Positions 1 to 64,000 of a stretch of 64,000 nucleotides of DNA are shown here, piece after piece; position 1 is the stretch's first letter; each line of letters starts with the position of its first letter. Source of the DNA: Candidatus Bathyarchaeota archaeon (lineage in GTDB: Archaea > Thermoproteota > Bathyarchaeia > Bathyarchaeales > Bathycorpusculaceae); assembly GCA_963717465.1 (NCBI GenBank), contig OY970340.1, forward strand, positions 1,152,001-1,216,000, given 5' to 3'. The position numbers and the translations under genes are program-made. The notes beneath the pieces are model-generated. The model worked only from the letters and a program-made list of their open reading frames with translations, had not been told where the DNA came from and made no database searches.

Positions 1-216
1 TTAAAACAGATAGTAGAAAACGGCTATATTAGATGGTGTGTGGAAAAGGGTGTTCCAGAGGAAAAACTCCAAGACAGCAGACGCTTCTGGACTTTTATAG
101 AGTGGGTTGCTGAAAAACCTCACTTGAGAGAGAGCCTTGTGAAGACTGGTTGGGCAAGTTGGGAAAATAAGTGGCGAGAAGAAATATTCAAGAAACCGTT
201 AAACTTACGTGACTAA
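1..216 (+). CDS. 3' end of a hypothetical protein (truncated by window edge)
   Basis: Frame 1 is open from base 1 (LKQIVENGYIRW...KPLNLRD) to TAA at 214-216. Confidence 0.6.
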   Translation, partial: LKQIVENGYIRWCVEKGVPEEKLQDSRRFWTFIEWVAEKPHLRESLVKTGWASWENKWREEIFKKPLNLRD

Positions 217-563
217 ACTATTCATTTACTAAAAGTGCGCACATACATCTTTTCCGATGGTCAAAAGTCTTAAATCGGCAAAAGAAATAGGCTCAGAAAA
301 GATGAGAATTTATGGTGTAAGTCTCTTTGGTTCGTGTAAAGAACGGTTTATAGCGCGCTAGAAAACTCTTGAAGCATTAAAAGGAACAATTTAAGATATT
401 GAGGGCTAAAAAGAATAATTGATTAATCTCTATCAAAGCAAATTTTAACTGAATGTCCAATGTGCGTGGAAAATTTGAGTAATAAGTTTCAAACCAGACA
501 ATATATTTTTGAAAAATCCATAGGTTATAATTATAGGTTGCATTCTTAATCTCTTAGTTCTAA

Positions 564-989
564 GTGTTGATTGACATGGACTTTAAGTTGCATATCATTA
601 AGCGAGAAGACATTTTGGATTATTCTCAAAGGAATCGCATTTGCTTTGCGGTAATTGATATGCGCAAGTCTAAGAGTTATCCTTCAAATTTTGTTTGCAT
701 GTTGCCAATGGAAGTTCGAAAAGGCAAGAGTGAGAATGGTTTTGGAAGAGTTTTTGGTGAAAATAGTGTTGAACAGGCAAAGCTTTTGTTAACTGATGCT
801 TTAAAAACAGTTGATGATTCTGAGGTTAGAGTTGAGATAGAGCGAAGACTAAGACTGCTTGAGTCCAAACAGGTTAATCAAATAAAGTGCAGTGGTTGTG
901 GAAAGTTATTTCAGCCCAAGCGTTTAAGAAGGTTCAAGAACAATTTTTGTGAAGAATGCATGAAGAAGAGGTTGGCACGGCGAGATTAA
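564..989 (+). CDS. Hypothetical protein with C-terminal Zn-ribbon
   Basis: 141-aa ORF with CSGC...CEEC pair at the C-terminus. Confidence 0.7.
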   Translation: MLIDMDFKLHIIKREDILDYSQRNRICFAVIDMRKSKSYPSNFVCMLPMEVRKGKSENGFGRVFGENSVEQAKLLLTDALKTVDDSEVRVEIERRLRLLESKQVNQIKCSGCGKLFQPKRLRRFKNNFCEECMKKRLARRD

Positions 990-1144
990 AGACTCCTCAC
1001 GCGCGCTCAGTTTCCTCTTATGAAACATTCAGCCATTTATGAATTCTGTCACGTGCGTTAACAAATCTTATACAGGCACTCTACTTTTTGGCTAAGCGCT
1101 ATAGCTATAATTGAGTCGTTAAGCAAGCTTCCATTTAGAAGCTA

Positions 1145-2143
1145 TTAGTATTGAAGCTCTTTGTTAACCTGATTTATCGCTGGTTTGCCCTCAGACACTC
1201 GTAGAATATTTTCCACAGCAAGTTGCAATTCAGCATTCATGCCTGCATCTGTAAGGGCTATGTTGTGAGGTGTGGCGATAACATTCGCTAACTTCCAAAA
1301 CTCATATGGTTGAGTTTGACTAGATTCTGCCGATGGGTTCCACCAAGGTTCAGACCACCAGACATCAAGCCCAGCACCAGCAATCCATCCTTCTTTTAAA
1401 GCTCTGTAAAGCGGCTCTTCCTGAATGATTTGACCGCGGCCAACGTTCACAATATATGCTGTATGCTTCATTAAGTGGAGTTCACGCTCACCAATCATTC
1501 CACGCGTCTCAGGCGTCAAAGGTGCAGTAATTACCAAAAAATCAGACTCCCCAAGAACATAGTCAAGGTCACGGGGTCCGCCTAGGAAGTCAGGGATAAA
1601 CTTAAGTCCCGAGGTGTCTTTCGGGTCTCGCTTTGTTGCATAAATCTTCATTTCAAAAGCTTTGAGGAGGCAAGCCACTTCCATTCCTACGTGTCCAATG
1701 CCTATAATGCCAGCATTTTTTCCTCGCAGTTCAACTCCCATTCTGGTTGTGTCGTCTCCTTGCGGGAAAAGGTCGTGTCGACGAACAATGTGCTTGGCTA
1801 GGGCCAAAACAAGAGCAACTGCTCCCTCAGCTAAAGGCGTTGGGTTAGCACCTGACGTATTTGCAACAGCAACCTCCTCTCTCAAAACATCGAAGGGTAT
1901 ACCATCGACGCCAGCCCCAATCTTTTGAACAAGTTTAAGCTTCTTAGCCGCCAAAGCTACTTTCTCAGAAAGAGTAACACAGATTATGATATCGACATCA
2001 GCAGCAAGCTGCACCAGTTCTTCCTCGGTTCCCTCCGTAGGAACGATTACTTGAACATCATCAGGAAACATACCTTTGAAACTCGAAAACATAGACATAG
2101 ACTGAGACAAAAGAATCCAAGGAAAAGCAAGCAAAACCTTCAT
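1145..2143 (-). CDS. D-isomer-specific 2-hydroxyacid dehydrogenase
   Basis: GAGVD, GIIGIGHVG Rossmann motif, PLTPETRGMI, VNVGRG, GAGLDVW and TPHN motifs; start placed at ATG 2143 (MKVLLAF). Confidence 0.92.
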   Translation of the reverse strand: MKVLLAFPWILLSQSMSMFSSFKGMFPDDVQVIVPTEGTEEELVQLAADVDIIICVTLSEKVALAAKKLKLVQKIGAGVDGIPFDVLREEVAVANTSGANPTPLAEGAVALVLALAKHIVRRHDLFPQGDDTTRMGVELRGKNAGIIGIGHVGMEVACLLKAFEMKIYATKRDPKDTSGLKFIPDFLGGPRDLDYVLGESDFLVITAPLTPETRGMIGERELHLMKHTAYIVNVGRGQIIQEEPLYRALKEGWIAGAGLDVWWSEPWWNPSAESSQTQPYEFWKLANVIATPHNIALTDAGMNAELQLAVENILRVSEGKPAINQVNKELQY

Positions 2144-2557
2144 GAAAATCACTAAAGAAAATGAAAAATACCCATTTAATAAAGTTAATGCCATTTTACG
2201 CAAATCTTTAACTGATTCAACTGAGGGCAAACAGCGACTCACTCCGAGGAACCGCTAATGCGGTAGTCAGCTTGAACCTATTTGGCACACGCTGGCTTAT
2301 CCCTTTAACGATTAAAAACTCTATAAGTCTGATTTTGCTCATTAGAGCCTAAAATGGGCTTCTTTGATAACCAGTTTTTAGCCGCGCTAAGAGAGGATTG
2401 AACACAGAAACTTCACTACACTTCTTAACTAAACTGGCTTCAGCCATAACACCTAGGAACAATCAGCGTCTTGGGCAAAGATCTAACTTAGCTTACAATT
2501 TGTAGAAAGTTATGCAAATCCGCAATAAATGGGAATAGTGGCTGTGCTTTTACTTTG

Positions 2558-4472
2558 TTAGGTTTCTTGAGTCTTAGGAGCAGTTGAGTTCAGCTTAATA
2601 ACGTAATTCGTGTTATTCTTCACTGAAACGGCTGCTGGTACTGACGGATTGTATCCTGTGGCGCTGGCTATGATTGAGTAATCGCCTTTTTTCACGTTGC
2701 TAAAAACAGCTTCTCCCTTGCTTCCAGTAGTACCTGCCAAAGATTTCGGACCACTAACTGAAACCGTTGCTCCTGAAATCGGCGAGAGCGTTTCCGCATC
2801 TTGCGCCGTCACCGTAAGCTTGCGGCCGCGTCTGAACAATAGAAGGAATAGTAAAAGTAACGCTATGATAGCGATGACGACTACAACTATGGCCCAGTCG
2901 AGTGGACTGAAAACAAATGCTGCTGTACCTGCCGGCGACAAAGTTGGAGTGGGCGTTGGCGATACTGTAGGAGTTGGAGTGGGCGTTGGCGATACTGTAG
3001 GAGTTGGAGTGGGCGTTGGCGATGTTGAAGCTGCATTCATTGTAATAGTAGCAGTGTTGGATTGAGCTGAAGTCGTACTTGAATTGTCAGTAACCGTTGC
3101 GGTAATCAAGTAAGTACCTGCGGAGGCAGGAGAATAATTAAATGTTGACGCAGTCTGTTCATTTTGAAGAGTCCCATTCACATACCATTGATAACTTGTG
3201 TAATTGCCTGAGCCGCCGCTGGGAGTAGCATTGAACAGTTGAGACTGGCCAGCATCCAAAGTAACCGATGTAGGCGAAATAGACACTGCGGGAGCTGAAG
3301 AAGTTGAAGAAGTACCCAAAGCATAAACGTTACCCTCGGCGTCTTCATAGACTACGCCGCCGTCAACAGCAGGAGACGAATAAAATCCAATGCCCTCCGC
3401 AGTGTAATCCCAGAGGTAGCTACCGCTAGGTAGCGTTCAAAGCAAGTAAGCCTTCTTGGAGTGGGGCTGTATCGCCTATGTAGACTACGCCGCCGTCAAC
3501 AGCAGGAGAAGACTCCACTTCAGTGGTTGTGTTGTAGTTCCATATTTGGGTGCCTGTGGTGGCGTTGAAAGCGTAAATGTAATCATTATTGTTGCCTGTG
3601 TAGACTACGTTGTTGGCAACAGCAGGAGAATCCCAAAAAGAACTGCAAATGGCGCTGGTGTAGTTCCATATTTGGGTGCCTGTGGTGGCGTTCAAAGCAT
3701 AAAAGACGTCATTATCGTTGCCTATGTATACTACGCCGTTGGCAACAGCAGGAGACGACTCAAAAAAGTTATCGCTGGTGTCACCGCCGGTGATGGAGTA
3801 ATTCCAGATCTTGGCGCCGTTTGTAACGTTTAAAGCATAAACGTCACTAGTTGGTATCCCATCGGAGCCTACGTAGACTATGCCATCAACAACAGCAGGA
3901 GACGAATGAGCAAAACCCTCTTGTGCACCCCCAGACACAATGCAGGTGTAGTTCCAGAGTTGGGCGCCGGTGGCAGCGTTCAAAGCATAAAAGACGCCAG
4001 TAGCACCGCCTACGTATACTACGTTGTTGGCAACAGCAGGAGAAGAATACTGAGAGTTAATAGTTAAATTCCAGAGTTGGGTGCCTGTGGTGGCGTTCAA
4101 AGCATAAAAGAGGTCGTACGCATCGTCCATGTAGACTACGCCGTTGGCAACAGCAGGAGACGACGAAATCCCTCCGATGGTAGTGTAATTCCAGAGTTGG
4201 ATGCCGCTTGTAGCGTTCAAAGCCAACATGGATTTACTCACGCATGCGTAGACTACGCCGTTGGCAACAGCAGGAGAACTATACCCGCCCGAAGAGACTA
4301 AGGGAACACTCCAAAGTAGCGTGGGAGTAAGCACTGGATTACCTGTGCCGACGCCATCGTGAGATAGATCCCCGCGCCACATTATCCAGTCTGCGTTCGT
4401 TAACGGAATCAAAACTAAGCTGAAAACAAAAAATGTGCAAACCAATGCTGCTAAAACACGTAACCCCTTCAT
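2558..4472 (-). CDS. Membrane-anchored PQQ-like beta-propeller surface protein with Ig-like domain, PT linker, TM helix and carboxypeptidase-regulatory-like domain (one frameshift near 3430)
   Basis: Signal peptide and repeated SSPAVANGVVY...YALNATTG.Q.WNY blades. Removing one base near 3430 joins ORF 3426-4472 to ORF 2558-3319 via LNATSGSYLWDYT...VYALGTS. Confidence 0.85.
2943..3023. repeat. 30-bp tandem repeat (~2.7 copies) encoding the Pro/Thr linker
   Basis: GTTGGAGTGGGCGTTGGCGATACTGTAGGA repeated; encodes SPTPTPTPTV units on the minus strand. Confidence 0.9.
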
Positions 4473-5207
4473 TTGAATAAAACCTTTTAGCCCTTTTGGG
4501 GCTTAAGAACTATTAAAGACTTTGCTATCGTTTTCTAACTTGTTTTAACGGCTAAACAGTAGACCAAAACTTGGGTGGCGCGTCGCCTTGTCCCGATAAT
4601 GCCTAACGCGCAAAAAAGCTGCAACTGCTTTTTAAGTTTGAATTTATAAAATGCAAAAGTCGCATTTTGGGCGCTCGCGCGGCTTTTTCAGGCAAAGGGT
4701 TTATCGTTAATTCTAACAGACCTGCAAAAAGAGCAGAAGCAGTAGCTCTTCTAAACTCGCGCATGCCCCTTTAGGTTTTTTTGAGCAGCTTTGCCATCTG
4801 CATTGACTTGGGTAGACGAGAACGGTCCAGTATTAATTTTTTTTCTTATTCCATCTGCGGTTACCAGGTGGTCCTATAAGAAAATAAAGTATTAACATAA
4901 GAGCAATGGTTACAACGATAATTATCACAGCTGTTACTTCAGTCGTTACTCTCACCTCCATTTTTAGTGTCTAAGTCTAAATGCTTCCACTTAGTGCAGC
5001 GTAATTTTTTTCGGTGTTTATTACTTCAACCTGGAACTTTTTTGGCAATGACGAAAAGGTGATTATTTAACGACTTTTTCGCTATCCACTTCTATGGCGG
5101 TGTATTTTAGAAGAGGGGTCACATTAACAATAATGGTATTTTTTTTAGTCTCTCCTATTTCAAACTTGGCTTTTGTCATTTTTTTGAACCTCCCTCTTCT
5201 AACTTCG

Positions 5208-5951
5208 CTACTTCCACTTTGTTAGTATTTCCTCCCTTCGGAAAGTTGTTGTGCTAACATAGAACAGCGCTACATCAACTGCTAAAAGTATACCTGAGAT
5301 TATAAGCAGGCTGTTTACGTCAAGAGTTATTATGCTTGTCTCACTGGCAAGGTATATGCCCAAGAGTGGAAAGAGGATAAAAATTCCAAAACTGCTAGCG
5401 CTGCGCACATCATTAACTCGCGATGAAACAATGACGCTGAACAAAATACTCATAACAATAGCGACCGGCATCAGAACTAGGAGCAAAGTGGCGATATTCC
5501 AGTTTGGAAAATAATAGTAGCCAAGCGTATGGAAAGTAACTCCATCAATGCCTACCATGAAGACTGCTGCAGCCGCATACATTGCTACTAAAGTTGGAAT
5601 AACTGCGGAAATGGCTTTTCCAAGCAAAATCTCTCCATCAGTAAGGGGCGTGGCTAGAAGCGGTTCCAGACTCTTCTCCACTTTCTCCCCCACTATACTG
5701 TAGGAGGCAATCCCTAAGGGAACATATGCTGCTCCTATGACTAAGAAGAAGGAAAAGGAGTTAAGCAAATTCGGAAGCACACTCGGCGCTGCGAGTCCGT
5801 GGCTCCCCCTTACTGCTAAATACTCCAGTATCACCGGAAACAGAACCGAGATAACTACTGGGAAAATAATAATTGAGTACCAGACGTTTTTTACTCGCCT
5901 AAATATTTTGAAGTCCTTTGCTGCTACAATCCACGCCTTAGAGAGTCTCAT
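5208..5951 (-). CDS. ABC-2 type transporter permease
   Basis: About six TM helices and SIVGEKVEKSLEPLLATPL...EILLGK motif; directly downstream of the ATPase. Confidence 0.9.
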   Translation of the reverse strand: MRLSKAWIVAAKDFKIFRRVKNVWYSIIIFPVVISVLFPVILEYLAVRGSHGLAAPSVLPNLLNSFSFFLVIGAAYVPLGIASYSIVGEKVEKSLEPLLATPLTDGEILLGKAISAVIPTLVAMYAAAAVFMVGIDGVTFHTLGYYYFPNWNIATLLLVLMPVAIVMSILFSVIVSSRVNDVRSASSFGIFILFPLLGIYLASETSIITLDVNSLLIISGILLAVDVALFYVSTTTFRREEILTKWK

Positions 5952-5953
5952 GT

Positions 5954-6872
5954 TTATTTCCTCACAAGTTTTAGATAGGTATCTTCCAAAGTTGAGCCCA
6001 CAACATTGATTGATTTGACATGACCGCCCGACAGCACTATAGCCTCTATAACAGGTGAATTTTCCTTGTCTGGGTTTTCCACGTCAAATGTTATCGTGTC
6101 GCCGCCGCTGGACAAATTCTTGAGCGGCAGTTTTTTCAGTGCCGCCAAAACGGCATCGTTCACTTGCTGTTCCAATCCGATAACTGTCTTCTTACCGCTA
6201 ACGGACCTTTCAAGTTCCTGCGGAGTACCAATTGCCCTAAGACTCGTATTCATTATTGCTACCCTGTCGCAGATTCTCTGCGCCTCGTCGAGGTTGTGAG
6301 TGTTCAGGAAGATTGTCTTCTTCTCTTTTTTTAGTTGAAGAATGAAATCTCGGACTGTTTTCGCAGCCTCAGGATCTAGATTTGCAGTAGGCTCGTCCAT
6401 GAAAAGGACTTGTGGGTCATGGATTAGGGCGCGGGCTATGGCGAGTTTTTGTTTCATGCCCTTGGAAAAGGTCCCTGCTAAATCGTTTCTCTTATCCCAA
6501 AGTCCTAACATTTCAAGAAAACGCTTATTGTTCTCTTTTCTTTGTGCATCCGAGCAGTCGTATATTTTTCCGTAAAAATCTATGTTGTCGTAGGCGGTCA
6601 GATTTTCAGATAACCCAACGTTATCAGGAACTAATCCGATGATTTTGCGGATTTTAATTGAGTCTTCCTTTTTTCCTATGTCATAGCCGCCTATGTTTGC
6701 GTTCCCACTAGTTTTTGATATTAGGCAGCAAAGCATTCTGATAGTTGTGGTTTTTCCTGCGCCATTCGGGTCCGAGAAAACCGAAAACTTCGCCATCGTT
6801 AACATGTAGCGTAAGGTTGTCAACGGCTGTAAGGTTGCCGAATTTTTTTGTCAGGTTTTCGGTATCGATCAA
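5954..6872 (-). CDS. ABC transporter ATP-binding protein (frameshift in Walker A near 6768)
   Basis: [12 protein letters not shown]...[12 protein letters not shown] is split between two frames; FSKGMKQK signature, FMDEP Walker B and NTH H-loop. Confidence 0.9.
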
Positions 6873-7147
6873 CAAGAACCGCCAGTTATTAGCTCTCAAT
6901 CAGTGACTGATATATTTAAAACGCGCGCTCAAAACACCGGGTGAAAGACAAAGCGGTGTCACCGACTTGCTTCAACATTTAATATCGGGACAAGGCAACC
7001 GCGCTTTCTATGTCGTCGAGGTTTAGACCACGCAAAACGGAGCAAGAACCATTATTCTTCTCCATAATAGACTGACCAAACGATCAAGGACAAATTTGTT
7101 AACAAGAAAGTGTTAATCAAAATAATTTAGCAACGAACTGGAGCACC

Positions 7148-7745
7148 TTCAAAATAGTCCACTTCAAAAAACCTTGAAAAAAAGCAATCCTAAACCTGCA
7201 GAAAACTAATTAGTAACTAATTAGCAGCCGACAAATGACCCCAAACCCTTCCTTTAACTATGCAAAAAGTTCAAACAACACCACCCCTGACCATAAAAAA
7301 GTTCAAAACACACAACCCCTCAAAACCAAAACCAAAACACTTTAGCAAAAAGAAGCCCAAACCAACCCTTTTCAAACCAAAAAAATTCCCAAAATTGAAC
7401 AAAAAAGTTCAAAATTCCACTTCCACCACACCAAACCATGAACAACCACCAACCAAAAACAACAACCAACCACACAAACAACAACCCAAAAACCCACAGC
7501 GCCATTCAGCCTAAACCTAATTAACGGCGCGCACGTCTTTACCGTTCTTGCATCTAGAAGTACTAGTCGGTTTAGCCGTTGCACTGTTACGTTTTGCTTT
7601 GCACCTTAAGTTGCCTCCTCACTCACTTGATAAACCCCAAAACAACCTCATCAGACTGCTCCAAAACCAACTTTTGAAAATTCAAAGCACCCCAAAGCTT
7701 AGCATCAATCTCAAGATCTAGTGGACCGGTGGGGATCTGAACCCC
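7148..7745. repeat. Copy A of a ~0.6-kb diverged direct repeat ending in a tRNA-Ala 3'-end att copy
   Basis: Aligns along its length with 20596-21167 and ends in TAGTGGACCGGTGGGGATCTGAACCCC (7719-7745). Confidence 0.95.
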
Positions 7746-7979
7746 CGAGCAAAGTGGAGATGTCACCTGCAAATCCGTTTTTTATCCTTCAAGTGGAATA
7801 ATGCTCCGCACATCACAGCAACAATGCCAATATTGTGGTGGTAGAGCGCCCATGGCATTTCTGAAAATGAATTTTAAGAGTTCGTCCGTCACTACTTATG
7901 TATGTTGCTGAAGTGGTGTCTTTGTCCACCCTTTAGCTAAATAGAGTCCAGAAGTTATTTGCAATACCGTTTTAGTGGT

Positions 7980-8108
7980 TTATTGTTTCTTTCCCTTTGG
8001 GGGAAGTTGCTGTCTCGCCTGCTTCTTCTTTGCTTCTTTTTCGCGTTCCATTTTTTTCTGTTGTTCTATTTGAGTATTTTTTTGTTTACGTTTAGCTACA
8101 CTCGGCAT
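7980..8108 (-). CDS. Small basic protein (42 aa)
   Basis: MPSVAKRKQKNTQIEQQKKMEREKEAKKKQARQQLPPKGKKQ preceded by a GTGAT RBS-like motif; below the ORF-track cutoff. Confidence 0.4.
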   Translation of the reverse strand: MPSVAKRKQKNTQIEQQKKMEREKEAKKKQARQQLPPKGKKQ

Positions 8109-8594
8109 AAATATCACTTACAAATTAACGATAAACATGCAAACTAAAACACATTTCCTTTTCATTAATTGAGGAAGCCAATGAAGCCAATAATTATCAA
8201 AACTAACTTGTATTCCTTTCATTTTTACTAAAGAAGCCAAAACGTTACAATGTCAAAAAAAGAAACAAAGTTTAGAAATGTTCTATCTCGGGCTTAAGAA
8301 GTCTGTGTTTTGCTCTGTTTCTCCTTTTTTTCTTTCTTTTCTCGTCTCGCTCTTTTTTAGTCAATGATTAATCTTTTTTTGGCATTTTTGCTCCCAAAAA
8401 TATAGTGTGCCTAACACTGCCTCAATAATTTTCAAAGAATCGCGGAATTCTATTTGCGAACTTGCCAACGATAGCCACAATCATGAAGTAACTGATGCCA
8501 AAATAGAACAAAAAGAGAAATAATGAATAGGAAAAATCACGGAAGTATTAAGTAAAATGCACTCAAAAAACAACTTACATGACCGTGTTTATTT

Positions 8595-8619
8595 TAGTGG
8601 ACCGGTGGGGATTTGAACC
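8595..8619. repeat. att-site copy (3' end of tRNA-Ala)
   Basis: TAGTGGACCGGTGGGGATTTGAACC is identical to 21141-21165. Confidence 0.95.
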
Positions 8620-8877
8620 GTGTTCAGACTGCGTGAAAAGTCTCTTTTTGTGCTCTTAGTTACCATTAAGCTTAAAGCTAGCTTCAGGACAACTGAAAAG
8701 CCATGAGCGAACATGTAAACGGAACACACAGTTGATGAGTTTGATGAAAGCGTAAAAAACGGAGAAGACGCAGAGAAAGATAGAAGACAATGGCTTAGAT
8801 TACAGAGGCTCTTGCAATTTAGCTCTGGGTTTTGACACGGTCTGTGTTGAGTTCAAACCACAAGCCTAACCCACGCG

Positions 8878-10077
8878 CATAAGTGGTCATTAATTCTTTT
8901 TCAACCGATTTCTGAAAAATAGGCATAGAATTTAATCGAATAAGCTTTTAGAGGTGAGAGCGTAAAGGGATAGCTGAACGAGCCTCAAAGGAGGTGATAA
9001 AACCGATTTGGACGGTTATCAACGCCTTCCCCTTGGCACTCTCAAACTTCTATTTTCCACCATCGATATAAGTATAGCCGTAAGGCAAGTCGAGGCCCAG
9101 TACGTTAACTCCAAAAAAGGCAGACCCCACTATCCGGTTCGCTCCATGCTCCTTGCTTTGATGTTCATGTGTTTTGAAGCCGTACCAAGCGTGAGGAAGC
9201 TCTGCAGAAAACTCGAGAGAAGACATTACGCCAGGGAAATTTGCGAGTTTCAAGGCGACCAAGCGCCCAAACACAACACGTTTAGCCTCTTTATCAGCCG
9301 TGCAGGCCCAGAGACCATCGAAGGCCTATTCACAGAGCTCAGGGATCAAGCCTTCACCATGAACATAGTAGACAAGGACGAATGTGTGAAGGTTAGTTTG
9401 GACAGCACTTTCATGAAGGCGAATTCACGGCGTGGACGGAAAGGAGGCAAAGGTGATCGCGGCGCAAGGGTTGGCAAGATTGACCGCAGAAACTACGATG
9501 TCGGCTGGAGAGCCCATGCATCCACATCCATGTCGGCTTTGCCGTTAACATACGTTGTTAGGTCAGCAAATGTTAACGATAAAAAATCAGTTGAACCTTT
9601 GCTTAGGCAATCGTGCAGTTTGCTTAGTCGTTTTGGAAAGCGTGTCAGTCATGTCATTGCAGACAGGCAGTATTATTCAGCCGAGGTCTTTGCTGCAGTC
9701 TGGAAGCGAAAAGCGGAACCAATCATTCCTCATCCGTCTGGCGTTAAGGAGGCGTTGATTGATTTGTGGTTAACGAAACGTTTTAAGGTTAAGGGTGATG
9801 CGAGGTTGGTTGAGCTTTACAGGTTGAGGATGTCTGTTGAGAGAAGTTTTAGGGCTGGGAAGCTTGAGTTGATGATGGAGAATGTGGGTTGGAGGGGAAT
9901 GGCTAAAGTGCGGATGCATGTGGGAATCTGTTTTGCATGCGTTTATGCTGTAGCTATCTTGGCTCATAGTATAGGCAGACCGGAATTAGCAAATTGCATA
10001 GCAGCCTTTACTTACTAAATTTCAAAGAAGGCGTTGTTTGCAAAATTAAGCCCAAAATGAATTAATGACCAATTATG
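8878..10077 (+). mobile_element. Insertion sequence (IS5/IS1182-like), 1.2 kb
   Basis: Terminal inverted repeats CATAAGTGGTCATTAATTCTTTT / CATAATTGGTCATTAATTCATTT (21 of 23 match); flanked on both sides by CGCG (8874-8877, 10078-10081), a possible target-site duplication. Confidence 0.88.
9008..10018 (+). CDS. DDE transposase (DUF772-like N-terminus plus DDE_Tnp_1-like core)
   Basis: GRPHYP...SVRKL N-terminus; SLDST, IADRQY and RMSVERSF catalytic motifs; GGAGGTG RBS. Confidence 0.92.
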   Translation: MDGYQRLPLGTLKLLFSTIDISIAVRQVEAQYVNSKKGRPHYPVRSMLLALMFMCFEAVPSVRKLCRKLERRHYAREICEFQGDQAPKHNTFSLFISRAGPETIEGLFTELRDQAFTMNIVDKDECVKVSLDSTFMKANSRRGRKGGKGDRGARVGKIDRRNYDVGWRAHASTSMSALPLTYVVRSANVNDKKSVEPLLRQSCSLLSRFGKRVSHVIADRQYYSAEVFAAVWKRKAEPIIPHPSGVKEALIDLWLTKRFKVKGDARLVELYRLRMSVERSFRAGKLELMMENVGWRGMAKVRMHVGICFACVYAVAILAHSIGRPELANCIAAFTY

Positions 10078-10296
10078 CGCGCATGTGGTCAGCTGAAGCG
10101 TCTCCTGGAACAAAATATCAAAGCCGTTGGCGAATCAAGCCCCGGCAGGATGGAACAACTACAAAAAAGCCTTAACGAAGGCAACTTTAGCGAAACCTTG
10201 GTACATTGTCTTCCAGTTCAGCGTTGTTATCTTTATTGGGTTAATCCTGCCCATAAAACAATGGAGACAAGTTAAGACTTCCTTAAAGGATAAAAA

Positions 10297-10663
10297 ATGG
10301 CGTTAAACAGTAATGTTGAGTGGTGTTTGATAATTCGCAAGCATTATATCAAGCTCATTCTCGAAAAAAAGAAGACTTGGGATGCTCAGGACCCAAGGAC
10401 TCTTCGAGATAGGGTAAAGGATTGCGTTAGGAAACACGAAAACTAAGTTAATCGAAGGATATGCAACAGTTTCAGATGTGAAGAAAATGTCTGTTGCTAA
10501 AATGAAAAAGAATAACGACAAGCACTTTGCAAACGATTTTATAGATAATCATTGGAAAAATAGAAAATGGCTGTATGCTTTTGTTCTTTCAGAGGTTGAG
10601 CGCAATCCGAAAAAAGAACACTATCCGTCTTCACATGGTAATCCAAAAGTTCGCTTGCCGTAA
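10297..10663 (+). pseudogene. ASCH-domain protein, disrupted
   Basis: MALNSNVEWCLIIRKHYIKLILEKKKTW, then after a 1-nt shift ELRTQGLFEIG*RIALGNTKTKLIEGYATVSDV...YAFVLSEV. This matches the ASCH K-x-x-E-x-R pattern and carries one frameshift plus one in-frame TAA. Confidence 0.7.
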
Positions 10664-10909
10664 AGGATATCTCTCAAGTTTTTTTGAACCTGGCTTAAGT
10701 CTTATTGTTGGATCTAAATGATTGGCAAACATGTCAGGTGGTGTGACTAATGACAAAAATAGATTACTAAATCTGAGAAATTGAGGTGCTCCTATTTACC
10801 TATGTTTACATATCTCTAACCGAATGACTACAAAGAATTTTAATTAGAATAGACAATTGTTACTAAACTTAAATACAGTTCATGCATTACAAAATTACAG
10901 GGTACGATT

Positions 10910-12400
10910 ATGAGGACTCCAGCCATTTATATGGATAAAGAAGAGGATAGGGTTAGAACCATCTTGGGCGGTACTCCTTTGAGTGCTGAAAATATACGAC
11001 TTAGTGAGGAAGCATTAGGAGCTCAATGGCATGGGACATCATGGTTCTTCTTGATGCATTTGATAGCTAAGACTTTCACAAAAGAAGATGAAATTAGGTT
11101 ATCAACCCTAAAAACCATTGTTCAAGATTACGGCATAAAAAACTGGATCAATGACTATAACCTTAAACAGCAGCTTGTTAAAATTGTGGATGTTTTTAAA
11201 CGAAGAGAATTAGGTAATGTACATTTAGATGGTGCTCTGTCGTTAAAAATTGATGGTTTAATATCGACCGATGAATTAAAAAAATATGCCGATCGACAAT
11301 ACGAGTATGCAATGGGAGAAGGACTAGTAAGGTACAGTGTGCCCAATAATACATGGTTTGACAGAAAGATGTCTGACTATGCAGAGCGCTTTTGGTGGCA
11401 CTACATGATTATGGTTTTTGACGGCCCGAAAATTTACAGCAGTTCTAGTGGAGAGAGCGCCTTAAAGGCACTTTATAACGACTTAGAAGAGAAAATGGGC
11501 GGAAAACAGTTAGCATTTCATGGTGTAGACCTGTGGCAGAAGCCGCATTTGGAACACGCACTATCATTATTGGAAGGCTGGGAAAGAGGGCTTATTACTC
11601 GTCGAGTTCTCGCCACATTTAAATTTGGGGATGTTGAATTCGTTGCCCCGCGTTTTTTTGCAGAACCAGACGCCAAACCGATTAGTGCAGCGATTTTTTC
11701 CGGTAAGGATAATGAACGGGTATTGAGATTAATTGAAAAGCTAAGGCGATTTCCCGCATATCCAGTATACAAAGGTAATATCGAAGAATATAATTTAAGC
11801 ACCGCTCTAGAAAGAGCAGGTGCAATTACAATAGTTGATGAGTCAGATACTAGTTACAGGGTCCCACACTTAGTTTATTTAGTTTCACGAGATATGGCAA
11901 ATAAAGCAAACAGGATTTTGGATTTTAAGTATGCTCCAAGAGGTCCTAATGTTGATTTTGGAGATAATTCATTAGCGGACGAAATGTTTAGAACCCTAGG
12001 TCGGGCTCGTGCATATGCTCAGAAAATTATTCCAGAAGCAAGACTGGACAAAACAGATTACACTTCTATGATTGAAAAGATACTGAGCAGCCTTGAAACA
12101 AGAAAGGAAGCGAATTTAGGAGAAATAACTTCGATTTTCACACCTTTGAGCGGTGTTATGGGGGCAATTGAAATTGACGAAAAAAGCTCACACGCGGTGG
12201 TCAAAGGAGGTTACGATTTTGTCATTAAATTCCTTAGAGATTTCTGGGAGCAAATTTTAACCGACCGTTCAGTAGCTGATGTATTCTATCCTGTAAGCAA
12301 AAGTGTTGAAAAAAGCGAATTTGAACAAACAACGAAAAGCGAAAAGAGCCAAGTTGAAATTCAGATAAAAAACAGCTTAAAATCATACTTTGCAAAGTGA
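10910..12400 (+). CDS. Uncharacterised protein (496 aa), first gene of three-gene operon
   Basis: Long ORF with no motif I recognise; TTAAATA TATA-like box near 10869; overlaps the next gene. Confidence 0.8.
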   Translation: MRTPAIYMDKEEDRVRTILGGTPLSAENIRLSEEALGAQWHGTSWFFLMHLIAKTFTKEDEIRLSTLKTIVQDYGIKNWINDYNLKQQLVKIVDVFKRRELGNVHLDGALSLKIDGLISTDELKKYADRQYEYAMGEGLVRYSVPNNTWFDRKMSDYAERFWWHYMIMVFDGPKIYSSSSGESALKALYNDLEEKMGGKQLAFHGVDLWQKPHLEHALSLLEGWERGLITRRVLATFKFGDVEFVAPRFFAEPDAKPISAAIFSGKDNERVLRLIEKLRRFPAYPVYKGNIEEYNLSTALERAGAITIVDESDTSYRVPHLVYLVSRDMANKANRILDFKYAPRGPNVDFGDNSLADEMFRTLGRARAYAQKIIPEARLDKTDYTSMIEKILSSLETRKEANLGEITSIFTPLSGVMGAIEIDEKSSHAVVKGGYDFVIKFLRDFWEQILTDRSVADVFYPVSKSVEKSEFEQTTKSEKSQVEIQIKNSLKSYFAK

Positions 12401-13415
12401 TATTATGGAAGATTTCTCAAAAGATAAAGCCAAATTCTTCAAAGATTTCGTTAGTCAGGAGATTTTAGAGAAGGAATCAATCGTAAGTCAAGAATCCCTG
12501 ATTAACATGAGTGAAGAAATCTCCCCAGAAATTATCAGGTGGGAAAATAACAAACCATCTTTACAACTTTGGCTCAAGTCACGATTGTTCGAGCCCGTCG
12601 TAGCATCAATCGGTGTCGAAAAATATATTGAAGACCTTCTCAGGTACAAGGGTGACAAACCAGAGAAAGAAGTCCAAATTAACTCTTTCCTAGCATCAAC
12701 CAATATTTCAAGTTCCTTGAATCTTTTTATCGTCGAATTATTGAGAAAACTTAATAATAAAAACAAATTATCACTCAATGAATCCCATTTTCAAGCATTG
12801 TCTGATATATATAAGCCTAGAAAAGATTTCAAGGCTACATTTAATGACACAAAATTCTTTGTAGATGAGATTGAAAATATTCGAGATATTTTGCTCAGGA
12901 CTTCTTTAGATTTGTTAACGGGATACAATTCAATGGAAGAGGGCTATTATTTAAGACCTGAACACAGGGTTGAGGATAATAAAATCCCAGACAATCTTAT
13001 AAAAATTGGTTCTATTTCCGATTTTACAATTAGGCAATTAACCACAATTTCACAAACTTATACATCTTCTTTAAAAATATGGATAATGGAAGGTTATGTC
13101 GTATGGAAATTTAGGGATCAACCGACAATATTCTTGAAATCTGGGCAAGCGTATTACTCACCGAACCGTTCAAAATACCTTAAAACAAATGACAAGGAGA
13201 TGGCAAAAAGACAGCTATTTCTTATTGAAGAAAAACTTGAAATTGCTCGAAAGTCTCCAACAGTGCCTTGCGCGATTTGTGGCGAGCGTTATACTTCAAA
13301 CATAATGTATCATTCTAGCAAAGGAATAGCCCCAATTTGCGAGAACTGCTCGAAAGATGAAAAAGTCAAAGGTCACGTGGCAACGTTAAGAAATAAAGAA
13401 GAACCTACCTCCTAA
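12390..13415 (+). CDS. Uncharacterised protein with C-terminal Zn finger
   Basis: 341-aa ORF with CAIC...CENC near the C-terminus; overlaps the upstream gene. Confidence 0.8.
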   Translation: MQSDIMEDFSKDKAKFFKDFVSQEILEKESIVSQESLINMSEEISPEIIRWENNKPSLQLWLKSRLFEPVVASIGVEKYIEDLLRYKGDKPEKEVQINSFLASTNISSSLNLFIVELLRKLNNKNKLSLNESHFQALSDIYKPRKDFKATFNDTKFFVDEIENIRDILLRTSLDLLTGYNSMEEGYYLRPEHRVEDNKIPDNLIKIGSISDFTIRQLTTISQTYTSSLKIWIMEGYVVWKFRDQPTIFLKSGQAYYSPNRSKYLKTNDKEMAKRQLFLIEEKLEIARKSPTVPCAICGERYTSNIMYHSSKGIAPICENCSKDEKVKGHVATLRNKEEPTS

Positions 13416-13426
13416 TAGGTGGTATT

Positions 13427-14809
13427 TTGACAATCAAACCCGACACTATTGACACTCTTATACAGCAAACAAGAGAGGCTCTTGAGGGTAGCAGATACGG
13501 AGATGCTTTAGCCAATGCTAGGATGGCGTGGAAGGAGGCAAAAAAACAGCTTAACAGAGTTAAAACAAAAGTTAACAGAATAGATGCCGTTACCGAAGAA
13601 AACATGGGCAAAATTGCCGAACAAAAGGAAAAACTGCAAGCATACCTCAGCACGATAGGTTCATTAATGCAAACAATCCGTAAAGAAAAGAAACATGCAG
13701 AAAAGTTCCGCCAGCTTATCGAAAAAATTCGCGAAGAAGGCATTACGGAAAAGATAGCGACCGTTCAATCTGAAATAGATAATCTGACATCAAAACCACG
13801 AACTCTAAATGGAACCGAACGCTACTTACTTTGCCTGAGAAGATGGAACTCTTTTACTCCTTTTCTTGCAAGTTATCCAGGTTCTAGCCAAGGAGGAGGA
13901 TACTTTTTAGCGTGGTGTAACAAAGGAATTGTTATTGATCCGGGCATTAATTTTATTCAAAATTTCCTATCATCTGGGTTCTCGATTTGCGATATTGATT
14001 CAGTAATTTTGACGCATTCTCACGTTGACCATACGGCAGATCTCGAAGCAATACTTACTTTAATGCATGAGTTGAATAAATATAACGAAACAAACAATAG
14101 GGAAACCCACAAAGTAGATTTTTTCCTTAATGTCGGCTCAGCGAATAAATTTATGCAGCTTTTTTCAGTATCATACGATTCCGTTGGAAATATTGTTGTC
14201 CTTAAACAAGATGATAATTATCAGGTCTCACCGGAAGTTTCTCTCGCAACATACGCTTCTTTCCACACAGATCTTTATGCAAATCGAGCGAAGTGCTTAG
14301 GGTTAATTCTTAACTGCAAAAGTGAAAAGAAGAAAATAAGCTTCGGTCTTACAAGTGATACTGGGTATTCACCGGACTTAGCAAATTACTATACTGCATT
14401 AGAGGACGGTTTGATTGTGCTTCATATCGGTTCAATTTTGGAGAAAGAGTTATCAATAGTTAAACCAAGAGAAAAATTCTACGAAGAACACCTTGGATTA
14501 CGAGGAATTTATAATTTGATTTATGACATCAAACCTAAATTAGCAATAATCTCCGAAATAGGTGAAGAACTGAAGGATACTATTCTGCCGATTGTTAAAG
14601 ACTTAGGCGACATATTTCCTAACACAAAGGTATTGCCAGCTGACATAGGATTAAGGATCGACTTATCTAGTTATGGTAGTCCGTTCAAGGTAGAATGCTT
14701 TAAATGTAAAACATACAAAAATATTTCCGAGATTATGTTTAGCCCGCCCAATGAAAGCAGTGGAAGCAGTGGGATTCAATTCACCTGCAAAACATGTGGA
14801 AAACAATAA
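13427..14809 (+). CDS. MBL-fold metallo-hydrolase with N-terminal coiled coil and C-terminal Zn ribbon
   Basis: IVIDPG, THSHVDH (HxHxDH), TSDTG and EEHLG motifs; CFKC...CKTC at the C-terminus. Confidence 0.88.
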   Translation: MTIKPDTIDTLIQQTREALEGSRYGDALANARMAWKEAKKQLNRVKTKVNRIDAVTEENMGKIAEQKEKLQAYLSTIGSLMQTIRKEKKHAEKFRQLIEKIREEGITEKIATVQSEIDNLTSKPRTLNGTERYLLCLRRWNSFTPFLASYPGSSQGGGYFLAWCNKGIVIDPGINFIQNFLSSGFSICDIDSVILTHSHVDHTADLEAILTLMHELNKYNETNNRETHKVDFFLNVGSANKFMQLFSVSYDSVGNIVVLKQDDNYQVSPEVSLATYASFHTDLYANRAKCLGLILNCKSEKKKISFGLTSDTGYSPDLANYYTALEDGLIVLHIGSILEKELSIVKPREKFYEEHLGLRGIYNLIYDIKPKLAIISEIGEELKDTILPIVKDLGDIFPNTKVLPADIGLRIDLSSYGSPFKVECFKCKTYKNISEIMFSPPNESSGSSGIQFTCKTCGKQ

Positions 14810-15679
14810 TCAACCTCAAACGGCTCTCCCGAGGTCATAAAAATTTTTTGTCTCTTTTTTAAGTGATATTTAGCTTCCTATATCGACATTCAACATAATG
14901 AGCTTGAAAACAAAAGAAATTTTGTGTTAGCACTTGGCTTTGCTTAGTAGTCTTGTTCCGCAGGTTTTGCATCCGTATTTTTACGTTGTGGAAAAACATC
15001 TTCACTGGAAAGATTATAAAGCTAGCCATATTTTTCCCATGCTGAATAAGCTTGATAAAAGTTGAAAATGGCAGCGTTGTGTGTTAAATGCACAGCAGTA
15101 GAAGGTGCTGAGATCCTTAATTTTAAGGAGACTCTTTAACCTTAAATATAACAAAGTTCACAATTTTTCTACTATAACTTAATTAATAGAGAATTGGAAT
15201 AGGCTAAATTTGAGGCTCAAATAGTCATCTTGTCATTCTATTTCCTAAAATTACATTATAGGAAAAGGGCGAGTGTTTAATTGCTAAACTGGCAATTATT
15301 TGAGTGAGTCAACCCCCACCCGACTAGGGGCTTTTTCTTAGGGCTTTGCTTAGCTAAAAGTTCTAAATACGCACAAATGAGTCGTGATTAATATTCGGCT
15401 GCTTTAAAAAGCGTTCCAGCATAAACCTTAAATACTTGAAGTATGTTTATAGTACTTGCAGTACTTAAAACAAACTTAAGGTACACTTAAGGTACGATAA
15501 AAATACTGCGGTGAGGTGGAATATGGAGAAGAATATGGAGAAAGCGTAAAAAGGCAGGACATTTCGCGGGCAGAAAATGCCCGCATACTACATTTAGATA
15601 AAAGCAGGTTATCGATAATCTTAAAAGTGAAATAGCGTTATAGTGGCTAAGAAATGTCTTTGCCTGAAGGGATATTTAA

Positions 15680-16531
15680 TTGATTACCCATTATATATCA
15701 GATTTAGGATTTGAAAATGAAAAATTAACTTTACGTTTTAATTCGAGCATGGCTGAGTCCTTAAGACTATTTTCTGGTCAGACACTATTTAGTTGCTTTG
15801 ATAAGGAAAAGGACCATAGACAACTCCTTCTCTCCCCAATTAAGCTGAATCCGACAATGAACTACTTCAGAGTATATATTAATAACGAAAGAGGTATACT
15901 TGAAAAAATATGTGAAGCCCTAAATGAATATGATGTCAACATCGCGGGATATGGGGCTTTTGTTCTTGGAAACCTAGCCGTTTTTGAAATAACAGCTGAT
16001 TTTAAAAATGCTAAAGGAAGCCCTGATATGATTCGAACAAAGTTACAAGAAATCGGAGGGGTAGTTATTCACAGAAGGCTGATTGAGCTCATTCCTCTGT
16101 TCTTTAACAATCAAACGGTAATTACGGTCGAAAAAGAGGGAAAAAACCACGATCCGATTAAAGAATGGTCTTTAAATATTCCTAAATCGATTGCTAGTGA
16201 AGTAGGCATAAATTGGAATGAAAAGTCTTTTGCAATAATTAGTAATTATTCTCGCATCCCAGCATTATTAGTTGAGTTCCTGCTACCAAACTCACCTATA
16301 GTAAAACTATCAGCTAATCTAGTAGATCAACCGGGTGCTTTGTTTCGTCTCTCAAATGTGCTTAAGGATTACATCGACATTAAGGCAAGTTTCCAAACTC
16401 TTCTTGATGAAAAGACAGAGAAATACATGGCCATTGGTATTTTAATACAAGGCAATACCGAAGGAATAAAAAGCGCTTTGGAAAATCTACCTCAAGTGAA
16501 AGAATTTAATATTGAAAGAATTGGATGGTGA
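15680..16531 (+). CDS. Protein with two ACT-like domains
   Basis: NNERGILEKICEALNEYDVNI and VDQPGALFRLSNVL match the ACT beta1-loop-alpha1 signature. Confidence 0.65.
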   Translation: MITHYISDLGFENEKLTLRFNSSMAESLRLFSGQTLFSCFDKEKDHRQLLLSPIKLNPTMNYFRVYINNERGILEKICEALNEYDVNIAGYGAFVLGNLAVFEITADFKNAKGSPDMIRTKLQEIGGVVIHRRLIELIPLFFNNQTVITVEKEGKNHDPIKEWSLNIPKSIASEVGINWNEKSFAIISNYSRIPALLVEFLLPNSPIVKLSANLVDQPGALFRLSNVLKDYIDIKASFQTLLDEKTEKYMAIGILIQGNTEGIKSALENLPQVKEFNIERIGW

Positions 16532-16564
16532 ATAAACTTCGCAGACTTTATAGATCTTCGAGAA

Positions 16565-17359
16565 ATGCGTGAAGTTTTCAAGGACAATTTGAAGAAAATG
16601 CTGATGTATCGTGGAATAACTGCTGAAATAGAACTGCCTGATCTAACATTAGATGGGACCCATTATCGAATTTCGGCTTACTTAAGTAATGCGAGAATAA
16701 AAACAAACCCAGAAGAGAAGTCTTTTGAAGGGGAATTAAATGTAGAAATTGACTTAGAAGAAGGAAAGCTTCGTTTAGAATGGTATTGCCCATTCCATTT
16801 AATGGACAAACTAAATTGGATAGAAACTGACCTGAGTAGGGAAGAGGAAAAACTCGAATCGATAAACAAAGAAAGACTTGAAATGCTTGACAAAGTATTT
16901 CAGCTTGTCCTATATAACATGGCTTGTCAATTCCTTGAACAACTAACTTGGTATATGTTAAATGTTGATCCCCCTAATTATTTAAAATTGCGAATATTGA
17001 CAACATTGCTGCTTAAGAATCCTCGGTTAGTGTTGCCTCCTGCAGAGCCAAATGTAGATGTATTTGTATCTAGAAACAACGAAGGTTCTTACGATTTAGT
17101 GATGACATTGTACTTAATTGGCTTCTCTTTGGAGAATTATCCTCACATATCAAAAGCTTCAATAACTGTCGTTAATGAAGTTAAGAGTGGGAGAGAATCC
17201 TTCAATATATACCCAGTTGAGTTTACCTACAATAAAAATGAATTATCTGAGAAGGAGTTTGAAGAATACAAAGACCGATTTCTAGGCACTATTGTTAATC
17301 CTATGAAGGAATTATTTAAAGAATTGGATCCATTGGCATTTGCAATAGAGCTGAAGTAG
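16565..17359 (+). CDS. Hypothetical protein
   Basis: 264-aa acidic ORF, co-oriented with its neighbours. Confidence 0.7.
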   Translation: MREVFKDNLKKMLMYRGITAEIELPDLTLDGTHYRISAYLSNARIKTNPEEKSFEGELNVEIDLEEGKLRLEWYCPFHLMDKLNWIETDLSREEEKLESINKERLEMLDKVFQLVLYNMACQFLEQLTWYMLNVDPPNYLKLRILTTLLLKNPRLVLPPAEPNVDVFVSRNNEGSYDLVMTLYLIGFSLENYPHISKASITVVNEVKSGRESFNIYPVEFTYNKNELSEKEFEEYKDRFLGTIVNPMKELFKELDPLAFAIELK

Positions 17360-17360
17360 A

Positions 17361-17924
17361 ATGACTGGCGATGGTCACCCGTCAAAATTGCAAAAATGGA
17401 AATGGCCAAGCAGGATAGTTATTATTTTTCTAATAATTGTAATTATCTTTTTAGGAGTGTATTGTCCGAATAATGTTGAGGTTTTGTTGACGGCAATAAT
17501 CTCAGTTGGGGCATGCGTTTTAGCATGGATTTTACTCGAATTGCATTTTCAAGAAAATATAAATGTTGAAGACCAGCAAGAAAAAGAAAGAATTATCATA
17601 TTGCTAAGAGACCCGTTTTGTGGGTTAATCTTAAAAATGTTAATAAAAAATCAAAGCATCAGAGTCGATGAATTTTTAAAACTCTTTGATGACTCGGACC
17701 ATAAGCGGTCTGCCCTTGATGCAATAGGTTCTTTATCAGAAATGGACTTTATTGCTTTTTTTGATTGGGCGATAAGCCCTGTAAATAAGGAACCTAACAC
17801 AAGCACAATTGTTTTTAAAATTCAACTTACGAACCAATTTGACGTCCTTTGGAATAAATACAAGAGGGACTTACAACCCTATCTCGCGGGGACAAGATTG
17901 CCGTCCGCCAAACCCGCCTATTAA
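17361..17924 (+). CDS. Membrane protein, two TM helices plus soluble (possibly winged-helix) C-terminus
   Basis: Two hydrophobic N-terminal stretches; starts 1 nt after the upstream stop. Confidence 0.65.
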   Translation: MTGDGHPSKLQKWKWPSRIVIIFLIIVIIFLGVYCPNNVEVLLTAIISVGACVLAWILLELHFQENINVEDQQEKERIIILLRDPFCGLILKMLIKNQSIRVDEFLKLFDDSDHKRSALDAIGSLSEMDFIAFFDWAISPVNKEPNTSTIVFKIQLTNQFDVLWNKYKRDLQPYLAGTRLPSAKPAY

Positions 17925-17930
17925 ATGGAT

Positions 17931-18257
17931 TTATGTAGCATGTAGTGCAGGCAATCGGTCAACAAAAACGGAATATTCTTCAGCGATTTGATATTTTCTA
18001 ACAGCCCTTCTCGGGTTAGTTTTCACTTGTCCGAGGGTTTGAACTGTCCATTCATCTTTTAATATACCCATACTTGCCAAAAGCCTAAGTGCATTAACAA
18101 TCGTTGTTTTTGAACCTTTAACTTGCTCACAAATCTGATTAAAATACAATTGTTTACCACCGCGCAACGTTCTGAGAATTTCATCAGCCTTCGGAATCCT
18201 GGCTATCTTAACAAGCATTAACACTTCTTTTTCATTGTATTGCTTAGTTGCTGCCAA
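17931..18257 (-). CDS. Winged-helix (ArsR/HxlR-like) DNA-binding protein
   Basis: EILRTL...LYFNQICEQVKGSKTTIVNALRLLASMGIL...VRKYQI pattern; GGAGG RBS before TTG start. Confidence 0.75.
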   Translation of the reverse strand: MAATKQYNEKEVLMLVKIARIPKADEILRTLRGGKQLYFNQICEQVKGSKTTIVNALRLLASMGILKDEWTVQTLGQVKTNPRRAVRKYQIAEEYSVFVDRLPALHAT

Positions 18258-18433
18258 ATCTATCCCTCCTTTTGCTCAGTATATTCGTAATACCTCAAGT
18301 ACGACAAACACAATTACTGCAAACTTCTAATAAAAGCTTTGTGCTTGCGATACGTTCTAACAATTTGCCCAACAAATAAGCAAGATGAGAAAACGATACC
18401 TTAAATCTTTCCAAAATGCTCGCTACCGATTCT

Positions 18434-18616
18434 TTATTCCCTTTTTATAATATCCTTTGCAAACCTCTGCAAGTAATTAAACCCAGTATGTATATCGTTT
18501 AAGTCGAGCCTTTTTTGCACCTTAAATGCAGCTATGATAGTATTATCATCTTTGATAATGTCACTGGCCACTGTTTCGCGGAACAGGTGAGGCCATAGAG
18601 TTTCGCTTGTTCGCCT
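18434..18616 (-). pseudogene. C-terminal remnant of a tyrosine recombinase/integrase
   Basis: LWPHLFRETVAS...VQKRLDLNDIHTGFNY resembles box II (H-x-x-R ... catalytic Tyr); N-terminal part absent. Confidence 0.6.
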
Positions 18617-18619
18617 TAT

Positions 18620-19394
18620 CAGTAACAGCGCTAGTTTCTTCGAAATTCCAAACGGTGTTATCAGCATAGGGAAGCATGCCATCCATGGATGTTCAGCCCT
18701 TAGGAAAATAATAATCCCTCCGAGTGTGGCGATTGTGGAAAACAACCCGTTCTCCAGTTGTCCCTCTTTGACGTTGGTGAACCGCAGTCCCAATTTTATC
18801 TTTGAGAACGATGCATTGTACGACCGGAACAGGACATCAATCTTCTATTTTGCTATCAATAGCCCTTCAAAATCCTTCGTAATTCCGGAAGGGATTACTA
18901 CCATTCAAAGGCATTCATTTTTTGGCTGTATCAGCCTGTCAAGCGTGACCATTCCGAGCAGCGTGAAGGTCATTGGTTACAACCCTTTCGCCAACTGTCC
19001 TTCTTTGTCACTTGTTAACCATAGTCCTAACTTTGTGTATGAAAATGGTGTGTTGTATGACAGAACCAAGACCAAGCTAATGTACTACTCGATGCGTAAT
19101 CTTGGGAAGGAATTCTTGATCCCTCATACTGTCAGGACGATAGGACGGAATGCGTTCTTTGGGTGTAGCAATCTCAATTCTGTCATTATCTCTGATGGAG
19201 TGGATCGTGTAGATAAAGGAGCTTTCGCCTGTTGCACAGGACTAAAGAAACTCAATGTTGCTGGAAGCGTTGCTCACATTGAAGACTGGGCTTTTTATGG
19301 CTGTTCTAAATTGACATCCCTGAATGTGCCGAAGCATACTTCGATCGCAGACCATGCGTTTTCGAGGTGCCCCGTAAAGTTGACTAGATCTTAG
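18620..19394 (+). pseudogene. BspA-type leucine-rich-repeat protein, 5'-truncated
   Basis: IP.GV..IG..AF.GC..L..I.IP repeats continue in frame upstream of the called start at 18726 (FEIPNGVISIGKHAIHGCSAL) with no start codon, up to a TGA near 18588. Confidence 0.75.
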
Positions 19395-19402
19395 GTGGAG
19401 CC

Positions 19403-20542
19403 ATGAGCAAGAAGAGCAAGTCGGACAGAACAAACGTGCCGAGAAAAGATGAGCTTCTGAGGCACTTATCTGCTGTCACAAGGTTCGTCAGGAAGGCTAG
19501 TGATGACCCTTCCCTGTTGCGTTATCTGGAAGAGACGAAGAGGGCACTAGCCGAGACTAAGTACGGCCTCATCTTCGAAGAGCATTCGGAGGAAATAGAG
19601 AGGATCTTGGAGGAGAACGATGTCGAGCTGGTGGAGCAGAGGAAACTGGCAATCAAGAATGGTAAGAGGTTGAACATCTTGATAGAAGGGGAGAATCTCG
19701 CAGTTCTCCGGAAGCTGACAACCAAATATTCGGGAGAGGTGGACGTGATTTACGTCGACCCTCCGTACAACACAGGTATGAAATCCTTGAATTACGATGA
19801 TTACGATTATGCTGACGCGGGCGATGCGTACGTTCATAGCAAGTGGCTTAGTTTCATGGGTAAGAGGCTCCGTGTTGCATATGGCCTCCTGTCAGGAAAT
19901 GGTGTGATGTTCATTCACATTGATGAGCACGAAACAGGTACCCTGCTCCTCTTATGCCAAAGTATTTTTGGCGAAGCCAACGTGGTCGTCCTGGTTTGGC
20001 CCAAGACAGATCCCAAGTTTGATCAGAACCGTGTTGAAAAGCCATTTCACAACATTAAAATCGTGCACGAGAACATCTTTGCGTGTTTCAAAGACAAAAA
20101 CAACACTATCTTTAATGCTCTGATGATGCCCTCACGTGCAAGTGGTGAAGAGTACGAAGAGACTCCGATCCGCATGGAAACTATATTGAAGGGTCTGGGG
20201 ACAACATCATCCGCTAAAGACGAGCTTGAGGAGATTCTTGGGAGAAGAGACATCTTTCAGACCCCAAAACCCATGAAGCTTGTAAAGGAGCTGGTCAGGG
20301 CAGCAGCGGGGAAGCATGCGTTAGTCTTGGATTTCTTTGCTGGCTCGGGAACTACTGGTCACGCGGTCATGGACTTGAACATGGAGGATGGAGGAGATCG
20401 AAAATTCATTCTCGTAAACAACTCGGAGAATGGAATCTGTAGAGAGGTGACATACGAGCGCTTAAGAAGGGTGCTTGAGAGAGAACACTATCAGGAATGC
20501 TTGAGATACTTAAAAGTCAAGTACGTTCCGAGAATTCGCTAA
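19403..20542 (+). CDS. Adenine-specific DNA methyltransferase, type III Mod-like, orphan
   Basis: YGLIFEEH, LIEGENL, YVDPPYNTG, HSKWLSFM, TPKP and LDFFAGSGTTG motifs; no res gene nearby. Confidence 0.92.
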   Translation: MSKKSKSDRTNVPRKDELLRHLSAVTRFVRKASDDPSLLRYLEETKRALAETKYGLIFEEHSEEIERILEENDVELVEQRKLAIKNGKRLNILIEGENLAVLRKLTTKYSGEVDVIYVDPPYNTGMKSLNYDDYDYADAGDAYVHSKWLSFMGKRLRVAYGLLSGNGVMFIHIDEHETGTLLLLCQSIFGEANVVVLVWPKTDPKFDQNRVEKPFHNIKIVHENIFACFKDKNNTIFNALMMPSRASGEEYEETPIRMETILKGLGTTSSAKDELEEILGRRDIFQTPKPMKLVKELVRAAAGKHALVLDFFAGSGTTGHAVMDLNMEDGGDRKFILVNNSENGICREVTYERLRRVLEREHYQECLRYLKVKYVPRIR

Positions 20543-20595
20543 CAAGACGCTGAATTTTCTCCTACACGAACTCACGATTTTTTTATAGCGCGCCT

Positions 20596-21167
20596 TTCAA
20601 AACAGTCCACTTTAAAAAACCTTGAAAAAAACAATCCTAAACCTTCAGAAAACTAATTAGTAACTAATTAGCAGCCGACAAATGACCCCTAACCGTTTCT
20701 TAACCATGCAAAAAGTTCAAACAATACTACACATAACCATAAAAAAGTTCAAAACACACAACCCCTCAAGACCAAAACTAACGCACTTTTGCAAAAACAA
20801 GCCCAAACCAACCCTTTTCAAACCAAAAAAATTCTTAAAATTGAACAAAAAAGTTCAAAATTCCACTTCCACCAAACCATGAACAACCCCCAACCACACA
20901 AACAATACTCCCAAAAACCCACAGCAGCATTCAGCCTAAACCTAAACAACGGCGCGCACGTCTTTACCGTTCTTGTATCTAGGAGTACTAGTCGGTTTAG
21001 CCGTTGCGCTGTTACGTTTTGCTTTGCCCTTAAGTTGCCATCTCACACCTTGATAAACCCAAAACAACCTCATCAGACTGCTCCAAAACCAACTTCTGAA
21101 AATTCAAAGCACCCCTAAGCTTAGCATCAATCTCAAGTTCTAGTGGACCGGTGGGGATTTGAACCCC
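20596..21167. repeat. Copy B of the ~0.6-kb direct repeat, abutting and overlapping the tRNA 3' end
   Basis: Aligns with 7148-7745. Confidence 0.95.
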
Positions 21168-21217
21168 AGACCTCTTGAGTGCAAGTCAAGCGTTCATACC
21201 AACTGAACTACCGGCCC
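21144..21217 (-). tRNA. tRNA-Ala (anticodon UGC)
   Basis: GGGCCGG...CCGGTCCA acceptor stem with the G3:U70 alanine identity pair; anticodon arm CTTGA-CT-TGC-AC-TCAAG; T-loop GTTCAAATC; no encoded CCA. Confidence 0.97.
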
Positions 21218-21341
21218 TTGCCTTTCCTCTCTTCGCCCCAGAATATTTAGTTTTTGCAAAGAAAAGACAAGAAAAAACAGGTTAAATCTAACTAAAAATA
21301 AAATGGATTAATAATAAACTAATGATGGTCAAGCGTTAAGC

Positions 21342-21485
21342 TTAATATCGTCTTGGCCTTGCTGGTCGTTTCTTTGCCCAGCATTCCCGGCAGTAAACTG
21401 GTCTGCTTGGATCAGGTTTGAATGGGACTTCACATTCCTGACCACATTCAGAGCAAGTTGCCTTATGCATTTCTTTTCCGGACAC
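21342..21485 (-). CDS. CxxC-x17-CxxC domain protein (47 aa)
   Basis: MSGKEMHKATCSECGQECEVPFKPDPSRPVYCRECWAKKRPARPRRY; below the ORF-track cutoff but matches the family signature. Confidence 0.9.
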   Translation of the reverse strand: MSGKEMHKATCSECGQECEVPFKPDPSRPVYCRECWAKKRPARPRRY

Positions 21486-21702
21486 TATTTCAACTCCATT
21501 ATCTGTTTATGGTGCACTACTATCAGTGCACATTTATTGCACTAGCATTGAAGAATATAAAATTTGTCGTAACAGAAACAAAACAAACAATTCACCAAGA
21601 AAAATTATCTCCATAAATTCGCTAGAAGCGACAGCAGAAACAAGTTTATTTAAAAAGTTAAATTCCCAAAAGTGCACAGACTATCATTAGGAGTAATTTA
21701 AC

Positions 21703-22188
21703 ATGGAGCTCAAAACAGTACAGATAAGTCCTCCAAAAGACTGCAACACGATATTGGGCATGGCGCATTTCATAAAAACAGCCGAAGACTTGTATGAAGC
21801 TCTAGTTAATGCAGTTCCAAACATTAAATTTGGAATCGGCTTCTGCGAAAGCTCAGGACCCTGCTTAGTCAGACATGAAGGAAACGAAGCTGACCTTGAA
21901 CAATTAGCATCAGAAAAAGCCTTCGAAATCGCCTGCGGCCACAGTTTTATAATATTCATTAAAAACGCCTATCCGTTAAACGTACTCGATAAAATTAAGA
22001 AAGTGCCCGAAGTCTGCACTATTTACGCAGCAACAGCCAACCCGCTGGAAGTATTAATTGCTGAAACCAGTCAAGGCCGAGGAATAATAGGCCTCGTCGA
22101 CGGCTTCAAAAGCAAAGGAATCGAAACGGACAACGATGTCAAAGAGCGACGCGCATTCTTAAGAACAATAGGCTACAAACTAAACTAA
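21703..22188 (+). CDS. Adenosine-specific kinase family protein
   Basis: [33 protein letters not shown] and [10 protein letters not shown] motifs. Confidence 0.92.
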
Positions 22189-22371
22189 GAAAAATAAGCG
22201 GCATATATTTCTCCTAGACATTCATTTTAATCGGCGGTTTACCGTTCGGTCTAGTTAGTAACCAAGTTTCTGTCTCTGTATGGGAGTTTATTTAGACTTG
22301 TGTGTCAAGTAATTTATTGAAAAAAATTGTTAAGACAAGAGGCGTATTGGTAGAAAATAAGGCTAAGTTAC

Positions 22372-23010
22372 ATGGCAAATAATAAAATGAAAGCTTCAGT
22401 TAAGCCTGTCATTCTTCTAATCGCTTCTTTCTTGGGGATATTAGCTATAAGTTTTTTCTACGTGCCCTTTTTTACTGCAGCAAAAGTTCTATATCCTATC
22501 TTTGTTACACCCACGGTAGCTATTGACCTGTATGGTTTAGTCTTGCCCCTAATTGTTGTTCTCTCATGCACAGCGGTTTACATCAAACAATCGCGCTCCA
22601 AAATAGGTTTTGCAATCGCCTTTTTATGCTGCCTTTTAATTGCATTGTTCACTAGTCAAGTAACAACTGACGGCTTAAGAATCAATGCAGCTTTATTCTC
22701 CTTAGTTGCCAGCTTACTAGTCACGTCTGTATCGGCATCGCTTGCATTAATACGCGACAAAGCGATCAAGTTTAAATCAGTTTTTGTTTCTTCCTTACTT
22801 TTGGGCTCAATCTGCATACCGCTAGCGATGATCCTCATAGACATTTATTCTCTGCAATTTTATGCAGCTGCCGTCATAGGCGGGAACGGTCTCGCTGACG
22901 GAATTCTGCTTTCTACTTTATACTCACCTTTAGCGATAACTTTTGAATTCTCCATACTAGAGCTTGCTTTTTCAGTAGTCAACCAAATAAAACTATTTAT
23001 CAAGGATTAG
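22372..23010 (+). CDS. Multi-pass membrane protein (DUF1614-like)
   Basis: Hydrophobic throughout; IGGNGLADGI resembles the DUF1614 C-terminal motif. Confidence 0.6.
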   Translation: MANNKMKASVKPVILLIASFLGILAISFFYVPFFTAAKVLYPIFVTPTVAIDLYGLVLPLIVVLSCTAVYIKQSRSKIGFAIAFLCCLLIALFTSQVTTDGLRINAALFSLVASLLVTSVSASLALIRDKAIKFKSVFVSSLLLGSICIPLAMILIDIYSLQFYAAAVIGGNGLADGILLSTLYSPLAITFEFSILELAFSVVNQIKLFIKD

Positions 23011-23144
23011 ATTTATTAAAAATTAGACACGGCAGCAATTTTCAAAAACAACGTTTTTACCATGTTTATCACGTTCGCTGATGCCGATGATGTTTTCTAA
23101 ACTTTCTTAAATATTTCAAAGATTGCGCGAGAAACGTTGATGCC

Positions 23145-23594
23145 ATGAATGATTTGCATCTGAAGATCCTAACAAAGAAATTAATAGAGAAGAAAGAAAG
23201 CATGAGTGATTTTTCAAGGTCTACTTTCTGGGTTCTACTCGCCCTAAGTCTGGCAATTTTGGGAATCGACTTTTATATTATTAATCTTCCCCTTTCAGGT
23301 TGGATTTTGCAAGCTATTATCGTCGGTGTGTTTCTCGAGTACCTCAAGCCTAAAAAAACTCTTCTTTTGGTTGCATTAATCGAAATCTTCTTCATCAGCA
23401 GTTACGGTGGTTGGATGACTGTCTTAGCCCTTTTAAGCTTAATTGGGCAAGCATTCTTTTTACCATTAATTGTACTTTTTTACTTTGTTGCAGTTTTAGC
23501 CATCTTCTCGTTTGGAATAATTACCAATCACCTTTTTCACAAAATAAATCTATTCGAAAGATTAACCCGCAGCGGACATTTGCATCTGAATTAA
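23145..23594 (+). CDS. Hypothetical membrane protein
   Basis: About four hydrophobic segments. Confidence 0.6.
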   Translation: MNDLHLKILTKKLIEKKESMSDFSRSTFWVLLALSLAILGIDFYIINLPLSGWILQAIIVGVFLEYLKPKKTLLLVALIEIFFISSYGGWMTVLALLSLIGQAFFLPLIVLFYFVAVLAIFSFGIITNHLFHKINLFERLTRSGHLHLN

Positions 23595-23980
23595 TAGACT
23601 CACGATTTGCTTTTTATCTTCTGAAAGAGTGACTCCAAAAACGCGTACTGCTGCAGTAAAAAGTGCAATGCCATAGCAATTCCACAGTTCTTTGCATAAA
23701 ACCAGTGAACATTACTTTATCTGTCTACAAAACGTCAATCAGATGCTAAAAATGATTTGCTGCAAGACTAAAAAGTGCTTGTAATAAATAACTTGATTTT
23801 ATCAAAAATGTACATAGAAGAAAATAGGATTATTACTAATATATTTCAAAAGATCGCCGCTAATGTGACAAGCCTTCTGCAGTTTATTCAAGTTTTAGAT
23901 AGTTTGCTCTAGAAACGGTTTAAAAGCATGAAAAGCTACAACAAACTTTATTCACTTATGTGAACGCTGGTGGCTGACAA

Positions 23981-26900
23981 ATGGCGGATGGCGCCCCGGG
24001 AAATCCGGAAATATTCAAGATTAAAGATGAGACCCCTTCAGCGCAGCCCCCTGTAACCGCAGAAGAGATTTTAACTGCTCCTGCAGACGAGTTAATGTCC
24101 CGTTTAGATACGTCACCTCAGGGTCTTAGCTCTCAAGAAGCAGAAAAAAGATTAAGCATTTATGGCACTAACGAATTAGCGCGAAAGAAAAAACGTTCTG
24201 CTATTATCAGTTTTCTTCTGCATTTCAAGAGCCCCTTAATCATCATACTTTTGGCCGCTGCGAGCATTCGCAGGAGCTACTGGTGATGTTGCAGATTTTA
24301 CCATAATTTTCGTCATTGTAATAATCAGTGTTAGTATCGACCACTATCAAGAATCAAAAGCGGAAAATTCAGCTGAATTACTTAAAGAAAAAATCAGTAC
24401 AACTGCCACAGTAATTCGTGATAACGTCAAAAGAGAACTTAAACTTTCCCAAATCGTTCCAGGAGACGTCGTCTATCTTTCAGCTGGAGACATAGTTCCG
24501 GCAGATGCAAGAATCCTCACCGCTAAAGATCTTTTCGTGAACCAAAGTGCTCTAACAGGTGAATCCTTCCCCGCTGAAAAGACAGCTAACAGTTTGGATT
24601 TAAAAGATCCATCATCAAGTTCCATTACTGAATGGAACAATTATCTGTTTATGGGCACCTCCGTTGTAAGCGGCACAGCGACAGCAGCGGTGGTTAAGAC
24701 CGGTGGCTCAACAGAATACGGAAAAATTGCGAAAAAACTTGTTACAAAGCCGCCTGAAACAGAGTTTGAAAGAGGCGTAAAAGGATTCAGTTACCTAATC
24801 ATGCAAGTAACCTTTGTACTAATTATCTTCGTTTTTATTGTACTTCTCTGGTTTAAACGTCCCTTTGTTGATTCGTTATTGTTTGCCGCAGCCCTTGCGG
24901 TGGGATTAACGCCTGAACTCTTGCCGATGATTATCACGATGAATCTCTCCAAAGGCGCAGTTAACATGTCAAAAAAAGGCGTAATTGTCAAACACTTGCC
25001 TTCAATCGAAAACTTTGGCAGCATGAACGTTTTGTGTACAGACAAAACTGGAACACTGACTGAAAATCGCATATCGCTTGTTATGCATGTTGATATGGAA
25101 GGCAAGAATAACGATAAAGTTCTTCTATTCTCTTACTTGAACAGCTACTTTCAAACTGGATTAAAAAGCCCTCTTGACGACGCCATACTCGTTCATAAAG
25201 AGGTCGATTATGCAGGTTTCCAGAAAATCGATGAGGTCCCATTTGATTTTGTTCGCAGACGCGTTTCAGTAGTAGTAGAAAAAGAACAGGAAAAATTCTT
25301 CATAGCTAAAGGCGCTCCAGAAGACGTACTGAAAGTCTCAGCTTATTATGAATTTGAGGGTTTACTGTACGATATCAATGAAGAGATTCGGAAAAAGATT
25401 GAGCAGAAATACGTCGATTTAAGTTCTGAAGGCTTAAGGGTCTTAGGAGTAGCATACCGAAAACTTCGAGAAGAAAGAACCACTTACTCAGTTAATGACG
25501 AAACAGATATGGTTTTTCTTGGTTTCATCGCATTTCTTGATCCCCCTAAGCAGACTGCAAAGGAATCGATAGCTCTTCTAGCGAAGGAAGGAATAGAACT
25601 AAAAATTTTAACTGGCGACAATGAATTAGTAACAAGAAACGTTTGTCAACAACTTGGCTTTGAAATCAAAGGAGTTGTTCTTGGTAACGAACTTGTTCAG
25701 ATGCATAATGATTCACTTGCTCGAGTGGTAGAAGAAGCCAATGTTTTTGCTCGAGTAACCCCTGCCCAAAAAGATAGAATAATCAATCTGTTGAAAGACA
25801 ACGGCCATGTTGTTGGCTTCATGGGCGACGGCATTAATGATGCTCCTTCGTTGAAAACCTCCGACGTTGGCGTTTCAGTTAACAACGCAGTAGATGTTGC
25901 AAAAGAAGCAGCCGACATTATCCTTCTAGAGAATGATTTGACGGTACTGGCTGAAGGTGTTACCGAGGGTAGAAAAACATTTGGCAACACCATGAAGTAT
26001 GTAATGATGGGTATTAGCTCAAACTTTGGCAACATGTTTAGCGTTGCTGGAGCAGCGCTCTTTTTGCCGTTTCTCCCGATGACGTCCATACAGATATTGC
26101 TTAACAATCTGCTGTACACACTTTCTCAAACGACAATAGCCACAGACAACGTGGACGAAGAATACATTGAGCGCCCAAAAAGGTGGGATATTTCCTTTAT
26201 ACGAAACTTTATGATAGTTGAAGGTCCCACAAGTTCAATCTTCGATTACATCACCTTCTTCCTTATGATCTTTATTATTCCACTATTTGCAACTTTAATA
26301 CAGCCTATCCAGCAATTTCAAACAGCGTGGTTTATAGAATCACTCTGCACTCAAACATTAGTTGTATTTGTCATTAGGACCAGGCAATCACCGTTCTGGA
26401 AGAGTAGACCCGGCAAGTATTTAACAATCAGCAGTCTCTCAATAGTTGCTGCAGCTCTTATTATTCCATATACGCCATTGGGACCAATATTTCAATTTAC
26501 GCCCCCACCACCACTTTTCTACGTTTTCTTATTGGCGATTATCGTAACATATTTGTTATTAGCTGAAGTAGTGAAGAAAGAATTCTACAAACGGCATTCA
26601 TACAAGATTGAACAGGCATTAGTTCCAAAAAGAAAAGCCTTCTACCTCAATAAAACTGCGCGGTTCGTATTGGATTCAGCAGCCGTAATATGCCTTCGCC
26701 CAGAAAACGAAATTTCATTCGATTCCTTAATTCAGGATTTAGCCAGAAGCATCAACTACCCAATTGAAAAAGACAAAATTGACCAAAGCCTGCAATACCT
26801 AAAGCGCGGCTGGATTCATCGAAGTGGACTGGCACAATCACACAATAAAAAGGACACAAACAATAAGAGAATACATTACAAAGTACGTTGTTCCAAGTAG

Positions 26901-27012
26901 AAGTTGGCAACTAGCATTTGACGATTGGCTGCGCATAAACAATACGATTCAAGAGAAATATGGAAAAACAAACCCTGACTTCCAAGACCTTTTAACACCA
27001 AAGCAACATTAA
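23981..27012 (+). CDS. mgtA: Mg2+-translocating P-type ATPase with C-terminal extension (frameshifts near 24265 and 26808)
   Basis: TGES, AVGLTPELLP, DKTGTLT, PFDFVRRR, KGAPE, TGDN, GDGINDA, SSNFGNMFS and FQTAWFIESL motifs; three ORF pieces join with single-base shifts. Confidence 0.92.
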
Positions 27013-27172
27013 CTGGGCTCATAGGCACCCTTAAAAAAAATGATAACTAGACTATTTTTGCTCTTAAAAACTTTTGAAAAATATTTCAAAAGTATCAATC
27101 TCTGAACAGTTCCTTAACATAACTGAATATGATAGCGGCATTATTCCAAGCAACTAAAAGGGAAGTCTGTAG

Positions 27173-28021
27173 TTATAATTGAAGGACTAAGTATAATATT
27201 GCAATACCTATTGCAATTACTCCAAGTCCAGCTGTCAAATAAACTATTTTTTGTTTCGCGGCGACCTTTATGAGAAAATCTATCAAAAATAAGCTGACTA
27301 TAGTAGAAACGATAATAGCTACAACTAAACCCGTTAATCCTATTGCAGCAATGGATGGAGCAAGATTCGACTTGCTAAATAAAGCTATTCCGAAGGCTCC
27401 GGCGGAAGCAAATATTCCAGCGGTAAAGGATAGTCTAAATGCTTCATCTGGCTTAACTTTTAGTAGTAGCATTGTGCTAGTTGTAATTCCTGATCTGCTT
27501 ACGCCTGGTAGTGCTGCTATGCCCTGTGTGATTCCTACCAACAAGTAGTCCTTGATCGTGAGGTTTTCCAGTTTTCTCGGTGCAATCCCTTGTGCTTGTC
27601 TATTTCTGGAATATCGTATGAGCGCTGCGTCAGCGATTAGAATGACCCCCACTATCAACATGGGGATGCCTATTATGACTCCCGTTATTGAATCTGCGAT
27701 TATGTATAGTGGAACGGCAATCAAGCCAGTAACCACGGTAACGACTAAAACGTAGAAGAACAGTTTTCGTTTATCTTTATCCTTCGAGCCTAACAAAACC
27801 TGCACTAACTTAACTAGATCTTTTCTAAAGTATATTATAGCGGCAACCAGCGTACCAATTTCCATGAATAAGCCAAAAGTATACGCTTGCTGGTACGTGA
27901 GATTTAGAAGAATAGTGGAGGAAATCATAATTTGCGTCTTGCTGCTTATGGGAAGCCACTCTGAAATACCCTGAATAAGACCAATTATTATAGAGTACAG
28001 CAATTGAATAATATTGGACAT
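27173..28021 (-). CDS. uppP: Undecaprenyl-diphosphate phosphatase (BacA/UppP family)
   Basis: QGISEWLPISS and QGIAALPGVSRSG motifs. Confidence 0.92.
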   Translation of the reverse strand: MSNIIQLLYSIIIGLIQGISEWLPISSKTQIMISSTILLNLTYQQAYTFGLFMEIGTLVAAIIYFRKDLVKLVQVLLGSKDKDKRKLFFYVLVVTVVTGLIAVPLYIIADSITGVIIGIPMLIVGVILIADAALIRYSRNRQAQGIAPRKLENLTIKDYLLVGITQGIAALPGVSRSGITTSTMLLLKVKPDEAFRLSFTAGIFASAGAFGIALFSKSNLAPSIAAIGLTGLVVAIIVSTIVSLFLIDFLIKVAAKQKIVYLTAGLGVIAIGIAILYLVLQL

Positions 28022-28363
28022 GTTACCAACAGATACTGTAAGCTTGAAAATAAAGTTTTATCATTAAACCATTCTTAAAGATGAAAGATGTTCGAGGATA
28101 TTGCAAGGTATATTTGCTTTCAAAAAGAGCAATTTTATTTGACTTAACGATTTGAACTGGCAAAAAATTTGTTATTAACAAAACGTCTACAAAATTGGAG
28201 TAAGAAGACAGAATGCTATTCCGCCCTTTTTCCAATGAAAAAAGCAAAAAATCAAAAACACTGCTTAAAGAAAATAACAAAGTATAGGAATAGTTGATGG
28301 ACTAAAGGGCTACAAAATATGCTGTTTAAAAATTGGTATTGTTACAGTGTCATTTAGGCTTCT

Positions 28364-29104
28364 CTATATCGTGAAAGAGAGCGTTGTTTTCCTTCCATTC
28401 TTAAGTTGATATGAGAATTCCACGTTTTTTGAGGTAAGAAAAGAGAAAGAATTGCTAAAATAAAAACAATAATTTCCAGAAGTTTTAATTTGGTAATTAA
28501 AGGATTTAAAATTCGATATAGTCTCTTGATATTTAGGTCTTAACGAATTAACTGTTCCTTTATACCCAAGAACGCCAAAGTAAATGTCATTGTTGCCGCC
28601 TGCAACTTTAATATCCAAATGTACTTTCTGTCCTTTTCTAAGTGCTAATACAATCCTTTGAACTCTGGGTTCACTGCTCATTTTTTCCATAACTTGTGGT
28701 CTTATTAATCCTAAGTATCCTCTCCGTCGTTTTATTTTAGATGGCGTTTTGTTAAGTTTTGATGCTAAAATATTATCATCCATGCTAAGGAAATTTCTAA
28801 AAAGAAATTCATCCTCAATGGCTGACCAATTTTCATTACCAACTGTATTCTCTTTTTTGTATTGCCAACTATACTTCCAAGAATCCCCGAAGCCATTTTT
28901 AAGCAGATAAGCAGAACGCTTTTGTTCGTCAGAAAGTGTAGCGTAGGCTTCATTGATTTCTTTCATTTTTTCTTCAGCATCAGACGACTTGTTGCGATCG
29001 GGATGATACTTCATTGCAAGTGATCGATAAGCAGCTGTTATCTGGTCATCGGAGGCATCTTTCGGTATACCAAGCACATCAAAGTAATCCCTTTTTTCAG
29101 CCAT
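28364..29104 (-). CDS. J-domain protein with C-terminal GOLD/p24-like beta-sandwich
   Basis: RDYFDVLG...KYHPDRN...[12 protein letters not shown]-domain; [19 protein letters not shown] at the C-terminus. Confidence 0.8.
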
Positions 29105-29228
29105 CTGCTTTATCACTTGATTAAGAAAATAAAAGCTAACAGATTAAGACTTTATCCTTGCAGAATGCTGCATAATACCTTCTGAACACTAAACTTTTTA
29201 AACAAAAAAAGAGATGAGGATATTCTTA

Positions 29229-30129
29229 CTAAGAAGCGTCTAAGTTTGCAGCTGCAGATCGCTAGGTCGCAAATGTCAATTCTGCCGTGTTGAGCGAAAT
29301 CTAAGCTTTGATCATATCTTACTTGACCGAAAATTGAATGAAAGTCTGATAGAATGCTCTTTAGTTCTGAGGGGGTAACAGTGGCATTGGTTAACGTACC
29401 ATCTTGAACGTTAGGATTCAATGCGAAGGGGCAAATCATTTTTTTAGTCTGGATAATCCTATCAAATGTGACTGTTCCAGATATAGTGTCAACGCCAGTT
29501 ATTGAAAGAGTGAAGTTTTCCCAGCCACCTGTAACTGTTAGTGTTCCTATTGTATTGGTTGCTAAGGGTACCAGTGTTTGATCATTGTTAATGCTTACAA
29601 TATTGCCATCAGCATCAGTAATTACAGTGTGGACATTGGTGACATTCCAAACATTCCACGTGCCATTCAAGTAAAAGTCATTTCCATTATAATCCAAAGC
29701 AGCATAAGAGGCATTAGTCAGTCTGGCCGTGTAGTAGGTATACGTAAAGTTTTCGCTTTCACGCACTGAAGCAGTCGGTACTGAACCATTAGTAGTCCAT
29801 ATTGCGGTAGAGGAGGACCACTGTTCATCTGTATTGTTAATAGATAATCCCTGAGTTTGTGCCGTAAGTGTACCTGTAGCGTTGCTTGATCCAAAGGTTG
29901 TTATTGAGCCTACCATGCGAACATATTCTTGTTGAAGACTAGTGTTCCTTGAATCGTTCAAAGCCTTAATCCAAGTGAAAATCGGCGCCGGCGAGAATAA
30001 AGCGTTGTTGTTACAAGTGTTGTTAGAAGAGTTGGTATTTTGAGTGTTCGAAGCGAATGCTCCTGCAGTTATGCTAAGGATACTTGCTGCAAAAATTGTC
30101 AACAATATTATTGCTAATTTTTTCTTCAT
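29229..30129 (-). CDS. Secreted protein with C-terminal dockerin-like repeats (frameshift near 29260)
   Basis: Signal peptide and many N-glycosylation sequons; YDQSLDFAQHGRIDICDLA, then after a 1-nt shift SAAANLDAS*. Confidence 0.65.
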
Positions 30130-30445
30130 TTCTTTTGCACCTTTTTCTGTAATTCACTACTTGCTTGCCAGAAATAAAAGCATTTCTGAAGCCCTTTTAG
30201 TTAAATAACCTTTATAACAGTTCATTTTAGTTCATTAACGTTCAATCAGGTTTTATTTATTTTTAACCCTTTAATTTAGTCAGAGTTTGCTCAAAATAAT
30301 ATGTTTTTAAACGCAATCGTTGATCTTAAGATTTTACTAATGATGATACTGATACTAAGTGCGGCGGGCGGCTCTATTGCGAAATTTGAGTCTAAATATA
30401 GAATCCTTAAATACGCATGATAAAATAATGCCTACACTGGTATAG

Positions 30446-31393
30446 ATGAAGCATCAGATTCTCGCTACCCTTTTCGTAACTATGGCTATAGTGCTATTTT
30501 TAGCACCTATAGGTAGCGCTCAAGCTCAAACCCAGACTTCACTTCAGTATAAAGTGCAACTTAGTAGTGACAGGTCAGCGGTTTGGACAATAACACAAAC
30601 TTCAGACCTAAACGGAACAGTCGACACATGGAGCAGTTTCCAGAGTAAAGTGACATCACTTGTCTTAACATGCGCAAACCAGACAGGCAGGCAAATGAGC
30701 GTTGACAATGACTCACTTCAAATAAGCACCGTAACATCAGGGGATTCAAAAACAACCGAGTACACGTTCACTTGGTTGAACTTTAGCGAAACACAAAATG
30801 GGCAGCTTATCGTTGGAGACGTCTTTGGAAATTCAAGTTTCTTCGACCAATTGTATGGGGTTGGCTATAATGACGTTGGTTATTCGTTCCAAATTAACTA
30901 CCCTGCCAATTATTATGTAGGATCAATTAAACCTTCACCAAATTCTGAGGATAATTATACGCAAACCTTGCAATGGTTTGATGTATCATTATTCATAAAT
31001 GGAAGCCCAAAGATCGTCTTTCAAGTAAACCCACAAACCGCATCCCCTTCAGGACAGACGCCCTATGTTCTCATAGCTCTCATTGCATCAGTTATAGCTA
31101 TAGGGCTTTCTGGTGGCTTCTTGTTTGTAACTCGACGCAAAAATCGCAAGGGCTCAGAACCCGCTATCTCACCTGCGGTTTTACTTGAAACTGAGGAAGA
31201 GAAAGTCCTAAGAGTTCTCCGTTCGAACGGTGGTACCGCCTATCAATCTGCAATTACAGAACAATGCAAATTTTCTAAAGCTAAAACAAGTCAGTTGCTC
31301 ACTGCCCTGGAGAAGAAGGGTTTTGTGAAAAGGTATAAAAAGGGACGGGATAAAATAGTCAACATCACCGAAAACGCCAAGAGGAATAATTAG
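30446..31393 (+). CDS. Membrane-anchored transcriptional regulator (extracellular domain, TM helix, C-terminal wHTH)
   Basis: Signal peptide, TM helix, then EEKVLRVL...YQSAITEQCKFSKAKTSQLLTALEKKG.VKR.KKGRDKIV. Confidence 0.85.
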   Translation: MKHQILATLFVTMAIVLFLAPIGSAQAQTQTSLQYKVQLSSDRSAVWTITQTSDLNGTVDTWSSFQSKVTSLVLTCANQTGRQMSVDNDSLQISTVTSGDSKTTEYTFTWLNFSETQNGQLIVGDVFGNSSFFDQLYGVGYNDVGYSFQINYPANYYVGSIKPSPNSEDNYTQTLQWFDVSLFINGSPKIVFQVNPQTASPSGQTPYVLIALIASVIAIGLSGGFLFVTRRKNRKGSEPAISPAVLLETEEEKVLRVLRSNGGTAYQSAITEQCKFSKAKTSQLLTALEKKGFVKRYKKGRDKIVNITENAKRNN

Positions 31394-32119
31394 ATGCGTT
31401 CATATCGACGTAAATTGAGCATAATTTTGCTAATAATCGCCGCTTTCATGATTATTGTTGCACCCCTTCAACTAGCTAAAGCTCAGGACACAACCACTAT
31501 CAGTGTTAGCCCGCAGACAACAACAGCAAGCGTGGGACAAACTGTGTCGGTCAAAATTGATGTTACTGATGTGCAAGGTCTCTACGCACTTGACCTAAAC
31601 CTTGACTATAACAGTTCCGTGCTTCAATTGACAAGTGCTCAACCTGACTTAGGCACTAATTCTATCGCTAGCGGCGGTGTCTTGTACGGTAATCCATTAA
31701 CAACTAACATCAACAATCTTCAATCAGGGGGCTTATACTATAACTCAACAATATCTTCAGGCAGCTATGAGCTTATTGCAACTTCTGCAGCCTCAGAAGG
31801 CTTCAGCGGAAGCGGAACAATCGTAACATTAAAGTTCACAGTAACAAATACGGGGCAATCAAACATAACAATAATTGATGCAAACGAAACGCTGGCAAAC
31901 GATGCAGCACTGAATTCCGGTGATACATCAGAGTACATTACCCCAGTTAATGCAGTAAACGGTTTAGTTAACGCTACAGCATCATCTACTTCAAGTTCAA
32001 ATCCGTTCTCAACTAATTTCCTCTTGTTACTCATTATAATTGTCATCATAGCGGTCATAGTGATCGCCGTCGCAATTACGTTGTCAAGAAGAAAGCCAAA
32101 AGTAACCAACACAAGTTAA
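31394..32119 (+). CDS. Cohesin-domain surface protein with C-terminal TM anchor
   Basis: VGQTVSVKIDVTDVQGLYALDLNLDYNSSVLQ...FSGSGTIVTLKF cohesin pattern. Confidence 0.8.
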   Translation: MRSYRRKLSIILLIIAAFMIIVAPLQLAKAQDTTTISVSPQTTTASVGQTVSVKIDVTDVQGLYALDLNLDYNSSVLQLTSAQPDLGTNSIASGGVLYGNPLTTNINNLQSGGLYYNSTISSGSYELIATSAASEGFSGSGTIVTLKFTVTNTGQSNITIIDANETLANDAALNSGDTSEYITPVNAVNGLVNATASSTSSSNPFSTNFLLLLIIIVIIAVIVIAVAITLSRRKPKVTNTS

Positions 32120-32246
32120 AAAACAAACGTTAATAAAAATTAAGACACAATTTAAATGATTTTTCAATCATTTTATAATCAGCGGTATAGTTTTGAAGCG
32201 ATAGATAAATAAAGGATATTGTGGCTCAAAAAGTTGGAAATTAACG

Positions 32247-33056
32247 ATGTCAATGATTTATGTGCAACCCAGAATATGGAAATCCCATGGAATATCCGAG
32301 CATGCGGAATACTGTTTTGACGATTTTCTAGTTTTCGCAAAGGAACATGGTTACAACCTTGAATTGGGAACATTCGCTTACGCTGATGCATTGGACAGCA
32401 ATTGGCGGCGGGTTGTAAAAGGTCATCAACGTGCCCTATCAGGTTTCAATGGCAAGTTATCGCTTCATGGAGTTTTTCAGGATATCTGTATTCATAGTAA
32501 CGATAGCAAAATCGCCAAAATTTCAAAGCAGCGAATCCTCAGAAACATGGATATTGCTCAATCTCTAAATGCTAAATACGCAGTGTTTCATGCAAACTTT
32601 AACCCTTATATTTCCAGCGGACTCTACAAGAACAACTGGATTGCAAGAAACGCTAGTTTCTGGTCTGAAGTCCTAGACGAATACGAGGCTACTGTTCTCT
32701 TGGAAAACTTTTGGGAGCCTTCACCTGAAATCTTCAAGACGCTCTTAGAAAATGTGAACAATTCCCGCTTAAAGGTGTGCTTAGATACTGGTCACATAAA
32801 TGCTTTCTCCAAAGTGCCCTTTGAAGAATGGATAACAAAACTAAATCAGATGATTCCTTACATGCATTTAAGCGATAACATGGGCACATCGGACCAGCAT
32901 TTAGCAATAGGTTGCGGCACTACCAATTGGCAAGCGTTTACTGCCATCGTAAAGAAAAACAAATTTTATCCGGAAATTGTGCTTGAAACTGAAACGCTAA
33001 AGAAAACCATTCAATCATTGGATTACCTACAAAAAAACAATGTTTATCCATTTTAG
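32247..33056 (+). CDS. Sugar phosphate isomerase/epimerase (AP endonuclease 2 TIM barrel)
   Basis: LSLHG, VFH, LLEN, CLDTGH, MHLSDN, DQHL and VLE metal-binding motifs. Confidence 0.88.
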   Translation: MSMIYVQPRIWKSHGISEHAEYCFDDFLVFAKEHGYNLELGTFAYADALDSNWRRVVKGHQRALSGFNGKLSLHGVFQDICIHSNDSKIAKISKQRILRNMDIAQSLNAKYAVFHANFNPYISSGLYKNNWIARNASFWSEVLDEYEATVLLENFWEPSPEIFKTLLENVNNSRLKVCLDTGHINAFSKVPFEEWITKLNQMIPYMHLSDNMGTSDQHLAIGCGTTNWQAFTAIVKKNKFYPEIVLETETLKKTIQSLDYLQKNNVYPF

Positions 33057-33140
33057 ACTAACTGCAGATATTTCATTTTTGTAGTCTTAAGCTTATGCAA
33101 GCATCTTGATCAAAACCAACTTGTTAATGAGTGAAATCAA

Positions 33141-34541
33141 TTACTGACTCACTTTTAAGTTAGGTGTTGATTCGTAAACGAGAGCTCCCACTCCTGTTTT
33201 TGAAGGGTTAACAGTTATTTCTATAAAATAATAATCGTAATAGTTCGGCTTACTTTTCCCGTTGACATCGTTTTCCCAACCAGCCATTAGGAACTTGTCT
33301 TGTCCTAACTCAATAGTGGAGTATGCTTCTGTATACCCATTTTGTTCAATTGTGCGGCTCCATTGAAGTGTTCCATTGTCGTCGAGTTGGAATATCCAAA
33401 AGTCTCTTTCGCCTTTTCCATAAGATGTTGACCATCCTCCGATGATGTAGCCGCCGTATTGTGAAGCGATAATTGAAGTTGGCATGTCATAGTCGGTGCC
33501 GCCTACCGTTTTGTCCCATATTAGGGTGCCGTTTAAATCAACTTTTAAAATTAGGGCATTACTGGCTCCTGATCCGAAAGATAACGTGTTGCCAGCAACA
33601 AGGTAGCCTCCCGGAACACTTATGATTGCGCTAGCCATGTCCGCTTTTGATCCGCCGTAAGTGTGGAACCAAAGCATGTTTCCTGAAGAATTAACTTTCA
33701 TAAGCAAGAAATCGTAATCGCCGGCCCCCGTGGAATTCGTGTAGCCCGCTATTATAAAGCAATTATCAGGTGTCGAAGTTATTGCTGTTCCTACGCCATC
33801 ATCTGACCAGCCATACGACTCATTCCACAACAAATCTCCAGCGTTATCGATTTTTGCAAGCCATACGCTTGACTCATCTGCCGTGTTAGAATAAGAGTTA
33901 GTTAATCCAACCATTAATGCGCCGTCTCCTGTACTCATAGCAGAGAATAAGCGGTCCACTTTTTCTCCACCAACCGTCGTATTCCATATCACATTACCCT
34001 GATCATCTATCTTAACGATAAGTCCATTTACACTCCCAGACGGCCAAAATACGTTTCCAACAAGCAAGAAACCGTCATTTACGTTAATTGCATATCTGAA
34101 CTCCGTGCTGATTCCCTCAACGAAAGACATGTTCCAGACAGGGTTTCCGTTTGTATCAAGTTTTAAAACCCATGCGGACATTTGACCTTGAGTGAATGAG
34201 GATGAGGAACCTACTGCCAAGTAGCCATCTTCTGTTGGCAAAGTATAGTAAAGTTTATCGTCTCCCGACCCGCCGTATGTTTTTTCCCAGCTTACGTTTG
34301 CTTGCTGATTGCTCACCGAAGATAAACTAGGCGTAAGAGCAGCGGAACTTTCAATGACAATAACGATTGCGGCCACAGCAATGATTACGGCAAATAGAAG
34401 AGCAAGTGCTGAACGTTTTTTTCTCACTTTTTTCCGTTCATTAATTTTTTTTTGTTGTTCCTCTACTTTTCTGATTTTTTCTTGTTCATTGACTTTTTTT
34501 CTTTGTTCCTTGATTTTTTTTCGCGTTGATTTCAATTTCAT
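33141..34541 (-). CDS. Membrane-anchored beta-propeller repeat protein
   Basis: Basic N-terminus, one TM helix, then repeated W.KTYGG..DD / LKLD.NGN..W blades. Confidence 0.8.
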   Translation of the reverse strand: MKLKSTRKKIKEQRKKVNEQEKIRKVEEQQKKINERKKVRKKRSALALLFAVIIAVAAIVIVIESSAALTPSLSSVSNQQANVSWEKTYGGSGDDKLYYTLPTEDGYLAVGSSSSFTQGQMSAWVLKLDTNGNPVWNMSFVEGISTEFRYAINVNDGFLLVGNVFWPSGSVNGLIVKIDDQGNVIWNTTVGGEKVDRLFSAMSTGDGALMVGLTNSYSNTADESSVWLAKIDNAGDLLWNESYGWSDDGVGTAITSTPDNCFIIAGYTNSTGAGDYDFLLMKVNSSGNMLWFHTYGGSKADMASAIISVPGGYLVAGNTLSFGSGASNALILKVDLNGTLIWDKTVGGTDYDMPTSIIASQYGGYIIGGWSTSYGKGERDFWIFQLDDNGTLQWSRTIEQNGYTEAYSTIELGQDKFLMAGWENDVNGKSKPNYYDYYFIEITVNPSKTGVGALVYESTPNLKVSQ

Positions 34542-34717
34542 TATTTTTTAACCTTTTAGTTATGCTGCCTATTTTCGCTTGGAGCATATTTTAAGACTAT
34601 TAAGTTTAAATCATGATTTGAAATCCATAATTTCACGTTTCACGCAGTTAATTGACCTAGGGACGATTTGCTTATATTATATGCAGGTTCCCCCTAACAG
34701 GGAAAGAAGGGTTCTGC

Positions 34718-35745
34718 ATGAAAGACGCCAAAAATCTCTTAACGCCTGTAAGTAATTTTGACGAGTTTTCTTCACTAATTCAGAATTCAACAGAAGGCTT
34801 AAAACGGTACAATTTGCTGATGACCGCTTGGAACATAAAATTATTTGATTACACTATCAAACCTAAAACAGCACATGAATTAGCTGAGGCTTTAGGTTAC
34901 TCTGAAATCATGGTTCAGTTGTTTTGTGAAGCTTTGACTGAAATTGGTCTATTGGAAAAAACAAATAACGCGTACACGAATTCATCGATAGCTAGCAATT
35001 ATTTTAGTCGCTCTTCCCCTTATAGCATGGCAAATAAGCTTCAGATCATAATGGAGAACGCCAACCATTGGACTCAATTAACAAGCATACTCAAGAACGG
35101 TCCAATAACTGGAACATTTAAAGAGTTTTTTGGTGAAAGTCGGCTGATTAGCATCGCTGAATGGGCTGAAGGTTCAGCTACCGCAAATACTGTTAAAGCA
35201 GTGGCCGCTTGCCTTGGCATAAAGCAATGGAGTCGCCTCCTAGACATCGGTGGAGGACATGGTCTATTTGCTATAGCTTTTGCCGCATTTAATCCGCAAC
35301 TTGAAGCATTCGTTTTCGACCTTCCCAACATACTTCCAATCACGGAAAGATACATAAAAGAATACGGCGCAGAAAGAGTCCATCCTTTGCCTGGTGACTT
35401 TTACAAGGATGACATCGGTCATGATTATGACGCAATTTTCTCATCACTTAACCCCAGTTGTTATGATCCCACGCTTATTCCAAAGTTAGTCAAAGCGCTA
35501 AAGCCGAAGAGCTATCTTATATTTCGTAGATTCAAAGACAGCATCCGAGAAAGCGCATTAGAAACACTGGATTGGAACTTGTTTGCTTTCGAAGGGAAAA
35601 AAGTTGGAAGCAAGCTCGTACTTCAGGCGATGTTTTAGACCTAAAAGCCTACCTTAACCAGTTAAAGTTGTCAAATCTTGACATATTAGACATAGTTAAG
35701 CAAGATGATTGTGATCTAATTATTGCACGCAAACTCTTAAAATAG
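34718..35745 (+). CDS. SAM-dependent O-methyltransferase family protein (frameshift near 35615)
   Basis: Dimerisation wHTH; LLDIGGGHG, FDLP and GDF motifs; C-terminus continues in another frame to TAG at 35743-35745. Confidence 0.85.
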
Positions 35746-35873
35746 CGCAGGAATATCCAACAATAACTTACTGATTTGGTAGTAAGTCAACTTGCAGATG
35801 GTAAAAGTTTACAAGATTAGAGTTAAAGTGATTAATATGAAAGGCGTTAATCAGAAGATAAGCGTATCGAACG

Positions 35874-36449
35874 GTGAACAAATTGAATAGGAAAGACGAA
35901 ACTGAATTCAAGACGTATATTAAAGAAGTCGGCGATTACCATGGGCACGTATGCTTTGGAATTATAATGGGCACAAAAATGGCGTTAGTAGCTATGAAAT
36001 ATTTCGGATTAGACCCTCAAGTTAAGAATAAGGACTTGATTGTTTATACTGAAATTGACCGATGCATGACAGATGCATTGCAGGTTATTACTGGTTGCAC
36101 GCTGGGTCACCGAACGCTAAAATTTGTTGATTATGGCAAATTCGCCGCTACCTTTGTGAACCTAACAAGTGGTAAGGCAATAAGGGTCACCATACGAGAA
36201 ACTTTTGAAATAAAAGGCTCTCCCGAAGAAGTAATTGAAAAAATGACTATAACTCCTGAGAACCAAATTGTAAATATTCAAAAAGTTGAAGTAAACATTC
36301 CAGAAACAGATTTACCTGGAATGCCGAAAAAACGGGAGTTTTGCTCAAAATGTGGAGAAAGAATTAGTGACGGCCGAGAAGTCCACCGCGACAATAAAGT
36401 ACTCTGCCGAGCATGCGCTAACGGCAAATACTACGTTGAATTAAACTAA
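35874..36449 (+). CDS. FmdE/FwdE-family protein with C-terminal Zn finger
   Basis: YHGHVCFG, EIDRCMTDALQVITGCTLG, DYGKFAATF and CSKCGE...CRAC motifs. Confidence 0.92.
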   Translation: MNKLNRKDETEFKTYIKEVGDYHGHVCFGIIMGTKMALVAMKYFGLDPQVKNKDLIVYTEIDRCMTDALQVITGCTLGHRTLKFVDYGKFAATFVNLTSGKAIRVTIRETFEIKGSPEEVIEKMTITPENQIVNIQKVEVNIPETDLPGMPKKREFCSKCGERISDGREVHRDNKVLCRACANGKYYVELN

Positions 36450-36503
36450 TTAAGAGTCACTAAATATTTAGGCAATAGCCGCAAAAAAGATGGCTGGGTA
36501 AAT

Positions 36504-37307
36504 ATGGCAAAGCGAATAGTTGAAGATGCACTAGAAAGAATTAAAAATGAAATACCTGAACTTAATAAAATAACCGCTGATAAAGTTATTTTAGGATTAG
36601 GTTACACTGCTGTAAAATTAAGCAGCGGGCACTCAGGAATCTGCTATACTTTTCAAGATGAAATTGCCCACGCCACAAGTCACTGTCAAGTCTCAGACTT
36701 AGCAGGAACTTTAGCGGGTTCAAACGCTTTTAAGCTAGCTGAGAAGGCAAAATCGTGGGAAATCAGCGAATGCGTAATCGGCTTCGCATCTCTTAATGCG
36801 CTATCCCAAATAATATTGGAAAAAAATCCCGAAAATTACACTATCACTTACGGCGACGCTTTGGACCAGATAAAACTTACAAAAAAAGACGTAGTGGCTA
36901 TGGTTGGTAATATTGGGCCTTTTGTCGACCACATAAACGCGAAAGCAAAAAAACTCTATATTCTCGAAAGAACGCCTGCGAGGCGACATGAAGGCGTTTT
37001 TCCAGATGTGGCATGCGACCAAATTTTGCCAATGGCTGATATAGTTTTGATTACTGGGACAGCGATAGCAAACGGAACGATAGATCATCTGCTTGATTTA
37101 ACAAAGAAGGCAAGAGAGGTTGCAATAGTAGGAGCTTCAGCTGGAATCCTTCCAGACGTTTTATTTGAGAGAGGTGTAACAATCGTCGGTGGAGTCAAAA
37201 TTACTGATGCTGAAAAAATGTTGCAAGTTGTGGCAGAAGGCGGCGGAACACCTGCGCTAAAAGCCGTTGCGGAATTCATAAACATCAGACCAAAGCAAAA
37301 GAAGTGA
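36504..37307 (+). CDS. DUF364-family protein (enolase N-terminal-like plus Rossmann-like)
   Basis: GLGYTAV, IGFASLNALSQ, VAMVG and LITGTAIANGTID motifs. Confidence 0.85.
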   Translation: MAKRIVEDALERIKNEIPELNKITADKVILGLGYTAVKLSSGHSGICYTFQDEIAHATSHCQVSDLAGTLAGSNAFKLAEKAKSWEISECVIGFASLNALSQIILEKNPENYTITYGDALDQIKLTKKDVVAMVGNIGPFVDHINAKAKKLYILERTPARRHEGVFPDVACDQILPMADIVLITGTAIANGTIDHLLDLTKKAREVAIVGASAGILPDVLFERGVTIVGGVKITDAEKMLQVVAEGGGTPALKAVAEFINIRPKQKK

Positions 37308-37385
37308 TTGCGTTTTCGTGCAAAGGCTCGTTAAGAAAAGCCTTCAGGTAAAGTTTTAAATTTAACCTAAGAATGGTTTCTTGCT

Positions 37386-38621
37386 ATGTGGCGTTTAGGT
37401 TTCTTCTTTCACGATATGGCGTTCGGGTTGCTAACAGTTTTCATACCCCTTTACGTCATAGCTTTTCCACTAAACGATACAAGCATTTTAGGTGGGCCGC
37501 TGCTTGCAGTTGGGATCATGACATCCATTGCTATATTCTGCTCTATTCCCGCATCTTTTCTTTGGGGCTACCTCTGCGACAAAACACGCCACTACAAGAT
37601 TTTTATTCTTCTTTCTTTTGCTTCCATAGCCACCATTCTTTTCCTTATGACTTTTCCGTTCGCTAAAAACCTGCTTGTTTTTGTCGGGTTATACATTGCA
37701 ATGCAAATGCTTCATGTGGCTCACGAATCACCGAAAAACGTGCTCGTCACTGAGCATTATAGTCGAAATCAGTGGGAATATTCTTTTGGATTCTATGAGG
37801 GGCTCACAGAAATTGGCACAATTATTGGCTTAGCTTTGGGCATAGTTTTGTTTGTGTTTGCGTCAAGCCTTGGTTTCTCTGCTTTATCAACCTACACGTT
37901 TTATATCTGCAGCGGATTAAACGTGATAGGGTTAGTTCTAGGAACATTTTTGATTGCGGATCCTTTGATGATTTTTGAGAGACGCTTGGTCGGTATTGAA
38001 AATAAAGTAGATTATACTAGCCGTGCAGTTGAAGGCTCTTCCAGAGTATTGGATGGCTTGTCTTTGAATGGTCCTATTAAACAGGACAATTTTGCGGGCT
38101 TCGCGTTAGCGATAATCTTGTTTGCACTCGCAACTAGCCTGTTCTTTACGCCTTTGCCCATCTTTCTCAAGTCTGGTTTAGACTTGTCACCAAGCATGGT
38201 ATATGTAGGTTATATCTTAAACTCTATCGGGGGAACAGCAGGTTATTTCTTGATTCGCGGCAAAGCTCAATCAATGGATATAAGGAAACAGATGCCTCGT
38301 TTCATCCTTTTACGAAGCGTGCTTATTTTTGCACTTGTCGGCGTCATCTGGTTGGCCATTTCAGAAACAATTAGCACATTTATTCTTTTGATGTTTATCG
38401 GCTTTGCCTATGCCATGTATTACATTATGATGCTTTCCCTTTCAATGGAAGTTATCCCTCAAGGCAAAGCTGGTTTATTTGACGGCTTTGTTGGTTTAGG
38501 CTCAGCCTTGGGTGCTTTTCTGGGGCCATTTCTTGCGTTTAAACTCTCTTATGTCCCAATGTTTGTCATTACCGCTGTTGTTTTTTTAGCTGCCTTCCTA
38601 GCTCTAAAACTACTCCGCTAA
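37386..38621 (+). CDS. MFS transporter
   Basis: About 12 TM helices; WGYLCDKTRHYK motif A. Confidence 0.88.
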   Translation: MWRLGFFFHDMAFGLLTVFIPLYVIAFPLNDTSILGGPLLAVGIMTSIAIFCSIPASFLWGYLCDKTRHYKIFILLSFASIATILFLMTFPFAKNLLVFVGLYIAMQMLHVAHESPKNVLVTEHYSRNQWEYSFGFYEGLTEIGTIIGLALGIVLFVFASSLGFSALSTYTFYICSGLNVIGLVLGTFLIADPLMIFERRLVGIENKVDYTSRAVEGSSRVLDGLSLNGPIKQDNFAGFALAIILFALATSLFFTPLPIFLKSGLDLSPSMVYVGYILNSIGGTAGYFLIRGKAQSMDIRKQMPRFILLRSVLIFALVGVIWLAISETISTFILLMFIGFAYAMYYIMMLSLSMEVIPQGKAGLFDGFVGLGSALGAFLGPFLAFKLSYVPMFVITAVVFLAAFLALKLLR

Positions 38622-38695
38622 GATATTAGCTCCTGTTGAACGTTTGAGCGTTTTTGGTTTTTGAAAATTAAAGGAAAGACTTGCTTTTTGTGGAT

Positions 38696-40138
38696 TTATT
38701 CAGTGTGTACTCTGAATAAGTCTATGTCTTCTCGCATGCTTGGTGTTAACTCAAGGAAGTTTCTAACTGCTCGTTCTACGTCTTTGGACTGTGTCACATA
38801 CCTGCCTACAATGACTATATCAGCGCCTTTCTCTAATGCTTCTTTTGCGGTTTCTGGCACTATTCCGCCTGCAACAGCAATGAGGAATTTCTTATCTTGG
38901 TATGCTTGGCGAATTAATGGTATTCGTTCTAGTCCGCTGGAACGTCCTGTTTCTTGGTCAATGCCTCTGTGCAGAATAACGATATCTGGGAAATTCTTCA
39001 AAGATTTGAGTTTACCCAGAACATCATCAACATTCATCATGTCGATGACACCGTATATTCCGAGACGCTTAGCTTCATGAACGAATGCATCAATCGTTTC
39101 TGGCGCTGCCAATCCTGAAACAACTACCGCGTCTGCAGTGTCCTCGTAAGCTATGTCAACTTCGACTTTTCCAACGTCCAAAGTTTTAAGGTCAGCAACC
39201 ATGAACACGTCCTTTGCCACTTGCCTTAATTCACTGATTACCTTTGTTCCATAACGTTTGATTAGCGGTGTTCCAGCTTCAATTATTATTCTATCGCTTC
39301 CTGGAAACTTTGATATTATCTTCTTCTGTTGTTCAAGTTCTGGTACATCAAGGGAAATTTGTAAGTATGGTGGTCTCCATAAACGAGGAACTTTGAAGCC
39401 CATTATTGGGTGTTTTGCTCGATCTTTTTCATAAATCAGTTTATCAAGCGACGGATAATTCTTAAGTGCTCTTTGTAAAGCCATTTTTACTGCACCATAG
39501 TTGTATTGATATATTTTTCTGTAATCTTTAGCTTCAGGATGAATGAAAACGCTGCATACAATTACCCACTCATCAAGCTTCGATATTGGGATCACTCCTT
39601 CCTCAGTGGAATCAGCGATAGCTTTTGCAACTGCGGCTTGAGCAGGACCAAAGATTTTTCCCGAGTCCTCCATATTTTTAATTGTAACTTTGGGAACAAT
39701 TAGTGTCTGTGGTTTCGTTGGTAGGTTGGGTCTTATCACTGCGAGCAAAGGAGTGTGGCCAGCTGATGCGTTTGCCATGCCATTCGCAAATGCTTGCCCA
39801 ACGGGTCCATCTTTATTGCCAATCATTAAATCAATATGTGCAACCTCGTTTCCTTCTCCGACAAGTGATTCACCGATTAAAAAGGTGTTTCCTTCCTTTT
39901 GTCTATTTTCATCAACAATATCTGTCGGCATATTCTCTAAAACCTCCTTAAAATCGACATGAAACTCTTTTAACCACGTGTAAAGCGTATCACGATGAAT
40001 TTCCATTTCTTTAGCTGTTCCAATAATTGTCGGTTTTGCCGGCTTTCCCTTGGAATTCATTTCCTTCTTAGCGGCTTCAATCAACATTTTTACGAATTCT
40101 TCTTTTGTTTCTGGTTTTCTAACGTCATATCCCGACAT
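38696..40138 (-). CDS. fae-hps: Bifunctional formaldehyde-activating enzyme / 3-hexulose-6-phosphate synthase with extra N-terminal HTH
   Basis: IGESLVGEGNEVAHIDLMIG...HTPLLAVIRPNL...FGPAQAAVA (Fae); LQISLD...EAGTPLIKRYG...ADLKTLD...LHRGID...VAGGI (Hps). Confidence 0.95.
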   Translation of the reverse strand: MSGYDVRKPETKEEFVKMLIEAAKKEMNSKGKPAKPTIIGTAKEMEIHRDTLYTWLKEFHVDFKEVLENMPTDIVDENRQKEGNTFLIGESLVGEGNEVAHIDLMIGNKDGPVGQAFANGMANASAGHTPLLAVIRPNLPTKPQTLIVPKVTIKNMEDSGKIFGPAQAAVAKAIADSTEEGVIPISKLDEWVIVCSVFIHPEAKDYRKIYQYNYGAVKMALQRALKNYPSLDKLIYEKDRAKHPIMGFKVPRLWRPPYLQISLDVPELEQQKKIISKFPGSDRIIIEAGTPLIKRYGTKVISELRQVAKDVFMVADLKTLDVGKVEVDIAYEDTADAVVVSGLAAPETIDAFVHEAKRLGIYGVIDMMNVDDVLGKLKSLKNFPDIVILHRGIDQETGRSSGLERIPLIRQAYQDKKFLIAVAGGIVPETAKEALEKGADIVIVGRYVTQSKDVERAVRNFLELTPSMREDIDLFRVHTE

Positions 40139-40325
40139 TTATTTACCCTCTGGGCTTTGTTTAACATATCATATATAATGGTGTCGGAATTTAGCTTAAA
40201 GTTTTCGATCAACAAACAAAGCCCAGTCTTTACGAACTTCAATTAACAAAAGTCACAAATGTTCAGCGTTAAGTCTATATACTTTAAAAGAAACCAAGTT
40301 TTCATAATTTAAAGGATAGTTTCAT

Positions 40326-40538
40326 ATGTCTTGGACTGATTGGTTAATCTTAGGCATTGTTACAGCAGGATTCATAATGTTTCTTTTGGGTGCCAACGCA
40401 AGTTCTTTATGGAATCAACTGAACAATTATGATGCGACAGCCATAGGCTGGGCAGGAATTGTACTTTTCATAGGCGGAATCGTTTTCTACATCATCATTT
40501 TCATATACAGAGCTTTCAAGAGAAGCCCAGTTCTTTAA
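40326..40538 (+). CDS. Small two-TM membrane protein
   Basis: 70-aa ORF with two hydrophobic helices. Confidence 0.6.
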   Translation: MSWTDWLILGIVTAGFIMFLLGANASSLWNQLNNYDATAIGWAGIVLFIGGIVFYIIIFIYRAFKRSPVL

Positions 40539-42067
40539 AAACCATAGAGTTCGCCATATTTGCTTCTTAGGTACTGCAGAAACATTTCAGAATCCAAGCT
40601 TTTTCCCGTTGCTTTTTCAATAAGCTCTTCAGGCTCGTATAAATCTCCTTGAGAATGAATGTTTTTGTTTAGCCAGGTGTTAACTTCCTTTAGCTTTCCT
40701 TGACTGAGTTGAATGCGCCAGTTCGGCTTTTCTTTTGTTATTGCAGCCTCGATTTGTCCACTGTAAATGTTGCCAAGAGTGTAGCTTGGGAAGTACCCGT
40801 ATAGCCCGCTTGCCCAATGAGTATCCTGCATTACACCCTCTGAATCATTTTCCACTTTTACTTTCAAGTAGTCATTGTACTTTTGGTTCCAGACTTCAGG
40901 AAGTTCTTTTACAGTTAATTTGTCTGCGAAAAGGTCTCGTTCGATCTCAAAGCGAACTATCACATGCAGACTGTAAGTCACTTCATCAGCTTCAATGCGA
41001 ATCTTAGATAACTCTACTCTGTTAACCGCACGAATAAACTGGTCTAAGTCCACAGTGGCTAAAGTAGGTGCAATCTTTTTTATCTTGGGCAAAGTATTCG
41101 TCCAGAATTCTCTTGAACGACCAATTATATTTTCACAAAAACGTGATTGCGATTCATGGATTCCAAAGGAACACGGTGAGCCTACTGGTTGAAATTTCCA
41201 TTTTTTATTGATGTTTTGTTCATAAAGTGCGTGTCCTGATTCGTGAAGCACAGAAAAGATTGAACTTGAATAATTATTTGGGTAATAATGGGTCGTGATG
41301 CGTACATCATCATAGTTGCCTGAGGTGAAGGGGTGCTCTGTTTCATCTATTCTTCCGCGTGCGGTTTGTGAAACAGTGTCGTAACCAAGGGTTTCAGTTA
41401 ATAGTTGAGCGATTTGTCGCTGATTTTCTACTGGCACAACCTGTTTAAGCAAACCTGAAGCAGGTTGCGTTTGATTTTCTTGAATTTTTTCTATCAGAGG
41501 CTTCAATCCGTTTAAAAGCTTACTAAAAGTGGCTGAAATCGTTTGAGTGGTCATTTTAGGCTCAAAATTATCAATCATTGCTTCATAAGGCGATTTGGTT
41601 TCTTTCACTTTCATTAATATCTCAGCTGCTTGCTTGCTTAAGCCTAAAAGCTTCTCTAAATCAGGTCTAAACAGCGAAAAATTTTTCTTAGCTTTCGCTT
41701 TCCTCCAAATGTTAACAGTCAATGCTTGTTGCTTAGCTAAATCAGCCACCAATTTTTCAGGAAGCTGAATTTGTTCATCATACGCCTTTTTTATCAAGTA
41801 AACATTGCGTTTTTCAAGTAAGCTTAACGTTTGATACGCGCTCTGAGTTTGAATAGATTCTAAAAGTTTTCCTATCTCCGGATTCGTACTCATTTTATGA
41901 TTAATACGACTAAGCAATTCAAGCTGCAAGCTTCTCTGGTTCACGGCTCCTCGCGGCATTACAGTTTCCATGTCCCAACTAACTAAGGACGAAACTGACT
42001 GCATTATCATTAAATCCCTGGCTTTTGCAAGAAGCTGCTTGTAATCTGAACTTATTTTGGAAACCAA
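40535..42067 (-). CDS. Carboxypeptidase M32 (Taq type)
   Basis: HPF, DVRITT, HESGH, HESQ, IRIEADE, QDTHW and GYFPSYTLG motifs; start estimated at TTG 42067. Confidence 0.95.
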   Translation of the reverse strand: MVSKISSDYKQLLAKARDLMIMQSVSSLVSWDMETVMPRGAVNQRSLQLELLSRINHKMSTNPEIGKLLESIQTQSAYQTLSLLEKRNVYLIKKAYDEQIQLPEKLVADLAKQQALTVNIWRKAKAKKNFSLFRPDLEKLLGLSKQAAEILMKVKETKSPYEAMIDNFEPKMTTQTISATFSKLLNGLKPLIEKIQENQTQPASGLLKQVVPVENQRQIAQLLTETLGYDTVSQTARGRIDETEHPFTSGNYDDVRITTHYYPNNYSSSIFSVLHESGHALYEQNINKKWKFQPVGSPCSFGIHESQSRFCENIIGRSREFWTNTLPKIKKIAPTLATVDLDQFIRAVNRVELSKIRIEADEVTYSLHVIVRFEIERDLFADKLTVKELPEVWNQKYNDYLKVKVENDSEGVMQDTHWASGLYGYFPSYTLGNIYSGQIEAAITKEKPNWRIQLSQGKLKEVNTWLNKNIHSQGDLYEPEELIEKATGKSLDSEMFLQYLRSKYGELYGF

Positions 42068-42245
42068 ATCATATTCGCCTTTACACTGGTTTAATGCTAG
42101 GCTTCTATTTACTCTTGCCCAAAACACTTTCTAAAGAATCATGAGATTTGCTTTTGAAAAAAAAGCTATTATCGATAGACACAATTAACATTTTATTGAA
42201 GTAAAACTTGAATGAGTTGTATGGCGACAAGAATCCACAATTAAG

Positions 42246-43058
42246 CTATGACGACAAGAATCCGCCGTCAACAGCGACAAGCGCGCCTTCAACGTAGCTT
42301 GAAAGGTCGCTTGCGAGTACTAAAGCCATGCATGCTACTTCATCTGGGTCTCCTAACCTTCCAAGCGGAAGCCTTTGGCCATATCTAATGCCTGATCGAA
42401 TGATTTTAACATTAAATTTGAGGGCTTCCTTGGCTAAACTTTTAGTGCTTGGCGTTATAATGCCGCCTGGAATTAACGCGTTTATTCTGAAGCCATGTCT
42501 ACCATACTCAGCAGCGAGAGACCTTGTAAGAGTTATGATGCCGATTTTACTTAATCCATAGGGCACCAGGTCTTCTTTGAATGGCAAAAGCGCTTCAACT
42601 GATCCCACATTCACAATTACTCCTCCTTTTGCCATTCTACGCTTTATCATGTTCTGGCACATCCACAAAGCTGAATTTAAATTAATATCCAATACTTTAT
42701 ACAGAAAAGCCGCGTCTAATTCCAAAAAATTCTTCATCGGGTATATTCCTGCATTATTAACAAGAACATCCGGTTCTTTTCCATCAAGTTGAGTCCATAG
42801 CTGTTCTATTTCCTTTTTTTGGCTAAGATCAACTTTGAACGGATTTATTTTCACATTAAACTTTGAAAGTTCCTCACAGCAAGCTTTCATTTTCTCTTCA
42901 TCAATATCAACAAGTATTAAATCCGCGCCAGCTTCCGCAAACCTAGAAGCCATCGCTTTACCTATACCTGACGCAAAACCAGTTATCAAAACGGTTTTTC
43001 CCTTTAAAGAAATGAGTTCAGCCAAAGTTTTTCGATTCTTTGATTGACTTCGTAACAA
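42246..43058 (-). CDS. Short-chain dehydrogenase/reductase
   Basis: TGFASGIG, NNAG and YGLSK motifs. Confidence 0.92.
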   Translation of the reverse strand: MLRSQSKNRKTLAELISLKGKTVLITGFASGIGKAMASRFAEAGADLILVDIDEEKMKACCEELSKFNVKINPFKVDLSQKKEIEQLWTQLDGKEPDVLVNNAGIYPMKNFLELDAAFLYKVLDINLNSALWMCQNMIKRRMAKGGVIVNVGSVEALLPFKEDLVPYGLSKIGIITLTRSLAAEYGRHGFRINALIPGGIITPSTKSLAKEALKFNVKIIRSGIRYGQRLPLGRLGDPDEVACMALVLASDLSSYVEGALVAVDGGFLSS

Positions 43059-43316
43059 TTATGAAACCTCTATAGATACTTAAGTGCTTTTCATAAAAAG
43101 GTTTGTTGACAAAATTATTGTTTAATAACGTTGAATCATAGAAGGTTTTGCAGATTATATTCGAGAGTTCATGTGGTTGCTTGTCTCGCGAAATATTCGT
43201 GCATAAAGGTGTTCGCTGTCATTATCTTATTTTGTCTCATGATAATTTATGTTAGGCTTATATAGATCAACATTATTTAGTCTGATTTTGTTTAGAAAAT
43301 AAACAAGGCATGAAAT

Positions 43317-43886
43317 ATGGATGAAGTGGACAAGAAAATTTTAGCTCAACTTCAGCAAGATGGCAGAAAAACACTTCAAGATCTCGCCCAAGGAACTGGA
43401 TTTACGAGCATGGGGATAAAGAAAAGATTAGAAAAACTTCAAAAGAACGGCACAATTAAAATTTCAGCTTTAGTAAATCCTGATGCCTTGAAAATTCGTA
43501 CAGCACTCGTAATGTTGGAAATGGAAAGTTCTCAATCGATGCAAAAACTGCTTAATCTTTGGAAAGATTGCCCGCGGGTCGTGCAAATGTTCAAGGCTAT
43601 CGGTAGCTATAACTTGATAGCCATTATTGTTGCAGAAGACCAAGATACATTAGAAAGTACTTCGATGGAAAAGTGCTCTTTAAGATGCTGCGAGGGAGTG
43701 AGGCGTTCTGAATTTTACCCACTTAGCGAAATTTGCTATTCACCTTTTTTGCAGATAAGAGAAAGTCTTGCTCATAAAGAAAAAACTCTTACACCCTGCA
43801 AGGTTGAATGCGAAACGTGTGAACGATTTAAAATTAAGAAATGCGTTGGCTGCCCAACCATCAAGAATTACAGAGGTCAGCTGTAG
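43317..43886 (+). CDS. Lrp/AsnC-family regulator with Cys-rich C-terminal tail
   Basis: MDEVDKKILAQLQQDGR HTH; PCKVECETC...CVGCP tail. Confidence 0.9.
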   Translation: MDEVDKKILAQLQQDGRKTLQDLAQGTGFTSMGIKKRLEKLQKNGTIKISALVNPDALKIRTALVMLEMESSQSMQKLLNLWKDCPRVVQMFKAIGSYNLIAIIVAEDQDTLESTSMEKCSLRCCEGVRRSEFYPLSEICYSPFLQIRESLAHKEKTLTPCKVECETCERFKIKKCVGCPTIKNYRGQL

Positions 43887-44095
43887 AGCACGTTGATGAT
43901 AGACTGAAATATTAACGACAATGGCTTTTCAAAAGGTTGCTTTCTTGACCATTTCCGTAATTCAAAGATTTTTCACTCTCAACTGATTCTCAGCTGGAAT
44001 ACTATTTCTATTTAGTCGTTTAGTTAATATGGGTTATTCAAGGAAAAAATCTTTTTCATAAGGGTAAGTTTTAATAGTCCAAAGTTTGAAGTCCA

Positions 44096-44127
44096 GTCAG
44101 TAAAATAATTTACTGACAAAATTGTCA
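44096..44127. promoter_or_regulatory. Overlapping palindromes upstream of the hydrogenase operon (putative operator)
   Basis: GTCAGTAAA-ATAA-TTTACTGAC (44096-44117) overlaps TGACAA-AA-TTGTCA (44114-44127), just downstream of a TTTTAATA box near 44069. Confidence 0.55.
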
Positions 44128-44236
44128 AGAGGCGTAAAAGTCAAATGTCAAAAATTAAGGAGAAATCCTTAAATGTTGATGTGAAAAGCTTATCGATATG
44201 CATCCATAAACATGTCGGGAAAGAGAGGAAAATCAT

Positions 44237-44566
44237 ATGCTCTTGGAAGCATTAATTGCATTTGCACTAATACTTATTTCAACAATCATAATTTACGCTT
44301 TAGGTAAGCGTTCAGCGCCTAAGACAACCATAAGCGAAAACGAACAAGCGTCCTACGCTTGTGGAGAAAAGGTTTCGTACAGCGGATTAAGAATAAACGT
44401 ATCCTTATACAAGTACATAATCTACTTTGTAATTTTTGATGCTGCCGTTTTGCTTGTTGCTTTTTCTTCTTTTTCGCTAGAAGCGACTAACCCTCTTTAC
44501 ATGTTTCTTTACCTGGGCATAATACTTGCCGCAGGTTTGGTTCTCGTAGAAGGAGGTAAAGATTAA
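44237..44566 (+). CDS. Membrane-bound hydrogenase subunit, NuoA/FpoA-like
   Basis: Three TM helices; YACGE loop and YFVIFD. Confidence 0.85.
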   Translation: MLLEALIAFALILISTIIIYALGKRSAPKTTISENEQASYACGEKVSYSGLRINVSLYKYIIYFVIFDAAVLLVAFSSFSLEATNPLYMFLYLGIILAAGLVLVEGGKD

Positions 44567-45120
44567 TGCCTAATGCGGTAACATGGGCAAGAGTTAAGTC
44601 TCCTTGGGTTTTACATTTTAATTCCGGCGCGTGCAATGGTTGCGACATAGAAATAGTTGCTTTGCTTACTCCCAAGTACGATGTTGAACGCTTCGGAATA
44701 AAACTTGAACCTTCGCCACGCCATGCAGACGTCCTGCTCGTAACAGGTTGCGTCACTCAGCAGTGTGCAGACCGATTAAAACGAATTTATGATCAAATGC
44801 CACAACCCAAATTCGTCGTAGCTATTGGAGCTTGTGCATGCTCAGGTGGAGTTTTCGAAGGAAATTACAACGTAGTTGGAGGCGCAGATAAAGTTGTTCC
44901 AGTTACCGCTTACATACCTGGATGTCCGCCTCGTCCAGAAGCACTTGTGGACGGGGTAGTTAAACTTCTAAATGCGTTAAGTCCGCCTAAACAAAAGAAG
45001 TCTGCTAAAGAAGAAAAACCTGCTGAATTACCTAAGGAAGAAGCAAAAACACAGAAAGACCCTGCCTCACAAGAGTCAGTACGAACAGTTGAGGAGGTAA
45101 AAGCAGATGCCAAACAATAA
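44566..45120 (+). CDS. Group 4 [NiFe] hydrogenase small subunit (NuoB-like)
   Basis: ACNGCDIE, SPRHAD, GACA and PGCPPRPE motifs. Confidence 0.95.
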   Translation: MPNAVTWARVKSPWVLHFNSGACNGCDIEIVALLTPKYDVERFGIKLEPSPRHADVLLVTGCVTQQCADRLKRIYDQMPQPKFVVAIGACACSGGVFEGNYNVVGGADKVVPVTAYIPGCPPRPEALVDGVVKLLNALSPPKQKKSAKEEKPAELPKEEAKTQKDPASQESVRTVEEVKADAKQ

Positions 45121-46684
45121 AGTCGACGTTGTTAAGGTAATTGAATCCAAACTAGGTGGCAAGGTTCAAATTCAACTAGGGCAACTTGGCAAAGCCGCCG
45201 TAGTTGCAAATAATGGTTTACATAGGGACGTGATGAAAGCGATGGTTGACGCTGACGAGTACACCGCCATTGCAGCAATCACGGGTTTGGACCTTGGAAC
45301 AAACTTGGGTGTTTTGTATCATGTTCGCACTTCAGACGGATTGGTAACGATACGTGCAGAAGTTCCCAAGAGCGACCCGAAGATTCAAACAATAAATGAT
45401 ATTTCTCCAAGTGCCACATTTCATGAATTAGAAGTGGCAGACCTCTTTGGTGTAGTCTTCGAGGGAAATCTACTCCCTGGTCACTTTGTCTTATCAGAGT
45501 ATTGGCCGCAAGGCGTGTATCCGTTAAGGAAAGATGTTAACGCAAGCACAGTGAAGCTCAACCCGCCACCACCGACTGAAGAAACAAAAGAGTCTGAAAC
45601 TGAAAGGGTTGTAAAAATTATAATAGGTCCCCAACACCCAGCGTTGCTTGAGCCAGAGAAGTTTGCAGTAACTGTTGATGGAGAAACAGTAACAAAGGTT
45701 GAGCCCCGGATAGGTTATGTTCACAGGGGTATCGAGAAGGCGGCTGAGTCACGCACCTACATACAGGATGTTTACTTAATTGAACGAATCTGTGGTATAT
45801 GCAACACAGTTCATGCCTGTAACTTTGTTGAAGCAGTTGAAAAAATATTAAAGACTGAAGTGCCCCCGAGAGCCAAGTATCTTCGAGTAATAGCTTTAGA
45901 ACTTAACAGGTTACACAGTCATCTTTTGACTTTAGGTCACGCAGGATTAGAAATAGGTTATGAAACTCTTTTCCAGTATTTCTGGCGAGACCGCGAACCA
46001 ATCATGGATCTAATTGAGTTAACTAGCGGTAACCGCGTTTACTCTTCGCTTATGACTGTAGGCGGCGTAAGACGTGACATAAGAGATAACGATATTCCTA
46101 AAATAAAATCAACCTTGAAAGATTTGAGAGGAAAGCTACCTTTCTACCGCAAAATCTACGAGGATGAGCGTTCAATAAAGGCACGCATGCAAAACGTAGG
46201 CGTACTCAAACGAGAAGACGCTTTAAAACTTGGAGTAGTTGGTCCAGTAGCCCGCGGCTCAGGCGTAGATATTGATGTGCGCAAGGATGAGCCTTACGAA
46301 GCGTACGCTGAAATTCCATTCAAACTAATAGTCTACAATAACTGTGACACATGGGCAAGGATGAATGTTCGAATGGACGAAGTCGAAGAAAGCATCAACA
46401 TAATCGAGTACGTACTTGATCATTTACCCTCAGGACCCTTCAGAATTAAAGTACCCAGAAACGTACCAGCCGGCGAGGCGTGCAACCGCGTCGAAGCTCC
46501 AAGAGGCGAACTATTCTGTTACGTCAAGGGCAACGGCACAACTTCCCCTGATCGGGTTAAGGTTCGTACTCCAACTTATGCGAACATTCCAGCATTCTTA
46601 AAGACAGCAATAGGAGAGAGCATAGCTGATGTTCCTCCGAATTTTGTCAGCTTAGACCCATGCTTCTCATGCACAGATAGGTGA
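45107..46684 (+). CDS. Group 4 [NiFe] hydrogenase large subunit, NuoC-NuoD fusion
   Basis: N-terminal NuoC-like domain (ELEVADLFGVVFEG...PLRKD); GPQHP; L1 ERICGIC and L2 DPCFSCTDR with no C-terminal extension. Confidence 0.95.
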   Translation: MPNNKVDVVKVIESKLGGKVQIQLGQLGKAAVVANNGLHRDVMKAMVDADEYTAIAAITGLDLGTNLGVLYHVRTSDGLVTIRAEVPKSDPKIQTINDISPSATFHELEVADLFGVVFEGNLLPGHFVLSEYWPQGVYPLRKDVNASTVKLNPPPPTEETKESETERVVKIIIGPQHPALLEPEKFAVTVDGETVTKVEPRIGYVHRGIEKAAESRTYIQDVYLIERICGICNTVHACNFVEAVEKILKTEVPPRAKYLRVIALELNRLHSHLLTLGHAGLEIGYETLFQYFWRDREPIMDLIELTSGNRVYSSLMTVGGVRRDIRDNDIPKIKSTLKDLRGKLPFYRKIYEDERSIKARMQNVGVLKREDALKLGVVGPVARGSGVDIDVRKDEPYEAYAEIPFKLIVYNNCDTWARMNVRMDEVEESINIIEYVLDHLPSGPFRIKVPRNVPAGEACNRVEAPRGELFCYVKGNGTTSPDRVKVRTPTYANIPAFLKTAIGESIADVPPNFVSLDPCFSCTDR

Positions 46685-46689
46685 TAAAA

Positions 46690-47703
46690 ATGATCGATGC
46701 TTCGCTAATTTTACAAATACTAATCTTCCCAGGTTTTGTATTTATTTTACTCTTAACTTTGATCTGCGACTGGATTGAGCGGAAAATTGAAGCTCGCATG
46801 CAGAATCGTGTTGGTCCCATGGTTGCGGGTCGAGGGGGGATTCTTCAACCGTTTGCTGATTTCATTAAACTTTTGACAAAAGAGGATATTGAGCCAAGAA
46901 ATTCCAAAAAGATAATTTTTACCGCAGCGCCATTGATAGCTTTCGCCCTTATGGTTTTCGCAATGTGTTTTTTGCCTATAGATAGTCCAACCTCAATCTT
47001 AGGATTCAACGGTAGCTTAACTGGTGGGTTCAACGGCGACTTAATTGTTATCTTAGTGCTTGTTACAATTGCGAATTTTCTCTTGTTCCTTGCAGGATGG
47101 GCTTCATGCAATCCCTATAGCACTATTGGCTCAGCAAGAGTCCTGACCCAGTTTCTGGGTTACGATATACCGCTTTTCTTGCTCGCACTCGCACCGGCAT
47201 TCTTAGCTGGAAGCCTGCAAATATCCACGATTGCTGCAAGCCAAACTTTTCCATTCATACTTTTAGCACCATGGGCTTTCGTTCTTTTTATTATAACTAT
47301 GCAGGCAGAGCTTGAAAAAGATCCCTTTGATGTTCCACACGCAGAAAGTGAAGTAGTCGGAGGATTGTCAACTGAGTATACAGGAGCTAAACTTGCTTTT
47401 CTCCACTTAACAAACGATGTCCAAATTATTTTTGGCTCCGCCTTAGTTGTTGAACTGTTTCTAGGTGGACCATACGGGCCAGTATTCTTCGGTCTGCCAG
47501 CCTTTTGGTATACCTTATGGTTTATAATTAAACTCTTGATAGTCGTGGTGATTACCGAGTACATTTCGGTTCTATTTGCACGGTTGCGAATTGACCAAGT
47601 GTTATCATTTAATTGGAAAATAATTTTGCCTGCTGCCGTATTATCGTTGATGCTTACTTATGCGATGATATTATGGGTGTACCACCCATTCGGAGTGTTG
47701 TAA
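46690..47703 (+). CDS. NuoH/FpoH-like membrane subunit
   Basis: ERKIEARMQNRVGP, LQPFADFIKLLTKE, PFDVPHAESE and RLRIDQ motifs. Confidence 0.93.
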   Translation: MIDASLILQILIFPGFVFILLLTLICDWIERKIEARMQNRVGPMVAGRGGILQPFADFIKLLTKEDIEPRNSKKIIFTAAPLIAFALMVFAMCFLPIDSPTSILGFNGSLTGGFNGDLIVILVLVTIANFLLFLAGWASCNPYSTIGSARVLTQFLGYDIPLFLLALAPAFLAGSLQISTIAASQTFPFILLAPWAFVLFIITMQAELEKDPFDVPHAESEVVGGLSTEYTGAKLAFLHLTNDVQIIFGSALVVELFLGGPYGPVFFGLPAFWYTLWFIIKLLIVVVITEYISVLFARLRIDQVLSFNWKIILPAAVLSLMLTYAMILWVYHPFGVL

Positions 47704-47705
47704 AA

Positions 47706-48086
47706 ATGACAAAGAAATCACGTCTATCTCCAATGTGGAAAAGAACTGTTTCGCACCTGTTTACGAAACCTGCCACAACCAAATACCCGTTTGTAAAAGC
47801 AAAGGTTGCTGATGATTTCCGAGGTGAACAAGTCTTCAACATTGACTTGTGCGTAAGTTGCGGTCTTTGCAGTAGAGATTGCCCAGCTAAAGCGATTAAA
47901 ATGATTGAAGTAAATGGCAAAAAACGACCTCAATTCTTGCTTGATAGGTGCATTTTCTGTTACCAATGTGCTGATAGCTGCCCTAAAAACGCAATAAAAA
48001 GCTCAACCCTATTCGAGCTAGCTACAACTGATAAATCATCGCTAGTTATAAATCCTAAAGCCAGTTCCAGCGGAGGCGCAAAATAA
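47706..48086 (+). CDS. NuoI-like 2x[4Fe-4S] subunit
   Basis: Two CxxCxxCxxxCP motifs; start at ATG 47706. Confidence 0.93.
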   Translation: MTKKSRLSPMWKRTVSHLFTKPATTKYPFVKAKVADDFRGEQVFNIDLCVSCGLCSRDCPAKAIKMIEVNGKKRPQFLLDRCIFCYQCADSCPKNAIKSSTLFELATTDKSSLVINPKASSSGGAK

Positions 48087-48547
48087 TGTTATTTGAAATT
48101 TTATCAATTGGTTTAGTAATTTGCGCTTGCTTGGCACTCTTTTTAGATGAGGCTGTTTATTCAGTTGCAGCTTTAGCGGGCTGTTTCCTCTTTACAGCAT
48201 TAATTTATGGGCTAGAGGGTGCTGTTTACGCTGCCGTTTTCCAATTTGCTGCTGGTGTTGGAACCTGTGCAATATTATTCTTGTCAGGAGAACTTCTAAG
48301 CAATAAAGCCGCAAAGAAGACCTCCATAAACAAGGCGCTTGGCCTGGTTGTTGCAGGGTTTATTTTATCTTTGCCCGCTCTGTTTCTTTCAATTTCTGGC
48401 CCCACAACTGCAACCACAAATGTCTCTTTCGGCGACGCTTTGTGGAGCTTAAACGGGTTGGATGTGATTCTGCAAGGTTTAGTTTTGTTGACTGTGGCTA
48501 CAGGAATAGTCATTGTACTGTATGAAAAAAGGAGTGGTGGTAAATAA
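48086..48547 (+). CDS. NuoJ-like membrane subunit
   Basis: About five TM helices; operon position. Confidence 0.78.
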   Translation: MLFEILSIGLVICACLALFLDEAVYSVAALAGCFLFTALIYGLEGAVYAAVFQFAAGVGTCAILFLSGELLSNKAAKKTSINKALGLVVAGFILSLPALFLSISGPTTATTNVSFGDALWSLNGLDVILQGLVLLTVATGIVIVLYEKRSGGK

Positions 48548-48882
48548 TGGGATTCGTCATATTTTCTGTTGACTTTGTCATACTATCTGTCGTATTGCTT
48601 GCAATAGGCATCTATGGGTTGCTTACTAATCGACAACTATTGAAAATTTTCATTTCTATTGAATTAATCGCTATTGCTGCAACTTTGAATTTTGTAACGC
48701 TTTCTTCCACTAACACTATAGGTTTAGGTCAAGCTTATTCGGTCTTGGCATTTTCAACTGACACTGCCGTGAGTGCAGTGATTTTAGCGTTGCTTGTTGT
48801 GGTATCGAAAAAGTTTGGAACAAGCGATGTCGGTCAAATCCTAAAGATAGCGAGTGAAGATAAAGACGAGGTTGAATCGTAA
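48547..48882 (+). CDS. NuoK-like membrane subunit
   Basis: IGIYGLL...LKIFISIELI motif. Confidence 0.85.
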   Translation: MGFVIFSVDFVILSVVLLAIGIYGLLTNRQLLKIFISIELIAIAATLNFVTLSSTNTIGLGQAYSVLAFSTDTAVSAVILALLVVVSKKFGTSDVGQILKIASEDKDEVES

Positions 48883-50828
48883 TGGTTTCATTTTATGATG
48901 TTTCTGCATGGCTTGTATGGGTCTTACCGCTTGTTTCAAGTTGTTTTGTTCCTCTTATCGCGAAGATCGGAGGTAAAGCAAGAGATGCCTTTGTGATTCT
49001 TATCTCTGCTGTTACTGCGTTTTTTGCATTTTCACTAATACCTAGCGCCTTATCGGGGACAACTTTATCGCAAATTCCATGGCTTCCAGGCATACAGGCA
49101 GGAGGCTTAGACGCGGGAGTGTACGTAGATTCACTCAGTGTTTTGTTTACTTGTCTTATCGCGTTCTTCGGGATAATCATTCTAGTCTACTCTTTGGGTT
49201 ACATGAAAAAAGAGGAAGGTTTAACAAGGTACTACTTCTACATGCTACTTTTCATAGGCTCAATGATAGGTCTTGTGATCTCGGATAACCTTCTCCAATT
49301 GTTCATTTTCTGGGAGATGGTTGGTTTATGCTCATACGCTTTAGTTTCATTTTGGTATAAACGAAAAGAATCAGTTAATGCAGGCAACAAAGTTTTTATA
49401 ATGACACGTATCGGGGACGCATGCCTTTTAGCAGCGATAGGATTACTTTACGCTGCACCTCTGGTAAATGGACAGCCCATTCTCTCCTTCAGCATACAAG
49501 ACATAATGGCTAAACTGTCAACAGCAACTACCGGAAACTTGAACGCTGGGCTTTTAGTTTTAACATTCTTTTTAATTTTAGGCGGAGCTATTGCTAAATC
49601 AGCTCAACTCCCATTATTCACTTGGCTATACAGTGCAATGGAAGCCCCAACGTCAGTTAGCGCCCTTCTGCACGCGGCTACAATGGTAAAAGCAGGTATC
49701 TACCTTCTCTCAAGATTCATATTAATTGCCACAGTGGCGACTCCTATAATCCTTGCACTTCAACCAGCCTGGTTCCCAGCGGTTGCTTGGATAGGTGTTT
49801 TAACAGCGTTTATCGGAGCTACACTCGCCATTACTACCACTGATATTAAAGGAGTACTTGCCTACTCAACCGTTAGTCAAATCGGCTTCATGATGGCTGC
49901 CTTAGGCAGTGCCATTGCGGGTTCAGCAAGCGTCGGCTGGTTCGCAAGCTTGTCCCAAATGGTAAGTCACGCTTTCTTCGAAGGTCTCGGATTCCTCCTC
50001 GCCGGAGGCATCATCCATGCGCTTGGAACTCGAGACATGCGTTCGATGGGCGGTTTAAGAAAAGCTATGCCCATATCCTTCATTTTAATGCTTATAATGG
50101 TCATAACCACTAGTGGTCTGCCACCGTTTGCCGCATTTTTCAGCAAAGGCTTGGTCATTTCAAGTGTAACAGACGTAAGCCTAATACAAGGAATAATACT
50201 TTACATCTCTGCAGCAATCACATTCGCTTACTGCATAAGAATGTTGTACTTGGTGTTTCTCGGCAAAGAATCTGCGCTTTTGCAAAAGCAGCATGTGCAT
50301 GAGGCTCCTTATATCATGCTTATCCCAGCTGCAATACTTGCGGCATTGTGCATTGTTTGGGGTTTAGCCTTGCCAGCAGTTGCTAGTTTTATGCAAGTAA
50401 GTAATACAGGATTAACATCGTTTAGTTCATTCATCTCTAGTTCATTCATCGGAACTGAAACGGGAATTTTTCTAGCAATTCTACTGCCCACTGCTTTGCT
50501 CGTCTACTTGGCTTACTGGAAGAACAACATGGCAATACGAAGTGTAGGCGGAGGCTCAAATCCAATTTCAAAATTACTAGGGCACGCTTACTTCTTTGAC
50601 GGTGCTTACTATGCTATTGCCGAAGGATTCATGAAGTTTTCAGACGGTATTAAAATTGTTGAGGATTCAAGCACACGACTTCTTGATTCATTTGGATCAG
50701 GTTTAGTGCATGTTTCCTCAAGGCTCAGAAAAGTGCCTTCAGAAACTTATCAGAATTTAATCGTTGCTGCCTTAATCGGCTTGGTTCTTGTCATCGTGCT
50801 ATTAATATTGACTGGGATAGGGGTGTAA
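48882..50828 (+). CDS. NuoL-like antiporter subunit
   Basis: FWEMVGLCSY, KSAQLP, AMEAPTSVSALLHAATMVKAG and YSTVSQ motifs. Confidence 0.95.
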   Translation: MVSFYDVSAWLVWVLPLVSSCFVPLIAKIGGKARDAFVILISAVTAFFAFSLIPSALSGTTLSQIPWLPGIQAGGLDAGVYVDSLSVLFTCLIAFFGIIILVYSLGYMKKEEGLTRYYFYMLLFIGSMIGLVISDNLLQLFIFWEMVGLCSYALVSFWYKRKESVNAGNKVFIMTRIGDACLLAAIGLLYAAPLVNGQPILSFSIQDIMAKLSTATTGNLNAGLLVLTFFLILGGAIAKSAQLPLFTWLYSAMEAPTSVSALLHAATMVKAGIYLLSRFILIATVATPIILALQPAWFPAVAWIGVLTAFIGATLAITTTDIKGVLAYSTVSQIGFMMAALGSAIAGSASVGWFASLSQMVSHAFFEGLGFLLAGGIIHALGTRDMRSMGGLRKAMPISFILMLIMVITTSGLPPFAAFFSKGLVISSVTDVSLIQGIILYISAAITFAYCIRMLYLVFLGKESALLQKQHVHEAPYIMLIPAAILAALCIVWGLALPAVASFMQVSNTGLTSFSSFISSSFIGTETGIFLAILLPTALLVYLAYWKNNMAIRSVGGGSNPISKLLGHAYFFDGAYYAIAEGFMKFSDGIKIVEDSSTRLLDSFGSGLVHVSSRLRKVPSETYQNLIVAALIGLVLVIVLLILTGIGV

Positions 50829-50832
50829 TAAA

Positions 50833-52368
50833 ATGTCGTTTGCTCTTTTATCAGTATTTTTGATTCCAACTTTAAGCATACCATTCGTTTACTTAGTAGG
50901 AAAGAAATCAGCTAAAGCTGCAGCAGTATTCGTTTCTCTAATTGCTCTAGTCAACATAGCATTACTTTTAACGACTGTGCCAACTATTCTTAATAGCTCT
51001 AGCCACCAGTACATTGAATCCTACACATGGATTTCTGCAATTAACACATCATTTACTCTTTTCACCGATGGCATCAGCGTCTCCATCGCAACAGTCTGCC
51101 TATGCCTTATTCTAGCAGCCGCAATTTTCTCAATTTCGCATTTCGCAGGAAAAAAGAACCTGCCAGTTTACTACGCGTTGTTATGCATGCTTACCGTCGG
51201 CTCAGTCGGAGTTTTCCTAACATCCAACCTAATTCTATTCTACTTCTGCTGGGAAATGATGCTTATCCCCGCATTCTTCATCGTCGGAGAATGGGGAGGC
51301 AAAGACTCATACAAATCAGCATTTAAACTCTTCATATACACTCACATCGGAGCCGTTTTCGTCCTCTTAGGCATAGGCGCAACCTATGTTGCAACGGGTA
51401 CAACCGACATGTTTGCAGCCCAAGCTGCTCTACTATCAGCGAGTCCAACACTTGTCGAATGGATTCTCATATCCTTCACAGCAGGGTTCGCCGTTAAAAT
51501 GGCTGTTATACCAGTTCATATGTGGCTGCCTGATTCCTACTCTAACGCGCCGCCAGCAATGTCAGCTTTGCTAGGTGGAGTTCTGAGCGCCGCAGGAGCA
51601 TACGCACTTCTACGCATTTCTCTTGGTATGGTCTTCCCCGCAGTTAGTTTAACATTCGCAACAGATTTCCTGTATGCATTGTGCATAATCGGAGTACTTT
51701 CTGCCTTTTTCGGATCATTCATGGCATTATCGTCTAAAGATATGAAACGCATCATCGCATACTCAAGCATCAGCCATATGGGTTACATAATGTTTGGGTT
51801 TTCGCTTTTTCCATTGAGCCCTGTCGTCGGAATTACCATAGCAATTAGTGGAACCGTGCTTCACATAATCAACCATTCTTTAAGCAAAGGTCTTTTCTTC
51901 CTCGGCGCAGGAGGAGTTGAAAACCAAACATCCGAGAGAGACATTGGCAAAATGGGTGGATTAGCAAGCAAGATGCCTTTCACAGCAGTTTCAACAACAA
52001 TAGCCGCCTTAAGCATAGGCGGAGTGCCTCCGTTCGCATGCTTCATCAGCGAATTTCTAATATTCGTCGGCGCTTTCCAAGTAATAGGCGGCTCCATAAG
52101 CAGCTTCTATATCATACCCACAGCGCTTATGCTAGTAGCAACAATACTTTCACTTGCTTATTCGCTAAGATTCACTTCGCAAGTTTTTCTCGGGCAGTCA
52201 CACGATGGAAGCGTTGAAGCTAATATTAAAGGAGAAAGTGAACGGAAAGTCGTTGACGTACCTAACTACATGAAATTGTCCTTTGCAATCTTAGTTGTAT
52301 TGGTAATTCTTGTTGGTATTTTCCCAACATTCTTCTTGAACTTAATTCAAACGGTGAAAATAATTTAA
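50833..52368 (+). CDS. NuoM-like antiporter subunit
   Basis: WEMMLIP, VKMAVIPVHMWLPD and KRIIAYSSISHMG motifs. Confidence 0.93.
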   Translation: MSFALLSVFLIPTLSIPFVYLVGKKSAKAAAVFVSLIALVNIALLLTTVPTILNSSSHQYIESYTWISAINTSFTLFTDGISVSIATVCLCLILAAAIFSISHFAGKKNLPVYYALLCMLTVGSVGVFLTSNLILFYFCWEMMLIPAFFIVGEWGGKDSYKSAFKLFIYTHIGAVFVLLGIGATYVATGTTDMFAAQAALLSASPTLVEWILISFTAGFAVKMAVIPVHMWLPDSYSNAPPAMSALLGGVLSAAGAYALLRISLGMVFPAVSLTFATDFLYALCIIGVLSAFFGSFMALSSKDMKRIIAYSSISHMGYIMFGFSLFPLSPVVGITIAISGTVLHIINHSLSKGLFFLGAGGVENQTSERDIGKMGGLASKMPFTAVSTTIAALSIGGVPPFACFISEFLIFVGAFQVIGGSISSFYIIPTALMLVATILSLAYSLRFTSQVFLGQSHDGSVEANIKGESERKVVDVPNYMKLSFAILVVLVILVGIFPTFFLNLIQTVKII

Positions 52369-52380
52369 AGGTGAAAACTC

Positions 52381-53844
52381 ATGGTTGAACTAATAGACGT
52401 AATATCACCAATTCTTACCTTAGTTATTGCCGCGTTACTAACAATCCCTATACTACGAGCGATACGAACAACCTCTCATAAAACTGCCCTCACACTAGTC
52501 TGGTTCATAGCAGTCTTCGCCATCGCAGGCACACTAGTAGCAAACTTAGCCTCAAATTTCTACGCCTCACCAGGAACCATTACTTTGTCATTAACTAGCG
52601 GCGTCAACTACCTTTACTCAAGCACTTTTCTGGTAGACACAATATCAGTTTTCATGACAATACTCTTGATAACGATAAGCTCAGTAGTCGTAATTTACAC
52701 TGTATTCGCCGTGGGTAACAACGAAAAAATTTCAGAACGATATTTTGCAATAATGCTTATAATCACAGCCGCTTTACTTGGCGCTGTACTCGCAGGCGAC
52801 CTTCTAACGCTCTTCATATTCTGGGAAGTAGGATCGGTTGGTGCAGCCTTCTTAATGCTCTACAAGCGAAACGCCCTAAGCATAAATGCATTTTTAAAGT
52901 ATCTAATTATGATAACTATTGCTTCCGCTTTAGTAGTTTTTGGGCTGTCACTGATTTATGGTCTAACTGGAACGCTTAACTACTTAGCAGTTAGCCAACT
53001 CTTGCACACGATAGGTAGTAATGACGTTTTGGTATTGGCATTCATATCCATCTTTGCGGGATACGCTATTGAAGCTGCGGTTGTGCCTTTTCACTTCTGG
53101 CTGCCAGATGCATACACTGCTGCTCCAGCTTCATCAGCAGCCTTCCTGTCAGCGCTCGTTGACCAAGCCAGCTACTACATACTCATCAGAGTCTTACTTT
53201 ACATTCTGTTGCCCTCAACTCTTAACTGGACAATAATGTTAGCCATAATGGCTGCTTTAGCCATGATCATCGGCAACTTGTTTGCCCTAATACAAACCGA
53301 CATAAAACGTATGGTAGCATACATCTGCGTCGCTGACGTAGGCTACAACTTGGTAGCAATTACAAGCCAAACAGTACTCGGCTTAGAAGGAAACCTTTAC
53401 TTCCTTTTAATCGGAGGTATAACAACCGCTCTTGCATTCATGGTTGTCGGTGTAGCAAACAGTCAAGGATTCAAGAGTCTTGATGATTTTTCAGGCTTAG
53501 GCAAGAAAATGCCACTTGTATGCTTAGCCTTGGTAATGGCTGGATTATCGTTTGCTGGTGTTCCACCCTTTGGCGGGTTCACAGGCAAATTCCTAGTCTT
53601 CACAGCAGCGATAGAATCAAACCTAAGTTGGCTAGCAGTAATCGGCGTCTTAACAAGCGTCCTCCAAGCAGCAATCCTATTCAGGCTAACATGGGTCATG
53701 TACGGAAAGAAACCAAAAATCGAAGCAACAATAAAAGAATCAAAAAACCTTTTAATCCCAATCTTCATCTTAGCAGGCGCATTAATAATCCTAGGGATAT
53801 TCCCAAACATAGTCTTAAACCTCATCCACTCAGTAACAATATAA
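52381..53844 (+). CDS. NuoN-like antiporter subunit
   Basis: FWEV, KYL, VPFHFWLPDAY and GVPPFGGF.GK motifs. Confidence 0.92.
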   Translation: MVELIDVISPILTLVIAALLTIPILRAIRTTSHKTALTLVWFIAVFAIAGTLVANLASNFYASPGTITLSLTSGVNYLYSSTFLVDTISVFMTILLITISSVVVIYTVFAVGNNEKISERYFAIMLIITAALLGAVLAGDLLTLFIFWEVGSVGAAFLMLYKRNALSINAFLKYLIMITIASALVVFGLSLIYGLTGTLNYLAVSQLLHTIGSNDVLVLAFISIFAGYAIEAAVVPFHFWLPDAYTAAPASSAAFLSALVDQASYYILIRVLLYILLPSTLNWTIMLAIMAALAMIIGNLFALIQTDIKRMVAYICVADVGYNLVAITSQTVLGLEGNLYFLLIGGITTALAFMVVGVANSQGFKSLDDFSGLGKKMPLVCLALVMAGLSFAGVPPFGGFTGKFLVFTAAIESNLSWLAVIGVLTSVLQAAILFRLTWVMYGKKPKIEATIKESKNLLIPIFILAGALIILGIFPNIVLNLIHSVTI

Positions 53845-54230
53845 CCCAAGACGAAATAGCAAAGATTCAACTAGCGCTGAGACATTAACGAAGCCGGGAA
53901 GCCATTAATTACATTACTTTTTAACTCTAATTTCTTGAATTAAAAGGCCAGCTGAATTTAGTTGCTTTCTTTAAGATGGACTGGTATGCACCTCAAATCA
54001 GAATTCGCTTTCTAAAAAATTTTGATTACCTCTATACTCAAATGTCGTGTTTTCCTACTAAGAATTAGACTAATAGAATTTTGCTGCCTGGCTAATTCAT
54101 CTTTCTGAAGGATTTTAAGCAATGTTTTTGTTTTTTTCGTGCGCGTATATGTGTCTTGTAAGCTGATTTTATTGCAATTTTGTAAACGTAGTTTAATGAA
54201 ATGCCCTATTTTGTGATAAAACATGAAACA

Positions 54231-54261
54231 GACTTAGAATTTAACCTTAAATATCAATTAG
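54231..54261 (+). promoter_or_regulatory. Conserved promoter/operator element upstream of the MttB-family gene
   Basis: GACTTAGAATTTAACCTTAAATATCAATTAG matches 59094-59124 at 28 of 31 positions and contains a TTAAATA TATA box. Confidence 0.75.
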
Positions 54262-54291
54262 GAACCACGTTATGTCGGAGTTGAAAAAAAA

Positions 54292-55866
54292 TTGAGAACT
54301 GGAGCAAATATAGCTAGAAGGTATACTCGCCCTATAGCAACGAGAGAAGAATTAATGACAATCCATACTGCTGCAATGTTTCTATTGGAAAAAGTTGGAG
54401 CCGGGGGTATTACTCCTAAACTTCAAAAAGTCTACAAGGATTTAGGCTGCACCATCGCTGACGAGAAGAAAGGAATCGTAAAGATACCTCAAAATCTTGC
54501 AGTTGAAGCAATAAATGCAATACCAAGTGAGCAGGTTTTGCCAGGTAGGACGCCAGAAAACGATATTCTGATGAATGCCGGAAGTGGAAGAACTTTCCGT
54601 GGAGGTTTCGGCATCATGGCTCTATATTCAAAGTTGAATACAGATAACTACCATTTTGAATTCAGAGACTGTGTTGACGCTGACAATTGGAGAGAACAGA
54701 AGATTGTTGAGTACTTCCCAGAGTACGACATGACAAGCCCAATTTTCCTGCCGATGGACTTGGCGGAAGCTGGTTTGCCCGTTGATACTCATGACCTTAA
54801 CAGCACTATTCAATGCAACACGAAGCACATTTGGCACATTGACGCGATTGACCACATCGAATGTTACACTGATTTGGCTGCTGAGGTTCTTGGAGGCATA
54901 GAAGAGCTTCAAAAGAGACCGTTCATTACTAACCATGGTGATACACCAGGTTTAGTTTATGGCCAAAAGACCAGTGACCGAATGAGTGGAACGTTGGAAG
55001 GTTGGGAAAAGGGTAGGCCTTTGCTTATAGATCATACTGATGTTTGCATACCTGGGTTCCAAGGTCCATGCACCTTAACTGGAGCTTACGCAGTGACTGT
55101 TGCCACATCCGCATCGATGGCAGTAGGTTTAGCCCTTGGAAAGAATGGAGTTGCAAAAGGACATATCCCTGTAATGACCTACGACCTAGTAATGCCTATG
55201 GATCCATACACTCAAATGCTATGCGCTTGTGCAGATTCATTCAGTAAAATGCTGGCTTTGCACGTAAACTTCTGGCACAACAACTATAATTTACCAAAAG
55301 CTACCATGTGGCCCGCATGTAACGTTGGAGGTACAGCAGCTGGTGGAGACACGCAAGCAGGCCTTCTAATTTACCATATGTTTAACGCCCACCAATCCGC
55401 TACGGATCAGTGTGGAGTTTGGTCCACAACTGTAGGTCCAAACGGAATCTGGCCCGACGGCTACGCGATAGCTGCTGAACTGCTTAAGATGCTTTCGTTC
55501 TATTTCAAAGATTTAGACTTTTCTCCCGAAGCTTATATGCAGGAAGGGTGGCTTGCTAAGGGTCCAAGAGGCGACTTCATGAAGGATAAATACACTCTAA
55601 CACATATGGTTGACACTGGCTTCTATCCTATGCGTCATGGTTATGGCTTATGGGAGTTGAGGCAATATCTGCGTTGGATCGAAGATAAACTTGGAATAAA
55701 TGACCGTGCACACGCTTTAACAAACAAGATCGTTAAGGAGTTCCCTGCCCCACTACCACCAAAAGATGTAGCTGACAGAATGCATGCAATAATCGCTAAA
55801 TACGACAAGATGTACCAGATTGGCGGCTACACAGTTGACAAAGTAGGAACTGGTGCAAGATTCTAA
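54292..55866 (+). CDS. MttB-superfamily (trimethylamine methyltransferase-like) corrinoid methyltransferase, no pyrrolysine
   Basis: EELMTIHTAAMFLLEKVG, VKIPQNL, GPCTLTGA and GPRGDFM...TL match the MttB fold pattern; no in-frame TAG; adjacent corrinoid protein. Confidence 0.85.
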   Translation: MRTGANIARRYTRPIATREELMTIHTAAMFLLEKVGAGGITPKLQKVYKDLGCTIADEKKGIVKIPQNLAVEAINAIPSEQVLPGRTPENDILMNAGSGRTFRGGFGIMALYSKLNTDNYHFEFRDCVDADNWREQKIVEYFPEYDMTSPIFLPMDLAEAGLPVDTHDLNSTIQCNTKHIWHIDAIDHIECYTDLAAEVLGGIEELQKRPFITNHGDTPGLVYGQKTSDRMSGTLEGWEKGRPLLIDHTDVCIPGFQGPCTLTGAYAVTVATSASMAVGLALGKNGVAKGHIPVMTYDLVMPMDPYTQMLCACADSFSKMLALHVNFWHNNYNLPKATMWPACNVGGTAAGGDTQAGLLIYHMFNAHQSATDQCGVWSTTVGPNGIWPDGYAIAAELLKMLSFYFKDLDFSPEAYMQEGWLAKGPRGDFMKDKYTLTHMVDTGFYPMRHGYGLWELRQYLRWIEDKLGINDRAHALTNKIVKEFPAPLPPKDVADRMHAIIAKYDKMYQIGGYTVDKVGTGARF

Positions 55867-55890
55867 GGAGACAAAGAAGAAGGAATCTTT

Positions 55891-56544
55891 ATGGTAACTA
55901 AGGCTGAAGTACTTGAGCACCTCGCTAAAGCAATTATTGATTATGATGAGGATAAGGCTGTTGTAGCGGCTAAAGAGGCTGTTGAGAATAAGCTGGAGAT
56001 TATGGATGCTATCGAGAAGGGCTTATCCGTGGGCATCAAAGAAGTTGGTGACCGCTTTGGCCGCTTCGAATATCCTCTACCCTACGTGATTATGGCTGCT
56101 AATGCGATGACTGCTGCAGTTAATTATCTTAAGGAAAAGTATCCCAAAGACAAGTTGCCAAAGGCAAAAGGAATAGTTGTAATTGGTACAGCGTTTGGTG
56201 ATATTCACAGTATTGGCAAGAACTTGATTGCTGATATGTTGCGTACTGATGGCTTTGACGTTTATGATTTAGGTGAAGAGATTCCGACTGAGGATTATGT
56301 GAAGAAGGCTGAGGAAGTTCATGCTGATATTGTTGCAATGGGCGCATTGATGACTAGCAGTATGTCCTATCAAAGAGCGCTGGTTGATACATTGGTTGAG
56401 CGTGGTCTTCGTAAGAAGTACAAAGTGCTTGTTGGCGGTACTCCGATGACTGATGATTTCTGCAAGCGGATTAAGGCTGATACTTGGGGTGCAGACTGCG
56501 GTGACGCAATCAAGAAAGCACGAATGCTCGTAGGCAAAACTTAA
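55891..56544 (+). CDS. Cognate corrinoid (B12-binding) protein
   Basis: Cap domain followed by GDIHSIGKN (DxHxxG), DLG and VGG motifs. Confidence 0.95.
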   Translation: MVTKAEVLEHLAKAIIDYDEDKAVVAAKEAVENKLEIMDAIEKGLSVGIKEVGDRFGRFEYPLPYVIMAANAMTAAVNYLKEKYPKDKLPKAKGIVVIGTAFGDIHSIGKNLIADMLRTDGFDVYDLGEEIPTEDYVKKAEEVHADIVAMGALMTSSMSYQRALVDTLVERGLRKKYKVLVGGTPMTDDFCKRIKADTWGADCGDAIKKARMLVGKT

Positions 56545-56626
56545 GCAAACCAACACAAACCAAAAAATCCAAAAACAAACATCTCTCCTCTTTTCTTTAA
56601 TGAAAAAAAATTAGGTGGGTAAAGTT

Positions 56627-57034
56627 ATGTCGTATGAAGAAAAGCTGTTGAATTTCGTCTATAAGCTGTACTCTATGCTCGGCGATAGCCCAGCAGTTAG
56701 TGAGCCGTTAAAAGATCAAGAAAAAGATGTAGTGGTTGAACTTCGTATCGAAGATGTTCCTGATGTTGTATGGCAGATTGGTTCAAAAAATAAAAAGTGG
56801 CTTGTAAATAAAGGTGCAACCGATACGCCAAGTGCAGTCCTGCAATATCTTAAGGTGAAATACTTAAATGATTGGTGGGCAGGCAAAATGAACTCTGAGA
56901 CATTGTTCTCATCAGGAGCTATGCAGATCGTGGAGGGCTCGTTTGATGATCTTATGTTCATGGCACCTGTGGAAGAACCGTTGAAAGTTGCTTATCAAAA
57001 GTTGAAAGGCGAGTTTCCAGGTCTACCAGAGTAG
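56627..57034 (+). CDS. SCP2 sterol/lipid-binding domain protein
   Basis: KGATDTPSAVL...WWAGKMNSETLFSSGAMQIVEG resembles the SCP2 C-terminal signature; start at ATG 56627. Confidence 0.7.
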   Translation: MSYEEKLLNFVYKLYSMLGDSPAVSEPLKDQEKDVVVELRIEDVPDVVWQIGSKNKKWLVNKGATDTPSAVLQYLKVKYLNDWWAGKMNSETLFSSGAMQIVEGSFDDLMFMAPVEEPLKVAYQKLKGEFPGLPE

Positions 57035-57134
57035 CCTGAAGGACTACAAATTCCCATACACTTTTTTTTTCTTTAACCAGCATGATTTATCTATCCACGA
57101 ATCAATAGGAAAGATCTCAAAATGCAGCAAGAAA

Positions 57135-57470
57135 GTGAGACCCAGTATGATAGAAATCTCGGGAAAGAAGATGATAGAAAATAAATGGGTAGAGAAAGAG
57201 GAAAATTTTAAAGTTTTGTTTTCTCTGATGTCGTTTGGCAATAAAAGTGATAGGGCGATTTCCAAAATATTAGGTTTTAATAACTCAATATTTTCTAAGA
57301 GAAGAAAGCTGGAGAAAATGGGTTATGTAAAAGAATATACTATAATACCCGACTTCTGTAAATTAGGATTCGAATTCGTCGTATTTACGTTAGCTTCAAC
57401 TACTAATGCTGTAAAATCAACGCAAATTGCTGAATTTTGTGCATTGACAAATAAACATCCTCAATGTTGA
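57135..57470 (+). pseudogene. Truncated Lrp/AsnC-like wHTH regulator paralogue
   Basis: ENFKVLFSLM...KSDRAISK...GYVKEYTIIPDF matches the downstream regulator but stops mid-domain. Confidence 0.7.
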
Positions 57471-57724
57471 TGCAAAAATAGCCTCTATTAACGTCTAAAT
57501 TAGTGTGTGCCAAGGATGGTATAATAATACATGATGAGAACTATATCTACTTTTTAACGTGCATAGAACATGATTGATTGTATCATAATCAAATAAGCAG
57601 TTGCTGCAAAAGTCATCGATTTTTTATTTTAACTCGCAGAAATGGCAGACAAAAAAAAGACAAAAAACTTAAATATAGTAAGGGCTTAAGTATAAATACT
57701 TTACGAGTAGTCTGTTGGAATAAA

Positions 57725-58882
57725 ATGATACAATTTGACGGGAAGACGCAAGAAAACCTTAAAGTTTTGTTTGCTCTAATGGCGTTAGGTGGTAAGAGCG
57801 ATAGGGCGATTGCTAAAGCTCTTGGGGTAAGTAATACAGCATTGTCTAGAAGAAGGAGGAAGCTGGAGCAAGAGGGCTATATAAAAGAATACACGATAAT
57901 ACCTAACTTTCATAAAATGGGACTAAATGTTTTCGTATTCGCATTAGCCTCAACTACTATGTGCTTAAAGCCAGAGCAAGAAAAAGCATTTGCTGAATTG
58001 ATGCAAAAACATCCTGAAATAATCTGCATGCTAGAGGATCAAGGCTTAACAGGAACAAACTGGGCTGGCATAACAGTACACAAGAGTTACGATGGTTTTA
58101 TTGAAATGTATAAAGAATTGCAAAAAGAAGCGTCTAGTATTCCACAAGTGCCTCTCTCAGTGTATACAGCTGTTTTTAATTCTGGCAAACAACACCCAGT
58201 ACCATTTTCGTTACGAAACATGGAACCGCTATTTCCAGGTGTCAAACTACTTCCAACTATTACCCCATCTTTGAGCGAGAAGGATACCTCTGAAGAAAAG
58301 ACGCAAGATAACCTGAAAGTTTTGTTTGCTCTAATGGCTCTAGCAGGTAAAAGCGATAAAGTGATTTCCAAAACTCTGGGTATGAGTAACTCAGCATTAT
58401 CTAGAAGAAGAAACAAGCTAGAGCAAGAGGGCTATATTCAAGAATACACTATAATACCTGATTTCCACAAAATGGGACTGGAAGTTATTGCGATTACATT
58501 AACCTCAACTTCTGGTACGATAACACAAGAGCAACTTAGAAATGTTCGTGACTTGGTGAGCAAGCATCCTGAAGTATTGTGCGTCCTTGAGGATCGAGGC
58601 TTAGCAGGAACAAACTGGGCTAGTATAACAGTACACAAGAATTATGATGGTTTCATTGAATTGTATAAACAAGTGGAAGAAGAATTATTGGCTTTGCATC
58701 GGGGTCAACAAATACCTCCTTATGAAACGCATACGATGATGTTTCATACTAGCAAACTGGCTCCAAAACCCATCTCATTACGAGACATTGAATCAATATA
58801 CAATACTGTCATTACTCTTCAAACTGCCAAACAATCGCTTCGTGTTGGGACTAGGAGATTTGATAAAAATAAAAGCTGTTGA
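57725..58882 (+). CDS. Lrp/AsnC-like regulator made of two tandem HTH plus effector modules
   Basis: KTQ.NLKVLFALMAL.GKSD..I...LG.SN.ALSRRR.KLEQEGYI.EYTIIP.FHKMGL occurs twice; start at ATG 57725. Confidence 0.88.
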   Translation: MIQFDGKTQENLKVLFALMALGGKSDRAIAKALGVSNTALSRRRRKLEQEGYIKEYTIIPNFHKMGLNVFVFALASTTMCLKPEQEKAFAELMQKHPEIICMLEDQGLTGTNWAGITVHKSYDGFIEMYKELQKEASSIPQVPLSVYTAVFNSGKQHPVPFSLRNMEPLFPGVKLLPTITPSLSEKDTSEEKTQDNLKVLFALMALAGKSDKVISKTLGMSNSALSRRRNKLEQEGYIQEYTIIPDFHKMGLEVIAITLTSTSGTITQEQLRNVRDLVSKHPEVLCVLEDRGLAGTNWASITVHKNYDGFIELYKQVEEELLALHRGQQIPPYETHTMMFHTSKLAPKPISLRDIESIYNTVITLQTAKQSLRVGTRRFDKNKSC

Positions 58883-59093
58883 TACTTAGAATGACCTGGC
58901 TGAATGACTTAATGTTCAGAATGTAGTTTTTTAATTTTTAAATTGATACTTGTTTGCGCTTTTCTCTTTTTTATTATTTAATTGAAAACCTAAAAAAGTA
59001 TGAATTTCAAATTGTGTCTAAAAAACTGTTTTTCATGCAATTTTGTCAATGGCAATCGTTGAAAGCCTTATTTTTGTGTCGAAAGTCGAAGCT

Positions 59094-59124
59094 GACCTAC
59101 AATTTAACCTTAAATATCCATTAG
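59094..59124 (+). promoter_or_regulatory. Second copy of the conserved promoter/operator element
   Basis: GACCTACAATTTAACCTTAAATATCCATTAG. Confidence 0.75.
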
Positions 59125-59174
59125 ACCGCATTTTTACTCTTGTGTTAGAAACACGTAAAAAATAGGGGATAAAA

Positions 59175-61490
59175 ATGAGTGAGGTTAAAATTGAAACAGA
59201 CCCAATGAAGTACGATGGAGTGCATAGATGCATTTGCGGTTTCTGCAGTACTGGAACTTGCTTATTGCTTGAGACGGTTGAAAACGGAAAAATAACTAAG
59301 GTTGAACCTGACTGGGAAAGCCCGTTTAATCCCGGGCCCTACTGTGTAAAATGGAAGTATGCTTTGGAATACATTTATCATAAGGATAGGCCGACCTATC
59401 CGCAAAAGAGAGTTGGTAAACGCGGTGAGGGCAAGTGGCAACGGATATCATGGGAACAAGCGTTCAATGAAATACACGCCAAGATAAAGGAAATAACTGC
59501 AAAGTACGGTGCCGAATCAATGTGTGGCTTCTTTGGCACCGGCCGAGCCGCACATTTAGGTCAGGGAATGTACCGATACTTTTACTTATCAGGCAGCCCA
59601 AACATTGCTTCTGGGCAGGTCGAGCACTGAGATGGACCCACGTTCGCAGCGTTAACGACAACCTACGGCGTGGGAACTACGAATCCAATGATGATTCCAG
59701 GTAAGACGAAAGGTATCTTTAATATTGGCTCGAATCCTATTGAGTCTTGGACGTTTGCGTGGCCAATATACCTTGCGGCCTTGGAGGCCGGCGCGAAAAT
59801 GCTCTGTGTCGATCCCAGATTTACGGAGACTGTGCGAAACAGTGAATTATGGCTAGCCATCAGACCGGGAACTGACACTGCTCTAATGATGGCCCTAATC
59901 AACGTTACCATTGAGGAGGACTTGTACGACCATGATTTTGTGGAGAAATGGTGCTTCGGATTTGACAAGCTCAAAGAACGAGCTAAGCAGTATACACCTG
60001 AGAAAGCTGCAGAAATAACATGGATTCCAGCTGAGAAGATCAGAGAGGCGGCAAGGTGGATAGCGAAAAATCATCCGTGTGATTTTCCATATGGTTACGG
60101 CATCGAATCATCAGGCAGGAACTCTATGAGCAATGTCCGATCAAAATACATTATGCCTGCGATAACTGGTAACATTGACATAGAAGGCGGCGATTACCTA
60201 CATGCAAGACCGAAACAACATAATGGTCTGGAAGCCATGGTACCATCAATAAATTTGACGGATCAAAGCATATTTCAGAAAATGATTGGGGCAGAAAAAT
60301 ACAGAGCCGGAACCTTTACGTTAATGGCTTTGCTTATGGAGGCAGGAATGGATAAAGGATATTGGAAGGGCTCTCCAGTTCCTGCGTTCTCGGGACCAAA
60401 TTGGCCCGCCACTATAGATACTATACTCACGGAAAAGCCCTATCCGATTAAGGTTATGATTGCTGGTGAAACAGGTCCGATGAGGTGTTATCCGAACATC
60501 AAAAAGGTATACGAGGCTATAAAGAAGCTTGATCTCTTCGTCTACATTGAAGACGCTCAAATGACACCCGAAGCAATGCTAGCAGATTATCTATTACCAA
60601 CCACCAGTCAATTTGAGAGACCTTCTGGCTATTCGACTATTACAAGTCAAGGCGCCATGGAATTTGAGATTGCAGGTGATCGCGCATTACCCAACAAAAT
60701 ACCCGGCTTGTGGGACCTTAAAGATGACTGGAACGTGTTCCGCGAACTCGCAGTGCGCTCAGCTCCTGAGAAAATTGAAGAGGCATGGCCTTGGAGAAAT
60801 TTGGAAGAAGCGCAGGATTGGTTCTATGAAAACACAGGCTATACGCGTCAGCAAATTGTTGAAGATTGGAAAGGTGTGGCACCATGGGAGCCCAGGTTTA
60901 AGAAGTATGCGGAGCCAGACCCAGAGACAGGTCAGCCAAGAGGCTTTGGAACATTTTCAGGCAAGGTTGAACTCTACAGCCAGATACTTGAAAAACTTGA
61001 CTATAATCCGTTGCCGTACTATACTGAGTGTGCTTGGACGCCGATCAGCGCTCCTGACATTGCTAAAGACTATCCATTAATCATGACTAGCGGAGCCAGA
61101 TTCCAGGAGGCGCATCATGGCGAACTACGACATATCAGCTTGATGCGAAAGCTACGGCCTGTTCCACGTGTCAAGATGCACCCACTGACAGCGCGTAACA
61201 TGGGCATTGGAGATGGTGAATGGGTTTATATCGAGACGCCACTTGGCAGATGCAAACAGACAGTACGGTACGATTTCGGAGTAAACCCGAAGATAATTGA
61301 TCCAGAGCATGGCTGGTGGAGACCCGAACTACCCGCTGAAGGACCAACACTATACGGCTGGCAAGACTGGAACATTAACGTCACCGTGCCTGATGACCCA
61401 GAGCATCTTAGCCCAGAGCTTGGTGCATGGTGCTTCAAGGCTAATCTTGCAAAAGTATACTCAGCAAAAGTTGGACCTACGGGGCCATAA
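59175..61490 (+). CDS. Mo/W-bisPGD oxidoreductase (DMSO reductase family, acetylene-hydratase/dehydroxylase-like) with in-frame TGA at codon 152 (candidate selenocysteine)
   Basis: N-terminal CGFC...C...C [4Fe-4S] motif; VDPRFT, RPGTDTAL, ITGNID.GG, ADYLLP and SGKVE motifs. ORFs 59175-59630 and 59670-61490 are in the same frame, separated only by TGA 59628-59630. Confidence 0.9.
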
Positions 61491-61520
61491 GAAGAAAAAT
61501 CATAATCTTCTTCTTTTTTT
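61489..61520 (+). terminator. Putative terminator
   Basis: AAGAAGA...TCTTCTT inverted repeat followed by a T-tract right after the stop codon. Confidence 0.5.
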
Positions 61521-61851
61521 GTTCTTGGTTTTCAATTAATTGTTTACTAACAAATGAATAATAATATATTAAAAAAGAAACCCATAAATCAAATTCCAGC
61601 TATTTCTGTTTCTTACTTGAATTGAATTTTTTTCATAATATTCATAATACTCCCAAAAGTAGATTGTAATTTGTGCTAAGGAAGATGCTTTTAACGCAAA
61701 AACGTAAATACTATTTAGTGAATTGCATAATTTTGTAAATATAGCTAAAACAGGTTAAAATCTAATTTTAAATATCTATCGATCATATACAAGTTCAATT
61801 TTGAGCTAAGGAAAACAAAAAAGGAGTTTACAAAACTAGAAGGAATCTGAA

Positions 61852-63877
61852 ATGAGTGTAAAATTTAAATACCTTTTCTCCCCGTTGAAAATAGGGCCAG
61901 TGATAATTCCTAACAGAATAATGTTAACTGGCCACGCAAATGCACACGTTGAAACACCGTTAGAAGGCCCAACAGCTCCTGGTGAACATTTGGCCTACTA
62001 TCAGGCTGAAAGAGCAAAAGGCGGCTGTGGACTAATATGCTATGGATACATCTCAGTATGTCCATTTGAGAATGCGGACAGCAAGTTCCATCGCGCACGT
62101 CTTGGTGGTGCGAGAATACTTGGTGCATATCCAGCTGGTCCTGATCCTAAGGTTATTCCAGCTTTTAAGAGATTAGTTGACATGTGCCACCCTTATGGCA
62201 CAAAAGTCTTCGCCCAAATAGGTGCTAGCGGAGTTTGGGAAGGCAGATGGGGACCTTCCAAAACTGTAGATCCAGAAGACCCAAGAAAATCAAACGCAGA
62301 AATGACTGAGGAGCAAATTGAAGCTGTACTTGAAGGTTATAGATTAACTGCCCAGAACGCAGTGAAAGCAGGTTTTGATGGCATTGAAATTCATGATCAC
62401 GGTGGCATGGTGCATAATTTCATGTCTCCTTTAACGAATAGGCGAAAAGACAAGTGGGGCGGGAGCTTAGATAATAGGTTAAGATTCCTTTATGAAGCAA
62501 TCAAGAGATGCAGAGAAGGCATGAACAGTGATATGGCATTAATTACTAGGCTTTGTGTTGACGAATTCATTCCCGGCGGAATAGGAGTGCAAGATGGAAT
62601 AGAAGTCTCAAAGAGACTAGAAGACAAAGTGGACGGCCTTAATCTTGACATAGGAATCGAGCCTACAAGCCTTAACGTTATAGTTGCTCCACTGTTCATG
62701 GAGCCTGGTTATCAATTATACGGAGCTGAAGCAGTAAAAGAAGTCGTGAAAAAAATACCCATAGGTTGTGTCGGTCGAATTAACGACCCAGTGTTCGCTG
62801 AAAAAATCTTAGTTGACGGCAAGGCCGACTTTATAGGTATATGCAGAGGTCAAATAGCTGATCCTGAATTCGCCAATAAAGCCAAGGCAGGAAGACTCGA
62901 TGACATAAGACCATGTATCTATGAAAATGAAGGCTGCTTTAAATCAGGTGCTGTACAATGCACTGTAAATCCCACGTGTGGTGTTGAGAAGTACTTGGGA
63001 ATCGGAACCATCACGTCTGCCGAAAAGAAAAAGAAGATACTTAGTTGCTGGAGCTGGCCCTGCAGGATTAGAATTCGCCAGAATTGCAACTATCAGAGGT
63101 CATAATGTAACCGTTTACGAAAAGTCAAACGATATAGGAGGGGCTATTAATTTAGCCATGAAACTACCGGGAAGAATGGAATATGATGGCTTCAAGAGAT
63201 GGCTTAAAATGCAGTGTGACAAGTTAGGCGTTAAAATTGTCCTCAATAAGGAGGTTACACCTGAACTTGTTAAGAGCGAAAACCCAGACGTTGTAGTGTG
63301 CGCCACTGGAGCTGACCCCATGCGAGACGGTGATAACGCGGGCGTATATTGTGCTATTGAGGGTTGGAATCAGCCGAACGTATGCGTAGGCGAAGACATT
63401 ATTGAAGGCAAAGTTGACATGAGCAAACTTGGACCACGAGTGATCATTTATGATCAAATTGGCTATGATGAAGGTTTGGGAATTGCTGAAATGCTGGCTG
63501 ATGCAGGAAAAACTGTTGATATTAGGGCTGCAGCGCATTTCGTCGGTGGTAATGATGTATTCATGACTATGCAATTTGCACAACTATACGAACGCCCTAT
63601 GTCAAAAGGAGTAAAGTTCAGTCCAATGTCGATGATGACATACATAAATGGGAACAAAGCCGGGTTCATGAACGGATTTAGCCATGAAATGTTTGAAGTA
63701 GAAGCAGATTCTTTTGTGCTCTGTGTGTCTAAATCGCCAAATGATGACCTATTCAAGAAGCTAATGGCAGCAGGATACAAACACAACGGCAACCTATACA
63801 AGATCGGCGACGCCAATAGTCCGCACAACATCTGTGACGCTGTTTACTTCGGTCACGTTTTAGGAAGAGAAATTTAA
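61852..63877 (+). CDS. Old-yellow-enzyme family NADH:flavin oxidoreductase with Fe-S and FAD/NAD domains (frameshift near 63043)
   Basis: PNRIM, AERAKGG, AGFDGIEIH, NRRKDKWGGSLDNRLRF, RGQIADP, CTVNP and GAGPAGLE motifs; one extra base in KKIL/VAGAG. Confidence 0.92.
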
Positions 63878-64000
63878 AAGTTCTCACTCTTTTTCTTTTT
63901 TTCCTTAAAATTGGCAAACTTGCTCACTATTTAATTATCTTCTATGTCCATTTTAACGACCACGCCCGTTATTAGTCGCCTCTGTTGTCATCGCAACTGC

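Follow-up and report, generated by a model that had tools for sequence, protein, structure and literature searches.

A probable selenocysteine ligand in an acetylene-hydratase-like Mo/W enzyme family of a Bathyarchaeon, with a conserved hairpin next to its UGA codon

A gene of the DMSO-reductase (MopB) superfamily in a Candidatus Bathyarchaeota genome contains one in-frame UGA, and the reading of this codon (UGA152) as selenocysteine (Sec) at the metal-ligand site is strongly supported by the comparative analysis presented here. The product would be an intact enzyme of the cytoplasm that binds Mo- or W-bis-pyranopterin and carries a [4Fe-4S] cluster at its N-terminus, with Sec in place of the metal-ligand Cys. 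Decoding would follow an archaeal-type pathway composed of tRNA-Sec(UCA), a PSTK-aSelB fusion, SepSecS and SelD, and the UGA would most likely be told from a stop by a conserved hairpin located inside the gene, 9 nt downstream. Taken as a whole, with the hairpin as the most likely signal, we consider this reading highly probable. All positions refer to the window, which is the whole stretch of 64,000 nucleotides analyzed.

The gene and its in-frame TGA

The gene is located at 59175..61490 (+ strand), where translation gives a single reading frame of 771 codons followed by TAA. Read through its one UGA, it encodes a Mo/W bis-pyranopterin enzyme of 771 residues from the acetylene-hydratase-like branch. 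The sole interruption is the TGA at 59628..59630 (+), codon 152, flanked as GSPNIASGQVEH-U-DGPTFAALTTTYG and proposed to encode selenocysteine as the sixth ligand of the Mo/W atom; the tryptic peptide predicted across residue 152 is YFYLSGSPNIASGQVEH-U-DGPTFAALTTTYGVGTTNPMMIPGK. The sequence-only reading had described one frame with a lone TGA and had argued against a genome-wide reassignment of this codon, and both claims were borne out. TGA is an ordinary stop in this genome, since it ends 289 of the 1194 ATG-started ORFs of at least 250 aa (TAA ends 695 and TAG 210). The triplets ending at 12400, 37307 and 46684, read as triplets on the + strand, are also TGA.

Enzyme family and active site

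The Pfam domains Molybdop_Fe4S4, Molybdopterin and Molydop_binding were all found in the product, with PF00384 (106.9 bits) and PF01568 (44 bits) above their cut-offs, as in members of the MopB superfamily. PF04879 matched residues 18-69 with 32.2 bits and covers the N-terminal [4Fe-4S] motif, whose four Cys (C21, C24, C29 and C57) have their codons within 59235..59345 (+). These residues are invariant in the paralogue alignment, are Cys in 98-106 of 110 relatives and align with the cluster Cys of 2e7z, the third being offset by one residue. This acetylene hydratase is the best solved relative (E 3.2e-105, 356 bits, residues 19-762), followed by a thiosulfate reductase (2e-58), and formate dehydrogenases (FDHs) fall far below it. 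In the full-length alignment (E 3e-105), U152 stands opposite the ligand Cys of 2e7z, in 'ymCigNT' at chain index 138, corresponding to Cys141 of acetylene hydratase. No twin-arginine signal was found in the product.

Two more specific assignments were rejected. The Sec-FDH motif is UHxP according to Table 1 of PMC13188914. Here the sequence is U-D-G-P-T, not U-H-x-P, and the residue following U is Asp in this copy and Ala, Phe or Tyr in its paralogues. Moreover, TIGR01591 (253.2 bits, cut-off 666.25) and TIGR01553 (112.7 bits, cut-off 814.2) both stayed below their cut-offs, so that a formate or formylmethanofuran dehydrogenase was discarded and the earlier description of a non-FDH enzyme holds. 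Acetylene hydratase sensu stricto was also discarded, because Ser25 occupies, after the second cluster Cys, the place of Asp13, presumably the residue that activates water in acetylene hydratase. Among 110 relatives, this column contains His in 65, Lys in 18, Asn in 5 and Ser in 4.

Conservation of the TGA among copies and relatives

TGA is kept at the ligand column in all 11 MopB copies of this genome that cover the column in the alignment, and for this reason TGA152 is more than a chance event. These copies share 45-73% protein identity and the residues flanking the TGA are variable; five paralogues are 72-73% identical to the product over its whole length. Eight of the 11 are otherwise uninterrupted and three are broken, either by real decay or by assembly indels. 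On the other hand, a Cys codon (TGC/TGT) is present at the same column in a twelfth paralogue (36% identical), in 14/14 bacterial loci and in 19/19 class-level archaeal homologues from 14 genomes (class locus L076 from G086 was left out of this count), and Cys is the residue in 109 of 110 database relatives. TGA/Cys pairs are therefore abundant at the ligand column, with an in-frame UGA opposite Cys in homologues and conserved in paralogues, as expected of a selenoprotein gene.

Beyond the assembly, six NCBI contigs carry orthologues with 68-97% identity, known as proteins and all called only from after the TGA. A scan of genome contigs gave 32 loci, all of them distant (24-41%), with the 14 near-full-length ones (L037-L050) being aligned. 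A metagenome scan with the paralogue alignment and two peptide patterns gave at least 80 loci; the best match listed was 38% identical and no DNA of the Sec clade was seen among the matches listed.

These data bear on two simpler explanations of the interrupted gene. One is a nonsense pseudogene or a sequencing error, which would suit an assembly with many broken genes, including three split MopB copies and a split flavoenzyme neighbor. However, the 11 copies share the same TGA even though 27-55% of their residues differ, the remaining frame is intact over 771 codons, and the site is covered by contigs from two runs of peat metagenomes. The paralogue comparison effectively refutes this explanation, to which we give next to no credence. 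The contigs in question are Logan contigs with about 95-97% identity, from two runs of one study that may include the source sample, and one of them bridges the TGA. No difference at 59628-59630 appears among the 40 of 104 differences listed, which confirms the TGA in reads, as had been suggested for verification, in a weak form. A small piece from soil was also matched in this check.

The other explanation is a split gene. Table 11 divides the sequence into an ORF of 151 aa (59175-59630) and another of 606 aa that starts at GTG (59670-61490), and translation could stop at the UGA, yielding a 151-residue Fe-S protein, and restart at GTG 59670 or ATG 59688 for the catalytic part. The gene callers, whose predicted products of 560-607 aa begin past the TGA, and the in-frame starts 13 and 19 codons downstream of it would agree with this. 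Nevertheless, the ligand and the next 13-19 codons would be lost, and it is precisely there that the paralogues share, in frame, the invariant residues G154, P155, T156, A159, L160, Y164, G165, V166 and G167. Nor is the stretch after the ligand interrupted in any of the Cys-type relatives or in 2e7z. A split gene seems very improbable to us.

Selenocysteine machinery

A complete Sec machinery is encoded in the same genome (88% complete) as the MopB gene. It comprises two tRNA-Sec genes with the anticodon UCA that score 71.8 and 61.8 bits (cut-off 47), SepSecS in one copy only (489 bits), SelD (240 bits), whose gene carries its own TGA, SelB (273 bits) and PSTK, which is fused to aSelB in two diverged copies. 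The PSTK matches (151 and 134 bits) are under the NCBIfam cut-off of 290.5, and Pfam KTI12 was recognized at 1e-34 and 6e-39. The second aSelB has altered GTPase motifs. Relatives of the fusion that bear names, at 69-70% identity, are Ca. Bathyarchaeota/Bathyarchaeia. The aSelB part has only the short archaeal C-terminal portion: the SelB winged-helix domain was detected neither in the two fusions nor genome-wide, and a search for SelA across the genome was negative as well, while both searches gave a positive result in the E. coli control. Regarding the earlier belief that Sec use was not established for Bathyarchaeia, it is outdated for the machinery, as PSTK-aSelB fusions and tRNA-Sec in 'diverse Bathyarchaeota' already appear in the accessible text of Mukai et al. 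(PMC8762117). None of the outcomes named in the sequence-only reading as contradicting it was observed.

We infer that UGA152 is decoded as Sec and not as some other residue. The codon could alternatively be read as Cys, through the action of SepCysS on Sep-tRNA-Sec, or by near-cognate decoding. Cys at the ligand column in nearly all relatives (109/110 in the database) would fit such a reading, as would two tRNA-Sec and two PSTK-aSelB, the second with its altered motifs, facing one SepSecS; cross-talk between Sep-tRNA-Sec and SepCysS is also discussed in the accessible text of Mukai et al. (PMC8762117). Nevertheless, TGC or TGT would suffice for Cys, but the 11 copies, like the orthologues, retain TGA; a SepSecS is present and SelD itself needs UGA decoding. 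In addition, the PSTK-aSelB fusion has been proposed in that same text to serve to prevent cross-talk with SepCysS (PMC8762117). The insertion of another residue is thus considered improbable, and Sec remains our reading of UGA152.

The 3' flank and a hairpin after the UGA

Right after the TAA, at 61491..61520 (+), there is an AT-rich hairpin (GAAGAA...TTCTTC) followed by a T7 run at 61514-61520, the likely end of the transcript, which leaves no room for a SECIS in the 3' UTR. A run of five or more T lies 5-30 nt past the stop in 7 of 8 intact copies. The 3' flanks of the MopB copies are AT-rich and unconserved; that of the 59175-61490 copy has 23% GC and its best 60-nt window reaches -7.9 kcal/mol. 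No 3'-UTR SECIS was seen and no hairpin is shared among the 3' flanks of the 8 intact copies. The archaeal SECIS core (GAA+3 S-S+A) was matched in 0/7 copies and once near the eighth, with a crude and unvalidated pattern. Rfam returned no SECIS; its matches were limited to a tRNA (21144-21217) and sR60 at chance level (14.7 bits versus 50).

On the other hand, a candidate Sec insertion hairpin is located inside the coding sequence at 59637..59674 (+), 9 nt past the TGA, with an outer stem CCCACG/CGUGGG and an inner stem. The apical loop has 6-7 nt and starts 22-23 nt after the UGA, about 23 nt in the 59175-61490 copy. The hairpin of the 59175-61490 copy is the weakest of the 11 (MFE -16.0 kcal/mol, z -1.55), the other ten ranging from -17.7 to -22.2; the family mean is -19.5 (z -2.65) compared with -11.1 (z -0.68) in 20 Cys-type genes. 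RNAalifold recovers the same two stems, and 89% of the cells are paired versus 23-47% when the partners are slid. Five pairs changed on both sides, giving a covariation score reached by 0/500 shuffles, although such shuffle counts and the Mann-Whitney p-values overstate the case because the paralogues are kin. Synonymous-site conservation over the hairpin ranks only in the top 7% of windows (53/754).

The link between the hairpin and the TGA was also observed in HdrA, used as an independent control. All six TGA-type genes, from 6 genomes, have the hairpin (-20.7 to -26.8 kcal/mol, z -3.5 to -7.5), while none of the 24 Cys-type genes has it (-6.4 to -15.4, z +1.1 to -1.9) despite encoding nearly the same peptide. 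The second UGA of hdrA-mvhD is partly supportive, with -22.8 to -23.5 in 6 TGA-type genes versus -6.3 to -18.8 in 12 Cys-type genes, but z of only -0.5 to -1.3 (18 of 30 loci examined). The SelD hairpin is weak (-9.6).

The genome-wide scan gave 1702 raw in-frame TGA candidates, 248 of which are coding-like on both sides. A strict hairpin filter kept 14 of these: 10 MopB copies, HdrA and 3 unverified ones; the 59175-61490 copy fails this filter with its z of -1.55. A loop-plus-stem descriptor derived from MopB and HdrA matched 13 of the 248, nine of them MopB or HdrA. As a general Sec marker this descriptor was rejected, because the other matches (4/239) compare with 1.6% at random positions.

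Regarding this data, the conserved UGA-proximal hairpin seems to be a candidate SECIS whose position is that of bacterial elements and differs from that in other archaea; it matches no SECIS type described for archaea. It is the most likely discriminator of the UGA because a T-run closes the 3' UTR after only about 25 nt. We likewise infer its role as SECIS and the factor that would read it, and no factor able to bind it was identified. It is possible, with a clearly smaller chance than the role just proposed, that Sec is inserted while the hairpin is not the SECIS. It could then act as an auxiliary element comparable to the Sec redefinition element of eukaryotes, make the ribosome pause or simply be a by-product, the real signal lying elsewhere or being absent. 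Such a role would agree with an aSelB whose C-terminal part is short, as in archaea, and lacks the winged helices that bind a SECIS, with the weak SelD hairpin, with a loop in the 59175-61490 copy that is unlike that of the family, and with the background rate at which the descriptor matches other TGA candidates. However, no other element was found, given the AT-rich 3' flanks, the T-runs and the empty Rfam result; in HdrA the hairpin follows the TGA and not the peptide; and the apical loop starts at the same distance, 22 nt after the UGA, in MopB and HdrA.

Genomic neighborhood and possible substrate

According to Pfam, the genes upstream on the + strand encode an MttB-like methyltransferase (54292-55866), a corrinoid protein (55891-56544), two ORFs without family (56615-57034 and 57135-57470) and a double winged-helix regulator (57578-58882), and the same kinds of genes recur beside other MopB copies. 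Downstream, an OYE/TMADH-like FMN flavoenzyme (61852..63877, +; Pfam Oxidored_FMN, then Pyr_redox_2) is present as two overlapping ORFs, 61852-63105 and 62978-63877; it is unsplit (663 and 677 aa) beside two other MopB copies. Between the regulator and the gene, the region 59103..59174 (+) contains TTTAACCTTAAAT, which resembles a TATA box, at 59103, and the ATG is preceded by TAGGGGAT. A promoter motif may be common to most paralogues in variant form, as suggested by an alignment by eye and by the positions of the motif genome-wide.

The exchange of Asp13 for Ser, the MttB-like/corrinoid and OYE/TMADH-like neighbors and the shared promoter motif lead us to a tentative guess of low confidence: the enzyme could be a reductase or dehydroxylase acting on small organics from methyl-group catabolism in peat. 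Catechols from demethylated methoxy-aromatics, or N-oxides, could be imagined as examples.

Distribution and origin

In the phylogenetic tree the Sec clade (13 tips) comes out as monophyletic, with support 0.993, and its sister, supported at 1.0, is of Cys type; this topology implies a single switch from Cys to Sec. The Sec-type family was not found in any other species representative searched in two overlapping genus draws of 36 and 39 genomes, in 8 other SepSecS-positive congeners or in a class draw of 401, and in the tree it is nested within relatives that, where a name is given, are bacterial. The lack of matches in the other representatives and this nesting make acquisition and expansion of the family in this lineage plausible. 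The suggestion of a recently imported selenoprotein gene can be retained to that extent, but the Sec trait itself was not imported with the MopB family.

Significance and comparison with known systems

No published account of this MopB selenoprotein family or of an in-gene SECIS in archaea was found in the literature. Gene callers split every member of the family, so annotation pipelines miss it. If the reading is correct, a Sec ligand would be recorded for the first time in a Mo/W enzyme family other than the formate and formylmethanofuran dehydrogenases. Such a second branch, unrelated to the former, would offer a natural experiment on the role of selenium at these metal centers. The eleven copies would bring the archaeal selenoprotein families to twelve, from the eleven given in the available text of a 2026 review. 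Through them, an abundant lineage of peat and sediment, which does not figure there as Sec-using, would also gain a large selenoproteome.

The way in which archaeal aSelB finds the SECIS is an open question (PMC9499178, PMC11881835), for which a short UGA-adjacent hairpin and a fused PSTK-aSelB would make a compact system. We lean, by a small measure, towards the idea that Sec-using Bathyarchaeia mark their Sec codons with a UGA-proximal hairpin in the coding sequence, its apical loop 22 nt past the UGA as the bacterial position would have it, read by archaeal/eukaryal-type machinery without the bacterial SECIS-binding domain. If true, it would represent a third way of coupling a SECIS to the elongation factor, and a UGA-proximal hairpin may have eased the Cys-to-Sec conversion of a Mo/W enzyme and its expansion to 11 copies.

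The bacterial SECIS, with a consensus from Zhang and Gladyshev and E. coli fdhF as prototype, is described in the available text of PMC13188914 as a stem-loop in the coding sequence with an apical loop of 3-9 nt located 16-37 nt after the UGA and an MFE of at most -7.5. Its loop has a G within the two opening positions or follows N1-G-[G/U]-N-N2. The hairpin reported here agrees in position within the coding sequence, loop distance, loop size and MFE. A GG doublet is found in the loop of 10 of the 11 copies, the exception being the 59175-61490 copy (AACGAC), which lacks a G within the two opening positions and does not match the bacterial pattern. The commonest loop, UAGGAUU (6 of the other 10 copies), fits N1-G-[G/U]-N-N2 only when GGA is taken as enclosed by a closing A and U. 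The host also differs, being an archaeon with SepSecS and PSTK, an aSelB without C-terminal winged helices and no SelA found. With the Bathyarchaeota Sec system of Mukai et al. (PMC8762117) it shares the fused PSTK-aSelB, but here both the fusion and the tRNA-Sec occur in two diverged copies. In the accessible text of that article 'SECIS' has 0 occurrences and selenoproteins appear once, in the reference list, so that neither the MopB family nor a recoding signal is treated there.

Regarding the enzyme, the acetylene hydratase 2e7z of Pelobacter (Syntrophotalea) acetylenicus has the same three-domain layout, N-terminal [4Fe-4S] cluster and ligand column, and is likewise of a single-subunit, cytoplasmic type. 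In contrast, the enzyme described here has the proposed Sec ligand instead of Cys, Ser25 instead of Asp13 and the third cluster Cys one residue further. The catechol dehydroxylases of Eggerthella and Gordonibacter (Dadh, Cldh) belong to the same super-clade and also occur as many paralogues per genome; in the available text of the eLife article (PMC7028382) they are closest to acetylene hydratase, with homologues in soil bacteria 'and even Archaea'. Homologues from Eggerthellaceae are 30-34% identical to the 59175-61490 product, have a Cys ligand, lack the N-terminal CxxC in the alignment and lie on another branch of the tree, these homologues being uncharacterised and the tree containing no characterised acetylene hydratase or dehydroxylase. 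Finally, FdhF/FdhA and FwdB, the only Mo/W selenoenzymes in Table 1 of the 2026 catalogue (PMC13188914), share with the enzyme proposed here the Mo/W bis-pyranopterin center and a metal ligand that is a UGA-encoded Sec.

Gene structure and identity of the MopB protein

The gene under study, which encodes an enzyme of the MopB (DMSO-reductase) superfamily, spans 59175-61490 (+) as a single frame of 771 codons ending in TAA. Codon 152 (59628-59630) is a TGA, flanked as GSPNIASGQVEH-U-DGPTFAALTTTYG, and is the sole in-frame interruption; the standard code reads the gene as two ORFs (59175-59630 and 59670-61490). Translation thus confirmed the sequence-only reading, which had described a 771-codon gene broken by this TGA alone. 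The genome is a single contig of 3,053,889 bases (marker-gene completeness 88%), with the window at positions 1152001-1216000. TGA is not reassigned in this genome, as had also been claimed, since 289 of 1194 long ATG-started ORFs end in it.

Pfam assigned the protein to the Mo/W bis-pyranopterin superfamily through three domains, Fe4S4, Molybdopterin and Molydop_binding, and no NCBIfam model passed its cut-off (best PhsA, 265 bits vs 694, and Fdh-alpha, 253 vs 666). The best solved relative is the acetylene hydratase of Pelobacter acetylenicus (PDB 2e7z; E 3e-105, residues 19-762 on 4-725), and thiosulfate reductase (2e-58) and formate dehydrogenases are far behind in this comparison. The proposed selenocysteine (Sec), U152, was aligned on the Cys of 'ymCigNT' in 2e7z (chain index 138), which places the TGA at the ligand-Cys column, as proposed from the sequence. 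We take this residue to be Cys141, the tungsten ligand. The four cluster cysteines are all present (C21, C24, C29 and C57), and the protein would work like a Sec-ligated Mo/W enzyme, judging by its sequence. It carries no twin-arginine leader, so the enzyme is expected to be cytoplasmic.

Conservation of the TGA codon

The MopB family was present in only two of 61 related genomes searched, and the genome itself holds 16 matching stretches. All 11 copies that cover the ligand column have TGA there, despite differing flanking residues. Eight of them are otherwise uninterrupted (named by contig position: 1211175, the gene under study, 478731, 2494131, 122780, 2054750, 2376589, 1132851 and 1822102, the last with 45% identity to the MopB gene product), and three are broken by frameshifts or other stops. 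The matches also include one C-terminal fragment, and a twelfth paralogue (36% identical) has TGT at the column. This only Cys-type paralogue and the most divergent Sec-type copy (45%) are neighbours in locus L173 (7826-10069 and 12091-14364; contig 1817834-1824366), where the latter lies 2 kb downstream in the same orientation and a DUF2064 gene separates them.

Homologues were aligned to look for Cys/TGA pairs. A Cys codon occupies the column in 19/19 homologues drawn from 14 further class genomes (of 20 loci fetched, with L076 left out) and in 14/14 aligned bacterial loci (32 fetched), and 109 of 110 database relatives have Cys, the remaining one Asp. Two class loci flagged for a TGA, L069 and L080, read TGC at the column, so their TGA sits elsewhere.

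In a FastTree phylogeny of 98 sequences, the 13 Sec-type tips formed one clade (support 0.993), whose sister is the Cys-type metagenome protein P0012 (45% identical, support 1.0). The clade is nested in a group of 65 tips (0.999), in which the sequences with names belong to Deltaproteobacteria, Chloroflexota and Desulfobacterales. This topology fits a single Cys-to-Sec switch followed by duplication. Furthermore, orthologues occur on six NCBI contigs outside the assembly. Four of them are 97, 91, 91 and 90.5% identical, each to a different copy, and the other two have 76 and 68% identity to their nearest copy; all six are predicted as 560-607 aa proteins with a start after the TGA. Overall, this TGA very probably encodes Sec as the metal ligand, and the family is a new branch of Mo/W enzymes that contain it.

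Selenocysteine machinery

A genome-wide search found the components for Sec decoding. tRNA-Sec is encoded twice (71.8 and 61.8 bits against a cut-off of 47; mutual column identity 95%), and ARAGORN assigns the anticodon UCA to both genes. SepSecS (489 bits) adjoins the first, and SelD (240 bits) contains its own in-frame TGA (HG-U-SCKL). Moreover, two uninterrupted frames (732 and 730 aa, 54% identical to each other) each join PSTK (KTI12) to a GTPase of EF-Tu type that has aSelB domain III. Neither SelA (best 20.5 bits vs 268) nor a SelB winged-helix domain was found in the genome, and the E. coli positive controls were detected in both searches. The fusion has 264 relatives at E<=1e-40; those with a named source are mostly Ca. 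Bathyarchaeota/Bathyarchaeia (69-70% identity), with single rows for Nitrososphaerota and Nanoarchaeia, and these names support the assignment to the Bathyarchaeota lineage. SepSecS exceeded its cut-off in only 9/101 genus genomes, this one counted, and the MopB family (E<=1e-40) was absent from the other eight.

The initial view that Sec use is not established for Bathyarchaeia did not hold for the machinery, since the available text of PMC8762117, summarized in PMC9499178, already reports Bathyarchaeota Sec machinery, with the PSTK-aSelB fusion and an unusual tRNA-Sec. The word SECIS is absent from that text.

The second PSTK-aSelB paralogue (L018:1084-3273, contig 2827366-2829555; also in locus L002) adjoins the second tRNA-Sec. 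Its GTPase motifs read GHCKHGKT for GHVDHGKT and EMPGN for DLPGH of the first, and its GTP binding or hydrolysis may therefore differ. This second Sec locus (L177, contig 2818000-2834000) is flanked by genes for a RACo corrinoid activase, a corrinoid protein, GcvH and HdrB/HdrC-like proteins, and includes a 415-aa ORF without a Pfam family (L177:4988-6235, minus strand) with three in-frame TGAs.

A hairpin within the coding sequence

A hairpin at 59637-59674 (+) starts 9 nt past the TGA. Its outer stem is CCCACG/CGUGGG; there is also an inner stem, and the apical loop lies about 22 nt past the UGA. The 11 TGA-type genes fold in this region at -16.0 to -22.2 kcal/mol (mean -19.5, z -2.65), whereas 20 Cys-type genes average -11.1 (z -0.68); the Mann-Whitney p of ~3e-5 is overstated because the copies are kin. 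In the 11-copy alignment 89% of cells are paired vs 23-47% with the partners slid, five pairs are changed on both sides (reached by 3/500 shuffles), the covariation score was matched in 0/500, and RNAalifold recovered both stems. The stem-base codons CCC ACG ... GGC GTG GGA are near-invariant at synonymous sites, and at one pair of synonymous positions Leu TTA>CTA is cleanly compensated by Leu TTA>TTG. The synonymous identity of the stretch after U ranks 53/754 overall. The gene under study is the family outlier: it has TTT for GLG, its upper stem is re-formed in another register, its loop is AACGAC instead of UAGGAUU, and its folding energy is the weakest.

The genome's hdrA gene served as an independent control. 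It has a TGA at ...TLDCSI-U-IEGP and a hairpin of -25.8 kcal/mol 6 nt later. HdrA matched in 327/401 class genomes, and the best 30 loci comprise 6 TGA-type (6 genomes, 2 genera) and 24 Cys-type sequences with a near-identical peptide. The energies lie between -20.7 and -26.8 (z -3.5 to -7.5) in all six TGA-type loci and between -6.4 and -15.4 (z +1.1 to -1.9) in all 24 Cys-type ones; hence the hairpin tracks the UGA and not the protein sequence. A second hdrA UGA (CNW-U) shows the same trend in energy, with weak z-scores, and the SelD hairpin is weak (-9.6). MopB and HdrA share a 7-nt apical loop starting exactly 22 nt past the UGA with G at position 3; this descriptor did not pick out other candidates above background.

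Regarding the untranslated regions, the copies have AT-rich 3' flanks that are mutually unrelated, with a T5+ run 5-30 nt past the stop in 7/8 intact copies. The flank of the gene under study (23% GC; best 60-nt window -7.9 kcal/mol) has a small hairpin and T7 at 61491-61520 (+). A GAA+3 S-S+A pattern, crude and without positive-control validation, occurred in 0/7 copies, with one site near the eighth. Rfam showed no recoding element in the searched DNA, and its sole match over the gathering score in the window was a tRNA at 21144-21217 (-), with 70 bits.

In the sections available, archaeal SECIS elements are placed 'most often' in the 3' UTR (PMC13188914), the Lokiarchaeota ones lie downstream of the coding sequence (PMC4989117), and Methanococcus work concerns 3'- and 5'-UTR elements (PMC11881835). 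The main texts searched described neither the MopB family as selenoproteins nor an archaeal SECIS within a gene. The UGA-proximal hairpin is slightly more likely than not to be an archaeal SECIS.

Genomic context and possible function

The neighbour survey covered 92 of 131 ORFs of at least 100 aa around nine other loci, and 7 window ORFs. Small winged-helix regulators stand beside at least 7 of the 11 copies, MttB-like methyltransferase and corrinoid protein pairs beside 4 and OYE/TMADH-like FMN flavoenzymes beside 4 (both including the gene under study), and MtmB-like proteins (453 aa) beside 3. In the window, the MttB-like methyltransferase (524 aa, without in-frame TAG) and a 217-aa corrinoid protein lie at 54292-56544; near-identical pairs accompany three other Sec-type copies (one in L168, two in L169). 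A 139-aa ORF without a Pfam family (56615-57034) has counterparts at L169:4687-5103 (139 aa) and L168:1466-1870 (135 aa), always adjoining the corrinoid protein gene. The 434-aa protein at 57578-58882, with winged-helix domains at residues 61-103 and 245-288, appears to be a duplicated form of the 170-200-aa HTH_24 regulators beside other copies. The flavoenzyme gene (61852-63877) consists of two overlapping ORFs, 417 aa (Oxidored_FMN) and 299 aa (Pyr_redox_2), whereas paralogues that accompany other copies each form one ORF (663 and 677 aa); the split is due to a frameshift, which stems from an assembly indel or from real decay.

The TATA-like motif TTTAACCTTAAAT lies upstream of the MopB gene (59103), the MttB-like gene (54240) and most copies. 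It occurs nine times in the genome, also at window position 15135 and genome positions 130572, 481094, 179282, 203210, 680302 and 2351692, and its combination with a TTATTTTGTGGCAAAA-like box and the ribosome-binding site TAGGAGAT suggests a regulon. The runs with related contigs are peat metagenomes. From the recurrent neighbours, the common motif and these runs, it could be guessed, as a lead and not a finding, that the enzyme has a reductive or hydroxyl-handling function, with small organic compounds as substrates and a link to corrinoid methyl-group metabolism.

Comparison with known Mo/W enzymes

A 2026 review names Methanococcales, Methanopyrales and Asgard as the only Sec-using archaea and lists 11 archaeal selenoprotein families, with FdhA and FwdB as the only Mo/W selenoenzymes; 'Bathyarch' and 'acetylene' gave no match in it (PMC13188914). 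The closest characterised relatives of acetylene hydratase are the catechol dehydroxylases, which reach 'even Archaea' according to PMC7028382.

Acetylene hydratase has Asp after the second cluster Cys, whereas the MopB protein has Ser25 (His in 65/110 relatives). In FdhA and FwdB the Sec is followed by His, in the motif UHxP (PMC13188914, Table 1), whereas Asp follows in the MopB protein and Ala, Phe or Tyr in its paralogues. The absent His and the low Fdh-alpha score bear out the earlier proposal of a non-FDH enzyme. As both defining residues are missing, the MopB protein belongs to neither the acetylene hydratase nor the FdhA/FwdB family.
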